A stretch of DNA of 64,000 nt from Cyanobacteriota bacterium (GTDB lineage Bacteria; Cyanobacteriota; Cyanobacteriia; Cyanobacteriales; Nostocaceae). Location: NCBI GenBank assembly GCA_046045965.1, contig JBJOKS010000001.1:183118-247117 (forward strand). The letters are read 5' to 3'. The position numbers were made by a program, and so were the translations under genes. Below the pieces are notes generated by a model. It did not search any database, was not told the origin of the DNA, and saw only the letters and a program-made list of their open reading frames with translations. This document shows positions 1 through 64,000 of this stretch, piece after piece. Each line of letters starts with the position of its first letter. The first letter of the stretch is position 1.

Positions 1-257
1 TAGTTTTGGCCTGCGGGTGATGGGATTATGGATAAGTAGAAAAAATTTTGATCTAGTTATAACTGCTGCATAATATCAGCTATCAATAATATTGTTTTAT
101 AATTATTTAGTAATACATACTGCTAATTCTTCTATGTCAGCAAACACTATAACAATAAGGTATTTAAGGATACCTAAGTTGCTGTTACCAGTTGGAAAAA
201 ACAGGATGAAAAAATATAAAACTGGAAAACCAACTGCTATTCCTCTATCCTCTATAT

Positions 258-878
258 TTATTGATCAATTTGCTCAGGTTTGGCGAAAATTGTGAGTAAT
301 ACTGGACCTAATAAATAATAATGCCCTAAACATAAAAGTCCTGCATTAGACCCTAGTTTTTCACGTTGTTCTTGATGATAAAATTTAACACTTGCTGGAG
401 AATTTGCCATCAATTGAGATGCTAAATTATTAGCAGTTATATCAACCAAATAAAAGCGTCCACCGGCAGCAAGTACCCGCGCAACTTCACTTAACACTCT
501 TTCTGGTTGAGAATAATGTAAGAAACTGATAGTGTTAAAAACAGCATCAAATTGACCTTCAGCAAAAGGAAGTAATTCCGCATTACCTTCAAGATAAATT
601 AAGCGGGGACGGTGCTGATTACTTTGTCTAGCAACCCGCAACATTTGGGGAGATAAATCTAATCCTGTACCACGTAAATTAGGAAATTGACTTGCTAATC
701 TATTGAGTAAGCGTCCAGTTCCACAACCTAAGTCAAGTACATTGGCATTTGCTGGAAGTTCAATTTTGGAAATTAATCTTTTATGGATAGCTTGGTAAAT
801 AAAAGAAGGAAATGTCCAATCGTAACTTGGGGCCCAACGATCAAAGAGTTGTTTTTTATTATTGATAAATTTACTCAT
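258..878 (-). CDS. Class I SAM-dependent methyltransferase (UbiE-like)
   Basis: VLDLGCGTG motif I, GLDLSPQML, 'LPFAEGQFDAV' motifs. Confidence 0.9.
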   Translation of the reverse strand: MSKFINNKKQLFDRWAPSYDWTFPSFIYQAIHKRLISKIELPANANVLDLGCGTGRLLNRLASQFPNLRGTGLDLSPQMLRVARQSNQHRPRLIYLEGNAELLPFAEGQFDAVFNTISFLHYSQPERVLSEVARVLAAGGRFYLVDITANNLASQLMANSPASVKFYHQEQREKLGSNAGLLCLGHYYLLGPVLLTIFAKPEQIDQ

Positions 879-960
879 AGGTGACTGCTTGGCATAGCTA
901 TATTTACTTCTATTGTAATTTTAATTGGCATAATTAGGGGTATAATCAGGGGGAAATTTA

Positions 961-995
961 AAATACCAGACTTCTCAAAAAAAGTCGGGTATCTT
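961..995. repeat. Dispersed palindrome family AGATCCC(C)GACTTCT..AGAAGTCGGGGATCT, copy 1
   Basis: aaataccagacttctcaaaaaaagtcgggtatctt; related copies near 11939, 17119, 19883, 23555. Confidence 0.65.
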
Positions 996-1008
996 GTTAC
1001 GCTAGTGA

Positions 1009-1608
1009 TCACAAAGTGGCTAAGAGTTCTTGTAATCTTTCCCTTCCGTCTCGAAATACAGACCAACCATCTCCGACTAAAACTGCTTGTACTTTTGTTA
1101 ATTCTGCTAATCTGCGAACTGAAGCAATAGCTTGTTCTCGATGTAGTAACTTGTTGTCTGCTAGGATGGTTAAGGTGTCGGCTGAAGGCGATCGCACTAA
1201 ATCACCAATGATTAAAGTTGTTTCCTCTAATAACAAAGCTATTTCACCGGGAGTTTTTGAACCTTGCAGTTCCATCACTTTTAGTCCTGGGACTAATTCT
1301 TCACCATCACTCAACCAGCGATCGCACACTATTGGGAAATTTTCCTTCTCAGCTACAGGTCCGGCAATTTTTGAGTATGTTTGATTAGCAATCTCCTTAG
1401 CTGCTCGTAGATGATCCGAGTTTGTCAGGACAATCCAAACCACACCACCGAGAGATTCTAGATGATTCCAGTCATGGTTTGATAAAGCTACTGGATCAAT
1501 TAAGATATTACCCTCTGGACGAATCCAGGCGAACCCATTGAAATCAATATTTCTTGTCGGGTTAAAACAAGACCAGGTATATAAATCGGGACGGTGCAGA
1601 GATTTCAT
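1009..1608 (-). CDS. MBL-fold metallo-hydrolase
   Basis: ILIDP, LTNSDHLR (degenerate HxHxDH), GSKTPGE, IIGD, LVGDG motifs. Confidence 0.8.
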   Translation of the reverse strand: MKSLHRPDLYTWSCFNPTRNIDFNGFAWIRPEGNILIDPVALSNHDWNHLESLGGVVWIVLTNSDHLRAAKEIANQTYSKIAGPVAEKENFPIVCDRWLSDGEELVPGLKVMELQGSKTPGEIALLLEETTLIIGDLVRSPSADTLTILADNKLLHREQAIASVRRLAELTKVQAVLVGDGWSVFRDGRERLQELLATL

Positions 1609-1798
1609 GATGATTCTGGCTTGTGAACCTGCGATAGTGTGTGTTTATGACATCAGTATCAATAATCTATCATTCATATTCACTTAGTTGCGAAAATTTT
1701 GCAATTTCCCTTATCTTAACCATTGGGAATTGAGCATGAGCTGGCTAAATACTGAACATTTTTATAACATCTATGTTTGAGAGTTTACTGATAGGAAA

Positions 1799-1921
1799 TA
1801 AGTAAGTCGGTGGGAAAAAACCGAAGTATGTAACAAAAAGTAAATTCACCAAAACCCTCTTCCCTGTTAAGAGTTCCCTCTGTACACAGATAATTTCAAA
1901 AATCAAATACCAGTCCTATAT
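1799..1921. mobile_element. Probable degenerate MITE-like dispersed element
   Basis: Start taagtaagtcgg..aaaaaaccga recurs at ~19968; end aaatcaaataccagtcctata resembles atcaaatagaagtcctat at ~6218; contains STRR-like ttccctg units. Confidence 0.4.
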
Positions 1922-2506
1922 TTCTACATTTTTAGGGGTCAAGCACATTGCTAAATCCTTGTTTATTTGGCTCTTCAGTACCTAATATGCTAAATTGTTC
2001 TGATAAAATCTGAAAAGGCTTACCGTATAAGGGAAATAATGTTGGTTATTGAAGAAAATGGCTGAAAATGTCTAAATATTCCCTCTTAATCTCTGTTCCC
2101 TGTTCCCTGTTCCCTCGAACTCAGGTTAAATTAGCATAACAAGTACGGTAGAACCGTTTATTTATGCAGTGGTAAAGATGTAATTTATGATCAAAAATCA
2201 GCCAAAAGATAGACGGCAAAAAGTAGTTAATTGAAGTTAATCAATACTGTAATCAACAAAAGATGACCTTAGTATTGAGCTAAAAATAACTCTTTATTAA
2301 GACACCGAACTTAAAATCTGAGAGTTTGGAAAATACTGCCAAAGTAGCAATAAATTCTCTGAAGTTTTTGTTAATATTCATTGTTGGAATTATCGGCTGA
2401 TAAATTCAGGGTTTCAAGCATTATTTACCCTGGAAAAAGTGGGAATTAATTTTGTATGAGTCCAATTCAGGACTAGAAATACACATCAAAAAAACAGGAG
2501 TATTTT

Positions 2507-2872
2507 ATGATGATGATGATGATGACTGAATCTATGACTACCGAAATGCAAACTTGCATGAATGCTTGCATGGAATGTCATAAAATTTGCTTGGAAACCA
2601 TGACTTACTGCATGAGTAAAGGCGGTAGGTACATGGATATGGGGATGATGAGCATCATGCGTGACTGCTCAGAAATGTGCATGATGTGTACGAATATGAT
2701 GATGAGTGGTTCCGAGTTTATGGATCGTACTTGTATGTTGTGTGCGGAAATGTGCGATCGCTGTGCCGCAGCTTGTGAAACAATCAGTGATGATAGCAAG
2801 ATGCTGGATTGTGCCGCTGCTTGTCGCAGATGTGCAGAAACTTGCAGATCCATGCAAATGGTGCGTGCTTAA
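2507..2872 (+). CDS. Four-helix-bundle copper storage protein (Csp3/DUF326-like), very Met-rich
   Basis: Repeated CxxxCxxC motifs (CMNACMECHKIC, CAEMCDRCAAAC, CAAACRRCAETC); AGGAG RBS upstream. Confidence 0.85.
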   Translation: MMMMMMTESMTTEMQTCMNACMECHKICLETMTYCMSKGGRYMDMGMMSIMRDCSEMCMMCTNMMMSGSEFMDRTCMLCAEMCDRCAAACETISDDSKMLDCAAACRRCAETCRSMQMVRA

Positions 2873-2921
2873 TTTGATGAACTAGCAGATTAACTAACAT
2901 AACTTACTCTGCGACCTATTC

Positions 2922-2962
2922 AGGCGCTCAAGCTGTTTTAGTTTGGGTGCTTACTGTTTTTT
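2922..2962 (+). terminator. Probable intrinsic terminator of the Csp-like gene
   Basis: ggcgctcaagct/agtttgggtgct stem (with G-U pairs) followed by a T-run. Confidence 0.5.
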
Positions 2963-3029
2963 AAACAGATTTTTCTGGATCTGAAAACAGAGGATGAATT
3001 AAAATGAGAATAAACAGCGAGTAGGAAAT

Positions 3030-3479
3030 ATGAGTAAAACATCAGTCAAAAATCTATACGAACAAGATTTTTCTCTTTGGGTTGAGGATACAGTCAGTAA
3101 ATTAAAAGCACGAGACAATGATAATTTAGATTGGGATAATTTAATTGAAGAGGTAGAGTCTTTGGGGAAAAGTCAGCGTAAAACTGTCAGGAGTTTTTTG
3201 GTGCGTTTATTGGAACATCTGTTAAAGCGGTGTTATGTACCAATGTCAGACTGTTATCGGGGTTGGGAAATTGAAATCAGGAATTTTCGTCAACGTTTAC
3301 AAATTGAGTTAGAAGACTCACCGAGTTTAAAAGGTTTTGTTTTAGAAATTCTTGATAAGAGTTATGAAATGGCTTTGGAAAATGTCAGAGATGGTTATCC
3401 TGAAATTTATTTTTCTGATGTTTGTCCATTTCCCAGTGATGTAGATGCTTTGTTAACTAAGAAGTTGTGGGAAGAATAA
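3030..3479 (+). CDS. DUF29 family protein
   Basis: LYEQDFSLW..LDWDNLIEEVESLG..LLEHLLK..SPSLK..CPF signature. Confidence 0.9.
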   Translation: MSKTSVKNLYEQDFSLWVEDTVSKLKARDNDNLDWDNLIEEVESLGKSQRKTVRSFLVRLLEHLLKRCYVPMSDCYRGWEIEIRNFRQRLQIELEDSPSLKGFVLEILDKSYEMALENVRDGYPEIYFSDVCPFPSDVDALLTKKLWEE

Positions 3480-3987
3480 TGATTATTTGTGGTAGGGGTT
3501 TAGCATAACGCAGCTTCATTAGCATAAAATCTCTTATTTGTCAATGCCTCAATCTCTAACCCTCAAACAACAGCATCGGATTTTGGCAAAATTTGTTTCA
3601 GAAGTCCTTGATTAATTTATTAAGTTTTGTATTATTTATAGTTTGCAATTTCTGAAGTGTTTATAGATAAAGGCTTTCAAAGTTATACTCTCAACTCAAT
3701 CTTACAAATAGGCACAATAATCGAAATTACAAATTTTCATAAATCATAGCAGATCGCTGAAAGTATTGCAACCTCGTTGATAAATAGAAATAATTTTCAA
3801 TTAATTATTAAGAAAATATAAAGGAGAAATTCTGAAAATTATAAATTTTTAAACTATTTGGAAGTTATCATAAGCCTTGCTTATTAAATACCCAAGGGAG
3901 TACGCTATCAGACATTTCTATTAAACTAGAGGCAGAGCCTCTTAATGGCATTCCCAGCCGGAGACTGGGAACGAGAGGACGAGAAGA

Positions 3988-5577
3988 TTAAAGAATATTT
4001 AGAATCCTCCTTAATAAGGCTTGATCTTCTGGTTTAGGTTTAAGACGACCATTTTCTACATCTCGAATCCAACTTTGACTTTTACCTGTCAGCTTTGCTA
4101 ATTCCCTTTGGGAAATGTTGATACTTTTGCGGGCTTGTAAAACCTGTTCAGCTAATAAATCATCTGGGTTTTTGAGAACTCTTTTATTCCTCACATTACG
4201 CCGCTTTTTTTTCTCAGCTTCTGAACTTAACTGTTCCCATTCTGGAGGTAGTTCAAAAGATAAAATCCGGGCATTCATCAGCATATTCCATTTACCACGG
4301 GGTCCGCTATCTGTGAGGCGATGATCACCACCACCGTCATTAATCCAAAATTCCAAAGCCTCATCTGGATCTTCGGGAATATCAACTAATTTAGCCCACA
4401 AAGGTTGGATTTCTGTTGGGTAGGTAACAGGGTCAAAAATTGCCTTGACTCCATAATGATTGAGAACTTCCAAATCATTTTCAAATGTTCGCAATAAACG
4501 TTTACGTTCATCCCGTAATCTGGAAGCTAGGTTAATTTTTTCCTCGCCATAAGCAACACGCAGTAAAGTAGGAACAGTGATGCGTTGCTCTCTACCCATT
4601 TTGGTTTTAAAAAGTAACCATAACATCAATCTTACTGCACCTTCATGTTGCTGCCAAAGACTCATAACTGTAGTTAACAGCGTTTTTGGTAGACTACCAT
4701 ATTGATAGAAACCAGTACGCTCTTTACAGCCTTGTTTATTTAAGAAATGCTGCGACCAAATACCGGCTTTGACTTTAAATGTCAACCCGATCAGATATTT
4801 ACACCCTTGGTTATCTTCTTGAAAGTGATGCTGAATATCTGTTAAATTCCACAAACGACTTTCTTGCACAGAAAAGCCGGGAACTTTACCCCGTTGCGGC
4901 CAGTCAATGGAAACAACAAGTGAGCAAGCTTGTTGAACGATGTTCTTGATTAAACATAGCTTGGCGATTTTATTGAGGTCTTTGCGTTTTTCTAACCCCA
5001 AGTATTTTTCAATTTGGCGTTCATCAATCGCAAATTCTTGTTCCCACGGTTGATCTAAGGCTGTAGCATGGGCAGCAAAAATCAGATGAATACAAGCAGC
5101 ACGAATATCAAGATTTTCAATTGCTTGTACATTTTGAGCTAGGTTGCTAACTTGAAATGAGTCCTGGATGTGAAAAGAAATTGTACCCCGACCTTGATTA
5201 ACTTGTCGGCTATAGTGTAAATTACCTTCTGCATCTGTTTCCCAATTTAATGATTTACGTTGTGCTAGTAGGTTGCAAGCTTCCCAGATAACTATAGCCG
5301 AAGCAAAGGGGTGATTTTTGCCATTAGAAAACAAATCAGGGCTGGTAGGTTCTCGCGCTTCAACTTTGCATCTGCCTTTTTTTGCTTGCCAAGGTATAGG
5401 AGACTTTGTTGGACAAGCAATTACACATTGCGGTTCTGGATAGTAACCCTCGCAATTGTTACAAAGACAAGGATCTATCCAATATTCGTTATTTTCGATT
5501 TTGATTGCACCCGTAGGACATTGGGGGCGGCAGTTATTACATCCATCGCAATTTTTGTTAGGAATTGTATAAGGCAT
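3988..5577 (-). CDS. cnfR: CnfR/PatB, transcriptional activator of nif genes (N-terminal 2x[4Fe-4S], C-terminal XRE-type HTH)
   Basis: MPYTIP start; CDGCNNCRPQCP and CNNCEG..C...CP ferredoxin motifs; C-terminal SQRELAKLTGKSQSWIRDVENG HTH; linked to fdxB-cox. Start placed at ATG 5577 rather than the track's 5661. Confidence 0.92.
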   Translation of the reverse strand: MPYTIPNKNCDGCNNCRPQCPTGAIKIENNEYWIDPCLCNNCEGYYPEPQCVIACPTKSPIPWQAKKGRCKVEAREPTSPDLFSNGKNHPFASAIVIWEACNLLAQRKSLNWETDAEGNLHYSRQVNQGRGTISFHIQDSFQVSNLAQNVQAIENLDIRAACIHLIFAAHATALDQPWEQEFAIDERQIEKYLGLEKRKDLNKIAKLCLIKNIVQQACSLVVSIDWPQRGKVPGFSVQESRLWNLTDIQHHFQEDNQGCKYLIGLTFKVKAGIWSQHFLNKQGCKERTGFYQYGSLPKTLLTTVMSLWQQHEGAVRLMLWLLFKTKMGREQRITVPTLLRVAYGEEKINLASRLRDERKRLLRTFENDLEVLNHYGVKAIFDPVTYPTEIQPLWAKLVDIPEDPDEALEFWINDGGGDHRLTDSGPRGKWNMLMNARILSFELPPEWEQLSSEAEKKKRRNVRNKRVLKNPDDLLAEQVLQARKSINISQRELAKLTGKSQSWIRDVENGRLKPKPEDQALLRRILNIL

Positions 5578-5955
5578 AAGGCTTTTTCCTACTCCAATTG
5601 CTGAGATGTTTGGCTCAAGTCTCCCCTCCATGTCTCTTCTTGATTCATAACTTGCTACCAAATTATCTCCATGACCAGAAAAGTGATTCTCGCCTCACTA
5701 ATTACTGACATCCAAGGATGTTATTTTGTATCCAATGGGAAGCTATTTAAGTCCTTGAAACTCAGGCTTCATTGCTTCTTCATTAACTATACATTTCATA
5801 AAGATTTCAATAAGAGTGTTCATCATGAGCTTGGGATGATTTCTTAATCTTTGCCTAAATTTTTAGGCTCGTTATCGCTTATTTTTGACATCAAAATATC
5901 AGCAAATTGTTTTTGATTAACATCTTGAATTATTCGGAGTAGGGGAAATTTAACT

Positions 5956-6070
5956 TACAGCAGCATATGGCTTACGCCTCGCTACGCTATCAGGAGTCAG
6001 GAGTAAAACTGGCGAATGTGTATAGGTTTAAATTTAGATTGTGTACCTCATTGATCTGTAATCTGCTATA
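5956..6070. mobile_element. Probable MITE-like element with short terminal inverted repeats and an internal small dispersed repeat
   Basis: tacagcag...ctgctata ends; internal atggcttacgcctcgctacgctatcaggag matches the reverse complement of 42039-42068. Confidence 0.45.
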
Positions 6071-6349
6071 ATAATGTTATTAACCCTTAACGTAATCTTG
6101 TTTTTGCCATTAAAGGTACAGTATTTTCTAAAATGTATAGCAGTTAAAAATTTTCGTTATCAACAAGCAGGAGGGAAGAGGATAATATAAAATTAGGTGT
6201 ACCGAATTTTTTAAATGATCAAATAGAAGTCCTATCTTTGATTGGGAAAATTACTCATCTTTCCCAGAAATAATGAGACTTAAATCAGTTTAAGTTTAGC
6301 CAAGTTTTGTATAGCAAAAATGGTCAATGCTTGTCCTTGTCCAATCAGG

Positions 6350-6724
6350 TTAAAAAACTGGTGTTTTACTCCGCAAAGCTTTCAGGCTTTCAGCTTGCTT
6401 GATTACACGTTCAGTAATGCGATCGCACACTAACTCACAAACTTCAAAAATCATCGGATCAGCAATCTCATAAAAGGCACTTGTACCTTTGGTCTGACGA
6501 GATAAAATTCCTGCTTGAGTCAACACTTTCAGATGCTTGGATAAATTTGCTTGCCCCAAACCAGTCACTTCCGCAATTTCCATCACATTCATTGCACCTG
6601 ACTTCAGACAAGTCAAAATCTGTAACCGACTCGCCTCTGATAGCACTTTGAAATAGTCAGCAACCGCCAAAAGAATGGCTGGATCAGCATCGGATGGCTT
6701 CGTTTTTGGCATAGAACAACTCAA
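6350..6724 (-). CDS. ArsR/SmtB family transcriptional regulator (Cys in helix 2 and CxxxC near the C-terminus)
   Basis: FKVLSEASRLQIL, QANLSKHLKVL..AGIL winged-HTH pattern; start may be ATG 6712. Confidence 0.9.
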   Translation of the reverse strand: MSCSMPKTKPSDADPAILLAVADYFKVLSEASRLQILTCLKSGAMNVMEIAEVTGLGQANLSKHLKVLTQAGILSRQTKGTSAFYEIADPMIFEVCELVCDRITERVIKQAESLKALRSKTPVF

Positions 6725-6746
6725 TCCTTAGTACAATAGTTATTTC

Positions 6747-6762
6747 ATAACTAATTAGCATT
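6747..6762 (-). promoter_or_regulatory. Putative operator (AATGCT-AATT-AGTTAT on minus) overlapping a TATAAT -10 for the ArsR gene
   Basis: Plus-strand ATAACTAATTAGCATT; minus-strand TATAAT at 6765-6760. Confidence 0.5.
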
Positions 6763-6815
6763 ATAACTAACTGTTAATTCACTGCGGTGAAAAAAAGTCA
6801 AACTGATCTGCTAAG

Positions 6816-6831
6816 ATTACTGTAAAGTTAT
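6816..6831 (+). promoter_or_regulatory. Putative operator ATTACT-GTAA-AGTTAT overlapping an extended -10 (TGcTAAGAT) of hetL
   Basis: One mismatch to the perfect palindrome at 8963-8978; 49 nt upstream of the hetL ATG. Confidence 0.55.
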
Positions 6832-6879
6832 TTAGTTAATAAGTCGATAACTGTCTTATTTACAAAATTGTAAAAATTT

Positions 6880-7593
6880 ATGGATGTAAAAGAAATTTTA
6901 AACCGTTATCAGGCAGGAGAGCGCAGCTTTCAGCGCATCAATCTACAAGAAGCAGAGCTAACAAATGCTAACCTCACAGGAGCAGATTTTAGTTACGCTG
7001 ACTTACGTCAAACACGACTTGGTAAAAGTAACTTCAGCCAAGCTTGTATGCGCGAAGCAGACCTAAGTGAAGCCATCCTGTGGGGAACAGACTTGAGTTC
7101 CGCAGACTTGTATCGTGCCATTTTACGTGAGGCTGATTTGACTGGTGCAAAGCTTATTAAGACCCAACTAAATGAAGCTAACTTAATCAGAACAAGTTTA
7201 TGTGGTGCTAATTTACATGGTGCAGAACTCTCTCGTGTGCTGCTAATTCAAGCAGATTTACGTCCCAGTTCTGATCAGCGCACAGACTTAGGATATGCGA
7301 TTTTGACAGGAGCAGATTTGAGTTACGCTGACCTAAGAACCGCTTCACTGCACCATGCTAATTTAGATCATGCTAAGTTATGTCGAGCTAATTTAGGTCG
7401 AATCATTCAATGGGGAGATGTTACCACAGATTTGACTGGAGCTAGTTTACAAGGTGCGGATTTAAGTTATGCAAATCTCACTCATGCAATTTTGCGAAAA
7501 GCAAATTTACAAGGAGCAGATTTAACAGGAACAATTCTTGATGATGCTGATTTAGAAGGGGCAATTATGCCTGATGGAACAGTAGCGAGTTGA
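6880..7593 (+). CDS. hetL: HetL pentapeptide-repeat protein (heterocyst differentiation)
   Basis: 237 aa of A(D/N)Lxx repeats with the two HetL-type loop insertions (LRPSSDQRTDLG; GRIIQWGD) and an IMPDG end, matching my recollection of Nostoc PCC 7120 HetL. Confidence 0.85.
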   Translation: MDVKEILNRYQAGERSFQRINLQEAELTNANLTGADFSYADLRQTRLGKSNFSQACMREADLSEAILWGTDLSSADLYRAILREADLTGAKLIKTQLNEANLIRTSLCGANLHGAELSRVLLIQADLRPSSDQRTDLGYAILTGADLSYADLRTASLHHANLDHAKLCRANLGRIIQWGDVTTDLTGASLQGADLSYANLTHAILRKANLQGADLTGTILDDADLEGAIMPDGTVAS

Positions 7594-7805
7594 CATATTA
7601 CAGAGGACAAAGAGTTTAAGCAATCTTCCTTTCTTCCTTTGCTCCTTTGCGCCTTTGCTCCTTAGCGCCTACCCTTCGGGATCTCCTGACGGAGATTGCG
7701 CGAAATCATTTCTTCTAAAAAAACGAAGTTGGGTTAAAAACAACCCAACCCAAATCATTTAACTTACCTTTGGGGGTGAAAGTCCCCGGCTTCTACAAGC
7801 AGCGG

Positions 7806-7839
7806 GTTTTGCGTCGGGGTAAAATCCCCGTTGCAAAAC
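7806..7839. terminator. Hairpin between convergent hetL and acsF (repeat-derived, possible bidirectional terminator)
   Basis: gttttgc-gt-cgggg-taaaat-ccccg-tt-gcaaaac. Confidence 0.45.
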
Positions 7840-7876
7840 GTAATTCTACATTCTAAATTCTCAATTCTTCATTCTT

Positions 7877-8932
7877 TTAACGCACAGTTCCCCGTAAAGC
7901 TTCCGTATCAATCGGTTTAATTAAATAAACAAGTAGAAGATTCCAAACAATTGCTATTATTAAAGGCAATTTACGGATAAATTTCACTACTTTAGGTTGA
8001 GAACTACGCTCAATTGCTGAGATTTGCAAATTGTAATCAGAGCAGTTTTGCAGACGTGGGAAAAACTGAGGATGTTCAGTATTTAACATCACCGGAAAAG
8101 CGCGTCCCGCAGTTTCATTAGTGTTGCGAACCACTTCGTGATCAAATTCTGTGGGTTCAAGTCCCAGTAAATGGTAGAAACTACCTCGTTCGTGAACCGT
8201 CAAAGTATGGGTAGCAAATACCGATAACAAGAAAAACCGACTCCAGAGTTTTGATTTCCAATTATTCCAGAGTTTGGGTTGAGAACGTAACAAAGCCTTG
8301 AATATATCCCCATGTCGGTTTTCGTCCTGACACCAACTCTCAAATTTACGGAAAATTGGGTAAAACTGATGCTCTGGATGCTTTTGTAAATGGTGATAAA
8401 TAATGATGTAGCGCCAATAACCGATCTTTTCTGATAAGTAAACAGTATAAAGCACCCATTCCAGCGGGAAAAACGTATAGGTGCGGGTTTTCGTAACTTC
8501 ACCTAAGTCCAGGGAAAGTTTAAAATCACCCATCGCTTTATTCAAAAATCCCGCATGACGAGCTTCATCACGCGCCATCAGTTGAAATATTTCCGCTAAT
8601 AAAGGATTACGTTGTTTCAGCTTCCGTGATAATTCTTTAAATAGCAAAAACCCCGAAAACTCAGAAATACAAGAGCGTTCCAAATACTCAATAAAGGATT
8701 TACGTGCTTCACCATCAATGTGTTCCCAGGACCGTTCAAACTCTTCATCCCGCACGAAGTGATGGCGGTTGTAGTCTGCTTGCATTTCTGCCAACATTGC
8801 TTGTAGTTCTGTTTCTTGGGCAGAAAGATCCAAATTAGCAGCGGTTTCAAAGTCTGTGGTGTAAAACCGGGGAGTAAGTACGGTTTCTTGACTTGGGGTT
8901 TTAATTCCAGGCTTGGGTAGGGTATTAACCAT
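7877..8932 (-). CDS. acsF: Mg-protoporphyrin IX monomethyl ester oxidative cyclase (AcsF/ChlA)
   Basis: LTPRFYTTDF, SEFSGFLL, RDEARHAGF, YLSEKIGYWRY, QDENRHGD di-iron motifs. Confidence 0.95.
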   Translation of the reverse strand: MVNTLPKPGIKTPSQETVLTPRFYTTDFETAANLDLSAQETELQAMLAEMQADYNRHHFVRDEEFERSWEHIDGEARKSFIEYLERSCISEFSGFLLFKELSRKLKQRNPLLAEIFQLMARDEARHAGFLNKAMGDFKLSLDLGEVTKTRTYTFFPLEWVLYTVYLSEKIGYWRYIIIYHHLQKHPEHQFYPIFRKFESWCQDENRHGDIFKALLRSQPKLWNNWKSKLWSRFFLLSVFATHTLTVHERGSFYHLLGLEPTEFDHEVVRNTNETAGRAFPVMLNTEHPQFFPRLQNCSDYNLQISAIERSSQPKVVKFIRKLPLIIAIVWNLLLVYLIKPIDTEALRGTVR

Positions 8933-8962
8933 GATTCCTCTATTTATTTGTTTAATACTTAC

Positions 8963-8978
8963 ATAACTAAAAAGTTAT
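8963..8978. promoter_or_regulatory. Perfect palindrome ATAACT-AAAA-AGTTAT just downstream of a TATAGT -10 for acsF
   Basis: cATAACTaaaaAGTTATg; minus-strand TATAGT at 8988-8983. Confidence 0.6.
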
Positions 8979-9111
8979 GATAACTATAGTTCTTTGACTA
9001 GATTCTGTAGCTAAAGCTTTACAAACTGATACAAAAATCCTAAAAATTACCAGCTTTTTCAAAGGTTCTGACTTGTTAAGTTTTGTATATTATTAATGGT
9101 TTTTTAGCTTA

Positions 9112-9127
9112 ATAGCTATAGAGTTAT
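9112..9127 (+). promoter_or_regulatory. Putative operator ATAGCT-ATAG-AGTTAT upstream of hemF
   Basis: One mismatch to the 8963 palindrome; 46 nt before the hemF ATG. Confidence 0.55.
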
Positions 9128-9172
9128 GAATTGAAGTAAAAACTCTGCGTAAGAGATGAAGAGGTATTCAGC

Positions 9173-10231
9173 ATGAACCGTCATTCAGAGAATCATCTGC
9201 AAGAATTCACAAGTCAAACCATAGTGCTTGCACCTCCAGTTAACGTAGTCAACACAGCACCTGTTAATTCTCGCCAAAGAGCGAAGCAGTTGATGTTAGA
9301 CATACAGGATCAAATTTGTGCTGGTTTAGAACAACTTGATGGAGAAGCACGTTTTCGGGAAGACCTTTGGGAACGAGCAGAAGGTGGTCAAGGACGCACC
9401 CGTGTAATTCGGGAAGGACGGATATTTGAACAAGGTGGAGTTAATTTTTCAGAAGTGTGGGGAGATAGTTTACCTGCGGCAATTTTAACCCAACGTCCAG
9501 AAGCGGCCGGACATGACTTTTTTGTGACTGGTACTTCAATGGTGTTGCATCCTCGTAGTCCTTATATTCCAACGGTACACCTTAACTATCGTTATTTTGA
9601 AGCAGGTCCAATTTGGTGGTTTGGTGGTGGTGCTGATTTAACGCCATACTATCCTTTTGTTGAAGATGCTGTTCATTTTCATCAAACTTTAAAAGCTGCT
9701 TGTGATGCTTCCCATCCAGAATATTATCCGGCGTTTAAACGCTGGTGTGATGAATACTTTTATTTAAGGCATCGTCAAGAACAACGGGGTATTGGCGGTA
9801 TATTTTTTGATTATCAAGATGCTAGTGGTAAACTTTACGTAGGTTCTCAACCAGATAGTCAAGCTGCACTCTACAGCCAGCAAGTTGGATCTGTATCTCG
9901 TAATTGGGAAGATATGTTTGCGTTTGTACAACGTTGTGGTGAAGCATTTTTACCTGCTTATTTACCTATTGCGGAAAGACGACAAAATATAGAATATAGC
10001 GATCGCCAGCGTCAATTTCAATTATACCGTCGCGGTCGTTACGTTGAATTTAACCTAGTGTACGACCGGGGAACGGTGTTTGGGTTGCAAACCAATGGCC
10101 GGACAGAATCTATTTTAATGTCTTTACCACCGCTAACACGCTGGGAATATGGTTATCAACCAGAACCAGGAAGTCCCGAAGCTCAACTTACGGAAATCTT
10201 TCTTCAGCCTCAAGATTGGGTAAATAGGTAA
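9173..10231 (+). CDS. hemF: Oxygen-dependent coproporphyrinogen III oxidase
   Basis: [49 protein letters not shown]. Confidence 0.95.
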
Positions 10232-10238
10232 TAGGTAA

Positions 10239-11135
10239 TTGGTAATTTCATCTATTACCAATAAAAATTTTGTGAGGATTGTAACATTGAATTTGTCATT
10301 AAATCAGCCAGACAACCATCAACCTCTGCGTCTTCATTGGGTGTCTGTGGTATTTTTCGGTACTATTCATGGACTAGCATTGCTGTCACCCTGGTTTTTT
10401 TCTTGGGGTGCTGTGGGTGTAACTTTGTTTCTGCACTGGCTGTTTGGCAGTATTGGAGTTTGTTTAGGTTATCATCGTTTGTTGAGTCATCGTAGTTTTA
10501 AAGTACCCAAGTGGTTAGAGTATGCGATCGCTATTTTAGGTGCATTATCTATTCAAGGTGGTCCGATTTTTTGGGTTGCTGGCCATCGCTTGCATCATGC
10601 TTACACCGAAGACGAAAACAAAGATCCCTATTCTGCTCGTAAAGGTTTTTGGTGGAGTCATATCCTCTGGATTTTTTATCCCCGTTCCGAGTTCTTTGAT
10701 TATGAGTGTTACCAGAAATTTGCACCTGATTTAGCGCGAGATCCTTTTTACATTTGGCTAAATCGTTATTTCCTGCTGCTACAAATTCCCGTTGCATTGC
10801 TACTGTATGCCCTGGGAGGCTGGTCATTTGTGATTTATGGTGTGTTTTTGAGGTCTGTGATTCTTTGGCACACCACCTGGCTGATTAACTCAGTAACCCA
10901 TATGTGGGGATATCGTACCTTTGAAAGTGATGATAATTCCCGAAATCTTTGGTGGGCTGCTATTCTTACCTACGGTGAAGGTTGGCACAACAATCATCAT
11001 GCTTATCCTCATGTAGCTAAATGTGGTTGGCGTTGGTGGGAAATTGATATTACTTGGTGGGTGATTGGATTATTGAAAACATTAGGTTTGGCGAAAAATG
11101 TTAACCTCCCACCTCATAATATCGTTTCACATTGA
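10239..11135 (+). CDS. desC: Delta-9-type acyl-lipid desaturase (DesC family)
   Basis: His boxes GYHRLLSH, HRLHH, GEGWHNNHH; exact start uncertain. Confidence 0.85.
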   Translation: MVISSITNKNFVRIVTLNLSLNQPDNHQPLRLHWVSVVFFGTIHGLALLSPWFFSWGAVGVTLFLHWLFGSIGVCLGYHRLLSHRSFKVPKWLEYAIAILGALSIQGGPIFWVAGHRLHHAYTEDENKDPYSARKGFWWSHILWIFYPRSEFFDYECYQKFAPDLARDPFYIWLNRYFLLLQIPVALLLYALGGWSFVIYGVFLRSVILWHTTWLINSVTHMWGYRTFESDDNSRNLWWAAILTYGEGWHNNHHAYPHVAKCGWRWWEIDITWWVIGLLKTLGLAKNVNLPPHNIVSH

Positions 11136-11431
11136 GGATGTTTGCAAAGTATCAAACTGAATTTATATCCCCCCTAGCCTCTTTGAACAAGGAGGAATTT
11201 AGGGGGATTTACCAGTTTTTTATACAAGAAAAAGGCAAATCATTATTGTTAGGAAATAATATCATTTAAGATGATTAAAATTGGCAATTATTATCAATAA
11301 TCAAAAAAATAATCAAGTCATCAAAACTTGATAAAAAAGTTAATTTTTATTATCAAAACTAAAAAATTTTAGGCTACTATTAAGATTAAATCACCAACTA
11401 ATTTGTAAGCAAAATTGCTGAGGATAGATTC

Positions 11432-11725
11432 ATGGCAACATTAACAGGAGTAAGATTTGGCGGTGGGACTTGGACACCTAAATTTGCTACAGAAATTGAC
11501 AAGGATAAATGTATCGGTTGTGGCAGATGTATTAAAGTATGTGGTCACAATGTTTTAGGTTTGATGGCCTTGAATGAAGAAGGTGAATTTGTTGAAGACG
11601 AAGATGATGAAGAAATTGAACGCAAAGTGATGGTAGTTGCTCATCCAGAAAACTGTATTGGTTGTGAAGCTTGTTCTCGGATTTGTCCTAAAAATTGTTA
11701 TTCCCATGCAACATTAGACAGCTAA
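11432..11725 (+). CDS. fdxB: Ferredoxin III, nif-specific (2x[4Fe-4S])
   Basis: [20 protein letters not shown] and [12 protein letters not shown], acidic linker. Confidence 0.9.
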
Positions 11726-12216
11726 AACTTTTGGGAATTAACTCAAGTCAGTAAATGAGAAGGAGACATTGTTTAAATCCGTAGTTCATCCTAGCCAGGT
11801 AATTAGAGGGGAATACTCAATCCTTACTTAAATTAGTTAAAACAGTTATTTAAAAATTAGTTAAAAATTAGTTAAAAAGTTCATAATAAACAAAAATATA
11901 AATTAGAAATTGTTATTACTTAACCAAATTGAAAAACAAGATTTCCGATTTCTTTGAGATGTCGGGAATTTGATTATTTCAATTTTCACCGGAGGAAAAT
12001 ATAATTTGTAATATTTCCGGGGAGAGATATGAAAAAATATGGAAGTTTCGCGATTTTTGATTAGGTGCAAGTTAAAACGGTAATAAGTGAAAATCAAAAA
12101 TGTAAGAATTCAGGAGTCAGGATTCAGGAGTTAGGAGAACGATAAATTATGACCTGTTCCCTGTTCCCTGTTCCCTGTTAAGAGTTCCCATTGATAACTG
12201 ATAGAGAACAGGTAGT

Positions 12217-13170
12217 ATGCAAAAAGTTCCTGTGTCGTTATGGACGCTGTTAGCGGGGATGATAATTTCCCCTATCAGTATTTGGATTGGTCAAAATCAT
12301 CATTTATTGCCTGTACAAGCATCGCAACAAGCACCTTTGGTAGACGGATTATTTAATATCATGTTTACCATTGCGATCGCTCTTTTCTTAGTAGTTGAAG
12401 GTACAATTCTCATTTTCCTATTTATCTATCGTCGCCGTCCAGGAGACAATAGTGATGGTACACCCGTAGAAGGTAATTTAGCCTTAGAAATCTTTTGGAC
12501 AGCAGTACCCAGCGTCATTGTAATTGTTTTGGGTATTTACAGCGTCAATATTTATAACCAAATGGGAGGTTTAGAACCAGGTAGTCATCCTCATGGCCAT
12601 GTGGCGATGGCTGCTAGTATGAATGATGGTTCTCAATCTTTAGCTGTTCCTAATATTGGTATTGGTGGTAGTCCTCAAACTCAAAATAAACCAGCAGATT
12701 TGGTAGTTGATGTTAAAGGGATTCAGTTTGCTTGGTTATTTAACTATCCCGAAACAGGTATTGCTGCTGGTGAATTACACGTTCCTGTTGGCGCTGATGT
12801 GCAGTTGAATTTATCCGCAGATGATGTAATTCATTCTTTCTGGGTTCCTCAATTTCGCCTCAAACAAGATGCTATTCCTGGTGTCCCCACAGAACTCAGA
12901 TTTGTCGCTACAAAACCTGGTACATATCCCATAGTTTGTGCAGAATTGTGTGGTGGTTATCACGGTTCCATGCGAACACAGGTAATTGTTCACAGCCAAG
13001 AAGATTTTGATAACTGGTTAACAGAAAATCAGTTAGCACAAAAGCAAGGACAGCCTCAAATTGTAGCAGTAAATCCTGCTAATTTATCAACTTCTGATTT
13101 TCTCATTCCCTATGTTAAGGATATGGGAATAAGTGCAGAGAATATTCAGTCATTAGTTATTAGTCATTAG
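12217..13170 (+). CDS. coxB: Cytochrome c oxidase subunit II (heterocyst cox2-type by synteny)
   Basis: LEIFWT, DVIHSFWVP, CAELCGGYHGSM CuA motif. Confidence 0.93.
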   Translation: MQKVPVSLWTLLAGMIISPISIWIGQNHHLLPVQASQQAPLVDGLFNIMFTIAIALFLVVEGTILIFLFIYRRRPGDNSDGTPVEGNLALEIFWTAVPSVIVIVLGIYSVNIYNQMGGLEPGSHPHGHVAMAASMNDGSQSLAVPNIGIGGSPQTQNKPADLVVDVKGIQFAWLFNYPETGIAAGELHVPVGADVQLNLSADDVIHSFWVPQFRLKQDAIPGVPTELRFVATKPGTYPIVCAELCGGYHGSMRTQVIVHSQEDFDNWLTENQLAQKQGQPQIVAVNPANLSTSDFLIPYVKDMGISAENIQSLVISH

Positions 13171-13248
13171 TCATTAGTCTTGGTTATTGGTTATTAGTAA
13201 ATGATAACCAAAAAAATCCAAAATCTAAAATCTAAAATCCACAATCGA

Positions 13249-14931
13249 ATGACACAAATAGAATTTCCACCAAATACACCACCAGAAGATAGTCAACAAC
13301 AAACTGTAATGGTGTCTCACACTCAACATCACCAAGCATGGAAATTGAAGGATTACTTCACCTTTAATATTGATCACAAAGTAATTGGGATTCAATATTT
13401 AGTGACGGCCTTTGTATTTTATTTGATTGGTGGGTTGATGGCGATCGCTATCCGCACCGAATTAGCTACACCAGATTCTGATTTTCTTGATCCAAATCTG
13501 TATAACGCTTTCATGACAAATCATGGAACAATCATGATTTTTTTATGGATCGTTCCCAGTGCAATTGGGGGATTTGGTAATTATCTAGTTCCCTTAATGG
13601 TGGGTGCTAGAGATATGGCATTTCCTAAATTAAATGCGATCGCCTTTTGGTTAAACCCACCCGCAGGTTTACTATTATTAGGTAGTTTTATTTTTGGTGG
13701 TTCTCAGTCAGGTTGGACAGCTTACCCACCTCTAAGTTTAATTACCGCCAACAACGCTCAAACAATGTGGATTTTAGCCATTGTTTTAGTAGGAACTTCC
13801 TCAATTTTAGGTTCACTTAACTTTGTCATCACCATTTTGATGATGAAAGTTCCTAGCATGAAATGGGATCAAGTTCCCCTATTTTGCTGGGCAATTTTAG
13901 CAACCTCCATCCTCGCACTTTTATCTACCCCAGTATTAGCAGCAGGTTTAATCTTGCTGTTATTTGATATTAACTTTGGCACTTCTTTCTTCAAACCAGA
14001 TGCAGGTGGTAACGTCGTTATTTACCAACATTTATTCTGGTTTTATTCCCACCCAGCGGTTTATTTAATGATTCTGCCGATTTTCGGGATCATGTCCGAA
14101 GTAATTCCCACCCATGCACGAAAACCTATTTTTGGTTATCGAGCGATCGCTTATTCCAGTGTCGCTATTTGCGTCGTTGGTTTATTCGTCTGGGTACACC
14201 ATATGTTCACCAGTGGAACACCCGGATGGATGCGGATGTTCTTCACTATTTCCACATTAATAGTAGCCGTTCCCACAGGTGTCAAAATCTTCGGTTGGGT
14301 AGCAACACTTTGGGGTGGAAAAATTCGTTTTACCACCGCCATGTTATTTGCAATTGGCTTACTTTCCATGTTCGTCATGGGTGGTTTAAGCGGCGTAACA
14401 ATGGGAACCGCTCCCTTTGATGTTCACGTCCACGATACATATTATGTAGTCGCACATTTCCACTACGTTTTATTTGGTGGTTCTGTATTTGGTATTTACG
14501 CAGGTATCTATCATTGGTTCCCCAAAATTACAGGCAGAATGATGAACGAAACATGGGGAAGAGTTCACTTTGTTCTGACATTAATTGGGACTAACTTAAC
14601 ATTTTTACCCATGCACAAACTCGGTTTACAAGGAATGCCTCGCCGAGTTGCCATGTATGACCCCCAATTTATCAGCTTAAACCAGCTTTGCACCATTGGC
14701 GCATTCATTTTGGGTATTTCTGTAATTCCCTTCGCTTACAACGCCTTTAAAAGCTGGACAGAAGGCGAATTTGCAGGTGATAATCCTTGGGAAAGTTTAA
14801 CTTTAGAATGGACAACTAGCTCCCCTCCAATTATTGAAAACTGGGAAGTTTTACCTGTCGTCACTCATGGACCCTATGACTATGGCCATAACCATGATGA
14901 ATCTTCATCGGTGACAGAAGCAATAAGTTAA
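13249..14931 (+). CDS. coxA: Cytochrome c oxidase subunit I
   Basis: DHKVIGIQY, FWFYSHPAVY (type A2), WVHHMF, AHFHYV; start moved from 13201 because the first 16 codons are repeat-derived. Confidence 0.95.
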   Translation: MTQIEFPPNTPPEDSQQQTVMVSHTQHHQAWKLKDYFTFNIDHKVIGIQYLVTAFVFYLIGGLMAIAIRTELATPDSDFLDPNLYNAFMTNHGTIMIFLWIVPSAIGGFGNYLVPLMVGARDMAFPKLNAIAFWLNPPAGLLLLGSFIFGGSQSGWTAYPPLSLITANNAQTMWILAIVLVGTSSILGSLNFVITILMMKVPSMKWDQVPLFCWAILATSILALLSTPVLAAGLILLLFDINFGTSFFKPDAGGNVVIYQHLFWFYSHPAVYLMILPIFGIMSEVIPTHARKPIFGYRAIAYSSVAICVVGLFVWVHHMFTSGTPGWMRMFFTISTLIVAVPTGVKIFGWVATLWGGKIRFTTAMLFAIGLLSMFVMGGLSGVTMGTAPFDVHVHDTYYVVAHFHYVLFGGSVFGIYAGIYHWFPKITGRMMNETWGRVHFVLTLIGTNLTFLPMHKLGLQGMPRRVAMYDPQFISLNQLCTIGAFILGISVIPFAYNAFKSWTEGEFAGDNPWESLTLEWTTSSPPIIENWEVLPVVTHGPYDYGHNHDESSSVTEAIS

Positions 14932-14943
14932 ACCGCAGAAATT

Positions 14944-15044
14944 GTAGGTTGGGTTAAGCAACAGCGCAACCCAACAAACCACCCAAAATATTGGGTTTAC
15001 TTCTGTTCTCAAATGTTGGGTTTCCTCACATCAACCCAACCTAC
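14944..15044. repeat. REP-like inverted doublet (GTAGGTTGGGTT...AACCCAACCTAC)
   Basis: Terminal inverted repeats with internal palindromes; same family at 17708-17788, degenerate at ~35411-35488 and ~7728. Confidence 0.75.
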
Positions 15045-15065
15045 ATTTATTACTAGGAAAATAGC

Positions 15066-15662
15066 ATGACTGCAATTACAACCAGTGAACATCACGAAGC
15101 TGGACACGAACATCATCCAGATTTAAGAGTTTGGGGACTATTAACTTTCTTAGTTTCTGAATCATTAATGTTTGGTGGATTTTTCGCTACCTACATATTT
15201 TTTAAAGGTACTACCGCAGTTTGGCCACCAGAAGGAACAGAAGTAGAATTATTTATTCCCACAATTAACACCATCATTCTCGTTTCTAGTAGTTTTGTCA
15301 TTCACTTAGGTGATATGGCAATTAAAAGAAATAGTGTTGGTTGGATGCGGTTTTGGTATTTTATTACCGCAGTTATGGGTGCTGTATTCCTAGCCGGTCA
15401 GGTTTATGAATACCAGAATTTAGGCTATGGTTTAACTACCAACGTCTTCGCTAATTGCTTTTATTTAATGACTGGTTTCCACGGGTTGCACGTATTTGTG
15501 GGACTGTTATTAATTTTAGGTGTTTTGTGGCGTTCTTTCCGTCGTAATCATTATTCTGCTGTTAAACATACAGGCATCGAAATGGCGGAAATTTACTGGC
15601 ACTTTGTTGATATAATCTGGATCATTCTCTTCACTTTGGTTTACATTCTGAACGCATTTTAA
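15066..15662 (+). CDS. coxC: Cytochrome c oxidase subunit III
   Basis: FLVSE, TGFHGLHV, YWHFVD. Confidence 0.93.
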   Translation: MTAITTSEHHEAGHEHHPDLRVWGLLTFLVSESLMFGGFFATYIFFKGTTAVWPPEGTEVELFIPTINTIILVSSSFVIHLGDMAIKRNSVGWMRFWYFITAVMGAVFLAGQVYEYQNLGYGLTTNVFANCFYLMTGFHGLHVFVGLLLILGVLWRSFRRNHYSAVKHTGIEMAEIYWHFVDIIWIILFTLVYILNAF

Positions 15663-15737
15663 TTTGGTAATGGGTAATTGGTAATTATACACCCATTACC
15701 TTTTACCTGATCATACATCATTCACAATTGTAAAAAT

Positions 15738-15764
15738 ATCATCCAATCACATCCTGTAAATCCT
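15738..15764 (+). repeat. 27-bp direct repeat, left copy (right copy 16458-16484), flanking a Uma2 gene
   Basis: atcatccaatcacatcctgtaaatcct identical at both positions. Confidence 0.8.
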
Positions 15765-15831
15765 TAAATCCTGAAAATCCTGATTCAGACAAATAAAATC
15801 CTGAAAATCCTGATTCTGAAATTATTTAACC

Positions 15832-16398
15832 TTAATCAAAAATCTGTGAAGCTTGTAAATTCAGACTATTAAATTGTGGAGAAATAACTAAATCATCACC
15901 AGAAAAAATCCCAATTTCATGATAAATTTCATTAATTAATTCTAAAACTAATATACTTTTGGTTTGGGGGTCAATAATCCAATATTCAGGAATGCCACAA
16001 TCTTGATACTGTAGACGTTTAGCAATAAAATCTCTATCTCTTTGTAATTCCCCAGGACTAACAACTTCAACAACCAATAAAGGTGGTAACATTGAGAGGC
16101 GAATAGTATTCCGGTTTGCTAATTGTTGAATATGCTCTTCTCTAATAATAGTCAGGTCAGGATAACGGTTTCTCGGTTCTCCTCTTACTTCCAATTCCAA
16201 ACCATGTCCCCGCACTCTATCAATGCCTATTAACAATGCAAAAATGAGAAAAAGACGATTAGCAATCTGCACATTAATTCCTGACTCTGGTGGCATTTCA
16301 ATCAACTCCCCATTAAACAATTCATACAAATTATCTGTGCCATCATCATAAGATAAATATTCTTCAAAACTTGCAAATCTATGTTTAGTTTGTACCAT
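15832..16398 (-). CDS. Uma2 family (DUF820) PD-(D/E)xK endonuclease-like protein
   Basis: [37 protein letters not shown]. Confidence 0.9.
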
Positions 16399-16550
16399 GA
16401 CATTTACTCCATGATTACTGATGGTTTAATTTTAACATTATTTATAAGTATTAAAACATCATCCAATCACATCCTGTAAATCCTGATTCTGAAAATTAGC
16501 CGTAATTCTGCTATAATTATAATCACTTCAATGTAATTGGTGACAGCATA

Positions 16551-17120
16551 ATGATTACCACTGTTGATCGTCGTTATAGTTTAGATGAATATCGCGCTAT
16601 TGAAGAAAAAGCAGAAGGACGCAACGAATATCATGATGGAGAAATTGTACCAATGCCAGGAGGATCACTAAACCATAGCCGTATCGGTCGTAATATATTA
16701 ACATATCTTACATATCTGCTGCGTGATAGTCAATTTGAGCCAATTAATAGTGATTTACGTTTATGGATACCTGAATATAGAAGGGGTTTATATCCAGATG
16801 TGATGGTTTTTGCAGGTGAACCACAACTTAATGAAAATCGCAACGATGAAGTTTTAAATCCTACCCTAATTATAGAAGTATTATCCCCCTCTACCGCAGA
16901 TTATGACCACAAAGACAAGTTTAGAATGTATCGTTCAATTAGCAGTTTTTGTGAATATTTATTAGTTGCACAAGACGAAATTTTTATAGAAAAATATAGT
17001 AAACAATCTCAAGGATGGTTATTAAGTGATTTTAATAATTTAGAAACATCTATTACTTTGGAATCAATTGGGGTTGAATTACCAATAGCAGAAATTTATC
17101 GTGGTGTTGTTTTTGATTAG
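16551..17120 (+). CDS. Uma2 family (DUF820) protein
   Basis: EYHDGEIVPMPGGS, YPDVMV, IIEVLSPST, EYLLV. Confidence 0.9.
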   Translation: MITTVDRRYSLDEYRAIEEKAEGRNEYHDGEIVPMPGGSLNHSRIGRNILTYLTYLLRDSQFEPINSDLRLWIPEYRRGLYPDVMVFAGEPQLNENRNDEVLNPTLIIEVLSPSTADYDHKDKFRMYRSISSFCEYLLVAQDEIFIEKYSKQSQGWLLSDFNNLETSITLESIGVELPIAEIYRGVVFD

Positions 17121-17211
17121 ATCCCGGACTTCTCAGATCAATCCTCTAATTCATGATAAAATTATCAAAGAAGTTGGGGATATTGGAGTTAAAAATTATG
17201 AGACAAAGATT

Positions 17212-17667
17212 ATGAAAACCACATTACCAACCTTATCAGAATCTCTCTACAATCAAGATTTTCATCTTTGGGTAGAGTCAACCATCAAAATATTACAACA
17301 AAAAAGATTTGATCAATTAGATATCGAAAATTTAATTTCTGAAATAGAAAGCATGGGGAATAATGATAAAAAATCAGTTAAAAGTAACTTGAGAATTTTA
17401 TTAATGCACCTACTAAAATGGCAATATCAACCAGAAAAAAGGACAAATAGCTGGCGTACTACAATTCAAGAACATCGTAACAGATTAGAGGATGATTTTG
17501 CGGATAGTCCTAGTTTAAGAAATTACTATTTAGAAATATTCAATGAATGTTATCAAAAAGCGAGAGATTTAGCTGCTTCAGAAACAGGTTTATCTATATC
17601 TGTGTTTCCTGGGGAATGTCCTTTTCATTCTGACTTAGTTCCCAAATCTGATTTTTTCCCAGAATAA
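17212..17667 (+). CDS. DUF29 family protein
   Basis: LYNQDFHLW, LDIENLISEIESMG, LLMHLLKWQYQ, SPSLR, CPF; start set at ATG 17212. Confidence 0.88.
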   Translation: MKTTLPTLSESLYNQDFHLWVESTIKILQQKRFDQLDIENLISEIESMGNNDKKSVKSNLRILLMHLLKWQYQPEKRTNSWRTTIQEHRNRLEDDFADSPSLRNYYLEIFNECYQKARDLAASETGLSISVFPGECPFHSDLVPKSDFFPE

Positions 17668-17707
17668 AAAGCGGGTTTTTATCTATTTGATCACTATAAC
17701 TATATAT

Positions 17708-17788
17708 GTAGGTTGGGTTGACGTGAGGAAACCCAACATTAATAAAATTTAGGGTTTGAGTTGGGTTTCGTTCCTCAACCCAACCTAC
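17708..17788. repeat. REP-like inverted doublet, second copy
   Basis: gtaggttgggttgacgtgaggaaacccaac ... gttgggtttcgttcctcaacccaacctac. Confidence 0.75.
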
Positions 17789-17885
17789 ATTTACAACCCA
17801 CATTCCGCGTTCATCCGCGTTCCTGTCCTGAAAATCCTTAAATCCTGGACATCCTGATTCAGACAATTTATCATGTTTCAAAATT

Positions 17886-18371
17886 ATGCAAACTTCCCAA
17901 AACAAATTCTCCTGGTTTGACGTATCCGATGAAGTTAAAGAACTATTGATATTAGCCGCCAAAACCTGGGAAAACACAGAAGAATCAGAAAAATATATGC
18001 AACAAGCATTAGCTAAAACAGAAGATAACACAGATGTTTTAGTAGCAGCTTACAGATATTTTTATTACAAAAATAATTATTGTTTAGCACTGACAACAGC
18101 AGAAAAAATAATTGCTAAAATTAAAGAAGTCGAGAAATTACCCGATAACTGGGAAGAACTTAAACCCATCTTAGTTCAGCGACAACAAGAAACCAACATC
18201 AGATTGTTCTTAAATGCTTATGCTGCTTCAGGTTTAGTATTAGCTAAACTAGGAAAGTTAGAAAAAGCTAAAGAAATCAGTACCCAAATTAAAGGTATTG
18301 ATGATAAAAATGATTTTGGTGCTGGTATTCTTCTGGATATTTTAACACGTCCCCCAGAAGAAGATGATTAA
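17886..18371 (+). CDS. Conserved helical/TPR-like protein of cyanobacterial nif-cox2 clusters
   Basis: All-helical, AAYRYFYY, C-terminal FGA motif; position downstream of coxC. Confidence 0.7.
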   Translation: MQTSQNKFSWFDVSDEVKELLILAAKTWENTEESEKYMQQALAKTEDNTDVLVAAYRYFYYKNNYCLALTTAEKIIAKIKEVEKLPDNWEELKPILVQRQQETNIRLFLNAYAASGLVLAKLGKLEKAKEISTQIKGIDDKNDFGAGILLDILTRPPEEDD

Positions 18372-18488
18372 TAACTCGTAATTCGTAATTATCAATACAT
18401 TTATTAAAGAGTATATATTGGGATTTATTGAATCTTGGAAACTGTGTTAATATTGGAGAAATCACTAATCACCAATCATAGAATCATC

Positions 18489-18659
18489 ATGAATAATTGG
18501 TTATCTACCCGAATTGCTGATTATACTTTCTCAGTATCTACTAATAATAACATTATCCTACCAGGACTTCCTGAATCTCCTATGGCTCCTGTAACTAAAA
18601 TGCCTCAAGCAAATCCTCCCATGCTATTTTTACCTCAAACTTCACAGTTTAGATTATAG
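18489..18659 (+). CDS. Small Pro-rich hypothetical protein (56 aa)
   Basis: ATG 18489; ends 10 nt before the cupin gene in the same orientation. Confidence 0.4.
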   Translation: MNNWLSTRIADYTFSVSTNNNIILPGLPESPMAPVTKMPQANPPMLFLPQTSQFRL

Positions 18660-18669
18660 TATATAAATT

Positions 18670-19281
18670 ATGCAAGGAAAGGATTGGTTTGTCGCTGAAA
18701 ATGGAAAGATTAAACTCTGTAAATCAGCGAGAGAATGGGATTTATTGCGTGATAATTATCGCCTATATCGGTTTCTAACTGAGATAGAAGATGTTCTCAA
18801 TAATGTTGAGGATGAATCAACTTGTCTTTCAGAAATTAGAATGTTAGTGAGACGATTGATTATTAATTCCTATTGGGTACAAAGCCAATTTTTAGAACCA
18901 GATCCAAAAACAGGAAACTCGGTTTTATTGTTATACGATGAATTAGGATTTCCCTTAACTGTGCAAACAGTGACATTTGCACCAGGAACAACTTCTAATA
19001 TTCATAATCATGGAACATGGGGAATAGTCGCAATATTAAAAGGTCAGGAAAAAAATACATTTTGGCGACGAAATCCCACCCCAGAATATCCTGATAAAAT
19101 TGAAAAAGTGGAAGAAATTGATTTATATCCAGGAGACTTAATTAGTTTTAACCCAAAGACAATACATCAAGTTCAAGCAGTGGGAGAAGAACCAACAGTT
19201 ACATTTAATATTTATGGAGAAACAGACCCCAAAACCAGATTTGAATTTGATGTAATTAACCATATTGCTAAAAAATTTTAA
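18670..19281 (+). CDS. Cupin / cysteine-dioxygenase-like protein
   Basis: IHNHGTWG and IHQV metal-binding cupin motifs. Confidence 0.85.
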   Translation: MQGKDWFVAENGKIKLCKSAREWDLLRDNYRLYRFLTEIEDVLNNVEDESTCLSEIRMLVRRLIINSYWVQSQFLEPDPKTGNSVLLLYDELGFPLTVQTVTFAPGTTSNIHNHGTWGIVAILKGQEKNTFWRRNPTPEYPDKIEKVEEIDLYPGDLISFNPKTIHQVQAVGEEPTVTFNIYGETDPKTRFEFDVINHIAKKF

Positions 19282-19400
19282 ATGTAGTTGTAAAAAACAT
19301 CAATAACAGATTATTGTGTTAAATATAATAATATCTGCGTTCATCTGCGTTGATCCGCGTTTAATTATTTTCGATCTAGAAATTAATCGGAGAAATAACA

Positions 19401-19874
19401 ATGGCCAGAGTAATTTTCTATGAAAAACCAGGCTGTAAAAACAACACCAGACAAAAAGTATTACTCACAGCAGCAGGTCATCAAGTGATAGCATATAGCT
19501 TATTAACAGAACCGTGGACAGTGGAAAGATTAAAATCATTTTTTGGCGATCGCCCCGTCATTGAATGGTTTAACAAAGCCGCACCTCGGATAAAATCTGG
19601 AGAGGTGAACCCTGAAAACATCGACGCTGAAACCGCATTAGTAATGATGCTCAGAGATCCCTTATTAATTCGTCGTCCTTTATTGGAAGTAGGAGATCAA
19701 CGGGAAATAGGCTTTGATACCGAGAAAATCGAGGCATGGATAGGCTTAAAACCCGTGGATGACTCTTTTAAAGAAATGAGTGAAAATCTCATGCAGCAGG
19801 ACCTTCAAGGCTGCGCTCATGGCAAAAATCACGAACACCACCATCATGGTGAAGGTGGTTGTAAACATCATTAA
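19401..19874 (+). CDS. ArsC/Spx-family nitrogenase-associated protein with a His-rich C-terminal tail
   Basis: FYEKPGCKNN..QK, PLLIRRPLL; tail CAHGKNHEHHHHGEGGCKHH. Confidence 0.85.
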   Translation: MARVIFYEKPGCKNNTRQKVLLTAAGHQVIAYSLLTEPWTVERLKSFFGDRPVIEWFNKAAPRIKSGEVNPENIDAETALVMMLRDPLLIRRPLLEVGDQREIGFDTEKIEAWIGLKPVDDSFKEMSENLMQQDLQGCAHGKNHEHHHHGEGGCKHH

Positions 19875-19882
19875 AAAAAACA

Positions 19883-19920
19883 AGATCCCTGACTTTTTAG
19901 ATTAGAGAAGTCGGGGATTT
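19883..19920. repeat. Dispersed palindrome (same family as 961-995)
   Basis: agatccctgactttt..agaagtcggggattt directly after a stop codon. Confidence 0.65.
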
Positions 19921-20314
19921 GAGCTTTCAGAAAAGCGATCGCAGTCCTCGATCACAACTTAATAATTTTAAGTAAGTCGGCAAGAAAAAACCGATGCAAT
20001 ACAATATGCAAAAGTTGTGCAATAAGCTAGAATTCTTTGTTACAAGATTTTAATATCTGCTCAAAAATTTTAAAAAACGTAGCGTTTTTAGTAGATAAAC
20101 ATGACAATCAGTAAATCAAGTACAAAATTGAGTGACAAAGCCATGTAACAATAAGGTTTTTATGCTGACTAATTAACGCTGATTGCTGCCTGCTGTCAAA
20201 CGTGGTAGAGTTACAGTATTAATACTGAAAAAGCCTGTTGCACAAAACCACGTGCAACACAAGATGAAAATACCCAAAAGTTGCAACTCATCTACCCAAC
20301 TGGATATACAGCAA

Positions 20315-23300
20315 ATGAGAAAAAAATGGCAGCAACAACTTTATAAATTCAGCATAGCAACTGGGTTAGCAATAACAGGACTGTTCACCAATTTCCAGCA
20401 AAGTGTCTTCGCGCAACTGCAACCAGATCAAACATTAGGAGCAGAAAGCTCAGTTGTTACACCCATTGACGCAGTGAGCGATCGCATAGAAAGAGGTGCA
20501 ACCAGAGGCGTGAATTTATTTCACAGCTTCACAGATTTTAATATTGATGCCAATAGAAATGTTTATTTTGCTAATCCTGTAGGAATTGAAAATATATTAA
20601 CTCGTGTTACTGGTGCTAATCCCTCCCATATTTTAGGAAAACTAGGAGTAGAAGGAACAGCCAACCTATTTTTAATTAATCCCCACGGTCTGATTTTTGG
20701 AGAAAATGCCAGCTTGGATCTTCGCGGTTCATTTATTAGTAGTACAGCCAGTAGTATCCAATTTGCTGATGGGTTTGAATTTAATGCCAATGGTAGCCCA
20801 ATCACACCCCTATTAACCATCAGCGTTCCCCTGGGTTTGCAGTATGGAGTGAACCCAGGGAAAATTCGAGTACAGGGTGATGGTAGCGGTATCAGAACGA
20901 CATCTGAACTGATTGATACTACAGTAGGGTTGCGAGTAGAACCAAATCAAACCTTAGCCTTAGTAGGTGGTGATATTTTCCTAGAAGGTGCAACCCTGAA
21001 AACTGCTGGAGGAAGAATAGAGTTAGGAAGCTTGGGGGATAACAGTTTTGTCAGTCTCACCCCCATCAATAAAGGGTTTTCTTTAGGATATGAAGGAACT
21101 TCTGACTTCAAAAACATCCAATTATCCCAACGAGCAGCGGTAGATGCTAGTGGTTTGGGTGCTGGTGATATTTACATCAAGGGTAAGCGTGTAACTATTA
21201 CTGGTGGTTCGCAGATCGAGTCATCTACTCTGGGGGCTGTATCAGGGGGAAGTTTAGTAGTGAATGCTACTGAATTGCTAAAACTAATTGGTCGCAACAG
21301 TGCCTTGGGCGCTGTAGTTTACCAAAATGCAATAGGAGATGGAGGAAGCTTAACAATCAACACTAATAAATTGCTTGTAGAAGATGGGGCGCAGGTTGAT
21401 ACTACTACATTTGGTGCAGGGAAGGGTGGGAATTTAATTGTCAATGCCACTGATTCTATCCAACTTATTGGTATTGGTGATGGGTTTACTAGCGGCTTGT
21501 TTGCTTCATCTATAGGAGAAGGAGATGCAGGAAACTTGACGATTCACACTAGCAAATTACTCCTACAGGATGGGGCGCAGGTTTCTACTACCATATCAGG
21601 TACAGGTAAGGGTGGGAATTTAATTGTCAATGCTACTGATTCTGTGCAACTTTTTGGTATTGGTGCAGATAGGTTTCCCAGCGGCTTGTTTGCTTCATCT
21701 AGAGGAGAAGGAGATGCAGGAAACTTAATAATTAATACTAGTAATTTACTCGTACAGGATGGGGCGCAGGTTTCTACTACCATATCAGGTACAGGTAAGG
21801 GTGGGAATTTAATTGTCAATGCTACTGATTCTGTGCAGCTTATTGGTATTGGTAATGGGTTTACTAGCGGCTTATTTGCTTCATCTTCAGGTGAAGGAGA
21901 TGCAGGAAACTTAATAATTAATACTAGCAAATTACTCCTACAGGATGGGGCGCAGGTCTCTTCTGACACATTTGGTGCAGGAGATGCAGGAGACTTGACG
22001 ATTAATACCAATAAATTGGTTTTACAAGATGGGTCGCAGATTTCAAGTGGCACAAGAGGTGCAGGGAAGGGTGGAAACTTAACTGTCAATGCTACTGTTT
22101 CTATACAAGTTATTGGTATTGATGCAGATGGGTTTCCCAGCGGCTTGTTTACTCCATCTGAAGGAGAAGGAGATGCAGGAGACTTAACGATTAATACCAA
22201 TAAATTGGTTTTACAAGATGGGTCGCAGATTACAAGTGGCACAAGAGGTGCAGGAGATGCAGGAGACTTGACGATTAATACTGATCAGTTGCTCGTACAA
22301 GATGGGTCGCAGGTTTCTACTGGCACATTCAGTGCAGGGAAGGGTGGAAATTTAACTGTCAATGCCACGGATTTTGTACAAGTTATTGGTATTGGTACTG
22401 GTGAAAATGCTTTTCCCAGCGGCTTGTTTGCTTCATCTAATGGTGAAGGAGATGCAGGAGACCTGACTATTAATACTGATAAGTTACTTGTACAAGATGG
22501 AGCGGGAGTTACTACTGGCACATTCAGTGCAGGGAAAGGTGGAAATTTAATTGTCAATGCCACTGACTATGTTCAACTTATCGGCAATAGCGGCTTGTCT
22601 GCTGCATCTGGTGGGGCAATGTTCAGTAATCCCAACACAACGGGAAACGGGGGAAACTTGACCATTAACACCAGTAAATTACTCGTACAAGATGGCGCTA
22701 TTGTAACTGTAAATGCTATTGGCAACGGCAATGCAGGTAATATAGAAATAAATTCTCGCTCTATTCGCTTAGAAAACAACGCCACCATCAGTGGTAATAC
22801 CACTAGCATCACTACAAACCCCAATCAACCGCAAGCAACTATTAACATTCGTTCCCAAGATTTAATCTTACGTCGTGGTAGCAATATCACTACCAACGCC
22901 CAAGGGGATAATGTCATTGGTGGTGACATCAACATTCAAACCGATGTCTTAGCCGCACTTAACAATAGTGATATTAGTGCCAATTCCACTGACTTTCGCG
23001 GTGGTACAATAACCATCCAAGCTCAAGGTATTTTTGGTACAGAATTCCGGGATGCAATTACTCCTGAAAGCGATATTACCGCAACGGGGGCAAATCCTCA
23101 GTTGAGTGGTACAGTGCAAATCATTACCCCTGATGTAGACCCCACTTCTGGGTTAATAGATTTACCAACTAATGTAATTGATGCAGAATCATTAGTAGGA
23201 AAAGATATTTGTTCAGCAGAACAACGTGCTAAGAAGAGTTCTTTTACAATTATTGGTAGGGGTGGTTTACCTGCTGAGTCTGATGAATTAATTAGTAATT

Positions 23301-23542
23301 CTCCAGGCTTAGTAGAATGGGCAACTCGTTCACAAAATCAGGAGATTTCATCCGTTGTTCAGCGTCAGCAAGAAAGAATAAATCATCAACAAGCAAATAT
23401 TACTCACCGTGTAATTCAGGAAGCACAAGGATGGATCATTACTGCTGATGGTAAAGTGATTCTCACAGCAGCAGCGCCAAATGTAACACCTCAAAATTCT
23501 GGTTTAAATCATCCTAACTGTCATGTTTCTATTGGTAATTAG
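20315..23542 (+). CDS. Filamentous-haemagglutinin-family (TpsA-like) secreted beta-helix exoprotein with internal repeats
   Basis: Signal peptide ..VFAQ, NLFHSF, LFLINPHGLIFG secretion domain, GDAGNLTINT repeats, C-terminal GRGGLP and EAQGW; start set at ATG 20315. Confidence 0.9.
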   Translation: MRKKWQQQLYKFSIATGLAITGLFTNFQQSVFAQLQPDQTLGAESSVVTPIDAVSDRIERGATRGVNLFHSFTDFNIDANRNVYFANPVGIENILTRVTGANPSHILGKLGVEGTANLFLINPHGLIFGENASLDLRGSFISSTASSIQFADGFEFNANGSPITPLLTISVPLGLQYGVNPGKIRVQGDGSGIRTTSELIDTTVGLRVEPNQTLALVGGDIFLEGATLKTAGGRIELGSLGDNSFVSLTPINKGFSLGYEGTSDFKNIQLSQRAAVDASGLGAGDIYIKGKRVTITGGSQIESSTLGAVSGGSLVVNATELLKLIGRNSALGAVVYQNAIGDGGSLTINTNKLLVEDGAQVDTTTFGAGKGGNLIVNATDSIQLIGIGDGFTSGLFASSIGEGDAGNLTIHTSKLLLQDGAQVSTTISGTGKGGNLIVNATDSVQLFGIGADRFPSGLFASSRGEGDAGNLIINTSNLLVQDGAQVSTTISGTGKGGNLIVNATDSVQLIGIGNGFTSGLFASSSGEGDAGNLIINTSKLLLQDGAQVSSDTFGAGDAGDLTINTNKLVLQDGSQISSGTRGAGKGGNLTVNATVSIQVIGIDADGFPSGLFTPSEGEGDAGDLTINTNKLVLQDGSQITSGTRGAGDAGDLTINTDQLLVQDGSQVSTGTFSAGKGGNLTVNATDFVQVIGIGTGENAFPSGLFASSNGEGDAGDLTINTDKLLVQDGAGVTTGTFSAGKGGNLIVNATDYVQLIGNSGLSAASGGAMFSNPNTTGNGGNLTINTSKLLVQDGAIVTVNAIGNGNAGNIEINSRSIRLENNATISGNTTSITTNPNQPQATINIRSQDLILRRGSNITTNAQGDNVIGGDINIQTDVLAALNNSDISANSTDFRGGTITIQAQGIFGTEFRDAITPESDITATGANPQLSGTVQIITPDVDPTSGLIDLPTNVIDAESLVGKDICSAEQRAKKSSFTIIGRGGLPAESDELISNSPGLVEWATRSQNQEISSVVQRQQERINHQQANITHRVIQEAQGWIITADGKVILTAAAPNVTPQNSGLNHPNCHVSIGN
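21330..22720 (+). repeat. Intragenic tandem repeats (~84-180 bp units) of the beta-helix stalk
   Basis: Near-identical DNA blocks, e.g. caggatggggcgcaggtttctactaccatatcaggtacaggtaagggtgggaatttaattgtcaatgctactgattctgtgca at ~21566 and ~21755. Confidence 0.85.
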
Positions 23543-23637
23543 CTTTTTATACTGAAATTCCAGACTTCTCAAAAAAGCAAGGGATCTTGTAAATTGTTAT
23601 AGAATTAGAATTGTTGTGATGTTCTCTATTATCTAAA

Positions 23638-25470
23638 GTGTCTGAATCTCTACAAGATAAATACCTAGCATTAATTGATGAAATAGTCGAAACCACCCTC
23701 AAGGGCAAAATTAGCTCTGTAGAACAGGTATATCAAATGTTACTCAAAGCTATCGCTTCTGGTACGGGGGAAATATTTGAGTTAGCATTGAGCGATCGCC
23801 TCAATACCATCCAAACCCAGGTAGACAGCGAAAAAGACGAACTCAAAAAAGCCAAAGCCACCCGTAGTTTAAGAGCCATTAAAACCATTCAAACACAATG
23901 GCAACGCTGGCAAGAGCAAAACAAAGCCATAGAAGCCATCGCTTTAGCAATACGCGAAATTACCATTGCCAGCAATGATGAGCGTTTGTCTGTATTACTA
24001 CGCTACACCGATCCTAATCAAAAACATCCCTTAAATTTATCGCAACTACAACAATTAGCCAAATCCTTACAACAATTTGGTGCAGCTAACACAGATTTAA
24101 CGCAGATATCCATAGGTATTACTCAGGGTATCGCTTCTTGGCAACGTATCCAAGAAAACCTCCTCAGTTGGATGTATGAACAAAAAAATTCTCTCGGTTT
24201 TGGTGGAGTACCCGGAGAAAGTGGACCTTGGGCAAGTTGGGCAAAATTAGTTAAAAGCGAAATACCACAATCATTTTTTCACACCTTAGCAATAGAACAA
24301 TCTGCAATTGAATTTACCCAAAAACAACAAAACATTAACCTCAGCAATTGGGTAGAATTAGCAATAGTTTTACAATTCCTACAACGGGGATTAATTACTT
24401 GGTTTGATCAACAAGCTTATGATATTCAAGCAGGTCCTAAATTATCCATTTCCACATTTTTAACCTTTGCCGTAATTTGGAGTCAATTAGCAAACGGTTT
24501 TCAAAATCAATCAATAATATATAGTAATGGTGCTTCACAAATAATGCTCCAAATTTTGCGAACCTTTGCCCAACGTCCTTATTTTCCTCTTTACGGTGGG
24601 ATTTTTGCTTCCTTTTCTGGTAGTTATTTACGGGATGCACTAGATTATTTAGATGAACCTCTGCGTTCTGCGGAAGGAACACAAGAAAAAGCCAGAATTT
24701 TAACATTATTGGGTTATTCTCAACGAGCTTTAGGAAATTATCCACGCTCAATAAATTTCCATCAACAAGCTTTAGAAATATCTAGAAATGCTAGAGATAC
24801 AGCTTGTGAAATTGCTAATCTTAATCATCTTAGTCGTACTTATCTCCAGGAAAAAAATTATGCTGAAGCCATTCACCATAGTCAAAGAGCATTAATATTA
24901 AGTAGACAAACTGGAGACAAAACTGGAGAAACTAACGCGCTGGTAAATTTAGGTTATAGTGAAGTTATTCAAGCACAGCAATTAGAAATCATCGACGCAG
25001 AAGTTTATGAAGCCGCAATTAATTATTTAGAACAAGGTTTAAAGTTAGCGGAAAAATTAGGTGATATTCAAACTCAATCTTTATGTTTTAGCAGTTTAGG
25101 TATTGCTTATTTAGTCACTGCACAACACGAAAAAGCTATTAAATATCTAGAAATCGGTTTTAAAACCGCCCAAGTTTCGGGAGATTTATATACTCAAGGT
25201 CGAAATTTAGCCTATTTATCAGAAGCATATTACAACCTATTAAATTTTGAAAAAGCCATTTATACTGGTGCTTTAGGAATGTATTTATTAGAGCAAATTT
25301 CATCTCAAGAGTGGAAACAACCCGCAGGTTTATTAAGCACAATAAAAAGACAACTGGGAGAAGATAAATTCCAAGTTTTACTGCAACAAAACCGCCCCAA
25401 AATTATTTCTGTTATCGGTGTAGACGGTTATGATTATATTCCTGAATTATTGGAAAAATATCAGAATTAG
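23638..25470 (+). CDS. Tetratricopeptide-repeat protein
   Basis: C-terminal TPR-like repeats (HQQALEISR, EIANLNHLS, ALVNLG, SLGIAY); GTG start. Confidence 0.85.
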   Translation: MSESLQDKYLALIDEIVETTLKGKISSVEQVYQMLLKAIASGTGEIFELALSDRLNTIQTQVDSEKDELKKAKATRSLRAIKTIQTQWQRWQEQNKAIEAIALAIREITIASNDERLSVLLRYTDPNQKHPLNLSQLQQLAKSLQQFGAANTDLTQISIGITQGIASWQRIQENLLSWMYEQKNSLGFGGVPGESGPWASWAKLVKSEIPQSFFHTLAIEQSAIEFTQKQQNINLSNWVELAIVLQFLQRGLITWFDQQAYDIQAGPKLSISTFLTFAVIWSQLANGFQNQSIIYSNGASQIMLQILRTFAQRPYFPLYGGIFASFSGSYLRDALDYLDEPLRSAEGTQEKARILTLLGYSQRALGNYPRSINFHQQALEISRNARDTACEIANLNHLSRTYLQEKNYAEAIHHSQRALILSRQTGDKTGETNALVNLGYSEVIQAQQLEIIDAEVYEAAINYLEQGLKLAEKLGDIQTQSLCFSSLGIAYLVTAQHEKAIKYLEIGFKTAQVSGDLYTQGRNLAYLSEAYYNLLNFEKAIYTGALGMYLLEQISSQEWKQPAGLLSTIKRQLGEDKFQVLLQQNRPKIISVIGVDGYDYIPELLEKYQN

Positions 25471-25542
25471 TCATTAGTCATTAGTCATTGGTCATTAGGG
25501 TTCTAATTTTGACTTTTGACTTTTGACTTTTGACTTGGGTTG

Positions 25543-26430
25543 TCACCTATTCCCCATCACCTTCTTCAAAAATTGGGGAATTTGAGCAGGATATTCAGCC
25601 ACTGGAACTTGTGCAGCTTGGAAAGCAGCTAATTTATTTTGAGTCGTGCCAAAATTAGGATCACGTCTAACAACAGTTGCTAAATTTCCTGTTTGATGCC
25701 AAGATTTAGTTGTTGGTGCGTGTCTACCAGCAATATAAGCAATAACTGGTTTATCAATAGCTTCAGTTATATACCGTGCAGCAGCTTCTTCACTTTCTCC
25801 CCCTGGTTGGCCGACTAAAACGATCGCTTCCGTAGTTTCGTCCTCATCGAGAATTTGTAACCATTGAGAAAAGGATGAACCAACAATAGCATCACTACCA
25901 ATACTGACACTAATTGACTGACCCAAACCAGCTTTAGTTAATTCCCAAGCTACTTCATAAGTAAGAGTGCTACTACGACTAACAATTCCCACATTTCCAG
26001 GAGTATAAAATTCACTAGGTTGAGTTCCTAAAAGAATTTTGCCAGGAACAATAATTCCCGGACTATTAGGACCTACTACGAGAATTTCATGACTTTCTGT
26101 TTTGCGGAGTAATGTCACCATATCCAAAGGTGGTACACCAGCAGAAATAATAATTATCTGTCTAATATTAGCAGCGATCGCTTCTAAGGCCGCATCCAAA
26201 ACTTGGTAAGGATGTACACAAATAATCGTCGTATCAATTTGCCCAAATTTTGATATTGCTTCCTCTACTAAGTCAAACACTGGTAGATCGTAGATTTGCT
26301 TTCCACCAGATCCAGGATCAACACCAGCTAACAAATTAGTACCATAAGCTTTCATTTGAGCAATATGAGTTGCTGATATAAATTCACAGAACCCTTGAAT
26401 TAAAACTTTACTGTCTGGTTTTAAGTTCAT
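25543..26430 (-). CDS. sucD: Succinate-CoA ligase alpha subunit (divergent)
   Basis: VLIQG, YGTN..AGV, GPNSPGIIVPG, GIVSRSSTLTYE, KPVIAYIAG. Confidence 0.85.
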   Translation of the reverse strand: MNLKPDSKVLIQGFCEFISATHIAQMKAYGTNLLAGVDPGSGGKQIYDLPVFDLVEEAISKFGQIDTTIICVHPYQVLDAALEAIAANIRQIIIISAGVPPLDMVTLLRKTESHEILVVGPNSPGIIVPGKILLGTQPSEFYTPGNVGIVSRSSTLTYEVAWELTKAGLGQSISVSIGSDAIVGSSFSQWLQILDEDETTEAIVLVGQPGGESEEAAARYITEAIDKPVIAYIAGRHAPTTKSWHQTGNLATVVRRDPNFGTTQNKLAAFQAAQVPVAEYPAQIPQFLKKVMGNR

Positions 26431-26530
26431 AAAATTTAGTTATTGGTCATTAGTCATTGGTCATTAGTTATTAGTTATTAGTTATTAGTTATTAGTCATG
26501 TAACTGATAACTGATAACTGATAACTGTTA

Positions 26531-27748
26531 CTACTTTTTGTAAGCTGGTAACTTAGCCAAACGAACTGCTTGTTTTACGGCCTCATCTAAATTTTCTACT
26601 ACTATTAGCGTCTCAGCTTCTGGTTTGAGTGCAGCTAAATATTTCCTAGCATCATCAAAATCAGCCCCAGCCAGACGTATAACCAACCTGGGTAAGTATT
26701 TGGGCAGATTTTTACTGCCATTGGTAAGATGAGATTTGAGTTCTTTGGGATCTAGTTGTATAAAATTAGCAATAACTTCCGGCATTTGGGAAACTTGAGG
26801 AATAGTCCCCAAAAAGTTCATCAAAATTACTTGAATGCTTTTGTCAGCAGCTAAAATTTTTAGACCTGTTTCTAGGCGATCGCAAAAAGTAGTTGGTGCG
26901 GTATCAGTCAAAAAAGAATGTCGTAAATTCAAAGACACACCAAATTTACCACCTGCATTAACTACAGCATCCAAGGTTGTCAACACTGAACCAGTACCAT
27001 TGCCTAATATACCGATTTTGCTCTGGTTTCCCGATCCATTACTATCACCCAAGATGCTGTTAATCTTACTAATCTTATGACGACCCAGCATTTTTGCCGC
27101 CATTTGAGCTATTTCTGGATGTCGGTTAATTGCTCTTTCATTGACTCTGACTTTACCATTGAGTGCCATCACTTGCCCAGAAGCACTAACAGCTAGAGGA
27201 TTAATCTCTACTAAATCTAAATCCTTCTGCACAAATAACTGATACATTTTTTCCACAATATTGCTTACCGACTGCATCAGCGCACCCTGTAAGCCCATTT
27301 TCAATCCCAATCTTCTGGCATAAAATGGCGAAAATTCCTGTTCTACAACCACATATTGCATTTTCTCCCCTGGAGATTCCCAATCAATATCCGGTTCTTT
27401 GCAACCTAAAAGCACCGGACGACACAGGGCTGTATCTAGAACTACCGCCAGATAAAATTCATCCTTGGCATCATACTTAGTTTCCGCCAGTAAAACCTCT
27501 GGTAATTCTCCCCAAATAGGTAAATTAAAGATATTTTGAGCAGCTGCGATCGCATCAATAGTGGTTTCTACAATTCTGACACCACCAGCTTTAGCCCGTT
27601 CATCTGCGTGTACTTGCGATTTTAGTACAATGGGATAGCGAATTTTTAACCGTTTTAAATCTGTAGGATGGTCAATTCGTTGAGATGGTAAGACAGGAAT
27701 GCCCATCTTATTAAACCATTCTTTAACTTGGTACTCCAATAAATCCAT
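26531..27748 (-). CDS. sucC: Succinate-CoA ligase beta subunit (divergent)
   Basis: MDLLEYQ, KSQVH...KAGGV, EFYLAV, VEINPL, RLAG; adjacent to sucD. Confidence 0.85.
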   Translation of the reverse strand: MDLLEYQVKEWFNKMGIPVLPSQRIDHPTDLKRLKIRYPIVLKSQVHADERAKAGGVRIVETTIDAIAAAQNIFNLPIWGELPEVLLAETKYDAKDEFYLAVVLDTALCRPVLLGCKEPDIDWESPGEKMQYVVVEQEFSPFYARRLGLKMGLQGALMQSVSNIVEKMYQLFVQKDLDLVEINPLAVSASGQVMALNGKVRVNERAINRHPEIAQMAAKMLGRHKISKINSILGDSNGSGNQSKIGILGNGTGSVLTTLDAVVNAGGKFGVSLNLRHSFLTDTAPTTFCDRLETGLKILAADKSIQVILMNFLGTIPQVSQMPEVIANFIQLDPKELKSHLTNGSKNLPKYLPRLVIRLAGADFDDARKYLAALKPEAETLIVVENLDEAVKQAVRLAKLPAYKK

Positions 27749-28261
27749 TGACACACACCTTGTATTAACAATTCCAAAGCTGATTCCTAGTGATGTCTAA
27801 TCGTTTACACAGCACTTAGATTACATAATCACGCTTTGGTTGGCCAGAAAATTGATTTAGCACGAATCAATTTTATCGAATTCAGTAATAGTGGTAAATT
27901 CATTTTGAGAATCTCAACCGCTGCTATTTGGTTGATCAGACTTTTTGCTCCTCTTTGGTAAACTTGCCAGTCTCAAAAATTACTAGGATCTTCTTGTATA
28001 TTTTTCCCCAAATAATTTATACTCGCATTTGGATTGTCCAATTTATTATCTAGTAGTATAAAAAAGCCAAAGACAAAAACATCGCTGCTCCCTTGCTTAC
28101 TGGTGATAGATAGAACTTTGTGCTTAGAAGTTGTTCTCTGGGACAGGTAACTGGGATTAGTAAAACTATGTATCCTTATGTAACAAAGACCATTACTCTA
28201 TTTCATCTGCTCCAAGATAATAAAAACTATAAAACTATATAGAACATTAGCAGTAGCCATT

Positions 28262-30283
28262 ATGAAAGTAACATTCCAAAAAGAAGATATCCAACTTCTA
28301 GCCAGTATTTTACAGGAACAAATACTGATGGAACTGCCATCTGTCCCTGTTCTCCAGGTTAAATGCGCTGTCCAAAATGACGAACTGATGATTTTAACTC
28401 AACATCCTCCAGGTGTAGCAGTCGATACAGAAAAAATATTTACTATTCTTGAAGAATCGCTCCAGTGGCAATCTCAATACCATGGTCAAAGGGTACAATT
28501 TTATGTCAGGGTTTCAGGAGAAAAGCTACCCTATGCTAAACATTCGATAATTATCAAAGCTAAGGGGATCGAGGCAGAACAGCACATTTTGTTGCCGGAA
28601 TCAAACAATGGCTTAGATCACAGTGCTGGTAAAAACCAGCTAATTTTTCCACCACTGGAAATTCCCGAACTCTCATCTGCTGTTGCGGACAATAATATTT
28701 TGGATCATCCATTTAGTTTACTAAAAGATGATCATATCTCGGATACTTCATTTAGTTCGCTAGAAGATGATCATAACTCGGATACTTCATTTAGTTCCCC
28801 AACTGATGACAATATCTCGGATCATCCATTGAGTTCAGACAGTTCATTTGGCTCAAATAACTCATTTAGCTCAGATACTCTACTCAGACCAAATACATCA
28901 TTTAGCCCGGATGCTACATTGAGTTCAGATAGGTCGTTTCTGGATGAGAGTGAGAATGATGTAGCGGCCGAAGAAAAGTTTGACCCCTTTGCAGGAACAG
29001 AAAACCTACCAAAGCGCAGAAGACAGATGATATTACTGCCATCTTTACCCATCCTCTTAGGTGGAGTATTGGGGGTCAGTGTTATTTTGGGAGGTGGTGC
29101 TTTCTTTCTTAACCGCGCTTGTGTGATTGGCGAATGTAAAGAATTACAAACAGCCGAGCAATTCAAAAGTGAGACTCAGCAATTAATTCGTAAAGCTAAA
29201 TCTCCACAAGAACTAATAGCAGTACAACAAAAACTAGATAAAATTATTTCTGATCTCAAAGTCATTCCTCAATGGTCTCCTCGTTATCAACCAGCGCAGG
29301 AACTGACGTTAAGTTTTTCTGACCACTCAAGAAAAATTGACCAGGTGGTAAAAGCTTTACAAGCAGCATCAGCAACAGAGCAAAAAACCCAAACTCCGGC
29401 AACTAGCTTGGATGAATTACGCAGCCGACAAGCTTTATGGCGACAAGTAATTACACCACTAGAATCTATCAAAGCAGGTGATGAACTCTATGGTCTAGTG
29501 CAGGGAAAATTGCCAAAATATAAAAGCAATTTACAAGCGATCAATCAGCAGTTGCTCAATGAAGAATCATGGCAGAAAAAACTTACCACAGCCAAAACTT
29601 TAGCTGATTCAGCCAGCAAACGCCAAGTTACTGCTAAAACTGGTAATGACTGGCAAAGAGTACAATTTGCTTGGCAAGAGGTTGTCAATAATTTGACAAG
29701 TATTCCCGCAACCAGCACAGCACACCAGGAAGCTAAAAACCTGTTAGTGGAATATCAACCGAAACTCACATTGGCACGCAATATAGCTAAAAGAGAAACT
29801 ACGGCAGCTACAACCTATCAAAAGGCTGTCAAATTGGCTAATCAGGCTAAAGTCTATGAAGCACAAAATCAATGGCAGACAGCAATAGCATCTTGGCGAC
29901 AAGCTGTACAGACGGCTAAACAGGTTTCTCAAGATAGTTCCAGCTACAGTCAAGCACAGTCACTCATTCAAACCTATTCCACAGCCTTAACACAGGCACA
30001 GCAAAAACAGCAACTTTATGGGAATTTGGCACAAAGTCGCGCTGATTTAGGAAAAATATGTGTTAGTGGGATACGGTTATGCACTTTCACAATTGAAGAT
30101 AGAGGTATTATTGTCCGTCTAACCCCAGACTATGACCAACGACTACAAACTCCTAGTGCTGATATACAAAATCACTTCCAAACTTTGCAACAGGCTCTAG
30201 GAGTAATTAGTGACAATGCCAACTTACCCATATTTCTTTATAATTCTCAAGGACAAGAAAGGTATATGAAAAAGCCACAATAA
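28262..30283 (+). CDS. Conserved cyanobacterial bitopic membrane protein (acidic Ser-rich linker, one TM helix, helical-repeat C-terminal domain)
   Basis: TM ILLGGVLGVSVILGGGAFFL, CVIGEC, Trp-periodic helical repeats. Confidence 0.75.
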   Translation: MKVTFQKEDIQLLASILQEQILMELPSVPVLQVKCAVQNDELMILTQHPPGVAVDTEKIFTILEESLQWQSQYHGQRVQFYVRVSGEKLPYAKHSIIIKAKGIEAEQHILLPESNNGLDHSAGKNQLIFPPLEIPELSSAVADNNILDHPFSLLKDDHISDTSFSSLEDDHNSDTSFSSPTDDNISDHPLSSDSSFGSNNSFSSDTLLRPNTSFSPDATLSSDRSFLDESENDVAAEEKFDPFAGTENLPKRRRQMILLPSLPILLGGVLGVSVILGGGAFFLNRACVIGECKELQTAEQFKSETQQLIRKAKSPQELIAVQQKLDKIISDLKVIPQWSPRYQPAQELTLSFSDHSRKIDQVVKALQAASATEQKTQTPATSLDELRSRQALWRQVITPLESIKAGDELYGLVQGKLPKYKSNLQAINQQLLNEESWQKKLTTAKTLADSASKRQVTAKTGNDWQRVQFAWQEVVNNLTSIPATSTAHQEAKNLLVEYQPKLTLARNIAKRETTAATTYQKAVKLANQAKVYEAQNQWQTAIASWRQAVQTAKQVSQDSSSYSQAQSLIQTYSTALTQAQQKQQLYGNLAQSRADLGKICVSGIRLCTFTIEDRGIIVRLTPDYDQRLQTPSADIQNHFQTLQQALGVISDNANLPIFLYNSQGQERYMKKPQ

Positions 30284-30393
30284 TTCATAATTCATAGTTC
30301 ATAATTCATAATTGGGAATTAGGTGACAGGAGTCAGGAGTCAAAAGTTCTTTAATTTTGACTTTTGACTTTTGACTTGATTTGTCCCCAGTCC

Positions 30394-31302
30394 CTATAAA
30401 CCCAGATGATTTTGCAATGCTTGGCGCATTTGGTCTACAGGCACTTCTTCCCTTTGCAACCAGATTTTTAATGCTGCTGCACCTTGTTGAACTAGCATTT
30501 CTAAACCATCAATGGGAATTGCACCTTGTTTTTCTGCCAGGTGTAAAAATTTAGTCGGTTTGGGGATGTAGATTAAATCATAAGCGATAGAATTTGCAGG
30601 TAATTTAATCATCTCCTCTGCACTCAAAGGCGATTCATTTACATGAGGATACATCCCCATCGGAGTGGTATTGACTAACAAATTAGCTTGGGGAATTAAG
30701 TTTGGTAATTCTTCCCAAGTATGAATTTGAAATTTATCTGCAAAGGGTGAATTTTGCCAACTTTCGTTAAATGCTTTTAACTTATAGATATTTCTTCCTA
30801 CTACATGAATTTCTGCCAAACCTAGTTGAATACAACCGGCAACAACCGCCCTCGCTGCACCACCATTTCCTAAAATTACTGCGGTTTTCTGACTCCAATT
30901 TTGCTGATATGTTGTTTGTAAAGGAGCAATAAACCCTTCTACATCTGTGTTTGTTCCCACCCAAATGTCACCTTGACGAGTTACAGTATTAACAGCACCT
31001 ATAGCTTGAGCAATGGGGGAAATTTCTGATAATAAAGGTATTATTGCCTGTTTGTGGGGAATGGTGATGCTAAATCCTACTACACCAATACTAGCAAAAC
31101 CTGCGATCGCTCTCTCTAAATTTTCTGGTGCAATGGGAAAAGGTAAATAAACATAATCTAATCCTAATTTACCCAATGCTGCATTGTGCATGACTGGTGA
31201 AAGGGAATGTTCTACAGGATGGCCAATAACTCCCAAAAGTTTAGATTTTCCAGTAATCTTCTGACAATAATTATTTTCTTGTTTCTGATCTTGGTTATTC
31301 AT
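30394..31302 (-). CDS. aroE: Shikimate dehydrogenase
   Basis: GHPVEHSLSP, TIPHK, GAVNT, NTDVEG, GNGGAARA, DGLEMLVQQG; start uncertain. Confidence 0.95.
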   Translation of the reverse strand: MNNQDQKQENNYCQKITGKSKLLGVIGHPVEHSLSPVMHNAALGKLGLDYVYLPFPIAPENLERAIAGFASIGVVGFSITIPHKQAIIPLLSEISPIAQAIGAVNTVTRQGDIWVGTNTDVEGFIAPLQTTYQQNWSQKTAVILGNGGAARAVVAGCIQLGLAEIHVVGRNIYKLKAFNESWQNSPFADKFQIHTWEELPNLIPQANLLVNTTPMGMYPHVNESPLSAEEMIKLPANSIAYDLIYIPKPTKFLHLAEKQGAIPIDGLEMLVQQGAAALKIWLQREEVPVDQMRQALQNHLGL

Positions 31303-31561
31303 AAACATCATGTTTTTTAAAAAACGTATTGCAATTATACTTATTTTTGGTAACTTCCCCCAAAAAAATAGCCCAGTTGTATCAAACAACCAGGCTAAAT
31401 GTCAGATATTAAATTTCTACATCAACCCAAACAACACTTCACACTTCCACTTCATCACCGATGATTAAATAGTAAATTACTTTGTAAAGATGGAGTATAC
31501 AGAATACAAGATTCAGAATTAATTACTCCTGACTCCTGACTCCTGACTCCTTACCTAAATC

Positions 31562-32008
31562 TTAATTTTCTCCCAAATTGATTTTAACAACTTTGTTCTT
31601 TTCTTCTACCAATTTGGGCAGATTCAGATGCAAAATACCATCTTTATAATCAGCGGTGACTTTGGTATTTTGAATGGGTACAGGTAAAGGAATTACCCGT
31701 TGAAATTGACCATAATAAAATTCACTTCTGGTTTTAGCTTTCTCTTCTTCTTTGTGTTGAAATTTCCGTTCACCACTAATAGAAACAGAATCTTCTGTAA
31801 CTTGAATGTCCAAGTCTTTTGCTTCCATACCAGGAACTTCTAACTTGAGAATTACTGCATCCTCAGTTTCAGTTATTTCCGCAGCAGGAATTCTAGCAAC
31901 ATTAGTTAAATCTTTTAAATTAGCTGGTACAATTTCTTCAAATAAGCGATTAAAGCGACGTTCTAAGGTGTCAATTTCTTTCCAGGGGTTGTAACGAATG
32001 AGTGTCAT
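31562..32008 (-). CDS. Small heat-shock protein (Hsp20/alpha-crystallin)
   Basis: LEVPGM, ISGER, YGQFQRVIPLP, ADYKDGILHLNLPK. Confidence 0.93.
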   Translation of the reverse strand: MTLIRYNPWKEIDTLERRFNRLFEEIVPANLKDLTNVARIPAAEITETEDAVILKLEVPGMEAKDLDIQVTEDSVSISGERKFQHKEEEKAKTRSEFYYGQFQRVIPLPVPIQNTKVTADYKDGILHLNLPKLVEEKNKVVKINLGEN

Positions 32009-32163
32009 ATACTTTTCCCTCTATATTGTTGGTTGTTTGTTGCTTTGAGTTGTTTTTTCAACTCTTTGATTTTTATATTAGTGATGTTCAAAAATAATGT
32101 AAATTCGGTTTTTATCACTGATTAAATGATGATTACCGTACCGATATTTAAACCTATCAATTT

Positions 32164-32202
32164 TTCGGTTTACACTAATATTTCTGGTTCGGTTAACACT
32201 AA
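32164..32202. promoter_or_regulatory. Tandem TTCGG-N4-CACTAA sites upstream of hsp20
   Basis: TTCGGTTTACACTAA (32164) and GTTCGGTTAACACTAA (32187), 24 bp apart. Confidence 0.45.
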
Positions 32203-32361
32203 ATATATAACAGTTGACAGAGTTTAAATTGTATTTATTTCCTCATATAAACTAAACCCCTGCTATTTTTAACATCAGGATATTTGATTAAACCTGCTAC
32301 TCAATTGGTAATTTGACTGCTAATCTAAGAATATTAACAATACTTAACATTGATTCGGATT

Positions 32362-33276
32362 ATGCAAACAACTATAGCACCCTCTACAACTCCCATTCCC
32401 GGACAATACTGGCAATGGCGAGGACATAATGTATACTATGTACAAGCGGGAGAGAAACAACCTCAGCGTCCTCCCTTACTTTTAGTACATGGGTTTGGTG
32501 CTTCTACTGACCACTGGCGAAAAAATATTACCGGACTTTGTGCAGATTTTCAAGTATTTGCTATCGACCTTTTAGGGTTTGGACGTTCAGCAAAACCGAA
32601 ATTACAGTATAGTGGAGACTTATGGCGTGAACAACTGCGAGACTTTATTAGTGAAGTTATTGGTGAAAAAACAGTTGTAGCAGGTAATTCTCTTGGTGGT
32701 TATGCTTGTTTATGTGTAGGTTCAAAATATCCTGATCTGGTTGCGGGGGTAGTATTACTTAATAGTGCGGGTCCTTTTTCTCAAACGGAAGGGGAACAAG
32801 TGCAAATGCAACCTCCACAAAACCCTTTACAGAAATTAATTGGTAAAACTGTCAAATGGACTTTTCAAAGGCGGTTAGTTCAAGCTTTATTATTTCAATA
32901 TGTGCGTCAACGTTGGGTAATTCGTCGTACTTTAGAAAAGGTTTATTTAGATAAAACTGCAATTACTGATCAATTAGTTACAGAAATTCAACGTCCCGCT
33001 TATGATCAAGGTGCTTTAGATGTTTTTGTCTCGGTTTTTAGCACTCCTCAAGGGGAAAAGGTTGATGTTTTACTCAAACAATTAACTTGTCCTTTGTTGT
33101 TATTATGGGGAGAAGCAGATCCTTGGATGAAAGCGCGGGAACGTTCCCAAAAGTTTCATGAATATTATCCCCAATTAACTGAATATTTTATCACTGCTGG
33201 TCATTGTCCCCATGATGAAGCACCAGATCAAATAAACCCTCTTTTCCGTAATTGGGTTTTCTCTATTATTCAATAA
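32362..33276 (+). CDS. Alpha/beta-fold hydrolase
   Basis: LVHGFGAS, DLLGFG, GNSLGG nucleophile elbow, GHCPHDE. Confidence 0.9.
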   Translation: MQTTIAPSTTPIPGQYWQWRGHNVYYVQAGEKQPQRPPLLLVHGFGASTDHWRKNITGLCADFQVFAIDLLGFGRSAKPKLQYSGDLWREQLRDFISEVIGEKTVVAGNSLGGYACLCVGSKYPDLVAGVVLLNSAGPFSQTEGEQVQMQPPQNPLQKLIGKTVKWTFQRRLVQALLFQYVRQRWVIRRTLEKVYLDKTAITDQLVTEIQRPAYDQGALDVFVSVFSTPQGEKVDVLLKQLTCPLLLLWGEADPWMKARERSQKFHEYYPQLTEYFITAGHCPHDEAPDQINPLFRNWVFSIIQ

Positions 33277-33282
33277 ACATCT

Positions 33283-33309
33283 AAAAACCTAGTCAGGGTT
33301 GACTAGGTT
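33283..33309 (-). terminator. Intrinsic terminator with its U-tract on the minus strand
   Basis: Perfect stem aacctagtca-gggt-tgactaggtt; A-run on the plus side. Confidence 0.6.
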
Positions 33310-33723
33310 CTAGCGAATTGAGAAGTTTCAAATTTTTAAGGTTAAGTAAGTGTTTGAAAGTCAATAACTAGGGGTGGACAATCTCACAAGTTTAGCATTT
33401 TCCTGTTTTTCCGCTTAGGGATTTGGCGCGACTATCAATAACAGTCGGAATGCCACTTTAAGTTGTAAATGCTAACAACTTGTTTGGGCTTTTGACAGGG
33501 GACACACAGGTCATTGCCCGTTGGGTTGGTTGTTTTTGTTCTGTGTCCTTATGAATATAATCTAGCAAACCTGAATTCAGATGCGATCGCTTGTTTACTA
33601 AACTTGATGTTTTGTTTCAATTAGCAACATTGAGGACTGGGGACTGGGAATAAAGCAGGGGAAGCAGGGGAAGCAGGGGGAGAATAACTAATGAATTACC
33701 AATTACCCATTACCTATTATCAA

Positions 33724-34715
33724 TTACCATTCCCACATAATTCCGGTATTGTCGAAATGGTTGGTAACGATGCGGCCAATATTGTCTATTTGGGCTATTT
33801 CTTCGGGAGAAAGTTTGATTTCTGCGGCTTTAGCGTTATCTTGTGCTTGTTGGGGATATCTTGCACCAGCGATGTCTGACGACAAGCCGCTTTGCGTCTA
33901 CGCATTTGTTTGAGGTTGGGCAATTAACCATGCCAATGCTAACTGCGCTAAACTACAATTGTGATTTTCGGCTATGGGTTTAAGTTGCTCTAATGCTTGT
34001 TGAGCGCGTTCAAAATTCTCTCCTTGAAATAACCTATTTTTCGCTCGGTTATCTTCTGGATCAAATTTATGTCCTGGGGCAAATTTACCAGTTAACAGTC
34101 CTTGTGCTAAAGGTGAATAAGCCAAAATCGAAATATTATTTTCCACACAGTATGGCATGGCATCGGTTTCTACATTCCGCCAAAATAAAGAATAAGGTGG
34201 TTGTAAACTATCAATTCTGCCATATTGGGCAGCTTCTGCTATTTGTTCACGGGAAAAATTAGAAACACCAATGGCACGAATTTTACCTTGTTCTTTGAGG
34301 TGATTTAAGGCGCTCATGGTTTCTTATATGGGAACGATTTCACTTTTAAAAGAACCAGATTGCCAATGAATTTGGTAAAGGTCGATATAATCGGTTTGGA
34401 GATTTTTGAGAGAACGTTCACAAGCTTCTATCACTTGTTGATATTTGAGATGATTGGCAAAAACCTTAGTAGCATATTCCACGCGATCGCGCACATCAGC
34501 CACGGCTTGAGCTACAATCTGTTCAGAATGTCCATCACCATAAATTTCAGCAGTATGTATAGTTGTTATTCCCGCTTCATAAGCAGCGCGAATGGTTTTA
34601 ATTGAGTCTGCATCCTCTATTCCCACCCACATTCTCTTTCCAGCTTGCTAAGTTCCCATTAAAATGGGTGTAATTTTAACGGTGGATGTACCCACTGTGC
34701 GTTTTTCCTTTCCAT
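33724..34715 (-). pseudogene. Aldo/keto reductase pseudogene
   Basis: AKR motifs (TAEIYGDGHSE, DYIDLYQIHW, GKIRAIGVSNF, AYSPLAQGLL) interrupted by a 5-bp GGAAA duplication after the ATG, TAG at 34650-34648, TAA at 34326-34324 and a 27-nt stop-bearing insertion at 33874-33900. Confidence 0.9.
33874..33900. mobile_element. 27-nt small dispersed repeat inserted into a HIP1 site
   Basis: GCGAT[gtctgacgacaagccgctttgcgtcta]CGC; removing it restores GCGATCGC and the reading TNAIAGAR. Confidence 0.75.
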
Positions 34716-34807
34716 AGTTTTTCTCTAAATTTCTACTCACAACTAACCATTAGACTTTTAACCTATTACCTGTAACCTGTCATCTATCACCTGTCACCTA
34801 ATAAAAG

Positions 34808-35407
34808 ATGCTCATGGAACTGACTACTACTTTTCATGCTCTCAAAGAATGGGCTGTGGCCGTAAATGCTTTAGAAAGCGGACAAACAATTATGTTGCTG
34901 CGTAAAGGCGGCATCCATGAACGGGGAGGACGCTTTACTGTTGCCCATGAACAGGTTTTACTGTATCCTACTTACGAGCATCAACAGTCGTTTATGCTTA
35001 AAGCTGAATATGCTAATTTGGTTTATCCAGTCACTTCAGGATGGCATCCAGAAACAATTCGCATTGGTAGTTGGGCGGAAATTACGGATATTTTACCAGT
35101 TACAGAAGAGTCTATTGTCAGTGATTTATTGCCTTTTCATATTTGGAACGAGTATTTTATTAGCGATCGCCTGAAATGGAAAGCTCGTCAACCTTTATAT
35201 ATTCTTTTGTTACGAACTTATAAATTACCCCAGGTACAGTATATTCCTTATTTGCCTAAATACGGTGGTTGTAAATCTTGGATTGATTTAGAGCAACAAA
35301 TTTCTTTACAAGGTTCGGAAGCGGTTTTATCGGATGATGTTTATTGTCAGTTAGTTGATCAAATTCGGGGGATTATTGGCGATCGCTTGTATGCTGCATC
35401 TTTATAG
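34808..35407 (+). CDS. DUF1802 family protein
   Basis: ALKEWA, LLRKGGIHE, LYPTYEHQ, YGGCKSW. Confidence 0.88.
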   Translation: MLMELTTTFHALKEWAVAVNALESGQTIMLLRKGGIHERGGRFTVAHEQVLLYPTYEHQQSFMLKAEYANLVYPVTSGWHPETIRIGSWAEITDILPVTEESIVSDLLPFHIWNEYFISDRLKWKARQPLYILLLRTYKLPQVQYIPYLPKYGGCKSWIDLEQQISLQGSEAVLSDDVYCQLVDQIRGIIGDRLYAASL

Positions 35408-35558
35408 TAAAGTTGGGTTAAGGAACGCAATCCAACATTATCCCTGTTGTTGAGATTTATTTGTTGAGTTTCATTTTATTCAACCTACAGCTAACCAGCT
35501 TTTGTAGCATACTGTAGTACAATTGGTGTGGCTGACATAACGATTGTTACTATTGACG

Positions 35559-36026
35559 ATGATTCGACTGACTACACCCGATGACACAAACGCAATAATC
35601 GCCGTAGCTGAAACTATTGGCTTTCAGTCTCAAGAGCTTGATTATCTGAAAAAAATGCTGTCCGATTACTTTAAAGACGGCGAAACCGAAAGCTTTTGGA
35701 TTACCTACGAAGAAAAGGAGCCTGTTGGAGTAGCTTACTGCGAACCGGAACGGATGACTCATCAAACGTGGAATTTGCTATTAATTGCCATCCGAGAAGA
35801 CCTCCAGGGACAAGGACGAGGTGGGAAACTGCTGCACTATGTTGAACAAACATTGATGGCGCATGGTGGACGTATGCTACTTGTGGAAACGTCAGGACTC
35901 CCGGACTTTGAACGCACGCGGGCATTCTACGTGAAGTGTGGCTACCAGGAAGAGGCTCGCATTCGTGATTTCTACGCGGCGGGTGATGATAAAATTGTGT
36001 TCCGCAAACTGTTAAATGCAGACTAG
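35559..36026 (+). CDS. GNAT family N-acetyltransferase
   Basis: QGQGRGGKLL acetyl-CoA motif, VETSG, RAFYVKCGY; start set at ATG 35559. Confidence 0.9.
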   Translation: MIRLTTPDDTNAIIAVAETIGFQSQELDYLKKMLSDYFKDGETESFWITYEEKEPVGVAYCEPERMTHQTWNLLLIAIREDLQGQGRGGKLLHYVEQTLMAHGGRMLLVETSGLPDFERTRAFYVKCGYQEEARIRDFYAAGDDKIVFRKLLNAD

Positions 36027-36107
36027 ACAACGGTCTGGGGCAATGGGCGGCGGTGGGACTAATACAGTGCTTGTAAAATTTAAACAGCAAAAAATTCCGC
36101 CATTTTT

Positions 36108-36272
36108 ATGAATGAAAAACTCCAAACCGAAAAAGACAACCTACAGGCAATTGATAGTATAAAGATAAATAAAGAAACAGAAACCGAAAAAGTTCTCTGT
36201 TCTCATTGTCAGCGCACTGCTACAAACGGTATTAAATGTAAAGGTATATGTGTGGCTGATAATGACTATTAA
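36108..36272 (+). CDS. Small 54-aa protein with a CxxC-x9-CxxxC motif (absent from the ORF track)
   Basis: Translated by hand: MNEKLQTEKDNLQAIDSIKINKETETEKVLCSHCQRTATNGIKCKGICVADNDY. Confidence 0.65.
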   Translation: MNEKLQTEKDNLQAIDSIKINKETETEKVLCSHCQRTATNGIKCKGICVADNDY

Positions 36273-36395
36273 GGTATGAATTTTATTCCTATAATTTGGT
36301 ACAAAATCCCGCCTAAATTTTTTTGATAAAAAGCAAAAGGGTAAAGGTTTACCCCTTACCCTCTTAACCAAGTAGTTTTGAGATGCTATTCAAAA

Positions 36396-38840
36396 TTAAC
36401 CAACTTTAGCTAACAGTAACTCGCGAGTTTCTGCTTTTCTCACTTTCACCTGGCCATCATCATCGACATCAACAATGGCTGTATCACCTTCCAGAATGTG
36501 GTTAGATAAGATAGCCTCAGCCAGAGAATCTTCTAACAAGCGCATAATCGCTCTGCGTAAGGGTCTAGCACCATAACTAGGATCATACCCTTCTCTGACA
36601 ACCAGTTCTTTAAAGCTTTCTGTGACTTGGAGTTTAATTCCTCTGTCTGTCAAGCGATTAGCAACATCGCGGAGCATGATCTCAGCAATTTGCTTGACTT
36701 CCTCTTTGTTCAACTGAGTGAAGACGATAATTTCATCTAAACGGTTGAGGAACTCAGGACGGAAGTAATTTTTCAGTTCTTCATTTACCAAGTTGCGGAT
36801 ACGCTGATAACTAGCATCAACTTGGTTATCAAATTCAAAGCCTAAACTCATACCACCTTTTTCAATTACCTTAGAACCAATGTTAGATGTCAAGATAATC
36901 AAAGTGTTTTTGAAGTCTACTTTCCGGCCTTTTGCGTCCGTAAGATGCCCGTCATCCAAGATTTGCAGCAGCATATTGAATACATCGGGGTGCGCTTTTT
37001 CGATTTCGTCGAAAAGTAACACTGTGTAGGGTTTGCGCCGCACGGCTTCGGTGAGTTGTCCACCTTCGTCGTAGCCTACATAACCTGGAGGTGAACCGAT
37101 GAGCTTGGAAACATTATGACTTTCCATGTATTCGGACATATCTAAACGAATCATGGATTCTTCAGATCCGAAGAAGTAAGCCGCTAATGCTTTGGCCAGT
37201 TCTGTTTTCCCTACCCCTGTTGGACCAGAGAAGATAAAGCTGGCGATGGGGCGGTTAGGACTCTTTAAGCCAACACGAGCGCGACGAATAGAACGAGAAA
37301 CGGCTGTAACTGCTTGTTCTTGACCGATGAGGCGTTTGTGCAGGGTGTCTTCTAAGTGCAGCAATAACTCGGATTCTGATTCTGTTAGTTTGTTAACAGG
37401 TACACCTGTCCAAGAACCAACAATCTCGGCGATGTCTTCTTCGTCAACAATGGCTTTAACGGTTTTCAGGTTGTCTTCTACGTCAAGTTTGGCTTGGAGT
37501 TCCAGTTCTTCTTGATGCAGTTTACTAGCTTTACCAAAATCTTGAAGTCGGATGGCTTCTGCTTTGTCTTTGGTGATGTTTTTGAGTTGCAGTTTGATTT
37601 CTTTGTTATTGACGATGCGGGAGTGACGCAAACGCACACGAGAACCGGCTTCATCAATTAAGTCTATGGCTTTATCTGGGAGAAAGCGATCGCTAATATA
37701 TCGATCCGATAACTGTGCTGCTGCTACCACCGCTGCATCGGAGATAGTAACTTTATGGTGCTGTTCATAAGCAGAGCGCAAACCGTAGAGAATATCAATA
37801 GTTTCTTCTACTGAAGGTTCTCCGACCAAAATTGGTTGGAAACGCCGTTCTAAAGCTGCATCCCGTTCGATGTGTTTACGGTATTCATCCAAGGTGGTTG
37901 CGCCAATACACTGGAGTTCACCTCTGGCTAAAGCTGGTTTGAGGATGTTCGCTGCATCCAAACCGCCTTCTGTACCGCCAGCACCGACTAAGGTGTGAAT
38001 TTCATCAATCACAAGGATGATATTGCCTTCTGAGCGAATTTCATCCATGATTTTTTTCAATCGTTCCTCAAAGTCGCCACGGAAGCGGGTTCCTGCCACC
38101 AGTAAACCCATGTCCAGACTGATAACTTGCTTGTTGAGCAGAACTTCGGGTACATCTTGGTTAATGATGCGTTGAGCTAGACCTTCAGCGATCGCTGTTT
38201 TCCCAACTCCTGGTTCCCCGATCAAAACCGGGTTATTCTTTGTCCGGCGACCGAGAATTTGCACCGTGCGCTCAATTTCTTGATGACGACCAACCACAGG
38301 GTCTAACCTGCCTTCCTGAGCGACTTTGGTGAGATTTCTGCCAAACTCTTCTATACTGAGGTTTTTATTCCGTCTGGTACTGCTACCGCCAGCAAAAACC
38401 TTTACATCTTCACCCAGGCGACTCATGACAGCAGCGCGGATGGTCTGCAAGTCAACTCCTAGATTTTGCAGGACTTTGGCGGCGACTCCTTCCCCAGCTT
38501 CAGTTAACCCTAACAATAAGTGTTCAGTGTTTATGTAGTTGTGTCCAAGACTATGAGCCTCTCTAAAAGACTGCTCAAACAGGTTTTTTACTTTGGGTGT
38601 AAAAGGAATTTCCGGTGGGACAAAACCAGAACCCCGACCAATAATTTTTTCTACTTCCCGACGCGCATCTTTGAGGGTAACGCCCAATTCAGCTAACACT
38701 TTAGCAGCAACGCCTGTTCCTTCTCCCATCAAACCCAGGAGAATTTGTTCTGTTCCTACAAAATTGTGTCCCAGTCGGCGTGCTTCCTCCTGAGCTAACA
38801 TAATTACCCTAATGGCTTCGGACGTGAAGTGTTCAAACAT
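36396..38840 (-). CDS. clpC: ClpC-family Hsp100 ATPase (probably a second paralog)
   Basis: MFEHFT Clp-N domain, GEPGVGKT and GPTGVGKT Walker A motifs, GYVGY pore loop, YGARPLRR; start set at ATG 38840. Confidence 0.9.
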
Positions 38841-39072
38841 AGCGGGTTCTTGCTCCCTTGCTGCTTGGACTTTGGGTGAGATAAAGTTCACCCTCATCTA
38901 AATTTTCTTGTATTTTCTTAAAGATAATGTATCTTTATTTAAAATTGGATGGCAGTGGTGAGAGCCGTATTAGCTCAGGTGTAGTTGCCGTCATTCGCCA
39001 ATTATGGCTCACTAGGCGGAATGTTTAGCCTTTAATCTTGATCAATCCGAAATCCTATCATTAGTAAAATTT

Positions 39073-39369
39073 ATGACAGAATCTTCAGCAAGTAAAGACC
39101 AACAGCATCCTCTTTACAACCGCGATCGCCCCCTTATTAATAGTTTACTCGCTCAGGAGCCAACAGATTACAATTTGTCTGAATTAGCCAGGTTGAAAAT
39201 TCGCTATCAAGGCTTTCCAGGCGCAAGGGACATTCAAACGGACTTAGATAAAGTTTTGCAACGTTGGGGTTTAACGGAAGCAGAACTTTTCCTCAAAACC
39301 CGCCAACTCCATGAAGTTGGAGGCATTTATAAAAGTCAGGGCAAAAAAGAAGAGGAGGATTGGAATTAG
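39073..39369 (+). CDS. DUF3288 family conserved cyanobacterial protein
   Basis: QQHP..DR, ELARL.IRYQGFPGA, C-terminal EDW. Confidence 0.75.
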   Translation: MTESSASKDQQHPLYNRDRPLINSLLAQEPTDYNLSELARLKIRYQGFPGARDIQTDLDKVLQRWGLTEAELFLKTRQLHEVGGIYKSQGKKEEEDWN

Positions 39370-39397
39370 GCAGGAGGCAGGAGGCAGAAGGCAGGAG

Positions 39398-40990
39398 TCA
39401 GTTGTTGTTCTCTCCCTGCTCCCCTGCTCCCTGCTCCCCTGCATCTTCCGATGGTGTAGGAGTTACTAAAGCTGGGACTAAATCTGGTTCAATGATCATA
39501 AATTCTTTTGGATTTGGGGTAGGTGTGATCATTTTGGTTTGTTCTAAATCAGCTTTCAGGTTTGGGGTAGGTGTGATAACTTTGGGTTCATCAACAATTG
39601 CCTTGACTTCGGGAACGGGTGTGACAACTTTTGGAGATTTTTCTACAATTGCTTTTACTTCTGGAGTAGGAGTGATGAATGTTGATGGAGTTACAAAAGC
39701 TTGAGCTTTCCGGGGTGGAGTGGGTGTGATAACTTTTGGCTGATTGACAGATGCTTTGAGTGAGTCTAAGGTGACAGCTACCTTTGTTTGCTGCTGCATA
39801 TCTTGTGTAGAAGATACCAGTTTACTCAGACCATTCACCAATTGCAGAAGATTTTGGCGGAATTTAGGATCGCCTGTCAATTCATCGAGATCAGATGTAA
39901 TTTTTTGTGTATTTTCAAATGTCACCCTGGCTGCATCTAGGGTTTGTTGTAGAAGGACGATATTTTTAGGATCATTTAAATTTTTAGAAGCATCCTTTAA
40001 ATTAGCTGAAGCTTCCGCAGCGTTAGCAGAAAGAAGTTCTAAATTTTTCAATAATTCTCCTTCTGTTAAACGATTAACCGCAGGTGATAAACTGCTCACT
40101 GTTTGACGCAGTTGGTTACTGGTCTGGGTCATATTATTTAAAGTAGCTACTAAAGCAGAACGATTTGTGGTTAATAATTCATCTAAGTTATTTAAAAGCT
40201 GACTTGCTTGTTTTGCAGTTGTACTAAAATCGCTGGCTGTTGTACCTAATTGATTTGCGGTTTTTGTTGTTGTAGCTGTGAGTTCATTTGTTGCTCGTTG
40301 GATGGTGACAGCTGTATTAGAAAATGTTCCTAATTGTCCTTGAAAACTTTTGCTGACACTTTGCATTTCTCGACTTAGTTTAGCGACACTGGTAGCCGCA
40401 TCCGCAGAGGTTACTAAAAGTCGATTCACGTTTTGATAAAATTCTTCGTTATTATATTGAGCAGCAAACTCAGATGATTGGCGAATTAGTTCATCAACGC
40501 TGATGCCAATATTACCTTTTAATTTACTGGATTCATTACAAATAATCAGACTGGGATTACAATCTTTATCTAAAGGTTTAGCAATATCACTTCCAGTTTC
40601 TAGGGTGGTGTTTGGAGTGATATCAATAATACTTTCGCTGATTAATCCACTTTGATTGGCTTCTATTTTAGAATCAGCAGGAATGAGCAAATTAGGATCA
40701 TTGATTTCAATTTCTACGTCAACGGCATTTACTCCCGGCTGTATTTTGGAAATACTACCCACTTTCACACCACGATAACGAACTGGTGCGCCTTTTTGCA
40801 TTCCTCCAGCGTTGGCAAATTCGACCACTGCTTTATAAGAACTGCGTCCGGGAGTGATTCTATTTAACCACATAAGAATTACCCCAAATGCTCCTAAACC
40901 CAGTAAAATTAACAATCCCACTGAGCCTTCTCTAAAAGTTCGTGTAGAGGTAAAGCCGCTAATTAGACCTCGCATTTTTTCGCGTTCCAT
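39398..40990 (-). CDS. MlaD/MCE-family lipid transport protein (Ycf22/TGD2-like) with a Pro/Thr-rich repeat tail
   Basis: REGSVG + TM helix, GAPVRYRGVKVG MCE motif, QSGLISE, long helical region. Confidence 0.9.
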   Translation of the reverse strand: MEREKMRGLISGFTSTRTFREGSVGLLILLGLGAFGVILMWLNRITPGRSSYKAVVEFANAGGMQKGAPVRYRGVKVGSISKIQPGVNAVDVEIEINDPNLLIPADSKIEANQSGLISESIIDITPNTTLETGSDIAKPLDKDCNPSLIICNESSKLKGNIGISVDELIRQSSEFAAQYNNEEFYQNVNRLLVTSADAATSVAKLSREMQSVSKSFQGQLGTFSNTAVTIQRATNELTATTTKTANQLGTTASDFSTTAKQASQLLNNLDELLTTNRSALVATLNNMTQTSNQLRQTVSSLSPAVNRLTEGELLKNLELLSANAAEASANLKDASKNLNDPKNIVLLQQTLDAARVTFENTQKITSDLDELTGDPKFRQNLLQLVNGLSKLVSSTQDMQQQTKVAVTLDSLKASVNQPKVITPTPPRKAQAFVTPSTFITPTPEVKAIVEKSPKVVTPVPEVKAIVDEPKVITPTPNLKADLEQTKMITPTPNPKEFMIIEPDLVPALVTPTPSEDAGEQGAGEQGENNN

Positions 40991-41097
40991 AACAATAGTC
41001 CTGAATAGTAATTCGTAATTCGTAATTCGTAATTCGTAATTCTTAATTTGTAAATATGGGAATAGGAAATAGGAAATAGGAAATAATTATTTTTATT

Positions 41098-41139
<42 letters not shown>

Positions 41140-41152
41140 TTGAAATATATTA

Positions 41153-41968
41153 TCAACCCACTACTTGAATCGGACCATTTATACTTCCACTCATAAATTG
41201 TCTAATTAAAGGGTGGTCAGTATAATCTATTTCTTCAACTGTACCTTGCCATTGCACCTTTCCTTGATAAAGAAATATCAACCTGTCAGCTGTGCGGCGA
41301 ATGGTACTATCTTGGTGGGTAACAATGCAGTAGGTACTACAGCCTCCTTGTGTACATTGTAAACTGCGGATTAAATCCTCAATTACCGTTGAGGCGATCG
41401 GATCAAGTCCGGCTGTAGGTTCATCGTATAATAAAACTTCTGGACTATCTTTGGGATGATCAGGATTAGACATGATTGCACGAGCAAAACTTACCCGTTT
41501 TCGCATCCCTCCCGATAGTTCTGAGGGGTAAAGATGACCGATATCTCCTAAACCTACCATTTCTAATTTTTCGTTGACAAGTTTGCGAATGCGCGATCGC
41601 TCTAGTTTTGAATTCTGATATAATGAAAAACCAACGTTTTCATCTACATTCAAGGAGTCAAATAAAGCCGCTTGCTGAAATACCATCCCAATACCTACAG
41701 GATCAGCACCATCTTCTATTAAACCATCTCGCTTTTGTCCTTGAATATAAATTTCTCCTTCATCGGGCTGCAATAACCCAGCTATAATTCTTAAAATCGT
41801 TGATTTACCAGTTCCTGAAGGTCCAATAATCCCTATTGCTTCTCCTTTGAAAATTTGCAAATCAATATTATCTAAAACCTGATTTTTGCCAAAGGATTTA
41901 GAAATTCCTCTCAGTTCAATTAATGGTTCTATTCTTGGTTCTATTATAGGTGATTGGTAACTGGTCAT
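41153..41968 (-). CDS. MlaF/TGD3-like ABC ATPase
   Basis: GPSGTGKS, LSGGMRKRV, YDEPTAGLDP; directly upstream of the MCE gene. Confidence 0.9.
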   Translation of the reverse strand: MTSYQSPIIEPRIEPLIELRGISKSFGKNQVLDNIDLQIFKGEAIGIIGPSGTGKSTILRIIAGLLQPDEGEIYIQGQKRDGLIEDGADPVGIGMVFQQAALFDSLNVDENVGFSLYQNSKLERSRIRKLVNEKLEMVGLGDIGHLYPSELSGGMRKRVSFARAIMSNPDHPKDSPEVLLYDEPTAGLDPIASTVIEDLIRSLQCTQGGCSTYCIVTHQDSTIRRTADRLIFLYQGKVQWQGTVEEIDYTDHPLIRQFMSGSINGPIQVVG

Positions 41969-42081
41969 TGGTAATTGGTAATTGGTAATTGGTAATTGGT
42001 AATTTATTCTTATTTCTGAACTCCTGAACTCCTGAACTCCTGATAGCGAAGCGTGGCGTTAGCCATACTCCTTCTTTTAAT

Positions 42082-43647
42082 ATGCAAGATATTGATGTCA
42101 TTGTAATTGGTAGTGGTATCGGTGGTTTATCTGCGGCCACCTTACTTGCACGTTATGGAAAACGGGTTTTAGTCTGTGAAAGTCATACTATTCCCGGTGG
42201 TGCAGCGCACAGTTTTAAAAGACGCGGTTTTGAGTTTGATTCTGGACCCTCCTTTTATTGTGGTTTAAGTGGTTCTCAGAGTTTAAATCCCCTCAAACAA
42301 ATTCTCGATGCGATCGGCGAATCTCTCCCAGTTATACCTTACGATCCTTTAGGACATTATCATTTTCCTGAAGGCACTTTTGCAGTTTATAGTCATGGGG
42401 AGCGTTACCGTCAGGAGTTGGAGAAAATCACCCCTGCTGGTGCTAAGGAATTTCAACAGTTTGAACAGCGTCTTTTGGGACTTTACGACGCAATGAAAGG
42501 TATTCCTACCCTAGCACTCAGGGCTGATTGGCAAGTTATACCTCTATTGTTACAGCGTTATTTACCTTCTTTGGGTAAAATGTTGTTAAATTTGCCCATT
42601 GTGCAATCTTCTGTTGGTAGTGTGATGGATGCTACTATTAAAGATCCTTGGGTAAGACGACTAATTGACCTAGAATGCTTTCTTTTATCTGGTTTAAAGG
42701 CAGAAGGAACAATTGCCCCTGAAGTAGCTTTTATGCTCGGTGAACGTTCCCGTGCTGGGGTTGAGTATCCCGTAGGAGGTAGTAAATCCATTGTTGATGC
42801 TTTGGTACGGGGTTTACAGCGTTTTGGTGGTGAGTTGCGTTTGGGTTGTCATGTTGAGCAAATTTTGGTGGAAGGGGGGAAAGCGGTTGGTGTGAAGTTG
42901 AGATCCCCCCAACCCCCCTTAAAAAGGGGGGCTATGATTTTAGAACCTGGGGTTATGAATTTGGAAGGTGATGCGGAGATTTTAAGAGCGTCTATAGTTA
43001 TTTCTAATGCGACTCTTTGGGATACTTATAATAATTTGCTACGTCCTGAAGATTTACCTGCAAATTATCGCCAAGCTGCTTTAGATACACCAGCGGTTGA
43101 AAGTTTTATGCACTTACACTTAGGGATAAAAGCGGAAGGGTTGGAAAATTTAACGGGTCATCATGTGGTGGTTCATGATGCAAATCAAGATATTACTGTT
43201 CCTGGAAATACTTGCATGATTTCTATTCCTAGTGTTTGGGATAAGTCTTTAGCACCGGAAGGACATCATGTGGTTCATGCTTACACTTTAGAACCTTTTG
43301 CGGGATGGGAACGTAATGATAATTATGAAAATAAGAAACAGGAAAAAGCCCAAAGTTTATACCGGGCTTTGGAGCGTGTTATCCCTGATGTTCGGGAGCG
43401 GGTGGTGTTGGAGTTGGTTGGTACTCCTTTGACTCATGCTGGTTATTTGCGGCGTTATCAAGGTACTTATGGTCCTGCTATTGCTGCGGGTAAGGGGATG
43501 TTTCCAGGTATGTATACGCCGATAAAGGGTTTGTATCGGGTGGGTGATAGCACTTTACCGGGTATTGGTGTTCCTGCGGTCGCTGCTTCGGGTATTTTGT
43601 GTGCTAATACTTTGGTTGATATGGGGCGGGTTTTGGAGGTTTTGTAG
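42082..43647 (+). CDS. Phytoene desaturase / carotenoid isomerase (CrtI/CrtH-like) FAD oxidoreductase
   Basis: GSGIGG Rossmann motif, FDSGPS, GLYRVGDSTLPGIGVPAVAASG. Confidence 0.85.
   Translation: MQDIDVIVIGSGIGGLSAATLLARYGKRVLVCESHTIPGGAAHSFKRRGFEFDSGPSFYCGLSGSQSLNPLKQILDAIGESLPVIPYDPLGHYHFPEGTFAVYSHGERYRQELEKITPAGAKEFQQFEQRLLGLYDAMKGIPTLALRADWQVIPLLLQRYLPSLGKMLLNLPIVQSSVGSVMDATIKDPWVRRLIDLECFLLSGLKAEGTIAPEVAFMLGERSRAGVEYPVGGSKSIVDALVRGLQRFGGELRLGCHVEQILVEGGKAVGVKLRSPQPPLKRGAMILEPGVMNLEGDAEILRASIVISNATLWDTYNNLLRPEDLPANYRQAALDTPAVESFMHLHLGIKAEGLENLTGHHVVVHDANQDITVPGNTCMISIPSVWDKSLAPEGHHVVHAYTLEPFAGWERNDNYENKKQEKAQSLYRALERVIPDVRERVVLELVGTPLTHAGYLRRYQGTYGPAIAAGKGMFPGMYTPIKGLYRVGDSTLPGIGVPAVAASGILCANTLVDMGRVLEVL
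42902..42933 (+). repeat. 32-nt dispersed repeat inside the CDS; second copy inverted at 46508-46539
   Basis: gatccccccaaccccccttaaaaaggggggct vs reverse complement gatccccccaaccccccttgaaaaggggggct. Confidence 0.8.
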
Positions 43648-43908
43648 GTTTTTTAACGAACCACGAAGAAGCGAAGGAAGCGAAGGGAAGAGAGTTTTAG
43701 AGAGATTTTGGGTTGGTGATGATGGGTTATTGTTTCGCGCAAAGGCGCTAAGGAGCAAAGGCGCAAAGAAGAGGGTGAAAGGAAAGAGTATTTCAGAGGA
43801 ATTTTGACATTTGTGGAAAATTATGTGGAAAACTATTGTGTTTGGGTTAGGATGTCGTTACTTGTAAGTTAGAGGTAAGAATCATGAGATAAGTAGTGAA
43901 TATTATTT

Positions 43909-44211
43909 ATGCACATTATCACCCGTCGGACACTTTCAGAATTTTGGGAAAAGCACCCTAACTCACAAACTAGCTTGCAATCATGGTATAAGATTACATT
44001 AAAAGCTGAATGGCAAAATTTTGTAGAGTTACGTCAAAGTTTTCCTTCTGCTGATCAAGTTGGTAATCTCACTGTTTTTAACATTGGCGGTAATAACTAT
44101 CGGCTTATTGTTCGTGTAAATTACAATTTTCAAAAAGTTTTTATCCGTCATGTCCTCACCCATGCAGAATATGATAAGGAGGACTGGAAAAATGACCCTT
44201 GGAATACGTAA
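43909..44211 (+). CDS. higB: HigB family toxin (RelE fold)
   Basis: MHIITRRTL, FPSADQVG, VFNIGGNNYRLI, LTHAEYDK. Confidence 0.88.
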   Translation: MHIITRRTLSEFWEKHPNSQTSLQSWYKITLKAEWQNFVELRQSFPSADQVGNLTVFNIGGNNYRLIVRVNYNFQKVFIRHVLTHAEYDKEDWKNDPWNT

Positions 44212-44605
44212 CAACAACGCTTATCTTGAATTACTTAAATCTTTCCCCCCTCGTCCTATTACTTCTGAGGAGGAATTTTTAGCTACACAAAAGGTTATCA
44301 ATTTTTTGATTGATAAAGGTGAATTAACTCCTGATGAGGAAGATTATTTAGATGTTTTAGGTACTCTAGTTTATGAGTACGAAGAAAAGCACAATACTAT
44401 ACCAGATATTTATGGTGTGGATTTACTGCAAGCGTTGATAGATGAATTTAATGTGCAGCAAAATGACTTAGTTACTATTTTTGAAACTGAGGTGATTTTA
44501 TCTGAAGTTTTGAGTAAAGAACGTCCTTTAACTGTTGATCATATTCACAAGCTTGCGGAGTTTTTTCATATTTCCCCGGCTGCGTTTTTTGAATCGGTTG
44601 GTTAG
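44192..44605 (+). CDS. higA: HigA family HTH antitoxin
   Basis: PRPITSEEE, LVYEYE, SEVLSKERPLT..HI.KLAEFF; overlaps the toxin's 3' end; start at ATG 44192. Confidence 0.85.
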   Translation: MTLGIRNNNAYLELLKSFPPRPITSEEEFLATQKVINFLIDKGELTPDEEDYLDVLGTLVYEYEEKHNTIPDIYGVDLLQALIDEFNVQQNDLVTIFETEVILSEVLSKERPLTVDHIHKLAEFFHISPAAFFESVG

Positions 44606-45610
44606 ATGCAGAGTTTATTTACTAAATATCGTCTATTCTGGTCTATTTTTTTTCTCGTCAGTGCTTTGGGATTGACTTTTTTTATCTCTCTTTCTCAAGG
44701 TGCTGTTCCTTTAAATATGTCCGATTTTTACCAAGCTCTGATACGTCAAGGAGACCCCATTAAACAAACTATTCTCTGGGATTTACGACTTCCTAGAATT
44801 ATAGCAGCTTTGGTTGTAGGGGCGGCTTTGGGTATGTCTGGCGCTCTTTTACAGGGTATGTTACGTAATAGTTTGGCTGACCCTTTTATCTTGGGAATTT
44901 CTGCGGGTGCTGGGTTAATTGTGATTATTATGATTGTTTTGCAAGTCTTCCCAATTGCTATTCCTTTTGCTGCTTGGTTGGGGGCAATTTTGACTTCTGC
45001 TCTTGTTATTTTCCTCGGTCGTGCTGGTGGGGGAATTTCTGTGGAAAGGTTGATTTTAGGCGGGGTTGCTGTTAGTGCTTTGTTTGGTTCTGTGCAGAGT
45101 ACGTTATTATTAATGGCGGAAGATGGTCAGGTACAAATTGCTTTGAGTTGGTTGGTTGGTAGTTTAAATGGTCGCGGTTGGACGGAAATTTCTACGGCTT
45201 GTCCTTATATTATTGTAGCTTTATTTTGCGGATGTTTGTTGGCGCGATCGCTCAATGTTTTGGCTTTGGGTGATGAGTTAACTGTGGGTTTGGGTGTTTC
45301 TTTATTACGTTCTCGTTTATTAATTGGTGGTATTGCCACTTTATTAGCCGCTGGTGCTGTGAGTATTGCTGGTTTAATTGGTTTTGTCGGTTTACTTGTT
45401 CCTCATGCGGTAAGGTTAATTGTAGGCACAGATAACCGTTTTGTTTTACCTTTTTCTGCTTTAGCTGGTGCTTGGTTATTGATGTTTGCAGATTTATTAG
45501 CACGACTCGGTGCAGTGGAACTTCCTGTTGGTTCGGTTACTGCTTTGTTGGGTTCTCCTCTGTTTATTTGGTTGCTTTATCGTCGTGCAGGTGGTTTAGG
45601 TAAATTATAG
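44606..45610 (+). CDS. FecCD-family iron-siderophore/cobalamin ABC permease
   Basis: LRLPRI, RNSLADPFILGISAGA, GLIGFVGL, ELPVG. Confidence 0.92.
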   Translation: MQSLFTKYRLFWSIFFLVSALGLTFFISLSQGAVPLNMSDFYQALIRQGDPIKQTILWDLRLPRIIAALVVGAALGMSGALLQGMLRNSLADPFILGISAGAGLIVIIMIVLQVFPIAIPFAAWLGAILTSALVIFLGRAGGGISVERLILGGVAVSALFGSVQSTLLLMAEDGQVQIALSWLVGSLNGRGWTEISTACPYIIVALFCGCLLARSLNVLALGDELTVGLGVSLLRSRLLIGGIATLLAAGAVSIAGLIGFVGLLVPHAVRLIVGTDNRFVLPFSALAGAWLLMFADLLARLGAVELPVGSVTALLGSPLFIWLLYRRAGGLGKL

Positions 45611-45696
45611 GAGGTGACAGGTGACAGGTTACAGGTGACAGGGTTGATAATTTCTTTAATTTTGACTTTTGACTTTTGACTTTTGACTTGTTAATT

Positions 45697-46473
45697 ATGC
45701 CTTTAGAATTAGAAAATCTCACTGGTGGTTACACTGCTTTACCCATTGTTAAAGATGTGAATTTGTCTTTGCAAAATGGGGAATGGTTAAGTTTAGTTGG
45801 TGCTAATGGTTCGGGTAAGTCTACTTTATTAAAGTTAATTAGTCGTATTCTTTTTCCTCAAGGTGGGGTGGTTTTACTTGATGGTAAAGCTATTCATTCC
45901 CAACCCCCTAATTTAGTTGCTCAAAAATTAGCTCTTTTACCACAACAACAACCTGTCCCTAGTGGGTTAACTGTGCGTCAATTAGTTAGTTTAGGTAGGA
46001 CTCCTCATCAACTTTGGTGGCAATGGGAATTAACAGGTAATGATAAACAAATTGTAGAGACAGCAATTCAAGAAACACAGTTGGAAAAGTTTAGCGATCG
46101 CCTAGTAGAAAACCTCTCTGGAGGTGAAAGACAACGGGCTTTTTTAGCTTTGGCTTTAGCACAAGAACCCAAGGTTTTATTATTAGATGAACCAACAACT
46201 TATTTAGATATTAATTATCAACTTCAGTTATTGGAATTACTCAAAAATCTCAATCAATTACAACAATTAACTATCGTCACGGTTTTACATGAATTAAATT
46301 TAGCCTCCCGTTATAGTTCTCGCATTGCTTTATTAAAACAAGGTCATCTTTGGGAAGTTGGTACACCGGAAACTGTGCTAACACCACATAATATTGCTGA
46401 AGTTTTTGGTGTTGAATCTTTAATTATTCAAACTCCTGTCGGTTTACAAGTTTGTGCAGTTTCATCTTTATAA
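45697..46473 (+). CDS. FecE/FhuC-type ABC ATPase
   Basis: GANGSGKST, LSGGERQR, LLDEPTTYLD, VLHELN. Confidence 0.92.
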   Translation: MPLELENLTGGYTALPIVKDVNLSLQNGEWLSLVGANGSGKSTLLKLISRILFPQGGVVLLDGKAIHSQPPNLVAQKLALLPQQQPVPSGLTVRQLVSLGRTPHQLWWQWELTGNDKQIVETAIQETQLEKFSDRLVENLSGGERQRAFLALALAQEPKVLLLDEPTTYLDINYQLQLLELLKNLNQLQQLTIVTVLHELNLASRYSSRIALLKQGHLWEVGTPETVLTPHNIAEVFGVESLIIQTPVGLQVCAVSSL

Positions 46474-46537
46474 AAATCACCTTTAAAAAGGACAATTTGA
46501 TAACTTTAGCCCCCCTTTTCAAGGGGGGTTGGGGGGA

Positions 46538-47203
46538 TCAACTCCATAACTGATCAACTGTGACAAATTCATAGCCTTTTTGTAATAGTTGGGGAATTAA
46601 AATTTTAATTGTTTCTGCTACATCCTGTCCACCACAAACCCCATCATGCAATACTATCAATGATCCATTTTTTACTTGTTTTAAAACTCGTTTCACAACA
46701 ACAGATACACCTGGACGCACCCAGTCTTCTGGTACAACACTCCACATCACTGGTCTATAATTCCATTGTTGAAATAATTGTAATGTTTTGGGTGTAAAAA
46801 AACCGTTGGGAGGACGAACATCGCGGACTTGTTCAGGTTCTAATTCACAAGCATTGTAAATAGCAACTTGGGTTTTTTCTAAACTCTGTTTCAATTGAAT
46901 TGGGGAAAGGGTAGGAAAAAAATGATGTTCATAACCATGTAAACCTATCCAGTGTCCTCTATCTTTTACAGCTTTAGCTATATGGGGTGAACGGTTGACA
47001 CAAACACCTAACCAAAAAAAACTAGCTGTAATGTTGTAATGTTCTAAAATTTTCAATACTTGGGGTGTGTGTTGAGGATGGGGTCCATCATCAAACGTAA
47101 GTGCTATCTTTTTATTCTGACTATCTCCACACCAAAGACAGTGGGGAAAACTCGGTTGAAGTATGCGGTAAACTATGGGAAATAGAGGTGCAAATTGCAT
47201 CAT
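46538..47203 (-). CDS. Polysaccharide deacetylase (NodB homology)
   Basis: ALTFDDGP, HGYEH, RPPNG, IVLHDG. Confidence 0.92.
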   Translation of the reverse strand: MMQFAPLFPIVYRILQPSFPHCLWCGDSQNKKIALTFDDGPHPQHTPQVLKILEHYNITASFFWLGVCVNRSPHIAKAVKDRGHWIGLHGYEHHFFPTLSPIQLKQSLEKTQVAIYNACELEPEQVRDVRPPNGFFTPKTLQLFQQWNYRPVMWSVVPEDWVRPGVSVVVKRVLKQVKNGSLIVLHDGVCGGQDVAETIKILIPQLLQKGYEFVTVDQLWS

Positions 47204-47230
47204 TGATAATTCGTAATTTGTAATTTGTAA

Positions 47231-47797
47231 TTAACGCTTACTCAGTTTGCGATATTCCCAAGGATCAACAAATTTTTGATCATTCCAAATACCAATCTTT
47301 TGTTGTTGCGCTTGTGCTTCTGTTTGCTGCAATAAATCTTTACTGGGACACTTGCTTAAATAAGGATGATAAACTTTAGCTAAACCTTCCTGTAATAAAA
47401 CTTGTTGCACAAAAGTACCATTCTTTAAACGCACTTCTGCCACTTTTCTACCATAGCGATCGCTCTCAATAATATCCAACTTCACGCTATCTCCTGACTG
47501 TTTCACCATTTCCTCTACTCTTGTTTGTGCTTTCACACCCCAACTAAATTGATTTATATCCCGCACCCTTTTACTATTCTTTTCTTTGTTTGAATGAGCT
47601 ATTTCTGGTGCATCTACACAAGCTAACCTAACTGTAAATTTCTGATTTTCAGCATCTCTTAACACCAATGTATCACCATCACTCACTCTTTCCACAAGTT
47701 CACCAGATCCAGCAAATAGAAGATCACATCCCATCAAACTTACAATAATGATAACTGCACCCAACCAAATCAGAACTTGTTTAATTAATTGATTCAT
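47231..47797 (-). CDS. Thermonuclease (SNase) family, probable lipoprotein
   Basis: DGDT, VRLACVDAPE, DRYGR, PWEYR; N-terminal hydrophobic segment ending LMGC. Confidence 0.88.
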   Translation of the reverse strand: MNQLIKQVLIWLGAVIIIVSLMGCDLLFAGSGELVERVSDGDTLVLRDAENQKFTVRLACVDAPEIAHSNKEKNSKRVRDINQFSWGVKAQTRVEEMVKQSGDSVKLDIIESDRYGRKVAEVRLKNGTFVQQVLLQEGLAKVYHPYLSKCPSKDLLQQTEAQAQQQKIGIWNDQKFVDPWEYRKLSKR

Positions 47798-48056
47798 TTT
47801 CACCACCACACTATTCATTACTATTCATTTATCAGAAGCAGGGAATAGATAAATTCTAAAACTCCTGTGTTTTGCATTTTTCGTCCTACCTCGCAATATT
47901 ACTGATTTTACAAAGGCTGTTAATGTGTAAAATTGATAGTAAATAAATCGTGGTGAGCAGTTAGCTATGATAGTAATTTAATCTTTCTCAAATTTACGGT
48001 ATGAGCCACTGCAATTCACGATTAAACCACTAAATAATTATTCTCACATTAAGATT

Positions 48057-48305
48057 ATGAAACCTATTCACCATCATCAGCGTTGCGATGCTGCTCAAGA
48101 GTTTCAACAATCCCTTACTCAGTTGGAAGATATTTTACAAACAAATTCTACTGATAATCAAGCAAATGCCGAACTTGATTATAGTAACTCTATCAGCGAA
48201 AAAATAAGTGAAAACACATACCACATTGATATGGCTGCTTTAGAAGATGCTGTTGCGGATATTGAACAATATTTGGAACAGAAACACAAAAAACAGCAAA
48301 ATTAA
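48057..48305 (+). CDS. Hypothetical protein
   Basis: 82-aa ORF with ALEDAVADIEQYL, a motif I associate with small cyanobacterial proteins. Confidence 0.6.
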   Translation: MKPIHHHQRCDAAQEFQQSLTQLEDILQTNSTDNQANAELDYSNSISEKISENTYHIDMAALEDAVADIEQYLEQKHKKQQN

Positions 48306-48312
48306 GAATTGA

Positions 48313-49092
48313 TCACCCATAAATCTTTTGTCGCTGGGCTTCATATAACATTACAGCCGCTGATATCGCCACATTTAAGGATTCAACTCCAGGACTGAGA
48401 GGAATTTTGACCTGGGTATCTGCCATTGCGGCTAAATCATCTGACAAACCAGCACCTTCATTTCCCAGTAAAATCAAACTCGGTTTGCGCCAATCTACCT
48501 CCCAATAAGTTAAATTAGCAGTTGGTAAGGTGGCTATTACCTGCATTCCCGCTTGCTGACTTTGTTGAACTGTCGCTTTTAAATCCTGACTCACTGCCTT
48601 ATTTAAGCGAAACCACTGCCCAGCAGAGGCACGTAAAACCTTGGGGTTATCTAAATCCACACTATCATCACTTAACCATAAACCAGACGCACCCGCAGCG
48701 GCCGCAGTCCTAATCATTGTTCCTAAATTACCAGGATCTTGCAGAGTTTCCACAGCTAAAACCAACCCAGTCAAAGGAACTTGGTTTTCTTCACCTCGTT
48801 TTGCTGTCGCAACTACACCATCTGGTTGTACTGTAGTGGCGATCGCTGCTAAAATATCTTCACTCACAATTTCTGCGCGCTCGCACTGACTACAAGCCAA
48901 ATGCCATAATTCTTGATGTGCCTGTTCCCATTGAGGAGTACAACATACTACCTCTAACGGGTAATTCACCGCACAAGCTTCTTCTAACAAGTGCGTCCCT
49001 TCCAGTAAAAATAACTGCTGCTTATGCCTCTCTTTGGTAGAGTGCAGCTTGCGGATTTGCTTAACGAGGGAATTTTGTAAACTTGTTAGCAC
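48313..49092 (-). CDS. TrmH/SpoU family RNA methyltransferase
   Basis: QDPGNLGTMIR, GNEGAGLS, VESLNVA. Confidence 0.92.
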   Translation of the reverse strand: MLTSLQNSLVKQIRKLHSTKERHKQQLFLLEGTHLLEEACAVNYPLEVVCCTPQWEQAHQELWHLACSQCERAEIVSEDILAAIATTVQPDGVVATAKRGEENQVPLTGLVLAVETLQDPGNLGTMIRTAAAAGASGLWLSDDSVDLDNPKVLRASAGQWFRLNKAVSQDLKATVQQSQQAGMQVIATLPTANLTYWEVDWRKPSLILLGNEGAGLSDDLAAMADTQVKIPLSPGVESLNVAISAAVMLYEAQRQKIYG

Positions 49093-49152
49093 AATTTTAG
49101 ATTTTAGATTTGGAATTTTAGATTAATCTAAAACTCAAGAAATATACCTAGA

Positions 49153-49234
49153 TGCGGAACCCGGGACTTGAACCCGGAAGCCTTGCGGCACTAGAACCTG
49201 AATCTAGCGCGTCTGCCAATTCCGCCAGTTCCGC
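49153..49234 (-). tRNA. tRNA-Leu(CAG), CCA not encoded
   Basis: Minus strand GCGGAACTGGCGGAATTGGCAGACGCGCTAGATTCAGGTTCTAGTGCCGCAAGGCTTCCGGGTTCAAGTCCCGGGTTCCGCA; anticodon arm CTAGA-TTCAGGT-TCTAG, long variable arm. Confidence 0.95.
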
Positions 49235-49522
49235 TGGCATTTATTATCTTATCACCAATTTCCTATTATTGCGTAAATCTTGAAGATTGTCAATATAATT
49301 CTTTATAGGGAACAGGTGACTGGGGACTGGTGACTGGGGACTGGGGAGATGGGAAAGCAGGGGGAGCAGGGGAAGTTCATAACCCAATTACCAATCACCA
49401 ATCACCAATCACCACTCACCACTCACCACTCACCAAACAAAATGTAGACAAACCAACTCTTTACTGTAGAATCGAAACCAACTTCAAACCTTTATTATTA
49501 CTCATTTTTTGGAGGTAGGCTT

Positions 49523-50902
49523 ATTAATTCTTCTAGCAGCTTACCAGATGGCAAGTTGTCACCTGAAGCAGACTCCTCAGTTCTGCAAATTTGGGGTGGA
49601 CATTCTTTGCAAGGTCATGTAAGAATTAGCGGGGCAAAAAATTCAGCTTTGGTAATCATGGCTGGAGCTTTGCTTTGTTCAGGAGATTGTCGTATTCGTA
49701 ACGTCCCCTTATTAGCGGATGTAGAGCGCATGGCGCAAGTTCTATCCGCATTAGGTTTGTCATTAAGTAGACAAGGGGATATTTTAGATGTCAATGCTAG
49801 AGAAATCAGCACATCTAAAGCGCCCTATGAACTTGTTACCCAACTGCGAGCCAGTTTTTTTGCCATTGGTCCAATTTTGGCCAGACTGGGAATAGCACAA
49901 ATGCCATTACCGGGGGGTTGTGCCATTGGTGCAAGACCAGTTGATTTGCACGTCAGGGGGCTGCAAGCAATGGGCGCAGAAGTGCAAATTGAACATGGCA
50001 TTTGTAATGCCTACGTTCCTGGTAGCAATAACAGATTGAAAGGAGCGAAAATTTACTTAGACACTCCCAGCGTTGGTGCAACCGAAACCTTGATGATGGC
50101 AGCTACCCTAGCCGATGGGGAAACGATCCTTGAAAATGCGGCCAGAGAACCAGAAGTAGTTGATTTAGCTAACTTCTGTAATTCAATGGGTGCAAAAATA
50201 CAAGGTGCAGGTACAAGTACCATTACCATAGTAGGTGTTGAAAAATTACATTCTACTGACTATTCCATTATTCCCGATCGCATTGAAACAGGAACTTTGT
50301 TACTCGCTGGAGCTATTACTCGTTCAGAACTGTTGTTGTCTCCAGTAGCACCGGATCATTTAATCCCCGTTATTTCCAAGTTGCGCGATATTGGCGTAAC
50401 TATCCTTGAAGAGGGATCAGACTGTTTGCGGGTTTTGCCAGCACAAAAACTCAGAGCTACAGATATTGATACTTTACCTCATCCGGGTTTTCCCACAGAT
50501 ATGCAAGCGCCATTTATGTCATTGCTAACTTTGGCGGAAGGTGACAGCATCATTAATGAATCTGTGTTTGAAAATCGTCTGCGTCATGCTTCTGAGTTAA
50601 ACCGCTTGGGGGCAGATATTCGCGTTAAAGGTAATACTGCCTTTGTGCGGGGTGTGTCAATGTTATCTGGCGCACCAGTTATAGGTACGGATTTACGAGC
50701 ATCCGCAGCCTTGGTAATAGCTGGACTCGCAGCAGAAGGAAAAACCACTATTAAAGGATTAAACCATTTAGATCGTGGTTATGACCGCCTGGATATGAAG
50801 TTACAGCAACTAGGAGCGAAAATTATCCGTGTAGGTGAAGCATCGGCAGATGCAGAATTATGTACCAATAACAGTAATTCCCCAGCTTCGGTATCTATCT
50901 AG
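49523..50902 (+). CDS. murA: UDP-N-acetylglucosamine 1-carboxyvinyltransferase
   Basis: [41 protein letters not shown]; start either ATT 49523 (after GGAGGT) or TTG 49556. Confidence 0.95.
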
Positions 50903-51074
50903 GGTTAGGGGATTGGTATCTGGTTATTTAATGGCGGATCTTACCTGTTGATGAAATATCAAGTTGGTAAATTTCGCCATTAATTTATTGAATTTCCTAA
51001 ATCAACGTGCTATTCAAGTTCGACCAATTGCCAACGGTTGGAAAAAAGCTGTGGATCAATGATCGCTTCACAAC

Positions 51075-51461
51075 CCATTGCCAACTAGAATAAGCTGAAT
51101 TTGGCAGGTAATCAAATTGAGGATATAAGTCCTTTGGCAAACTTGACAAACTTAAATTTTCTGTTTTCAGAAGATAATAAAATTAAAGATGTTAACCCTT
51201 TAGGAAACATAAAAAATTTAAATCGACTGATTCTTACTGACAACCAAATTACAGATGTTAGCCCTTGAGCAAAACTGAATAATTTGAATTTGCTGGTACT
51301 GCGTTTGAATAAAATCAAAGATGTCATGTCAGTCCTTTAGCAAAACTGACAAATTTAACTGAGCTTGTGCTTGAAGACAACGAAATCACAGATGTAACTC
51401 CCCTATCAAAACTGACGAATCTTTAAGAGGTGAGTTTTCCAGGTAATCCCGGTATTAACTA
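51075..51461 (+). pseudogene. Internalin-like leucine-rich-repeat gene remnant
   Basis: Plus strand gives LNLAGNQIEDISPLANLTNL..DNKIKDVNPLGNIKNL..LTDNQITDVSP*..EDNEITDVTPLSKLTNL* with stops and a frameshift; no start found. Confidence 0.75.
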
Positions 51462-51536
51462 ATCTTTGTCTGCTGTTATCTTGTGCAATCGCTATACTAG
51501 CTATGGGAATTATATTTTTTATTGATGACCATAATT

Positions 51537-52412
51537 ATGTCTTTAGTTAAAACCCCCCTAATTGGTTTAAAAGCTGACTCATTCCGTCATCCTCTGGACT
51601 TGGAAGCAACTCAAACTCTCAAGCAAATTCCTGGGATAGATATGATGGTCAGAAATTTTCTCGGTCCAATGGCCGAACAGGTTTTTTATGTAGAAAATAT
51701 TGCTTCTAGTGTGTTGGTGGGGGAAAAACAATTACCTGATCTACACAAGTTATTATTAGATGCTTGTAAAACTCTAGACAGTGAACCACCGCAATTATAC
51801 GTTCGTCAACATCCCGCCCCTAATGCTTATACTTTTGCGATGCGGGGTAAACAGCCGTTTGTAGTGCTGCATACTTCTTTAATTGATATGCTCACACCAG
51901 AGGAAATACAAGCAGTAATTGCCCATGAGTTGGGACATCTCAAATGTGACCACAGCGTTTATTTAACACCTGTGAATTTACTCATTTTAGCAGCTGCAAT
52001 TTTACCTAATGTGGGTGCAGCTTTAGCACAAACTTTGCAAGCACAGTTATTAGAATGGGTACGTTGTGCGGAGTTTACTTGCGATCGCGCGGCTTTGTTA
52101 GCTACCCAAAACCCCAAGGTGGTAATGTCTGTATTAATGAAGTTAGCCGGCGGTTCTCCCACTTTAGCACCCCAATTAAATCTTGATGCCTTTGTTGCTC
52201 AAGCTCGTGCTTATGATGACATCAGTAAAACAGAACTTGGGGAAATGGTGAAAGAGGCTCGCACTGCTCAATTAAGCCACCCAGTACCAGTATTGCGAGC
52301 TAGGGAAATTGACCGCTGGAGTAGTAGTTTAGAATACCATAAGCTACTGCAAAATCACGGCTTTAAAGGTGAAACTGAAACCGCACCCAAGGGAGGGTGG
52401 AGAAATTGGTAA
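51537..52412 (+). CDS. M48 family zinc metallopeptidase
   Basis: PNAYT, AHELGH, EFTCDR, SHP..R. Confidence 0.9.
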   Translation: MSLVKTPLIGLKADSFRHPLDLEATQTLKQIPGIDMMVRNFLGPMAEQVFYVENIASSVLVGEKQLPDLHKLLLDACKTLDSEPPQLYVRQHPAPNAYTFAMRGKQPFVVLHTSLIDMLTPEEIQAVIAHELGHLKCDHSVYLTPVNLLILAAAILPNVGAALAQTLQAQLLEWVRCAEFTCDRAALLATQNPKVVMSVLMKLAGGSPTLAPQLNLDAFVAQARAYDDISKTELGEMVKEARTAQLSHPVPVLRAREIDRWSSSLEYHKLLQNHGFKGETETAPKGGWRNW

Positions 52413-52528
52413 ATACAGGGGACTGGGGACTCTTTACTGGGGACTGGGAAAGAAGCAGGGGAAGCAGGGGAAGCAGGGGAGGTTAATAACCCAATCACCA
52501 ATAACCAATGACTAATGACTAATAACTA

Positions 52529-53161
52529 ATGACTATGACCTTAGATTTCATCAGAGTTTCGCCAAACACAGGTAAAACACCATCCGCTTTAATCGTTACC
52601 TTACACGGTTGGGGTGCAAATGCTCAAGATGTAGCATCTTTATTGCCTTATCTCAACTTACCTGATTATGAATTTTTGCTTCCCAATGCACCTTATCCCT
52701 ATCCTTATGCAGACACTGGCAGAGCTTGGTATGATCTGCGAAATGAGAATATGTATCAAGGATTGCCAGAAAGTCGCCAATTGTTAATTGATTGGTTGCA
52801 ATCTTTAGAGAAAAATACAGGAGTACCGTTATCGCGGACTATTTTGAGTGGGTTTTCTCAAGGTGGTGCTATGACTTTGGATGTAGGATTAACCTTACCC
52901 CTGGCTGGTTTGGTGGTGATGAGTGGGTATTTGCATCCTGGTGTAGCCACCCTGAATAAAAGCAGTTTTCCCCCCACATTAATCATGCACGGAACACAAG
53001 ATCAAGTTGTACCATTATCGGCTGCTACTAAAGCTAGAGAAGTGGCACAAGCATTAGGAGTGACAGTAGATTATCATGAATTTGAGATGGGACATGAAAT
53101 CAATTTGCAAATGTTGGAGGTATTGCGAAAATTTGTGATCAAGACAATTGCTAACAGCTAA
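52529..53161 (+). CDS. Phospholipase/carboxylesterase (alpha/beta hydrolase)
   Basis: LHGWG, GFSQGG, HGTQD, MGHEI. Confidence 0.9.
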   Translation: MTMTLDFIRVSPNTGKTPSALIVTLHGWGANAQDVASLLPYLNLPDYEFLLPNAPYPYPYADTGRAWYDLRNENMYQGLPESRQLLIDWLQSLEKNTGVPLSRTILSGFSQGGAMTLDVGLTLPLAGLVVMSGYLHPGVATLNKSSFPPTLIMHGTQDQVVPLSAATKAREVAQALGVTVDYHEFEMGHEINLQMLEVLRKFVIKTIANS

Positions 53162-53312
53162 GTTATCAATTTTTTACATATTTAGGATAAAAATCAGCTA
53201 AATGTTTACAAATTTGATGCCCACTAATGAGTAATATAGATTGGGTGGAAGATTTTAGCGCAACTCCACCTTAAGCTGAATGCGAATGCTGCAAAAGGGA
53301 GGGGCAAGTATT

Positions 53313-53525
53313 ATGACAACTCTAAGCATTTCTAAGAAAGAAATTGCTGCCATGACAGCAACAGATGTAGAAGACTTGGCTACGCGTCTGGAATTAGATA
53401 ATTACAGCAATGCTTTTGAGGGTTTGAATGATTGGCATCTACTGCGAGCAATCGCGTTTCAGCGTCCAGAATTAGTTGAGCCTTATATTCATCTTTTAGA
53501 TTTAGAACCCTACGACGAAGCATAG
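53313..53525 (+). CDS. DUF2555 family small protein
   Basis: LATRLE.D.Y..AFEGLNDWHLLRAIAF; GGAGG RBS before ATG 53313. Confidence 0.75.
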   Translation: MTTLSISKKEIAAMTATDVEDLATRLELDNYSNAFEGLNDWHLLRAIAFQRPELVEPYIHLLDLEPYDEA

Positions 53526-53552
53526 AAATTTTAGCTAACAATTCAGCATCCT

Positions 53553-53580
53553 GTAAGGGTTTAGCAATGCTGAACCCTTA
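53553..53580. repeat. REP-like palindrome at the left edge of the defence island
   Basis: gtaagggtttagcaatgctgaaccctta; related half-copy gtaggggtttagca at 3492. Confidence 0.55.
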
Positions 53581-53782
53581 TAAAAATCATTTTATGCAAT
53601 GAATCAGTACATGAGCCAAATAGATCCATACAAATGGATGCAACAACAATACAAGCTCATACAGAGTGAGCTATGCTATCATTCAACACCTAGATAATTT
53701 GTATAGATTAATTATTTGGTATCATTATAGATAGAATGATATACAGTTTTTTGTATCTAATTAATTAGGAACGGTTGTCATA

Positions 53783-54904
53783 ATGGTAACAAATAATGAA
53801 CAGATGGAATTATTAGATCAAGAAGAGGACTTAGATGATGATTTTAATTTTGAAGAAGATGATAAAAATTTAGAACCCTTTGATCCTACAGAAATTAGAG
53901 TCAAAACTAGACTCATGACAATGGATCTACTACTTAAAAGAATTAAACATGATGAAATTGACTTAGCCCCTGAATTTCAGCGTCATGCTGGTATTTGGAC
54001 AGATAAAAATAAGAGTCGTTTAATTGAATCTCTTTTGATTAGGATTCCTCTTCCTGCATTTTATATAGACGCAACTAATGATGATAAATGGTTAGTAATA
54101 GATGGTTTACAAAGAATTAGTACATTTAAAAAATTCATTCTTGATCAAGAACTTACATTAACTGACCTGCAATTTCTTAAAGATTTAGAAGACAAAAAAT
54201 ATAATGAGTTACCTCGTTCTTATCAAAGAAGAATAGAGGAAACGGAGTTAACAGTCTGTTTAATTGAATCCGGAACTCCTTCCAAAGTTAAATATAATAT
54301 TTTCCAAAGAATAAATACTGGTGGTTTACCTCTTAATAACCAAGAATTACGCCAAGCAATGAACCCTGGTAAATCTTTAACAGTTCTCAAGGAATTTGCT
54401 AAATTATTAGAGTTTAAGCGATTAATTAATCTCAGTGATAAGAAAAAACAAAGAATGGATGATCATGAATTTATTATAGGTTTTATTGCCTTTTCATTAA
54501 CATCTTATGAAAATTATCCAGTGGAGGAAGGAAGAAACGAGTTTTTAAATAAAGCTATGGAAAAATTAAATAAACTAGATAATTCTTTAATAGAGGATAT
54601 TAGACATAGTTTTATTAAATCAATGAAAGCAGCAGATCGTATTTTTGGCAATTCTGCTTTTCGTAAATCATCAAGTTCTCCTGTTAATAAATCTCTTTTT
54701 GAAACATGGTCAGTTACTTTAAGTAAATTAAACTCACAAGAAATTGATATATTGATTAATCAAAAAGAATTATTAAAAAAAAGATTTATCGAAAAAATGC
54801 GAACCGATAATGATTTTAATAAATCTATTTCTCAAGCAGCTAATAGAGTTAAGTACAGATTTGAACAAATTAATCAAATAGTTCAAGAGGTTTTATCATG
54901 CTAA
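53783..54904 (+). CDS. DUF262 (ParB-like) protein, Menshen NsnA-like
   Basis: PEFQR, W...SRLIESLL..IPLP, VIDGLQR, FQRINTGG.PL..QELR. Confidence 0.88.
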   Translation: MVTNNEQMELLDQEEDLDDDFNFEEDDKNLEPFDPTEIRVKTRLMTMDLLLKRIKHDEIDLAPEFQRHAGIWTDKNKSRLIESLLIRIPLPAFYIDATNDDKWLVIDGLQRISTFKKFILDQELTLTDLQFLKDLEDKKYNELPRSYQRRIEETELTVCLIESGTPSKVKYNIFQRINTGGLPLNNQELRQAMNPGKSLTVLKEFAKLLEFKRLINLSDKKKQRMDDHEFIIGFIAFSLTSYENYPVEEGRNEFLNKAMEKLNKLDNSLIEDIRHSFIKSMKAADRIFGNSAFRKSSSSPVNKSLFETWSVTLSKLNSQEIDILINQKELLKKRFIEKMRTDNDFNKSISQAANRVKYRFEQINQIVQEVLSC

Positions 54905-55995
54905 ATTCTTTAACTTTAAAAAATTTTAAGCCATTTGAAGATCAGTCTTTTTCTTTAAAGCCATTAACATTACTTTCAGGATTAAATAGCACTGGTAAGT
55001 CCTCCGTACTGCAATCTTTATTACTTTTACGTCAATCCTATCAACAAGATTTATTATATGATGTAGGTTTGGCATTAAACGGTGATTTAGTCTCTATAGG
55101 TACTGGACAAGATGCACTTTTCAAAAGAGCTAAAGAAGATTCAATAACTTTAGAAATTGGCATGAATAATGATATTAAAGGTACTTGGATTTTTGATTAT
55201 GATCGTCAATCAGATGTAATCCAAATATCTGACTTTTCTATTGTTGATGACAAACTTTATAGTTCAAGTCTGTTTACCGATAAATTTCATTACTTAAAAG
55301 CCGAAAGAATAGCACCTAGAAATTATTTTGAAATGTCGGATTTTCAGGTTAAACGACATAATCAAATTGGCAGCCAAGGAGAATTTACTGCTCATTTTTT
55401 AGCTATAAATGAATTTAAAAAAATTCCACATCATCAACTATCACACCCATCATTAAAGTCTGAGAATTTACGAAATCAAGTTGAAGCTTGGCTTGGAGAA
55501 ATTAGCCCAGGAACAAGAATTGATATAGAACTGCATTCAGCAATGGATGTAGTAAATTTACAATATTCTTATGAAGATAATAATTCCTATCGTTCAACTA
55601 ATGTAGGTTTTGGAATTACCTATACTTTACCAATTATTGTTGCTATATTATCAGCTAGTTCAGATACATTGATTTTATTAGAAAATCCAGAAGCACATCT
55701 TCATCCTAGAGGACAATCTAAGATGGGAGAACTAATTGCATTAGCAGCAAGTTGTGGTATTCAAATAATATTAGAAACTCATAGCGATCATGTTCTCAAT
55801 GGTATTCGTAAAGCAGTAAAATATAAAAAACTTGAGGCTGATAAAGTGCAAATTAACTATTTTGAAAGATATTTAAAAAAAGGACAACCAACTACAGAAA
55901 TTATTACTCCTCGAATTTATCCAGATGGAGGAATTGATAAATGGCCAGATGGATTTTTTGATCAAGCTGAAAAAGATTTAATGGAGTTACTATAA
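54898..55995 (+). CDS. AAA_15/ABC-type ATPase with C-terminal DUF3696, Menshen NsnB-like
   Basis: LKNFK, SGLNSTGKSS, VGFGI, ENPEAHLHP, ETHSDH, C-terminal WPDGFFDQ. Confidence 0.88.
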   Translation: MLNSLTLKNFKPFEDQSFSLKPLTLLSGLNSTGKSSVLQSLLLLRQSYQQDLLYDVGLALNGDLVSIGTGQDALFKRAKEDSITLEIGMNNDIKGTWIFDYDRQSDVIQISDFSIVDDKLYSSSLFTDKFHYLKAERIAPRNYFEMSDFQVKRHNQIGSQGEFTAHFLAINEFKKIPHHQLSHPSLKSENLRNQVEAWLGEISPGTRIDIELHSAMDVVNLQYSYEDNNSYRSTNVGFGITYTLPIIVAILSASSDTLILLENPEAHLHPRGQSKMGELIALAASCGIQIILETHSDHVLNGIRKAVKYKKLEADKVQINYFERYLKKGQPTTEIITPRIYPDGGIDKWPDGFFDQAEKDLMELL

Positions 55996-56487
55996 ATGCA
56001 CTTTTTAATTAACGAACTTTCTTTTATTGGACAAGCATATAATAATTATGAAGCTGATGAATTAATGAAAAATATTTTAGAAATTATTCAAGAAATCAGT
56101 GTTATTCAAAATGGTTATCCGATCCAAACTCATAGCAATTTTGCTGCTCAAAAACTATCATCTGAATTAACGATTAGTCAATGGATTTTTCAGAATAAAA
56201 ACTCAAAAAATTCTGATCAACAAAAGATTGCTATGATTTTACTGAGACTTTTAAGCAAAGGTCCTTTTATAGATGTACAGGATTTACTCAATAATTGCCA
56301 ATGTCATTATCAAAAACAAGATGTTTCATCCAGTTCATTAGCTTTATGGATATGATAAGAAAACTGATAAATTCTATGTATTTCATGCAGATAATACTTT
56401 TGATGAACAAGGTTATCCAACTTATCATGGATTTCCAATTTCTGAAGATCAAGTTCCTAAAGAAGTATTAAATAAAATAAAGAGATA
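55996..56487 (+). pseudogene. Third gene of the defence operon (putative effector), apparently broken
   Basis: ORF stops at 56355, but a shifted frame from ~56342 reads LYGYDKKTDKFYVFHADNTFDEQGYPTYHGFPISEDQVPKEVL and runs into the coaBC start. Confidence 0.55.
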
Positions 56488-57702
56488 ATGCCATCATCTG
56501 TAAATCCCAAATCAAAAAAAGTTCTCATTGCTATAGGCGGTGGTATTGCAGCCTATAAAGTCTGTGAATTGGTTTCTACCTTGTTTAAATCTGGGGTAGA
56601 AGTGCGGGTTATTCTCACTAATTCTGCTCAAGCGTTTATCACACCTTTGACTTTAGCAACTTTATCTCGTCATCAAGCTTATACAGATGCAGATTTTTGG
56701 CAACCTATCTATGAGCGTCCGTTGCATATAGAATTAGGTGAATGGGCTGATTTAATTGTGATCGCGCCTTTAACTGCTAATACTTTGGCTAAGTTAGCCT
56801 ATGGGATGGCAGATAATTTGTTGACGAATACAGTCCTCGCTTCTACTTGTCCCGTATTGTTAGCACCGGCAATGAATACAGATATGTGGGAACAGGTAGC
56901 GGTGCAAAGAAATTGGCAACAGGTATTGACAGATAATAGATTTTGTGGTATGAGTACGGGGTCTGGGTTGCTGGCTTGCGATCGCATCGGTGCTGGTAGA
57001 ATGGCAGAACCTGAAGAAATATTTGCCTATATTCAATCTTTATTACATACCCAAGGAAACCGAGATTTAAGCGGGAAGCGGGTTTTAATCAGTGCTGGGG
57101 GAACGCGAGAATATTTAGATCCGGTGCGGTTTATTGGCAATCCTTCAACGGGTAAAATGGGTTTAGCATTAGCACAGGCAGCACTGCACAGAGGCGCAGA
57201 AGTTACATTAGTGCATTGTCCAGCGAGTTGGGATGTACCTTTGGGAGTGGAAGCAATTTCTGTAATTAGTGCAGACCAAATGCAGCAGGTAATGTTAGAG
57301 CGTTTACCCAATGCAGATATAATTATTATGTCTGCCGCAGTTGCAGATGTAAAGCCTAAAGATTATAGTACAGAAAAATTACCTAAGCGATCGCTTCCTG
57401 AAAATTTACCCCTTGCACCAGTACCGGATATAGTTGCTGAACTAGGGAAAATTAAACAACCCCATCAATATTTAATTGGTTTTGCAGCACAAACAGGGGA
57501 TATTGTAACACCTGCAAAAGAGAAATTACAAACAAAGAAATTAGATGCAATTGTAGCCAACCCCATTGATAAAATTGATAGTGGTTTTGGTAGTGATAAT
57601 AATCAAGCGGTGTTTTTAGATAAACAAGGAAAAGAGGTAGAAATTCCCCCTTGTTCTAAATTGGAAATGGCGCATTATTTGTTTGATTTTGTTGTTTCAT
57701 GA
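56488..57702 (+). CDS. coaBC: Bifunctional phosphopantothenoylcysteine decarboxylase / phosphopantothenate-cysteine ligase
   Basis: [51 protein letters not shown]. Confidence 0.95.
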
Positions 57703-57773
57703 AATGGGAATCCCCGTACCTAAACGGGGACTCTCAAGGAGAATTTCGACGTAGTTGATCTATGGACAGATCA

Positions 57774-59795
57774 CTATTTTCCGAAGAAATCAATTACGCG
57801 GTCAGCCACGCCTTTACCTGCTTGGACTTCAGGAAGTCGATCCATCTGGAGTTTCACATTACCCTGAGGAGTCTTGATAATAAAGAGTTCTTCCTCTGGT
57901 GATTGAGCAGCAGATATTCTACCTAGAGGTTCTGCTTCAGCGACCGGTATCTGAGTTACTCCCGCAGATGGCAGATGCACCCCGCCAAAAATACGGCTGG
58001 CAGCATTAGCTTCTACGGCTGCACTGATGGTGTTGTAAGTGATAGCCACACCGGGTAGGTCTTGGGAAGGAACGGTGAAACGTGTGTTATCCCCGAAGAA
58101 ATTAATCAACACTTGTCCTGCGGCGGAGCCAAATGCAGCGTGTCCAGAGTTGTAGTCTGGAAAAGGTGGGGTGATGGGGGTTTCAAAGAACCGTTCAGGT
58201 TCATGATAGGAAATCAGTGGTAGCCAGTTGGGATCGCGAACTGCTCCTGATGTGAAGAGGGGGTTGTCTTGGCGGATGGCTTGAATCGGTCGTAATTGAT
58301 TGTAGGTGTACTTGGAATCCCAAGTGAGAATGCCTATATCAGCCTGTGCAGCGTTCAACTGAGCAAATAAAAGGGCGTTTTGATTTAGCGTATTACCCTT
58401 ATCTAAAGCAATTTGTTGGGCGTACTGATTCCACTGTCCGGGTGGTCTAAAGGTGTTGGCACGATCTAAAGCCCAGAAGATCGCAGTTTTGGTCTGGTCG
58501 GCAGTGCGAGTAATGGTCGTTTTATTAGTGTTACGGAAAGCACCTACTTGCCGAACAAGATTCTGTTCATCTCGGAACTGTGGGCTATTAAATGCTGGTG
58601 GTCCAGATAGTCCAAACTCTTGCAGACGAGGAAGAGGATTTAATGGGTCGCGAACGGGTATGTTAGGTGAAAAGGGTTTAACCGATCCCCAGCCTGGCAA
58701 TGCTGCTGCTGAAAAGTTGGGGAAAACCGGTTGCCATTCGCCTGGTGCAGTTCCACCTGTGTAAACTGACTGCAATGCTTCCGCTAAACCGTCATTGCTC
58801 CGCAAATTCAGTATGTGATTAGCAACTGCTGTTCCTACAGCTATACCATTGCTCTTAGCCGTACCATTGGGTATTTTTGCCAAAGAGGCTGCCAATTGGC
58901 GATCAAATACAGGTCTGAGATTGGGATCTGGGAAGAGATTAATTAAAGCTGTATAAGCCGCTTGGTTAGCTGCTGCTCTCGGGTTGGCAGGGCCGGTAAG
59001 ACCAAGGCTGGCAGGGGTTACTGTGACAGCGTAAGGTCTACCGATGCGGCTGATCGAGTTGACAGCATCATAGATTGACAGGTGAACGATCGCCTGATTA
59101 CGTGCTGCTATTGGGGGTGCAGTGCCACCTCTAGCTAAAACAGCGCCATTTTCACGTTCAATCCCCGTGATCAAGATGGCATTCAGAAGCGTCGCATTCC
59201 AAATAATGACAGGGTCGCCAGCATTAATCAACGTTTCCGCCACTTTACCTGTTTGAGAGGTCTGAGGAATGTTAGTGTCAACCTCAGCAATAAGATGGTA
59301 AGCTCCTGGGGCGACAACACTGGGACTCACGAAATTAGCGCCAGCCAGGTTCACCGTCACAGTTTTAGACCTACCAGGAAGCAACCTCAGAGATGGAATT
59401 GTGTAAGTTCCCAGCAGCTCGTCTGTACCGACCAGAGGATCGTTGATGGTAGTACCCAACGTCGATACTTGCAGGACGGTTTTAGGTGTACTTAGGGGGT
59501 TTTTATCAAGAATTGAGTCTGGCGATACATATACATTGACATTTAAAGGTCTATCAAACGTTGCTGTACCGCGATTACTAACAACTAGGTTAAAACTACC
59601 GCTCTTGGGACCTGCACCTAATATTGTGGGCTTTTGATTGACTTTAGCAATCCTGATTTGGATATCTGGCACTATTTGAGCATAACCTGCTGCTGGGAGC
59701 ATAGCCAAACCCAGCACAGATGCAGCTGCCGCGCTTTTGGCAAATAACGAAATAGACTGGGAAATGCTATTCAACCTAACTAGAGAGTCTGCCAT
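57774..59795 (-). CDS. Secreted vanadium-haloperoxidase/PAP2-superfamily protein with an N-terminal Ig/CARDB-like domain
   Basis: Signal-like AMLPAAGYAQ; KYTYNQLRP, PPFPDYNSGH, SRIFGGVH active-site motifs; visibly higher GC than neighbours; start set at ATG 59795. Confidence 0.8.
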   Translation of the reverse strand: MADSLVRLNSISQSISLFAKSAAAASVLGLAMLPAAGYAQIVPDIQIRIAKVNQKPTILGAGPKSGSFNLVVSNRGTATFDRPLNVNVYVSPDSILDKNPLSTPKTVLQVSTLGTTINDPLVGTDELLGTYTIPSLRLLPGRSKTVTVNLAGANFVSPSVVAPGAYHLIAEVDTNIPQTSQTGKVAETLINAGDPVIIWNATLLNAILITGIERENGAVLARGGTAPPIAARNQAIVHLSIYDAVNSISRIGRPYAVTVTPASLGLTGPANPRAAANQAAYTALINLFPDPNLRPVFDRQLAASLAKIPNGTAKSNGIAVGTAVANHILNLRSNDGLAEALQSVYTGGTAPGEWQPVFPNFSAAALPGWGSVKPFSPNIPVRDPLNPLPRLQEFGLSGPPAFNSPQFRDEQNLVRQVGAFRNTNKTTITRTADQTKTAIFWALDRANTFRPPGQWNQYAQQIALDKGNTLNQNALLFAQLNAAQADIGILTWDSKYTYNQLRPIQAIRQDNPLFTSGAVRDPNWLPLISYHEPERFFETPITPPFPDYNSGHAAFGSAAGQVLINFFGDNTRFTVPSQDLPGVAITYNTISAAVEANAASRIFGGVHLPSAGVTQIPVAEAEPLGRISAAQSPEEELFIIKTPQGNVKLQMDRLPEVQAGKGVADRVIDFFGK

Positions 59796-60470
59796 GAATT
59801 TGTACTCTTTTTTAGTCGTAGAAGATGAGTTGGTACTTGAAGAAATGCAAACCATATGGATGGACAGAATGCTTGCCTAGCTGTTAGTAGCAGGCTAATA
59901 TTGCCGCAGATGGAAGCATAATTTGTCCATTTCTGCGGCTTTTATGCATAACCCTGAGAGAAGCTAATTACACTTATAATTTTGGAGAAGTGAGCATCTT
60001 CACCACTTTGTCAATCAATAAGTATAGTTACGAACACTAACTATATGTTATGTATCATAAACAAATATTTATCTGGGTTTCTTTAACAAATTTTTATATT
60101 CTGACATTAGTGATTTTTAATACATTAATCACAGTCGCCATTTTTGTGCGTCTGAGTGCATATAGCAAAATTGCGGCGATCGCTAATGTGATTTTATTAT
60201 GATTACCAAATTATTAGGAGAAAAAGAAATTTTAGAAAAAGTAGACATTGAATGGGTAGGAACTTCTATAGGTGAAGGTAAAATAGGGAAAATTACTTTT
60301 TGATAAAATCTTGTAGTGAAAATACTGTGCAAATGTAACAGGTTACACGTTTATATACTGCCAAACGTTGTAGGTTCTTCTCTTAGTAAGGATTTATGCT
60401 ACAATAATAATCAGTTTAGTAAAATTTTAGCTTAAAAGAAATGGATATTACCACTGGAGGTAAATCATAA

Positions 60471-60695
60471 ATGCTAAACAATCAGTCTATTACTGAAATG
60501 ACTTTAGAGGATTTAGAATCATTAATTAATAGAATTGTAGATGAAAAAATTAATCAAATCAATCTTTCTAAAGATAACCAAATAGAACGAACTGAACTGG
60601 TGAATAAAATACACAATTTACAGGAAAGTTTAAAGCAAAAATATGGAGTATTTCCTAATTTAACCGAATTATTGCGAGAAGATAGAGAAAGATGA
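60471..60695 (+). CDS. Putative VapB-type antitoxin
   Basis: 74 aa, GGAGG RBS, C-terminal LLREDRER, ATGA overlap with the PIN gene. Confidence 0.7.
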   Translation: MLNNQSITEMTLEDLESLINRIVDEKINQINLSKDNQIERTELVNKIHNLQESLKQKYGVFPNLTELLREDRER

Positions 60696-61126
60696 TTTTA
60701 GATAAGATTGTCATTGATAGTAGTATAGTCATTAAATGGTTTATTGCTCAAGATTATTCATTAGAAGCAAATAAAATTCTTGATGCTTATAAATCACCAC
60801 AACTTACCTTAATTGCACCAGACTTAATTTATGCAGAAGTTGGTAATATTCTTTGGAAAATACAACGATTTCAAGGTTTAAATAATCAAGATGCTGAAAT
60901 GATACTTGATTTATTATATCAAATGCGATTTTAAATAGTTCCTGCTAATGAATTATTAAAAGATGCTTATCAGTTTGCAGTCAATTATCAAAGAACTTTT
61001 TATGATAGTCTTTACGTAGTTTTAAGTATTAGAGAAAACTGTAAATTTATTACTGCTGATGAAAAATTGTACAATTATATTCATGGGAAAATACCAAATA
61101 TTCAACTGATAAAAGATTGGATTTAA
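60692..61126 (+). pseudogene. VapC/PIN toxin with an in-frame nonsense codon at 60932-60934
   Basis: VIDSSIVIKW, AEVGN..WK, then TAA, then in frame TFYDSLYV..FITADEKL to TAA 61126. Confidence 0.85.
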
Positions 61127-61186
61127 GTTAATTATTGGAAATGAAGGACAAAGCCTAAAAACTTCATCCTTCACCCCTATTAATAA

Positions 61187-62389
61187 TTACGCTTCATCCA
61201 AAGCTGCAATACCAGGTAAAACCTTACCTTCTAACAACTCCAAACTAGCACCACCACCGGTAGAAATGTGGCTCATTTGATCAGCTAAACCAACCTTTTC
61301 TACAGCCGCTACAGAGTCACCACCACCGATAATGGTTGTTGTGCCGGTTTTGCCGATTTCTGCTAAAGTATGAGCGATCGCTTCAGTACCTACAGCAAAT
61401 TTATCAAACTCGAACACACCCATAGGACCATTCCAGATCACAGTCTTACAGTCAGCCAAAGCTTCTTGGAAAACCTTCACAGAGTCAGGACCAATATCCA
61501 AACCCATACCATCGGCAGGGATATTTTCAATGCTCACAGTGGTAGCATTAGCATCAGGCGCAAACTTATCTGCGGAAACGATATCAGTAGGCAATAAGAA
61601 AGTTACACCCTTTTCTTTAGCTTTCGCTTCCAAAGACTTCGCCAACTCTAACTTATCTTCTTCTACCAAAGACTTACCCACATTCAAACCACGCGCTTTG
61701 TAGAATGTAAATATCATTCCCCCACCGATGATCAACTTATCGCATTTTTCTAAAAGGGTTTCAATCACACCAATTTTGCTAGAAACCTTAGAACCACCGA
61801 TAATAGCCGCTAAAGGACGTTGAGGAACTTCAATTGCACTTTGTAAATATTGCAATTCCTTCTCAACCAAATAACCAGCTACGGAAGGACTTAAATACTT
61901 AGTTACACCTTCAGTAGAAGCATGAGCGCGGTGAGCAGTACCAAACGCATCATTAACATAAAAATCAGCGTTAGCTGCCAATTTTTGAGCAAATTCAGGA
62001 TCGTTCTTTTCCTCTTCAGCATAGAAGCGGACGTTTTCTAATAACAGCACTTGGCCATTTTGCAACGCACCAACCGCAGCAGCAACTTCATCACCAATAC
62101 AGTCATCAGTTTTGACAACTTCTTGTCCTAACAACTCGGAAAGACGTTTAGCAACAGGTGTGAGACGTAATTTGTCATTTACACCCTTGGGACGACCGAA
62201 ATGACTTGCTAAAATGACTTTAGAACCCTTTTTGGTCAAATCTTGGATAGTTGGCAGCGCAGCCCGAATCCGGGTATCATCGGTAATGTTGCCTTGCTCA
62301 TCCACAGGCACGTTAAAATCAACCCGCACCAAAGCGCGTTTTCCAGATATATCAGCCGCAGATAAACTTGCTAAACTTTTTTTCGACAC
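61187..62389 (-). CDS. pgk: Phosphoglycerate kinase
   Basis: [42 protein letters not shown]. Confidence 0.97.
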
Positions 62390-62477
62390 AGCCAGATCCT
62401 CCTGATTGCCTTTTTGTTATTGTTTTGAAAGTATAACCATCAAGATTTTACCGGAGTGCGGGGTGCTGAGGTGATAT

Positions 62478-62885
62478 ATGTTTAAAACAGTTTTATTTCC
62501 CATTGATCAAAGTCGTGAAGCACGGGAAGCAGCTGACCTAGTTACCAAGGTTGTGCAACTGTGTACCAGTCGTCTAGTAGTGCTTTCAGTCGTAGAAGAA
62601 GCAACCCCAGAAGCACCTGCTGGCGATCCTATGGTGTCACCAGAAGCCGTTGCTAAACTACTGGAAAATGCCCAAACCTTATTTTCTGACCAGGGTATCA
62701 CCGCTGAAGTCATAGAAAGACAAGGTAAACCTGCTTTTACCATCTGTGATGTTGCTGATGAGATAGGGGCAGATTTAATTATTATGGCTTGTCGGGGATT
62801 GGGACTAACAGAGGAAGGTGCAAATGATAGTGTTACAGCCCGTGTAATTAATCTTTCACCTTGTCCTGTATTGATTGTGCCTTAG
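62478..62885 (+). CDS. Universal stress protein (UspA family)
   Basis: FKTVLFPID, ADLIIMACRG, SVTARVI..PCPVLIVP. Confidence 0.9.
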   Translation: MFKTVLFPIDQSREAREAADLVTKVVQLCTSRLVVLSVVEEATPEAPAGDPMVSPEAVAKLLENAQTLFSDQGITAEVIERQGKPAFTICDVADEIGADLIIMACRGLGLTEEGANDSVTARVINLSPCPVLIVP

Positions 62886-62951
62886 TTACAGGAGGCAGTA
62901 TTGGGAGGCAGGAGGCAGGAGGTAGGGGAGGTAGGGGAAGCAAAGATTTTT

Positions 62952-62992
62952 CCCAGTCCCCAGTCCCCAGTCCCCAGTCCCCAGTCCCCAGT
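62952..62992 (+). repeat. STRR heptamer array (CCCCAGT)n
   Basis: About 6 tandem units; other STRR arrays at ~25467-25535, 26440-26526, 41009-41139, 41961-42003. Confidence 0.9.
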
Positions 62993-63126
62993 CAAGTAGT
63001 GAAATTTCGGTAAAAAACCGTACTGTAAGCGTAGCTTGTTCCCTAGATTAGCTCACTAGACTAAAATAGAATGAGAGGCAAAACTTTAAGCTACTGAGTA
63101 CAAGCACTCAGTTAAATATAAGCAAA

Positions 63127-63450
63127 ATGGGATTCTTTGACTCGGAGATAGTTCAACACGAAGCCAAACAGCTGTTTGAAGATTATCAAGCACTGATTGC
63201 GCTTGGCAACAACTACGGCAAATTTGACCGTGAGGGCAAAAAGCTGTTTATTGAACAGATGGAAGCGATGATGGATCGATATCGCGTCTTTATGAAGCGG
63301 TTCGAGCTATCAGAAGACTTCATGGCGCAAATGACTGTACAGCAACTAAAAACTCAGCTAAATCAGTTTGGTGTCACACCACAACAAATGTTTGATCAGA
63401 TGAACATGACTCTGCAAAGAATGAAAGCTGAGTTGGAAAAACAGGTATGA
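63127..63450 (+). CDS. DUF1825 family protein
   Basis: MGFFDSEIVQ.EAK.LF.DY, FDREGK, MKRFELSEDF. Confidence 0.8.
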   Translation: MGFFDSEIVQHEAKQLFEDYQALIALGNNYGKFDREGKKLFIEQMEAMMDRYRVFMKRFELSEDFMAQMTVQQLKTQLNQFGVTPQQMFDQMNMTLQRMKAELEKQV

Positions 63451-63577
63451 CAGGGAACAGGGAACAGGGAACAGGGAACAGGGAACAGGGAACAGGGAAC
63501 AGGGAACAGGGAATTGGGAATATTTATCTTTCTTCTGCCTCCTGCCTCCTGCCTCCTGCCTCCTGCCTCCTGCCTCC
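63450..63577. repeat. STRR arrays (ACAGGGA)n and (CTGCCTC)n between convergent genes
   Basis: About 9 and 6 tandem heptamers. Confidence 0.9.
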
Positions 63578-63578
63578 T

Positions 63579-64000
63579 TTAATTTGACTTAGGACGAGGA
63601 AACTGAGAAGGTGATTTAAACTTCTCCGCAGGTACACCTTTGAGAGCTTGTACCATAAAGTCACGCCAGATGGGAGCAACCATACCCCCACCGGTAGCAC
63701 CACTGGATAATTGCTGGTTGTCATCTCTTCCCACCCAGACAGCAGTTGTGAGTTGTGGCACAGTACCCACATACCAAATATCTTTTTCTGAGGAAGTTGT
63801 TCCCGTTTTTCCTGCTGATGGTCGGTCTAGAGCTGCGCCTTTACCCGTACCACTGGTAACTACAGATTCCATCACATTGATAATTGCTGCTGATGCCCAA
63901 GAATCAAGAACTCGCTGGGGTTTAGGTGTGTTGTCGAGTAACACATTTCCGCTACTATCTGTAATCCGTGCAATTACTGTTGTCGGTGATTGCCAGCCGT
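63579..64000 (-). CDS. Class A penicillin-binding protein, C-terminal part (runs off the window)
   Basis: GTG..A, AGKTGTT, WYVG, VWVGRDD, APIW. Confidence 0.88.
   Translation of the reverse strand, partial: GWQSPTTVIARITDSSGNVLLDNTPKPQRVLDSWASAAIINVMESVVTSGTGKGAALDRPSAGKTGTTSSEKDIWYVGTVPQLTTAVWVGRDDNQQLSSGATGGGMVAPIWRDFMVQALKGVPAEKFKSPSQFPRPKSN

Follow-up and report, generated by a model that had tools for sequence, protein, structure and literature searches.

The closest described system to the locus considered here is the ChlR regulon, the targets of which comprise chlAII/acsF2, ho2, hemN, desF, and psbA1 encoding D1′ (PMC4500134). The same review leaves open the regulation of tetrapyrrole synthesis in heterocysts, the 1-Cys ChlR homologues of Anabaena, and control without chlR. 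The low-oxygen psbA0 of PCC 7120 is induced by low O2 (PMC2776144). An earlier survey placed sqr close to low-oxygen psbA in 15 genomes and close to arsR-like genes in 27 cases; its authors suggested linked regulation (PMC5061849). HetL (All3740) binds HetR and shields it from PatS; in PCC 7120, hetL shows HetR-dependent induction on nitrogen step-down without a HetR box, for which an intermediate factor was suggested, and its deletion gives no differentiation phenotype (PMC7476756).

Here we analysed a 64,000-nucleotide stretch of a Nostocaceae genome (hereafter, the window), in which the divergent arsR–hetL and acsF2–hemF2-desC2 intergenic regions carry four copies of the palindrome ATAACT-N4-AGTTAT (Table 1). 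It is probable, judging from the sequence, that this palindrome is the operator of the adjacent ArsR/SmtB protein, which would act as a repressor of spare, probably low-oxygen genes and be released via its conserved cysteines. The gene calls of the original prediction were upheld: HetL exceeds the cut-off of NF047416, a model passed also by all 8 tested HetL homologues outside the family, and AcsF, HemF, the fatty acid desaturase, and ArsR/SmtB match their families. With three acsF, two hemF, and two desC genes in the genome, the copies in the window are the extras. The start of arsR is most likely ATG 6709, not TTG 6724, because homologues begin with MPKTK and the distance to the site is then 53 nt, as in relatives. 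Metatranscriptome contigs from two runs span arsR, hetL, acsF, and the hemF–desC junction, and are silent on start sites, strand, level, and co-transcription.

Table 1. Genes, candidate promoter elements, and putative operators at the locus (window positions; mismatches are counted against ATAACT-N4-AGTTAT)
Feature	Position	Strand	Basis
arsR, ArsR/SmtB winged-helix repressor, group A	6350..6709	-	NF033788 above cut-off, Cys conservation, model helices, tree
Weak putative operator before arsR, AATGCT-AATT-AGTTAT	6747..6762	.	3 mismatches; 13.6 bits; genome rank 34
Candidate extended -10 TGcTAAGAT, hetL promoter	6809..6817	+	TG-TAAAAT-like box conserved before hetL/NMO sites
Putative operator before hetL, ATTACT-GTAA-AGTTAT	6816..6831	.	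1 mismatch; 17.8 bits; genome rank 2
hetL, pentapeptide-repeat protein	6880..7593	+	NF047416, 348.6 bits (cut-off 260)
acsF2, chlAII-type O2-dependent Mg-protoporphyrin monomethyl ester cyclase	7877..8932	-	TIGR02029, paralogues, tree
Putative operator ATAACT-AAAA-AGTTAT	8963..8978	.	Perfect copy; genome rank 1; far edge 46 nt before acsF2
Candidate -10 TAACTT, acsF2	8977-8972	-	Inside the 8963 operator
Candidate -35 TAGTCA, acsF2	8995..9000	-	17 nt before TAACTT; column conservation; inferred
Candidate -10 TAGCTT, hemF2	9105..9110	+	Similar box directly before site in orthologues
Putative operator before hemF2-desC2, ATAGCT-ATAG-AGTTAT	9112..9127	.	1 mismatch; 17.5 bits; genome rank 3
hemF2, second O2-dependent coproporphyrinogen oxidase	9173..10231	+	NF003727; paralogue at C76
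desC2/desF-type delta-9 desaturase	10239..11135	+	PF00487; start codon uncertain; 49% to other desC

The 8963 site is the sole perfect copy in the 5.29-Mb genome, and 3 of the 35 genome-wide sites with at most one mismatch fall within the two intergenic regions. A genome-wide matrix scan, made with 91 sites, all from other genomes, placed the four sites at ranks 1, 2, 3, and 34. Four matches of at least 13 bits were observed in the two regions, whereas 3000 dinucleotide shuffles of these regions gave no match in 2947 cases, one in 53, and two in none; among the 1925 intergenic regions of 100–400 nt, just these two contain two matches. An origin by chance in AT-rich DNA is not borne out by these controls.

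In the original prediction, each of the four 16-mers and each of the four candidate −10 boxes was correctly located, and the idea put forward there of one operator in a repressor-like placement agrees with the overlap of the motif with candidate −10/−35 boxes and its conservation in relatives. The weak arsR site lies 53 nt before ATG 6709, over the candidate −10 TATAAT (6765–6760, minus strand). For acsF2, the TATAGT proposed as the −10 box is present, but TAACTT inside the operator is the more likely box, its columns being 95–100% conserved over 20 promoters versus 35–95% for TATAGT. A sigma-70 scan recovered 0 of the 4 proposed promoters, with no excess of predictions (17, versus 12.4 ± 3.2 in shuffles); the candidate −10/−35 boxes are drawn from conservation. 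No site of its own was found before desC in 10 orthologous cases, and desC2 is likely co-transcribed with hemF2.

The motif is conserved in orthologous promoters over 80 loci, as the original prediction had expected, and is kept at fixed distances before acsF2, hemF2, NMO/hetL, and arsR. With the window-derived consensus (at most one mismatch, within 250 nt upstream), sites precede acsF in 24 of 30 cases, psbA in 13 of 17, hemF in 11 of 15, NMO in 12 of 20, hetL in 8 of 37, and other genes in 7 of 636; in most acsF orthologues, the site lies at the same 46-nt position. At promoters that are not homologous, conservation extends to both halves of the palindrome, in three registers: between −35 and −10, on −10, and after −10. 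The relatives are not independent, and the counts reflect few evolutionary events. Because the left half-site contains a −10 box, part of the conservation could be that of promoter sequence. The autoregulation predicted for arsR is consistent with the site over its candidate −10 and with a site of at least 10 bits 38–60 nt before arsR in 47 of the 80 loci, on which the matrix was partly trained; matrix counts over these training loci are partly circular, while the consensus footprint, the genome ranking, and the held-out psbA test are not. A degenerate pattern search in five genomes was too noisy and was dropped.

The putative regulon appears wider than originally seen, taking in D1′ psbA, petC2, sqr, and NMO, plus ho2/hemN in relatives. 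The neighbours of arsR include extra acsF, hemF, and desC copies, D1′, ho, and hemN. The sqr gene carries a site in 3 of the 80 group A loci, not in this window, and in one genome D1′, pdo-rhod-tauE, sqr, and hetL stand together with sites (G028, locus L256). All 17 psbA neighbours of arsR loci encode A80/L158/A286. In a held-out psbA panel (57 loci, of which 55 yielded the 56 distinct promoters used, while L176 and L256 added no row), the operator scored at least 10 bits in 16 of 16 promoters of A80 (microaerobic D1′) genes versus 1 of 40 of G80 genes, and the lone positive G80 gene carries L158/A286. In many D1′ promoters, the site directly follows TTGACA. The source genome also has a distant D1′ promoter with a site, which ranks 14 genome-wide.

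The identity of the binder was considered in a tree of ArsR proteins (a quick tree of 112 columns, which carries no order of events), in which support is good for groups B and C and moderate (88) for group A, which contains the protein of the window. The source genome has groups A and B; group C (efp–accB locus), being absent, was ruled out as the binder in this genome. As the motif travels with groups A/B and sites precede arsR itself, the adjacent ArsR is the likely binder. Sites precede arsR even without a target in the examined flank (L052, L056, L064, L076, L080, and L114). Of the Nostocaceae genomes, 11 have a group A ArsR, and 7 of these also carry acsF of the window type (at least 82% identity), which is missing from all 14 genomes that lack this ArsR.

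We consider it improbable that the operator, though real, is read by a paralogue of group B or C or by an unrelated regulator, with the adjacent arsR not the main controller. The recognition helix of group B is near-identical to that of group A, group B also gives good scores with the operator matrix, and the group B gene of this genome has its own site (rank 44). Furthermore, four drafts of 190–850 contigs (G116, G176, G033, and G032; 92–99% complete) have sites before acsF2 and/or D1′ with group C as the only ArsR found, apart from a distant B-like protein in G176. However, targets lie together with group A in 64 of 80 loci, and the own sites of group B are mostly ATTACT/ATACTA, as against mostly ATAACT before acsF/hemF in group A loci. 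The group B variant ATTACT-N4-AGTAAT is found before its own gene and pdo/yeeE/sqr, also where ChlR adjoins acsF2. Group C is absent here, and in none of its rows does the upstream region reach 11 bits.

The operator travels with ArsR groups A/B, not with ChlR. A search for a 4-Cys ChlR came up empty in this 92% complete genome and in 25 + 12 further family genomes; this genome gave no ChlR/HxlR match either, and the published ChlR motif was upstream of no target class in the 80 loci. None of 14 ChlR-adjacent acsF2 promoters has the operator at 10 bits or more (maximum, 4.2). The target set is made up of low-O2 isoforms, as with ChlR, and the microoxic regulon parallel to ChlR that had been predicted is supported. 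Among 60 acsF promoters, none combines the operator with the ChlR motif, and 23 have neither; most members of the second acsF2 clade of Nostocaceae are among these. Few of the ChlR-adjacent promoters matched the published pattern. A box, TTTAC..GTAAC..GGTAAC, was derived from those promoters; because counts with it are circular, the exclusivity of operator and ChlR is judged by chlR gene adjacency.

The original prediction had proposed that ArsR couples heterocyst commitment, via hetL, to the synthesis of pigments and lipids under microoxic conditions, which now seems unlikely as its main function. The hetL gene is frequent at arsR loci (49 of 80): in 10 it directly follows a site, and in 26 it belongs to a co-oriented run that follows a gene with a site. 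HetL protects HetR from PatS, its HetR-dependent induction without a HetR box (PMC7476756) would suit such coupling, and the block in the window is placed between cnfR/patB and fdxB–cox. However, HetL-equivalog genes adjoin acsF2 in four non-heterocystous genomes without detected HetR and also in the Leptolyngbya/Coleofasciculaceae records L120 and L125; as the main function, the coupling is not supported. In L377, a HetL gene lies near acsF2 with ChlR as the adjacent regulator. Adjacency to cnfR is lineage-specific (1 of 80 loci), group A ArsR is missing from 14 of 25 family genomes, hetL is dispensable for differentiation (PMC7476756), and hemF2 and alr1358 went up together while nif genes went down in one mutant, in one data set (PMC7065334). 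The hetL gene is likely a member of the microoxic module with a role predating HetR; HetR-dependent hetL induction is explained by the ArsR model indirectly only.

The ArsR protein matches NF033788 (79.4; cut-off, 55) and PF01022 (40.1; cut-off, 22), with matching fold, and falls below the cut-off of the BigR family model NF040642 (36.1 versus 155 bits). Its cysteines (residue 1 being the one that follows the start Met) are Cys34 in helix 2 and Cys91-x3-Cys95 in helix 5 of the model. Those of the C-terminal CxxxC are present in 73 and 72 of 73 orthologues, and the helix-2 Cys in 67, being replaced in 6. The helix-2 Cys of group A lies one residue after the SqrR position, which group B matches. 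The alignment reaches SqrR residue 103, and the SqrR partner Cys, which we take to be position 107, would fall about three residues after Cys95. The earlier description 'loosely BigR/SqrR-like' is fair: the CxxxC is the invariant feature, while the helix-2 Cys is off by one and not invariant.

ArsR proteins dimerise. We infer that the dimer binds the palindrome and represses: in oxic cells it would repress its own gene, acsF2, hemF2-desC2, hetL, and the distant D1′ psbA, and the module overall would comprise D1′, acsF2, hemF2, desC2, ho2, petC2, and sqr. It would leave the DNA once the conserved cysteines react. As the signal we favour persulfide (sulfane sulfur), which, as described for BigR/SqrR, accumulates with a fall in O2, when the O2-dependent oxidation of sulfide stalls. 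Given this regulator, persulfide has a nearly even chance of being the signal; direct O2/thiol or Fe–S sensing via the two dimer-interface CxxxC motifs is possible but somewhat doubtful, and other signals are unlikely.

A conventional metal or arsenite sensor, with the genes as metal-cofactor enzymes co-regulated by metal supply, is very unlikely. CxxxC can bind metals, AcsF, DesC, and D1 are metal-dependent, and ESM Atlas, PDB, and Foldseek returned generic ArsR/SmtB/NmtR/CzrA relatives only. However, at the helix-5 positions, where the metal ligands of SmtB/CzrA are presumably Asp/His, the SmtB His residues fall on Pro/Met/Arg; group A has no helix-3 Cys, and no metal exporter or metallothionein is among the labelled recurrent neighbours. 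The low-O2 induction described for D1′ (PMC2776144) also speaks against metal sensing. That the palindrome is a mere conserved promoter element or AT-rich chance is hardly tenable, even with a TAnnnT box in the left half-site and 38% GC in the genome, since the half-sites are conserved in different registers at non-homologous promoters, the controls do not reproduce the motif, and standard psbA promoters lack it.

If the adjacent ArsR is the repressor, the near-silence and dispensability of hetL in aerated cultures would be explained, and a HetR-independent low-O2 role for HetL is suggested. A wider proposal, which we hold to be rather unlikely, is that most cyanobacteria with low-O2 isoforms, heterocyst formers included, use not ChlR but a hitherto undescribed family of CxxxC ArsR proteins, for which persulfide would stand in for hypoxia. 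The detoxification of sulfide, the exchange of D1′ in photosystem II, and microoxic pigment synthesis would then form one regulon, with HetL an old member later recruited to shield HetR; if true, cells at low O2 or exposed to sulfide would be biased towards the heterocyst fate. By locus number, hetL (all3740), D1′ (alr3742), and all3743, listed as a transcriptional regulator, are neighbours in PCC 7120; all3743 is presumably a group A ArsR.

The ArsR of the window shares with BigR/SqrR the ArsR fold, cysteines in helix 2 and presumably helix 5, and sister paralogues by pdo, rhodanese, tauE, yeeE, and sqr, but its helix 5 has CxxxC in place of what is presumably a single C-terminal Cys, and its putative targets are oxygenic-photosynthesis isoforms. 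RexT (Alr1867, Nostoc PCC 7120) is likewise a non-metal thiol-switch ArsR repressor, from the same organism group; its vicinal C40–C41, motif ATTCG-N15-CGAAT, and target trxA2 (PMC13421787) are not found at the window ArsR. Grim and Dick (2016; PMC5061849) had drawn attention to sqr, arsR, and low-oxygen psbA lying close together; their accessible text has neither motif nor ArsR subfamily, and does not mention acsF, chlR, or hetL. We found no such regulon in the literature searched; full expression tables, subscription papers on D1′ gene context, and RegPrecise may already contain part of it. The ChlR regulon of Synechocystis 6803, Synechococcus 7002, and Leptolyngbya boryana has nearly the same target set as the putative regulon, yet ChlR is a MarR/HxlR-type 4Fe–4S activator, whereas ArsR belongs to an unrelated family and is a predicted repressor. 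The published ChlR motif, TTMCC-N3/4-GGWAA (PMC13421787), differs from ATAACT-N4-AGTTAT, and the putative ArsR regulon adds hemF2, hetL, NMO, petC2, sqr, and trhO-like genes to the ChlR set. A candidate regulator, operator, and targets are now named for the gap left in the ChlR review.

The palindromes of the original prediction and their four candidate −10 boxes were found in the sequence at the positions assigned to them, with 0, 1, 1, and 3 mismatches to ATAACT-N4-AGTTAT. In the genome (5.29 Mb; 38% GC; 92% complete), the window holds the only perfect copy, and 2 of the 34 one-mismatch copies lie within its two intergenic regions. Scored with a matrix from 91 distinct sites, all from other genomes, the four sites rank 1, 2, 3, and 34 genome-wide. 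The two regions together contain four 13-bit matches, whereas two never occurred in 3000 shuffles of both, and they are the only regions with two matches among 1925 intergenic regions. Judged from the sequence, the operator is real and conserved.

Of 192 loci with a gene for an ArsR relative, the best 80 were examined. Their flanks, as far as covered, contain hetL (49 loci), acsF (31), NMO (21), and psbA (17), and more rarely hemF (15), desC (9), PhyH (6), ho (5), and hemN (4); at least one of hetL, acsF, hemF, psbA, ho, hemN, and NMO is present in 64. Allowing ≤1 mismatch to the window-derived consensus within 250 nt upstream, and leaving out genes at contig edges or with <40 nt of upstream DNA, sites in these 80 loci precede acsF (24/30), psbA (13/17), hemF (11/15), NMO (12/20), arsR (22/80), hetL (8/37), desC (0/10), and other genes (7/636), in counts where divergent genes have sites in common and relatives are not independent. 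The distances are fixed (acsF, 46 nt; arsR, ~53 nt; NMO, 27–42 nt), and sites are also found upstream of genes for petC2-like Rieske proteins, Sqr, and a UPF0176-rhodanese, which we take to be TrhO-like.

All 17 neighboring psbA genes encode A80, L158, and A286, the signature of D1', the microaerobic psbA product. Gly80Ala is given as a D1' signature residue (PMC2776144). In a held-out set from another panel of genomes, comprising 56 psbA promoters, scores of ≥10 bits were obtained for 16/16 A80 genes versus 1/40 G80 genes, the product of this one high-scoring G80 gene carrying L158/A286. This set includes the D1' gene of the window's genome, which lies on another contig, divergent from genes for a petC2-like Rieske protein and two rhodaneses.

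A quick tree divided the ArsR homologs into group A (the window ArsR), group B (adjoining pdo, rhodanese, tauE, yeeE, and sqr), and group C (adjoining efp-accB). The recognition helix is near-identical between groups A and B, and a close variant of the site lies upstream of the group B genes and of their operons; upstream regions of group C all score <11 bits. The window-type acsF occurs in 7/11 family genomes with group A versus 0/14 without it, and in six loci the site precedes group A arsR although target genes are absent nearby. Counting against group A, four genomes (G116, G176, G033, and G032), all fragmented drafts, have sites with only group C found, besides a distant B-like ArsR in G176. 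The window's genome contains groups A and B; group C was not found in this 92% complete assembly. Altogether, the group A ArsR is probably the regulator reading the operator, and cross-talk with group B is possible at the pdo-rhodanese-tauE locus. Group C proteins (L028 and L235–L255) are widespread and strongly conserved, with a CxxxC and an extra helix-3 Cys. In Trichormus azollae, arsR is devoid of target neighbors and its product deviates at several otherwise conserved residues, with Phe in place of Cys34, as would fit decay in a symbiont.

The gene order is cnfR/patB, arsR, hetL, acsF, hemF, desC, fdxB, and coxBAC. With three acsF, two hemF, and two desC genes in the genome, those of the block are extra copies. 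The block appears to have been inserted between cnfR and fdxB in the window's lineage, and is intact in L051, the one relative of the same arrangement compared. In a genome of the same genus (G001), deletions have left fragments of hetL, acsF, hemF, and desC beside an intact arsR and its site.

Coordinates of the features considered (G000, the window's genome; C, contig; L, locus)
Feature	Location	Strand	Remark
Cys/Met-rich 121-aa ORF	window 2507-2872	+	no Pfam/NCBIfam match; presumably resembles four-helix copper storage proteins
cnfR/patB, nif ferredoxin III, cox operon, cupin, nitrogenase-associated gene	window 3988-5661, 11432-15662, 17886-19874		all of these together taken to be the usual heterocyst cluster
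D1' psbA	G000:C8:144804-145950, outside window		A80, I158, A286; operator just after TTGACA
Second-clade acsF2	G000:C8 around 53120		divergent from ho2-hemN
Group B arsR	G000:C28:23027		divergent from pdo-rhodanese-tauE; variant operator
Block fragments in G001	L031:9485-11200		
T. azollae arsR	L114:8001-8357		

By position, hetL is a target in 36/49 loci, directly or in a co-oriented run, and the HetL cut-off was passed by 8/8 tested homologs from outside the window's family. Coupling to heterocyst commitment, as originally proposed, is unlikely to be the main function: four genomes with a HetL-type gene beside acsF2 (95–100% complete) gave no HetR match, with the window's genome as positive control. 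HetR is present in five others. According to PMC7476756, hetL of PCC 7120 is very weakly expressed; nitrogen step-down raises it 3.5-fold, an increase that depends on HetR in the absence of a HetR box, and deleting the gene gives no phenotype. A microoxic repressor would fit this expression pattern, but the data do not call for a role of hetL in heterocyst commitment. A table in PMC7065334 lists hemF2 (17.9-fold) and alr1358 (4.2-fold) as up and nif genes as down.

A second Nostocaceae acsF2 clade has a mostly degenerate operator. Its promoters (G000:C8 and loci L142, L146, L147, L153, L158, and L160) combine the decayed operator with a conserved upstream box, TCAATAATTTAACTGA, possibly the site of another, perhaps heterocyst-specific, activator. 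The clade may include all1880, another chlAII, induced by microoxia and in heterocysts according to part of a preprint (bioRxiv 2020.04.22.054668).

Cys91 (73/73), Cys95 (72/73), and Cys34 (67/73) are conserved in group A orthologs, and a structure model (pLDDT, 85) places the first two in helix 5 and Cys34 in helix 2. The loose likeness to BigR/SqrR originally suggested holds for Cys in both helices, whereas Cys34 is off by one residue: the SqrR helix-2 Cys (6o8k/6o8l) aligns with that of group B, one residue before. The helix-5 His residues of SmtB are unmatched. Because BigR and SqrR sense reactive sulfur through a helix-2/helix-5 Cys pair (PMC8960804, in part), one locus (G028) combines D1', pdo-rhod-tauE, sqr, and hetL with sites, and polysulfide raises pdo-cluster genes in Synechococcus 7002 (passages of PMC12466478), we favor persulfide as the putative inducer, which would act as a proxy for hypoxia.

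In full-text literature (subscription journals and RegPrecise lying outside this scope), no description of the operator or regulon was found; passages of PMC3610870, PMC2779892, and PMC4046671 contribute little further. In the passages considered of a review from 2026 on redox regulators in cyanobacteria, RexT is the ArsR entry (PMC13421787). Review PMC4500134 lists ChlR targets, regards Anabaena ChlR as a 1-Cys type whose function is unclear, and describes the control of tetrapyrrole synthesis in heterocysts as unknown. The nearest precedent, in the part consulted, is the sqr-arsR-low-O2 psbA proximity of Grim and Dick (PMC5061849).

As the ChlR query we used a 4-Cys ChlR-like protein adjoining acsF in L148, named by context and Cys pattern. 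It gave no match in the window's genome (92% complete), and an intact 4-Cys match in 1/41 panel genomes plus one degraded copy, the best matches viewed elsewhere in the panel being 1-Cys paralogs. Among 301 class genomes, 49 have a 4-Cys ChlR, none from the window's family. ChlR-adjacent acsF2 promoters (L351–L367 and L148) have in common TTTAC-N4/5-GTAAC with GGTAAC after it, a wider motif than the consensus published for ChlR. Among 60 acsF promoters, 24 score ≥10 bits for the operator, all 14 chlR-adjacent ones score <5 bits, none has both motifs, and 23 have neither. In G328 and G233, the ChlR-associated box is at acsF2, and D1', which has a site of 19 bits, lies next to group A arsR; as read from these promoters, work is split between the two systems. 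An ArsR-run microoxic regulon is likely to stand in for ChlR.
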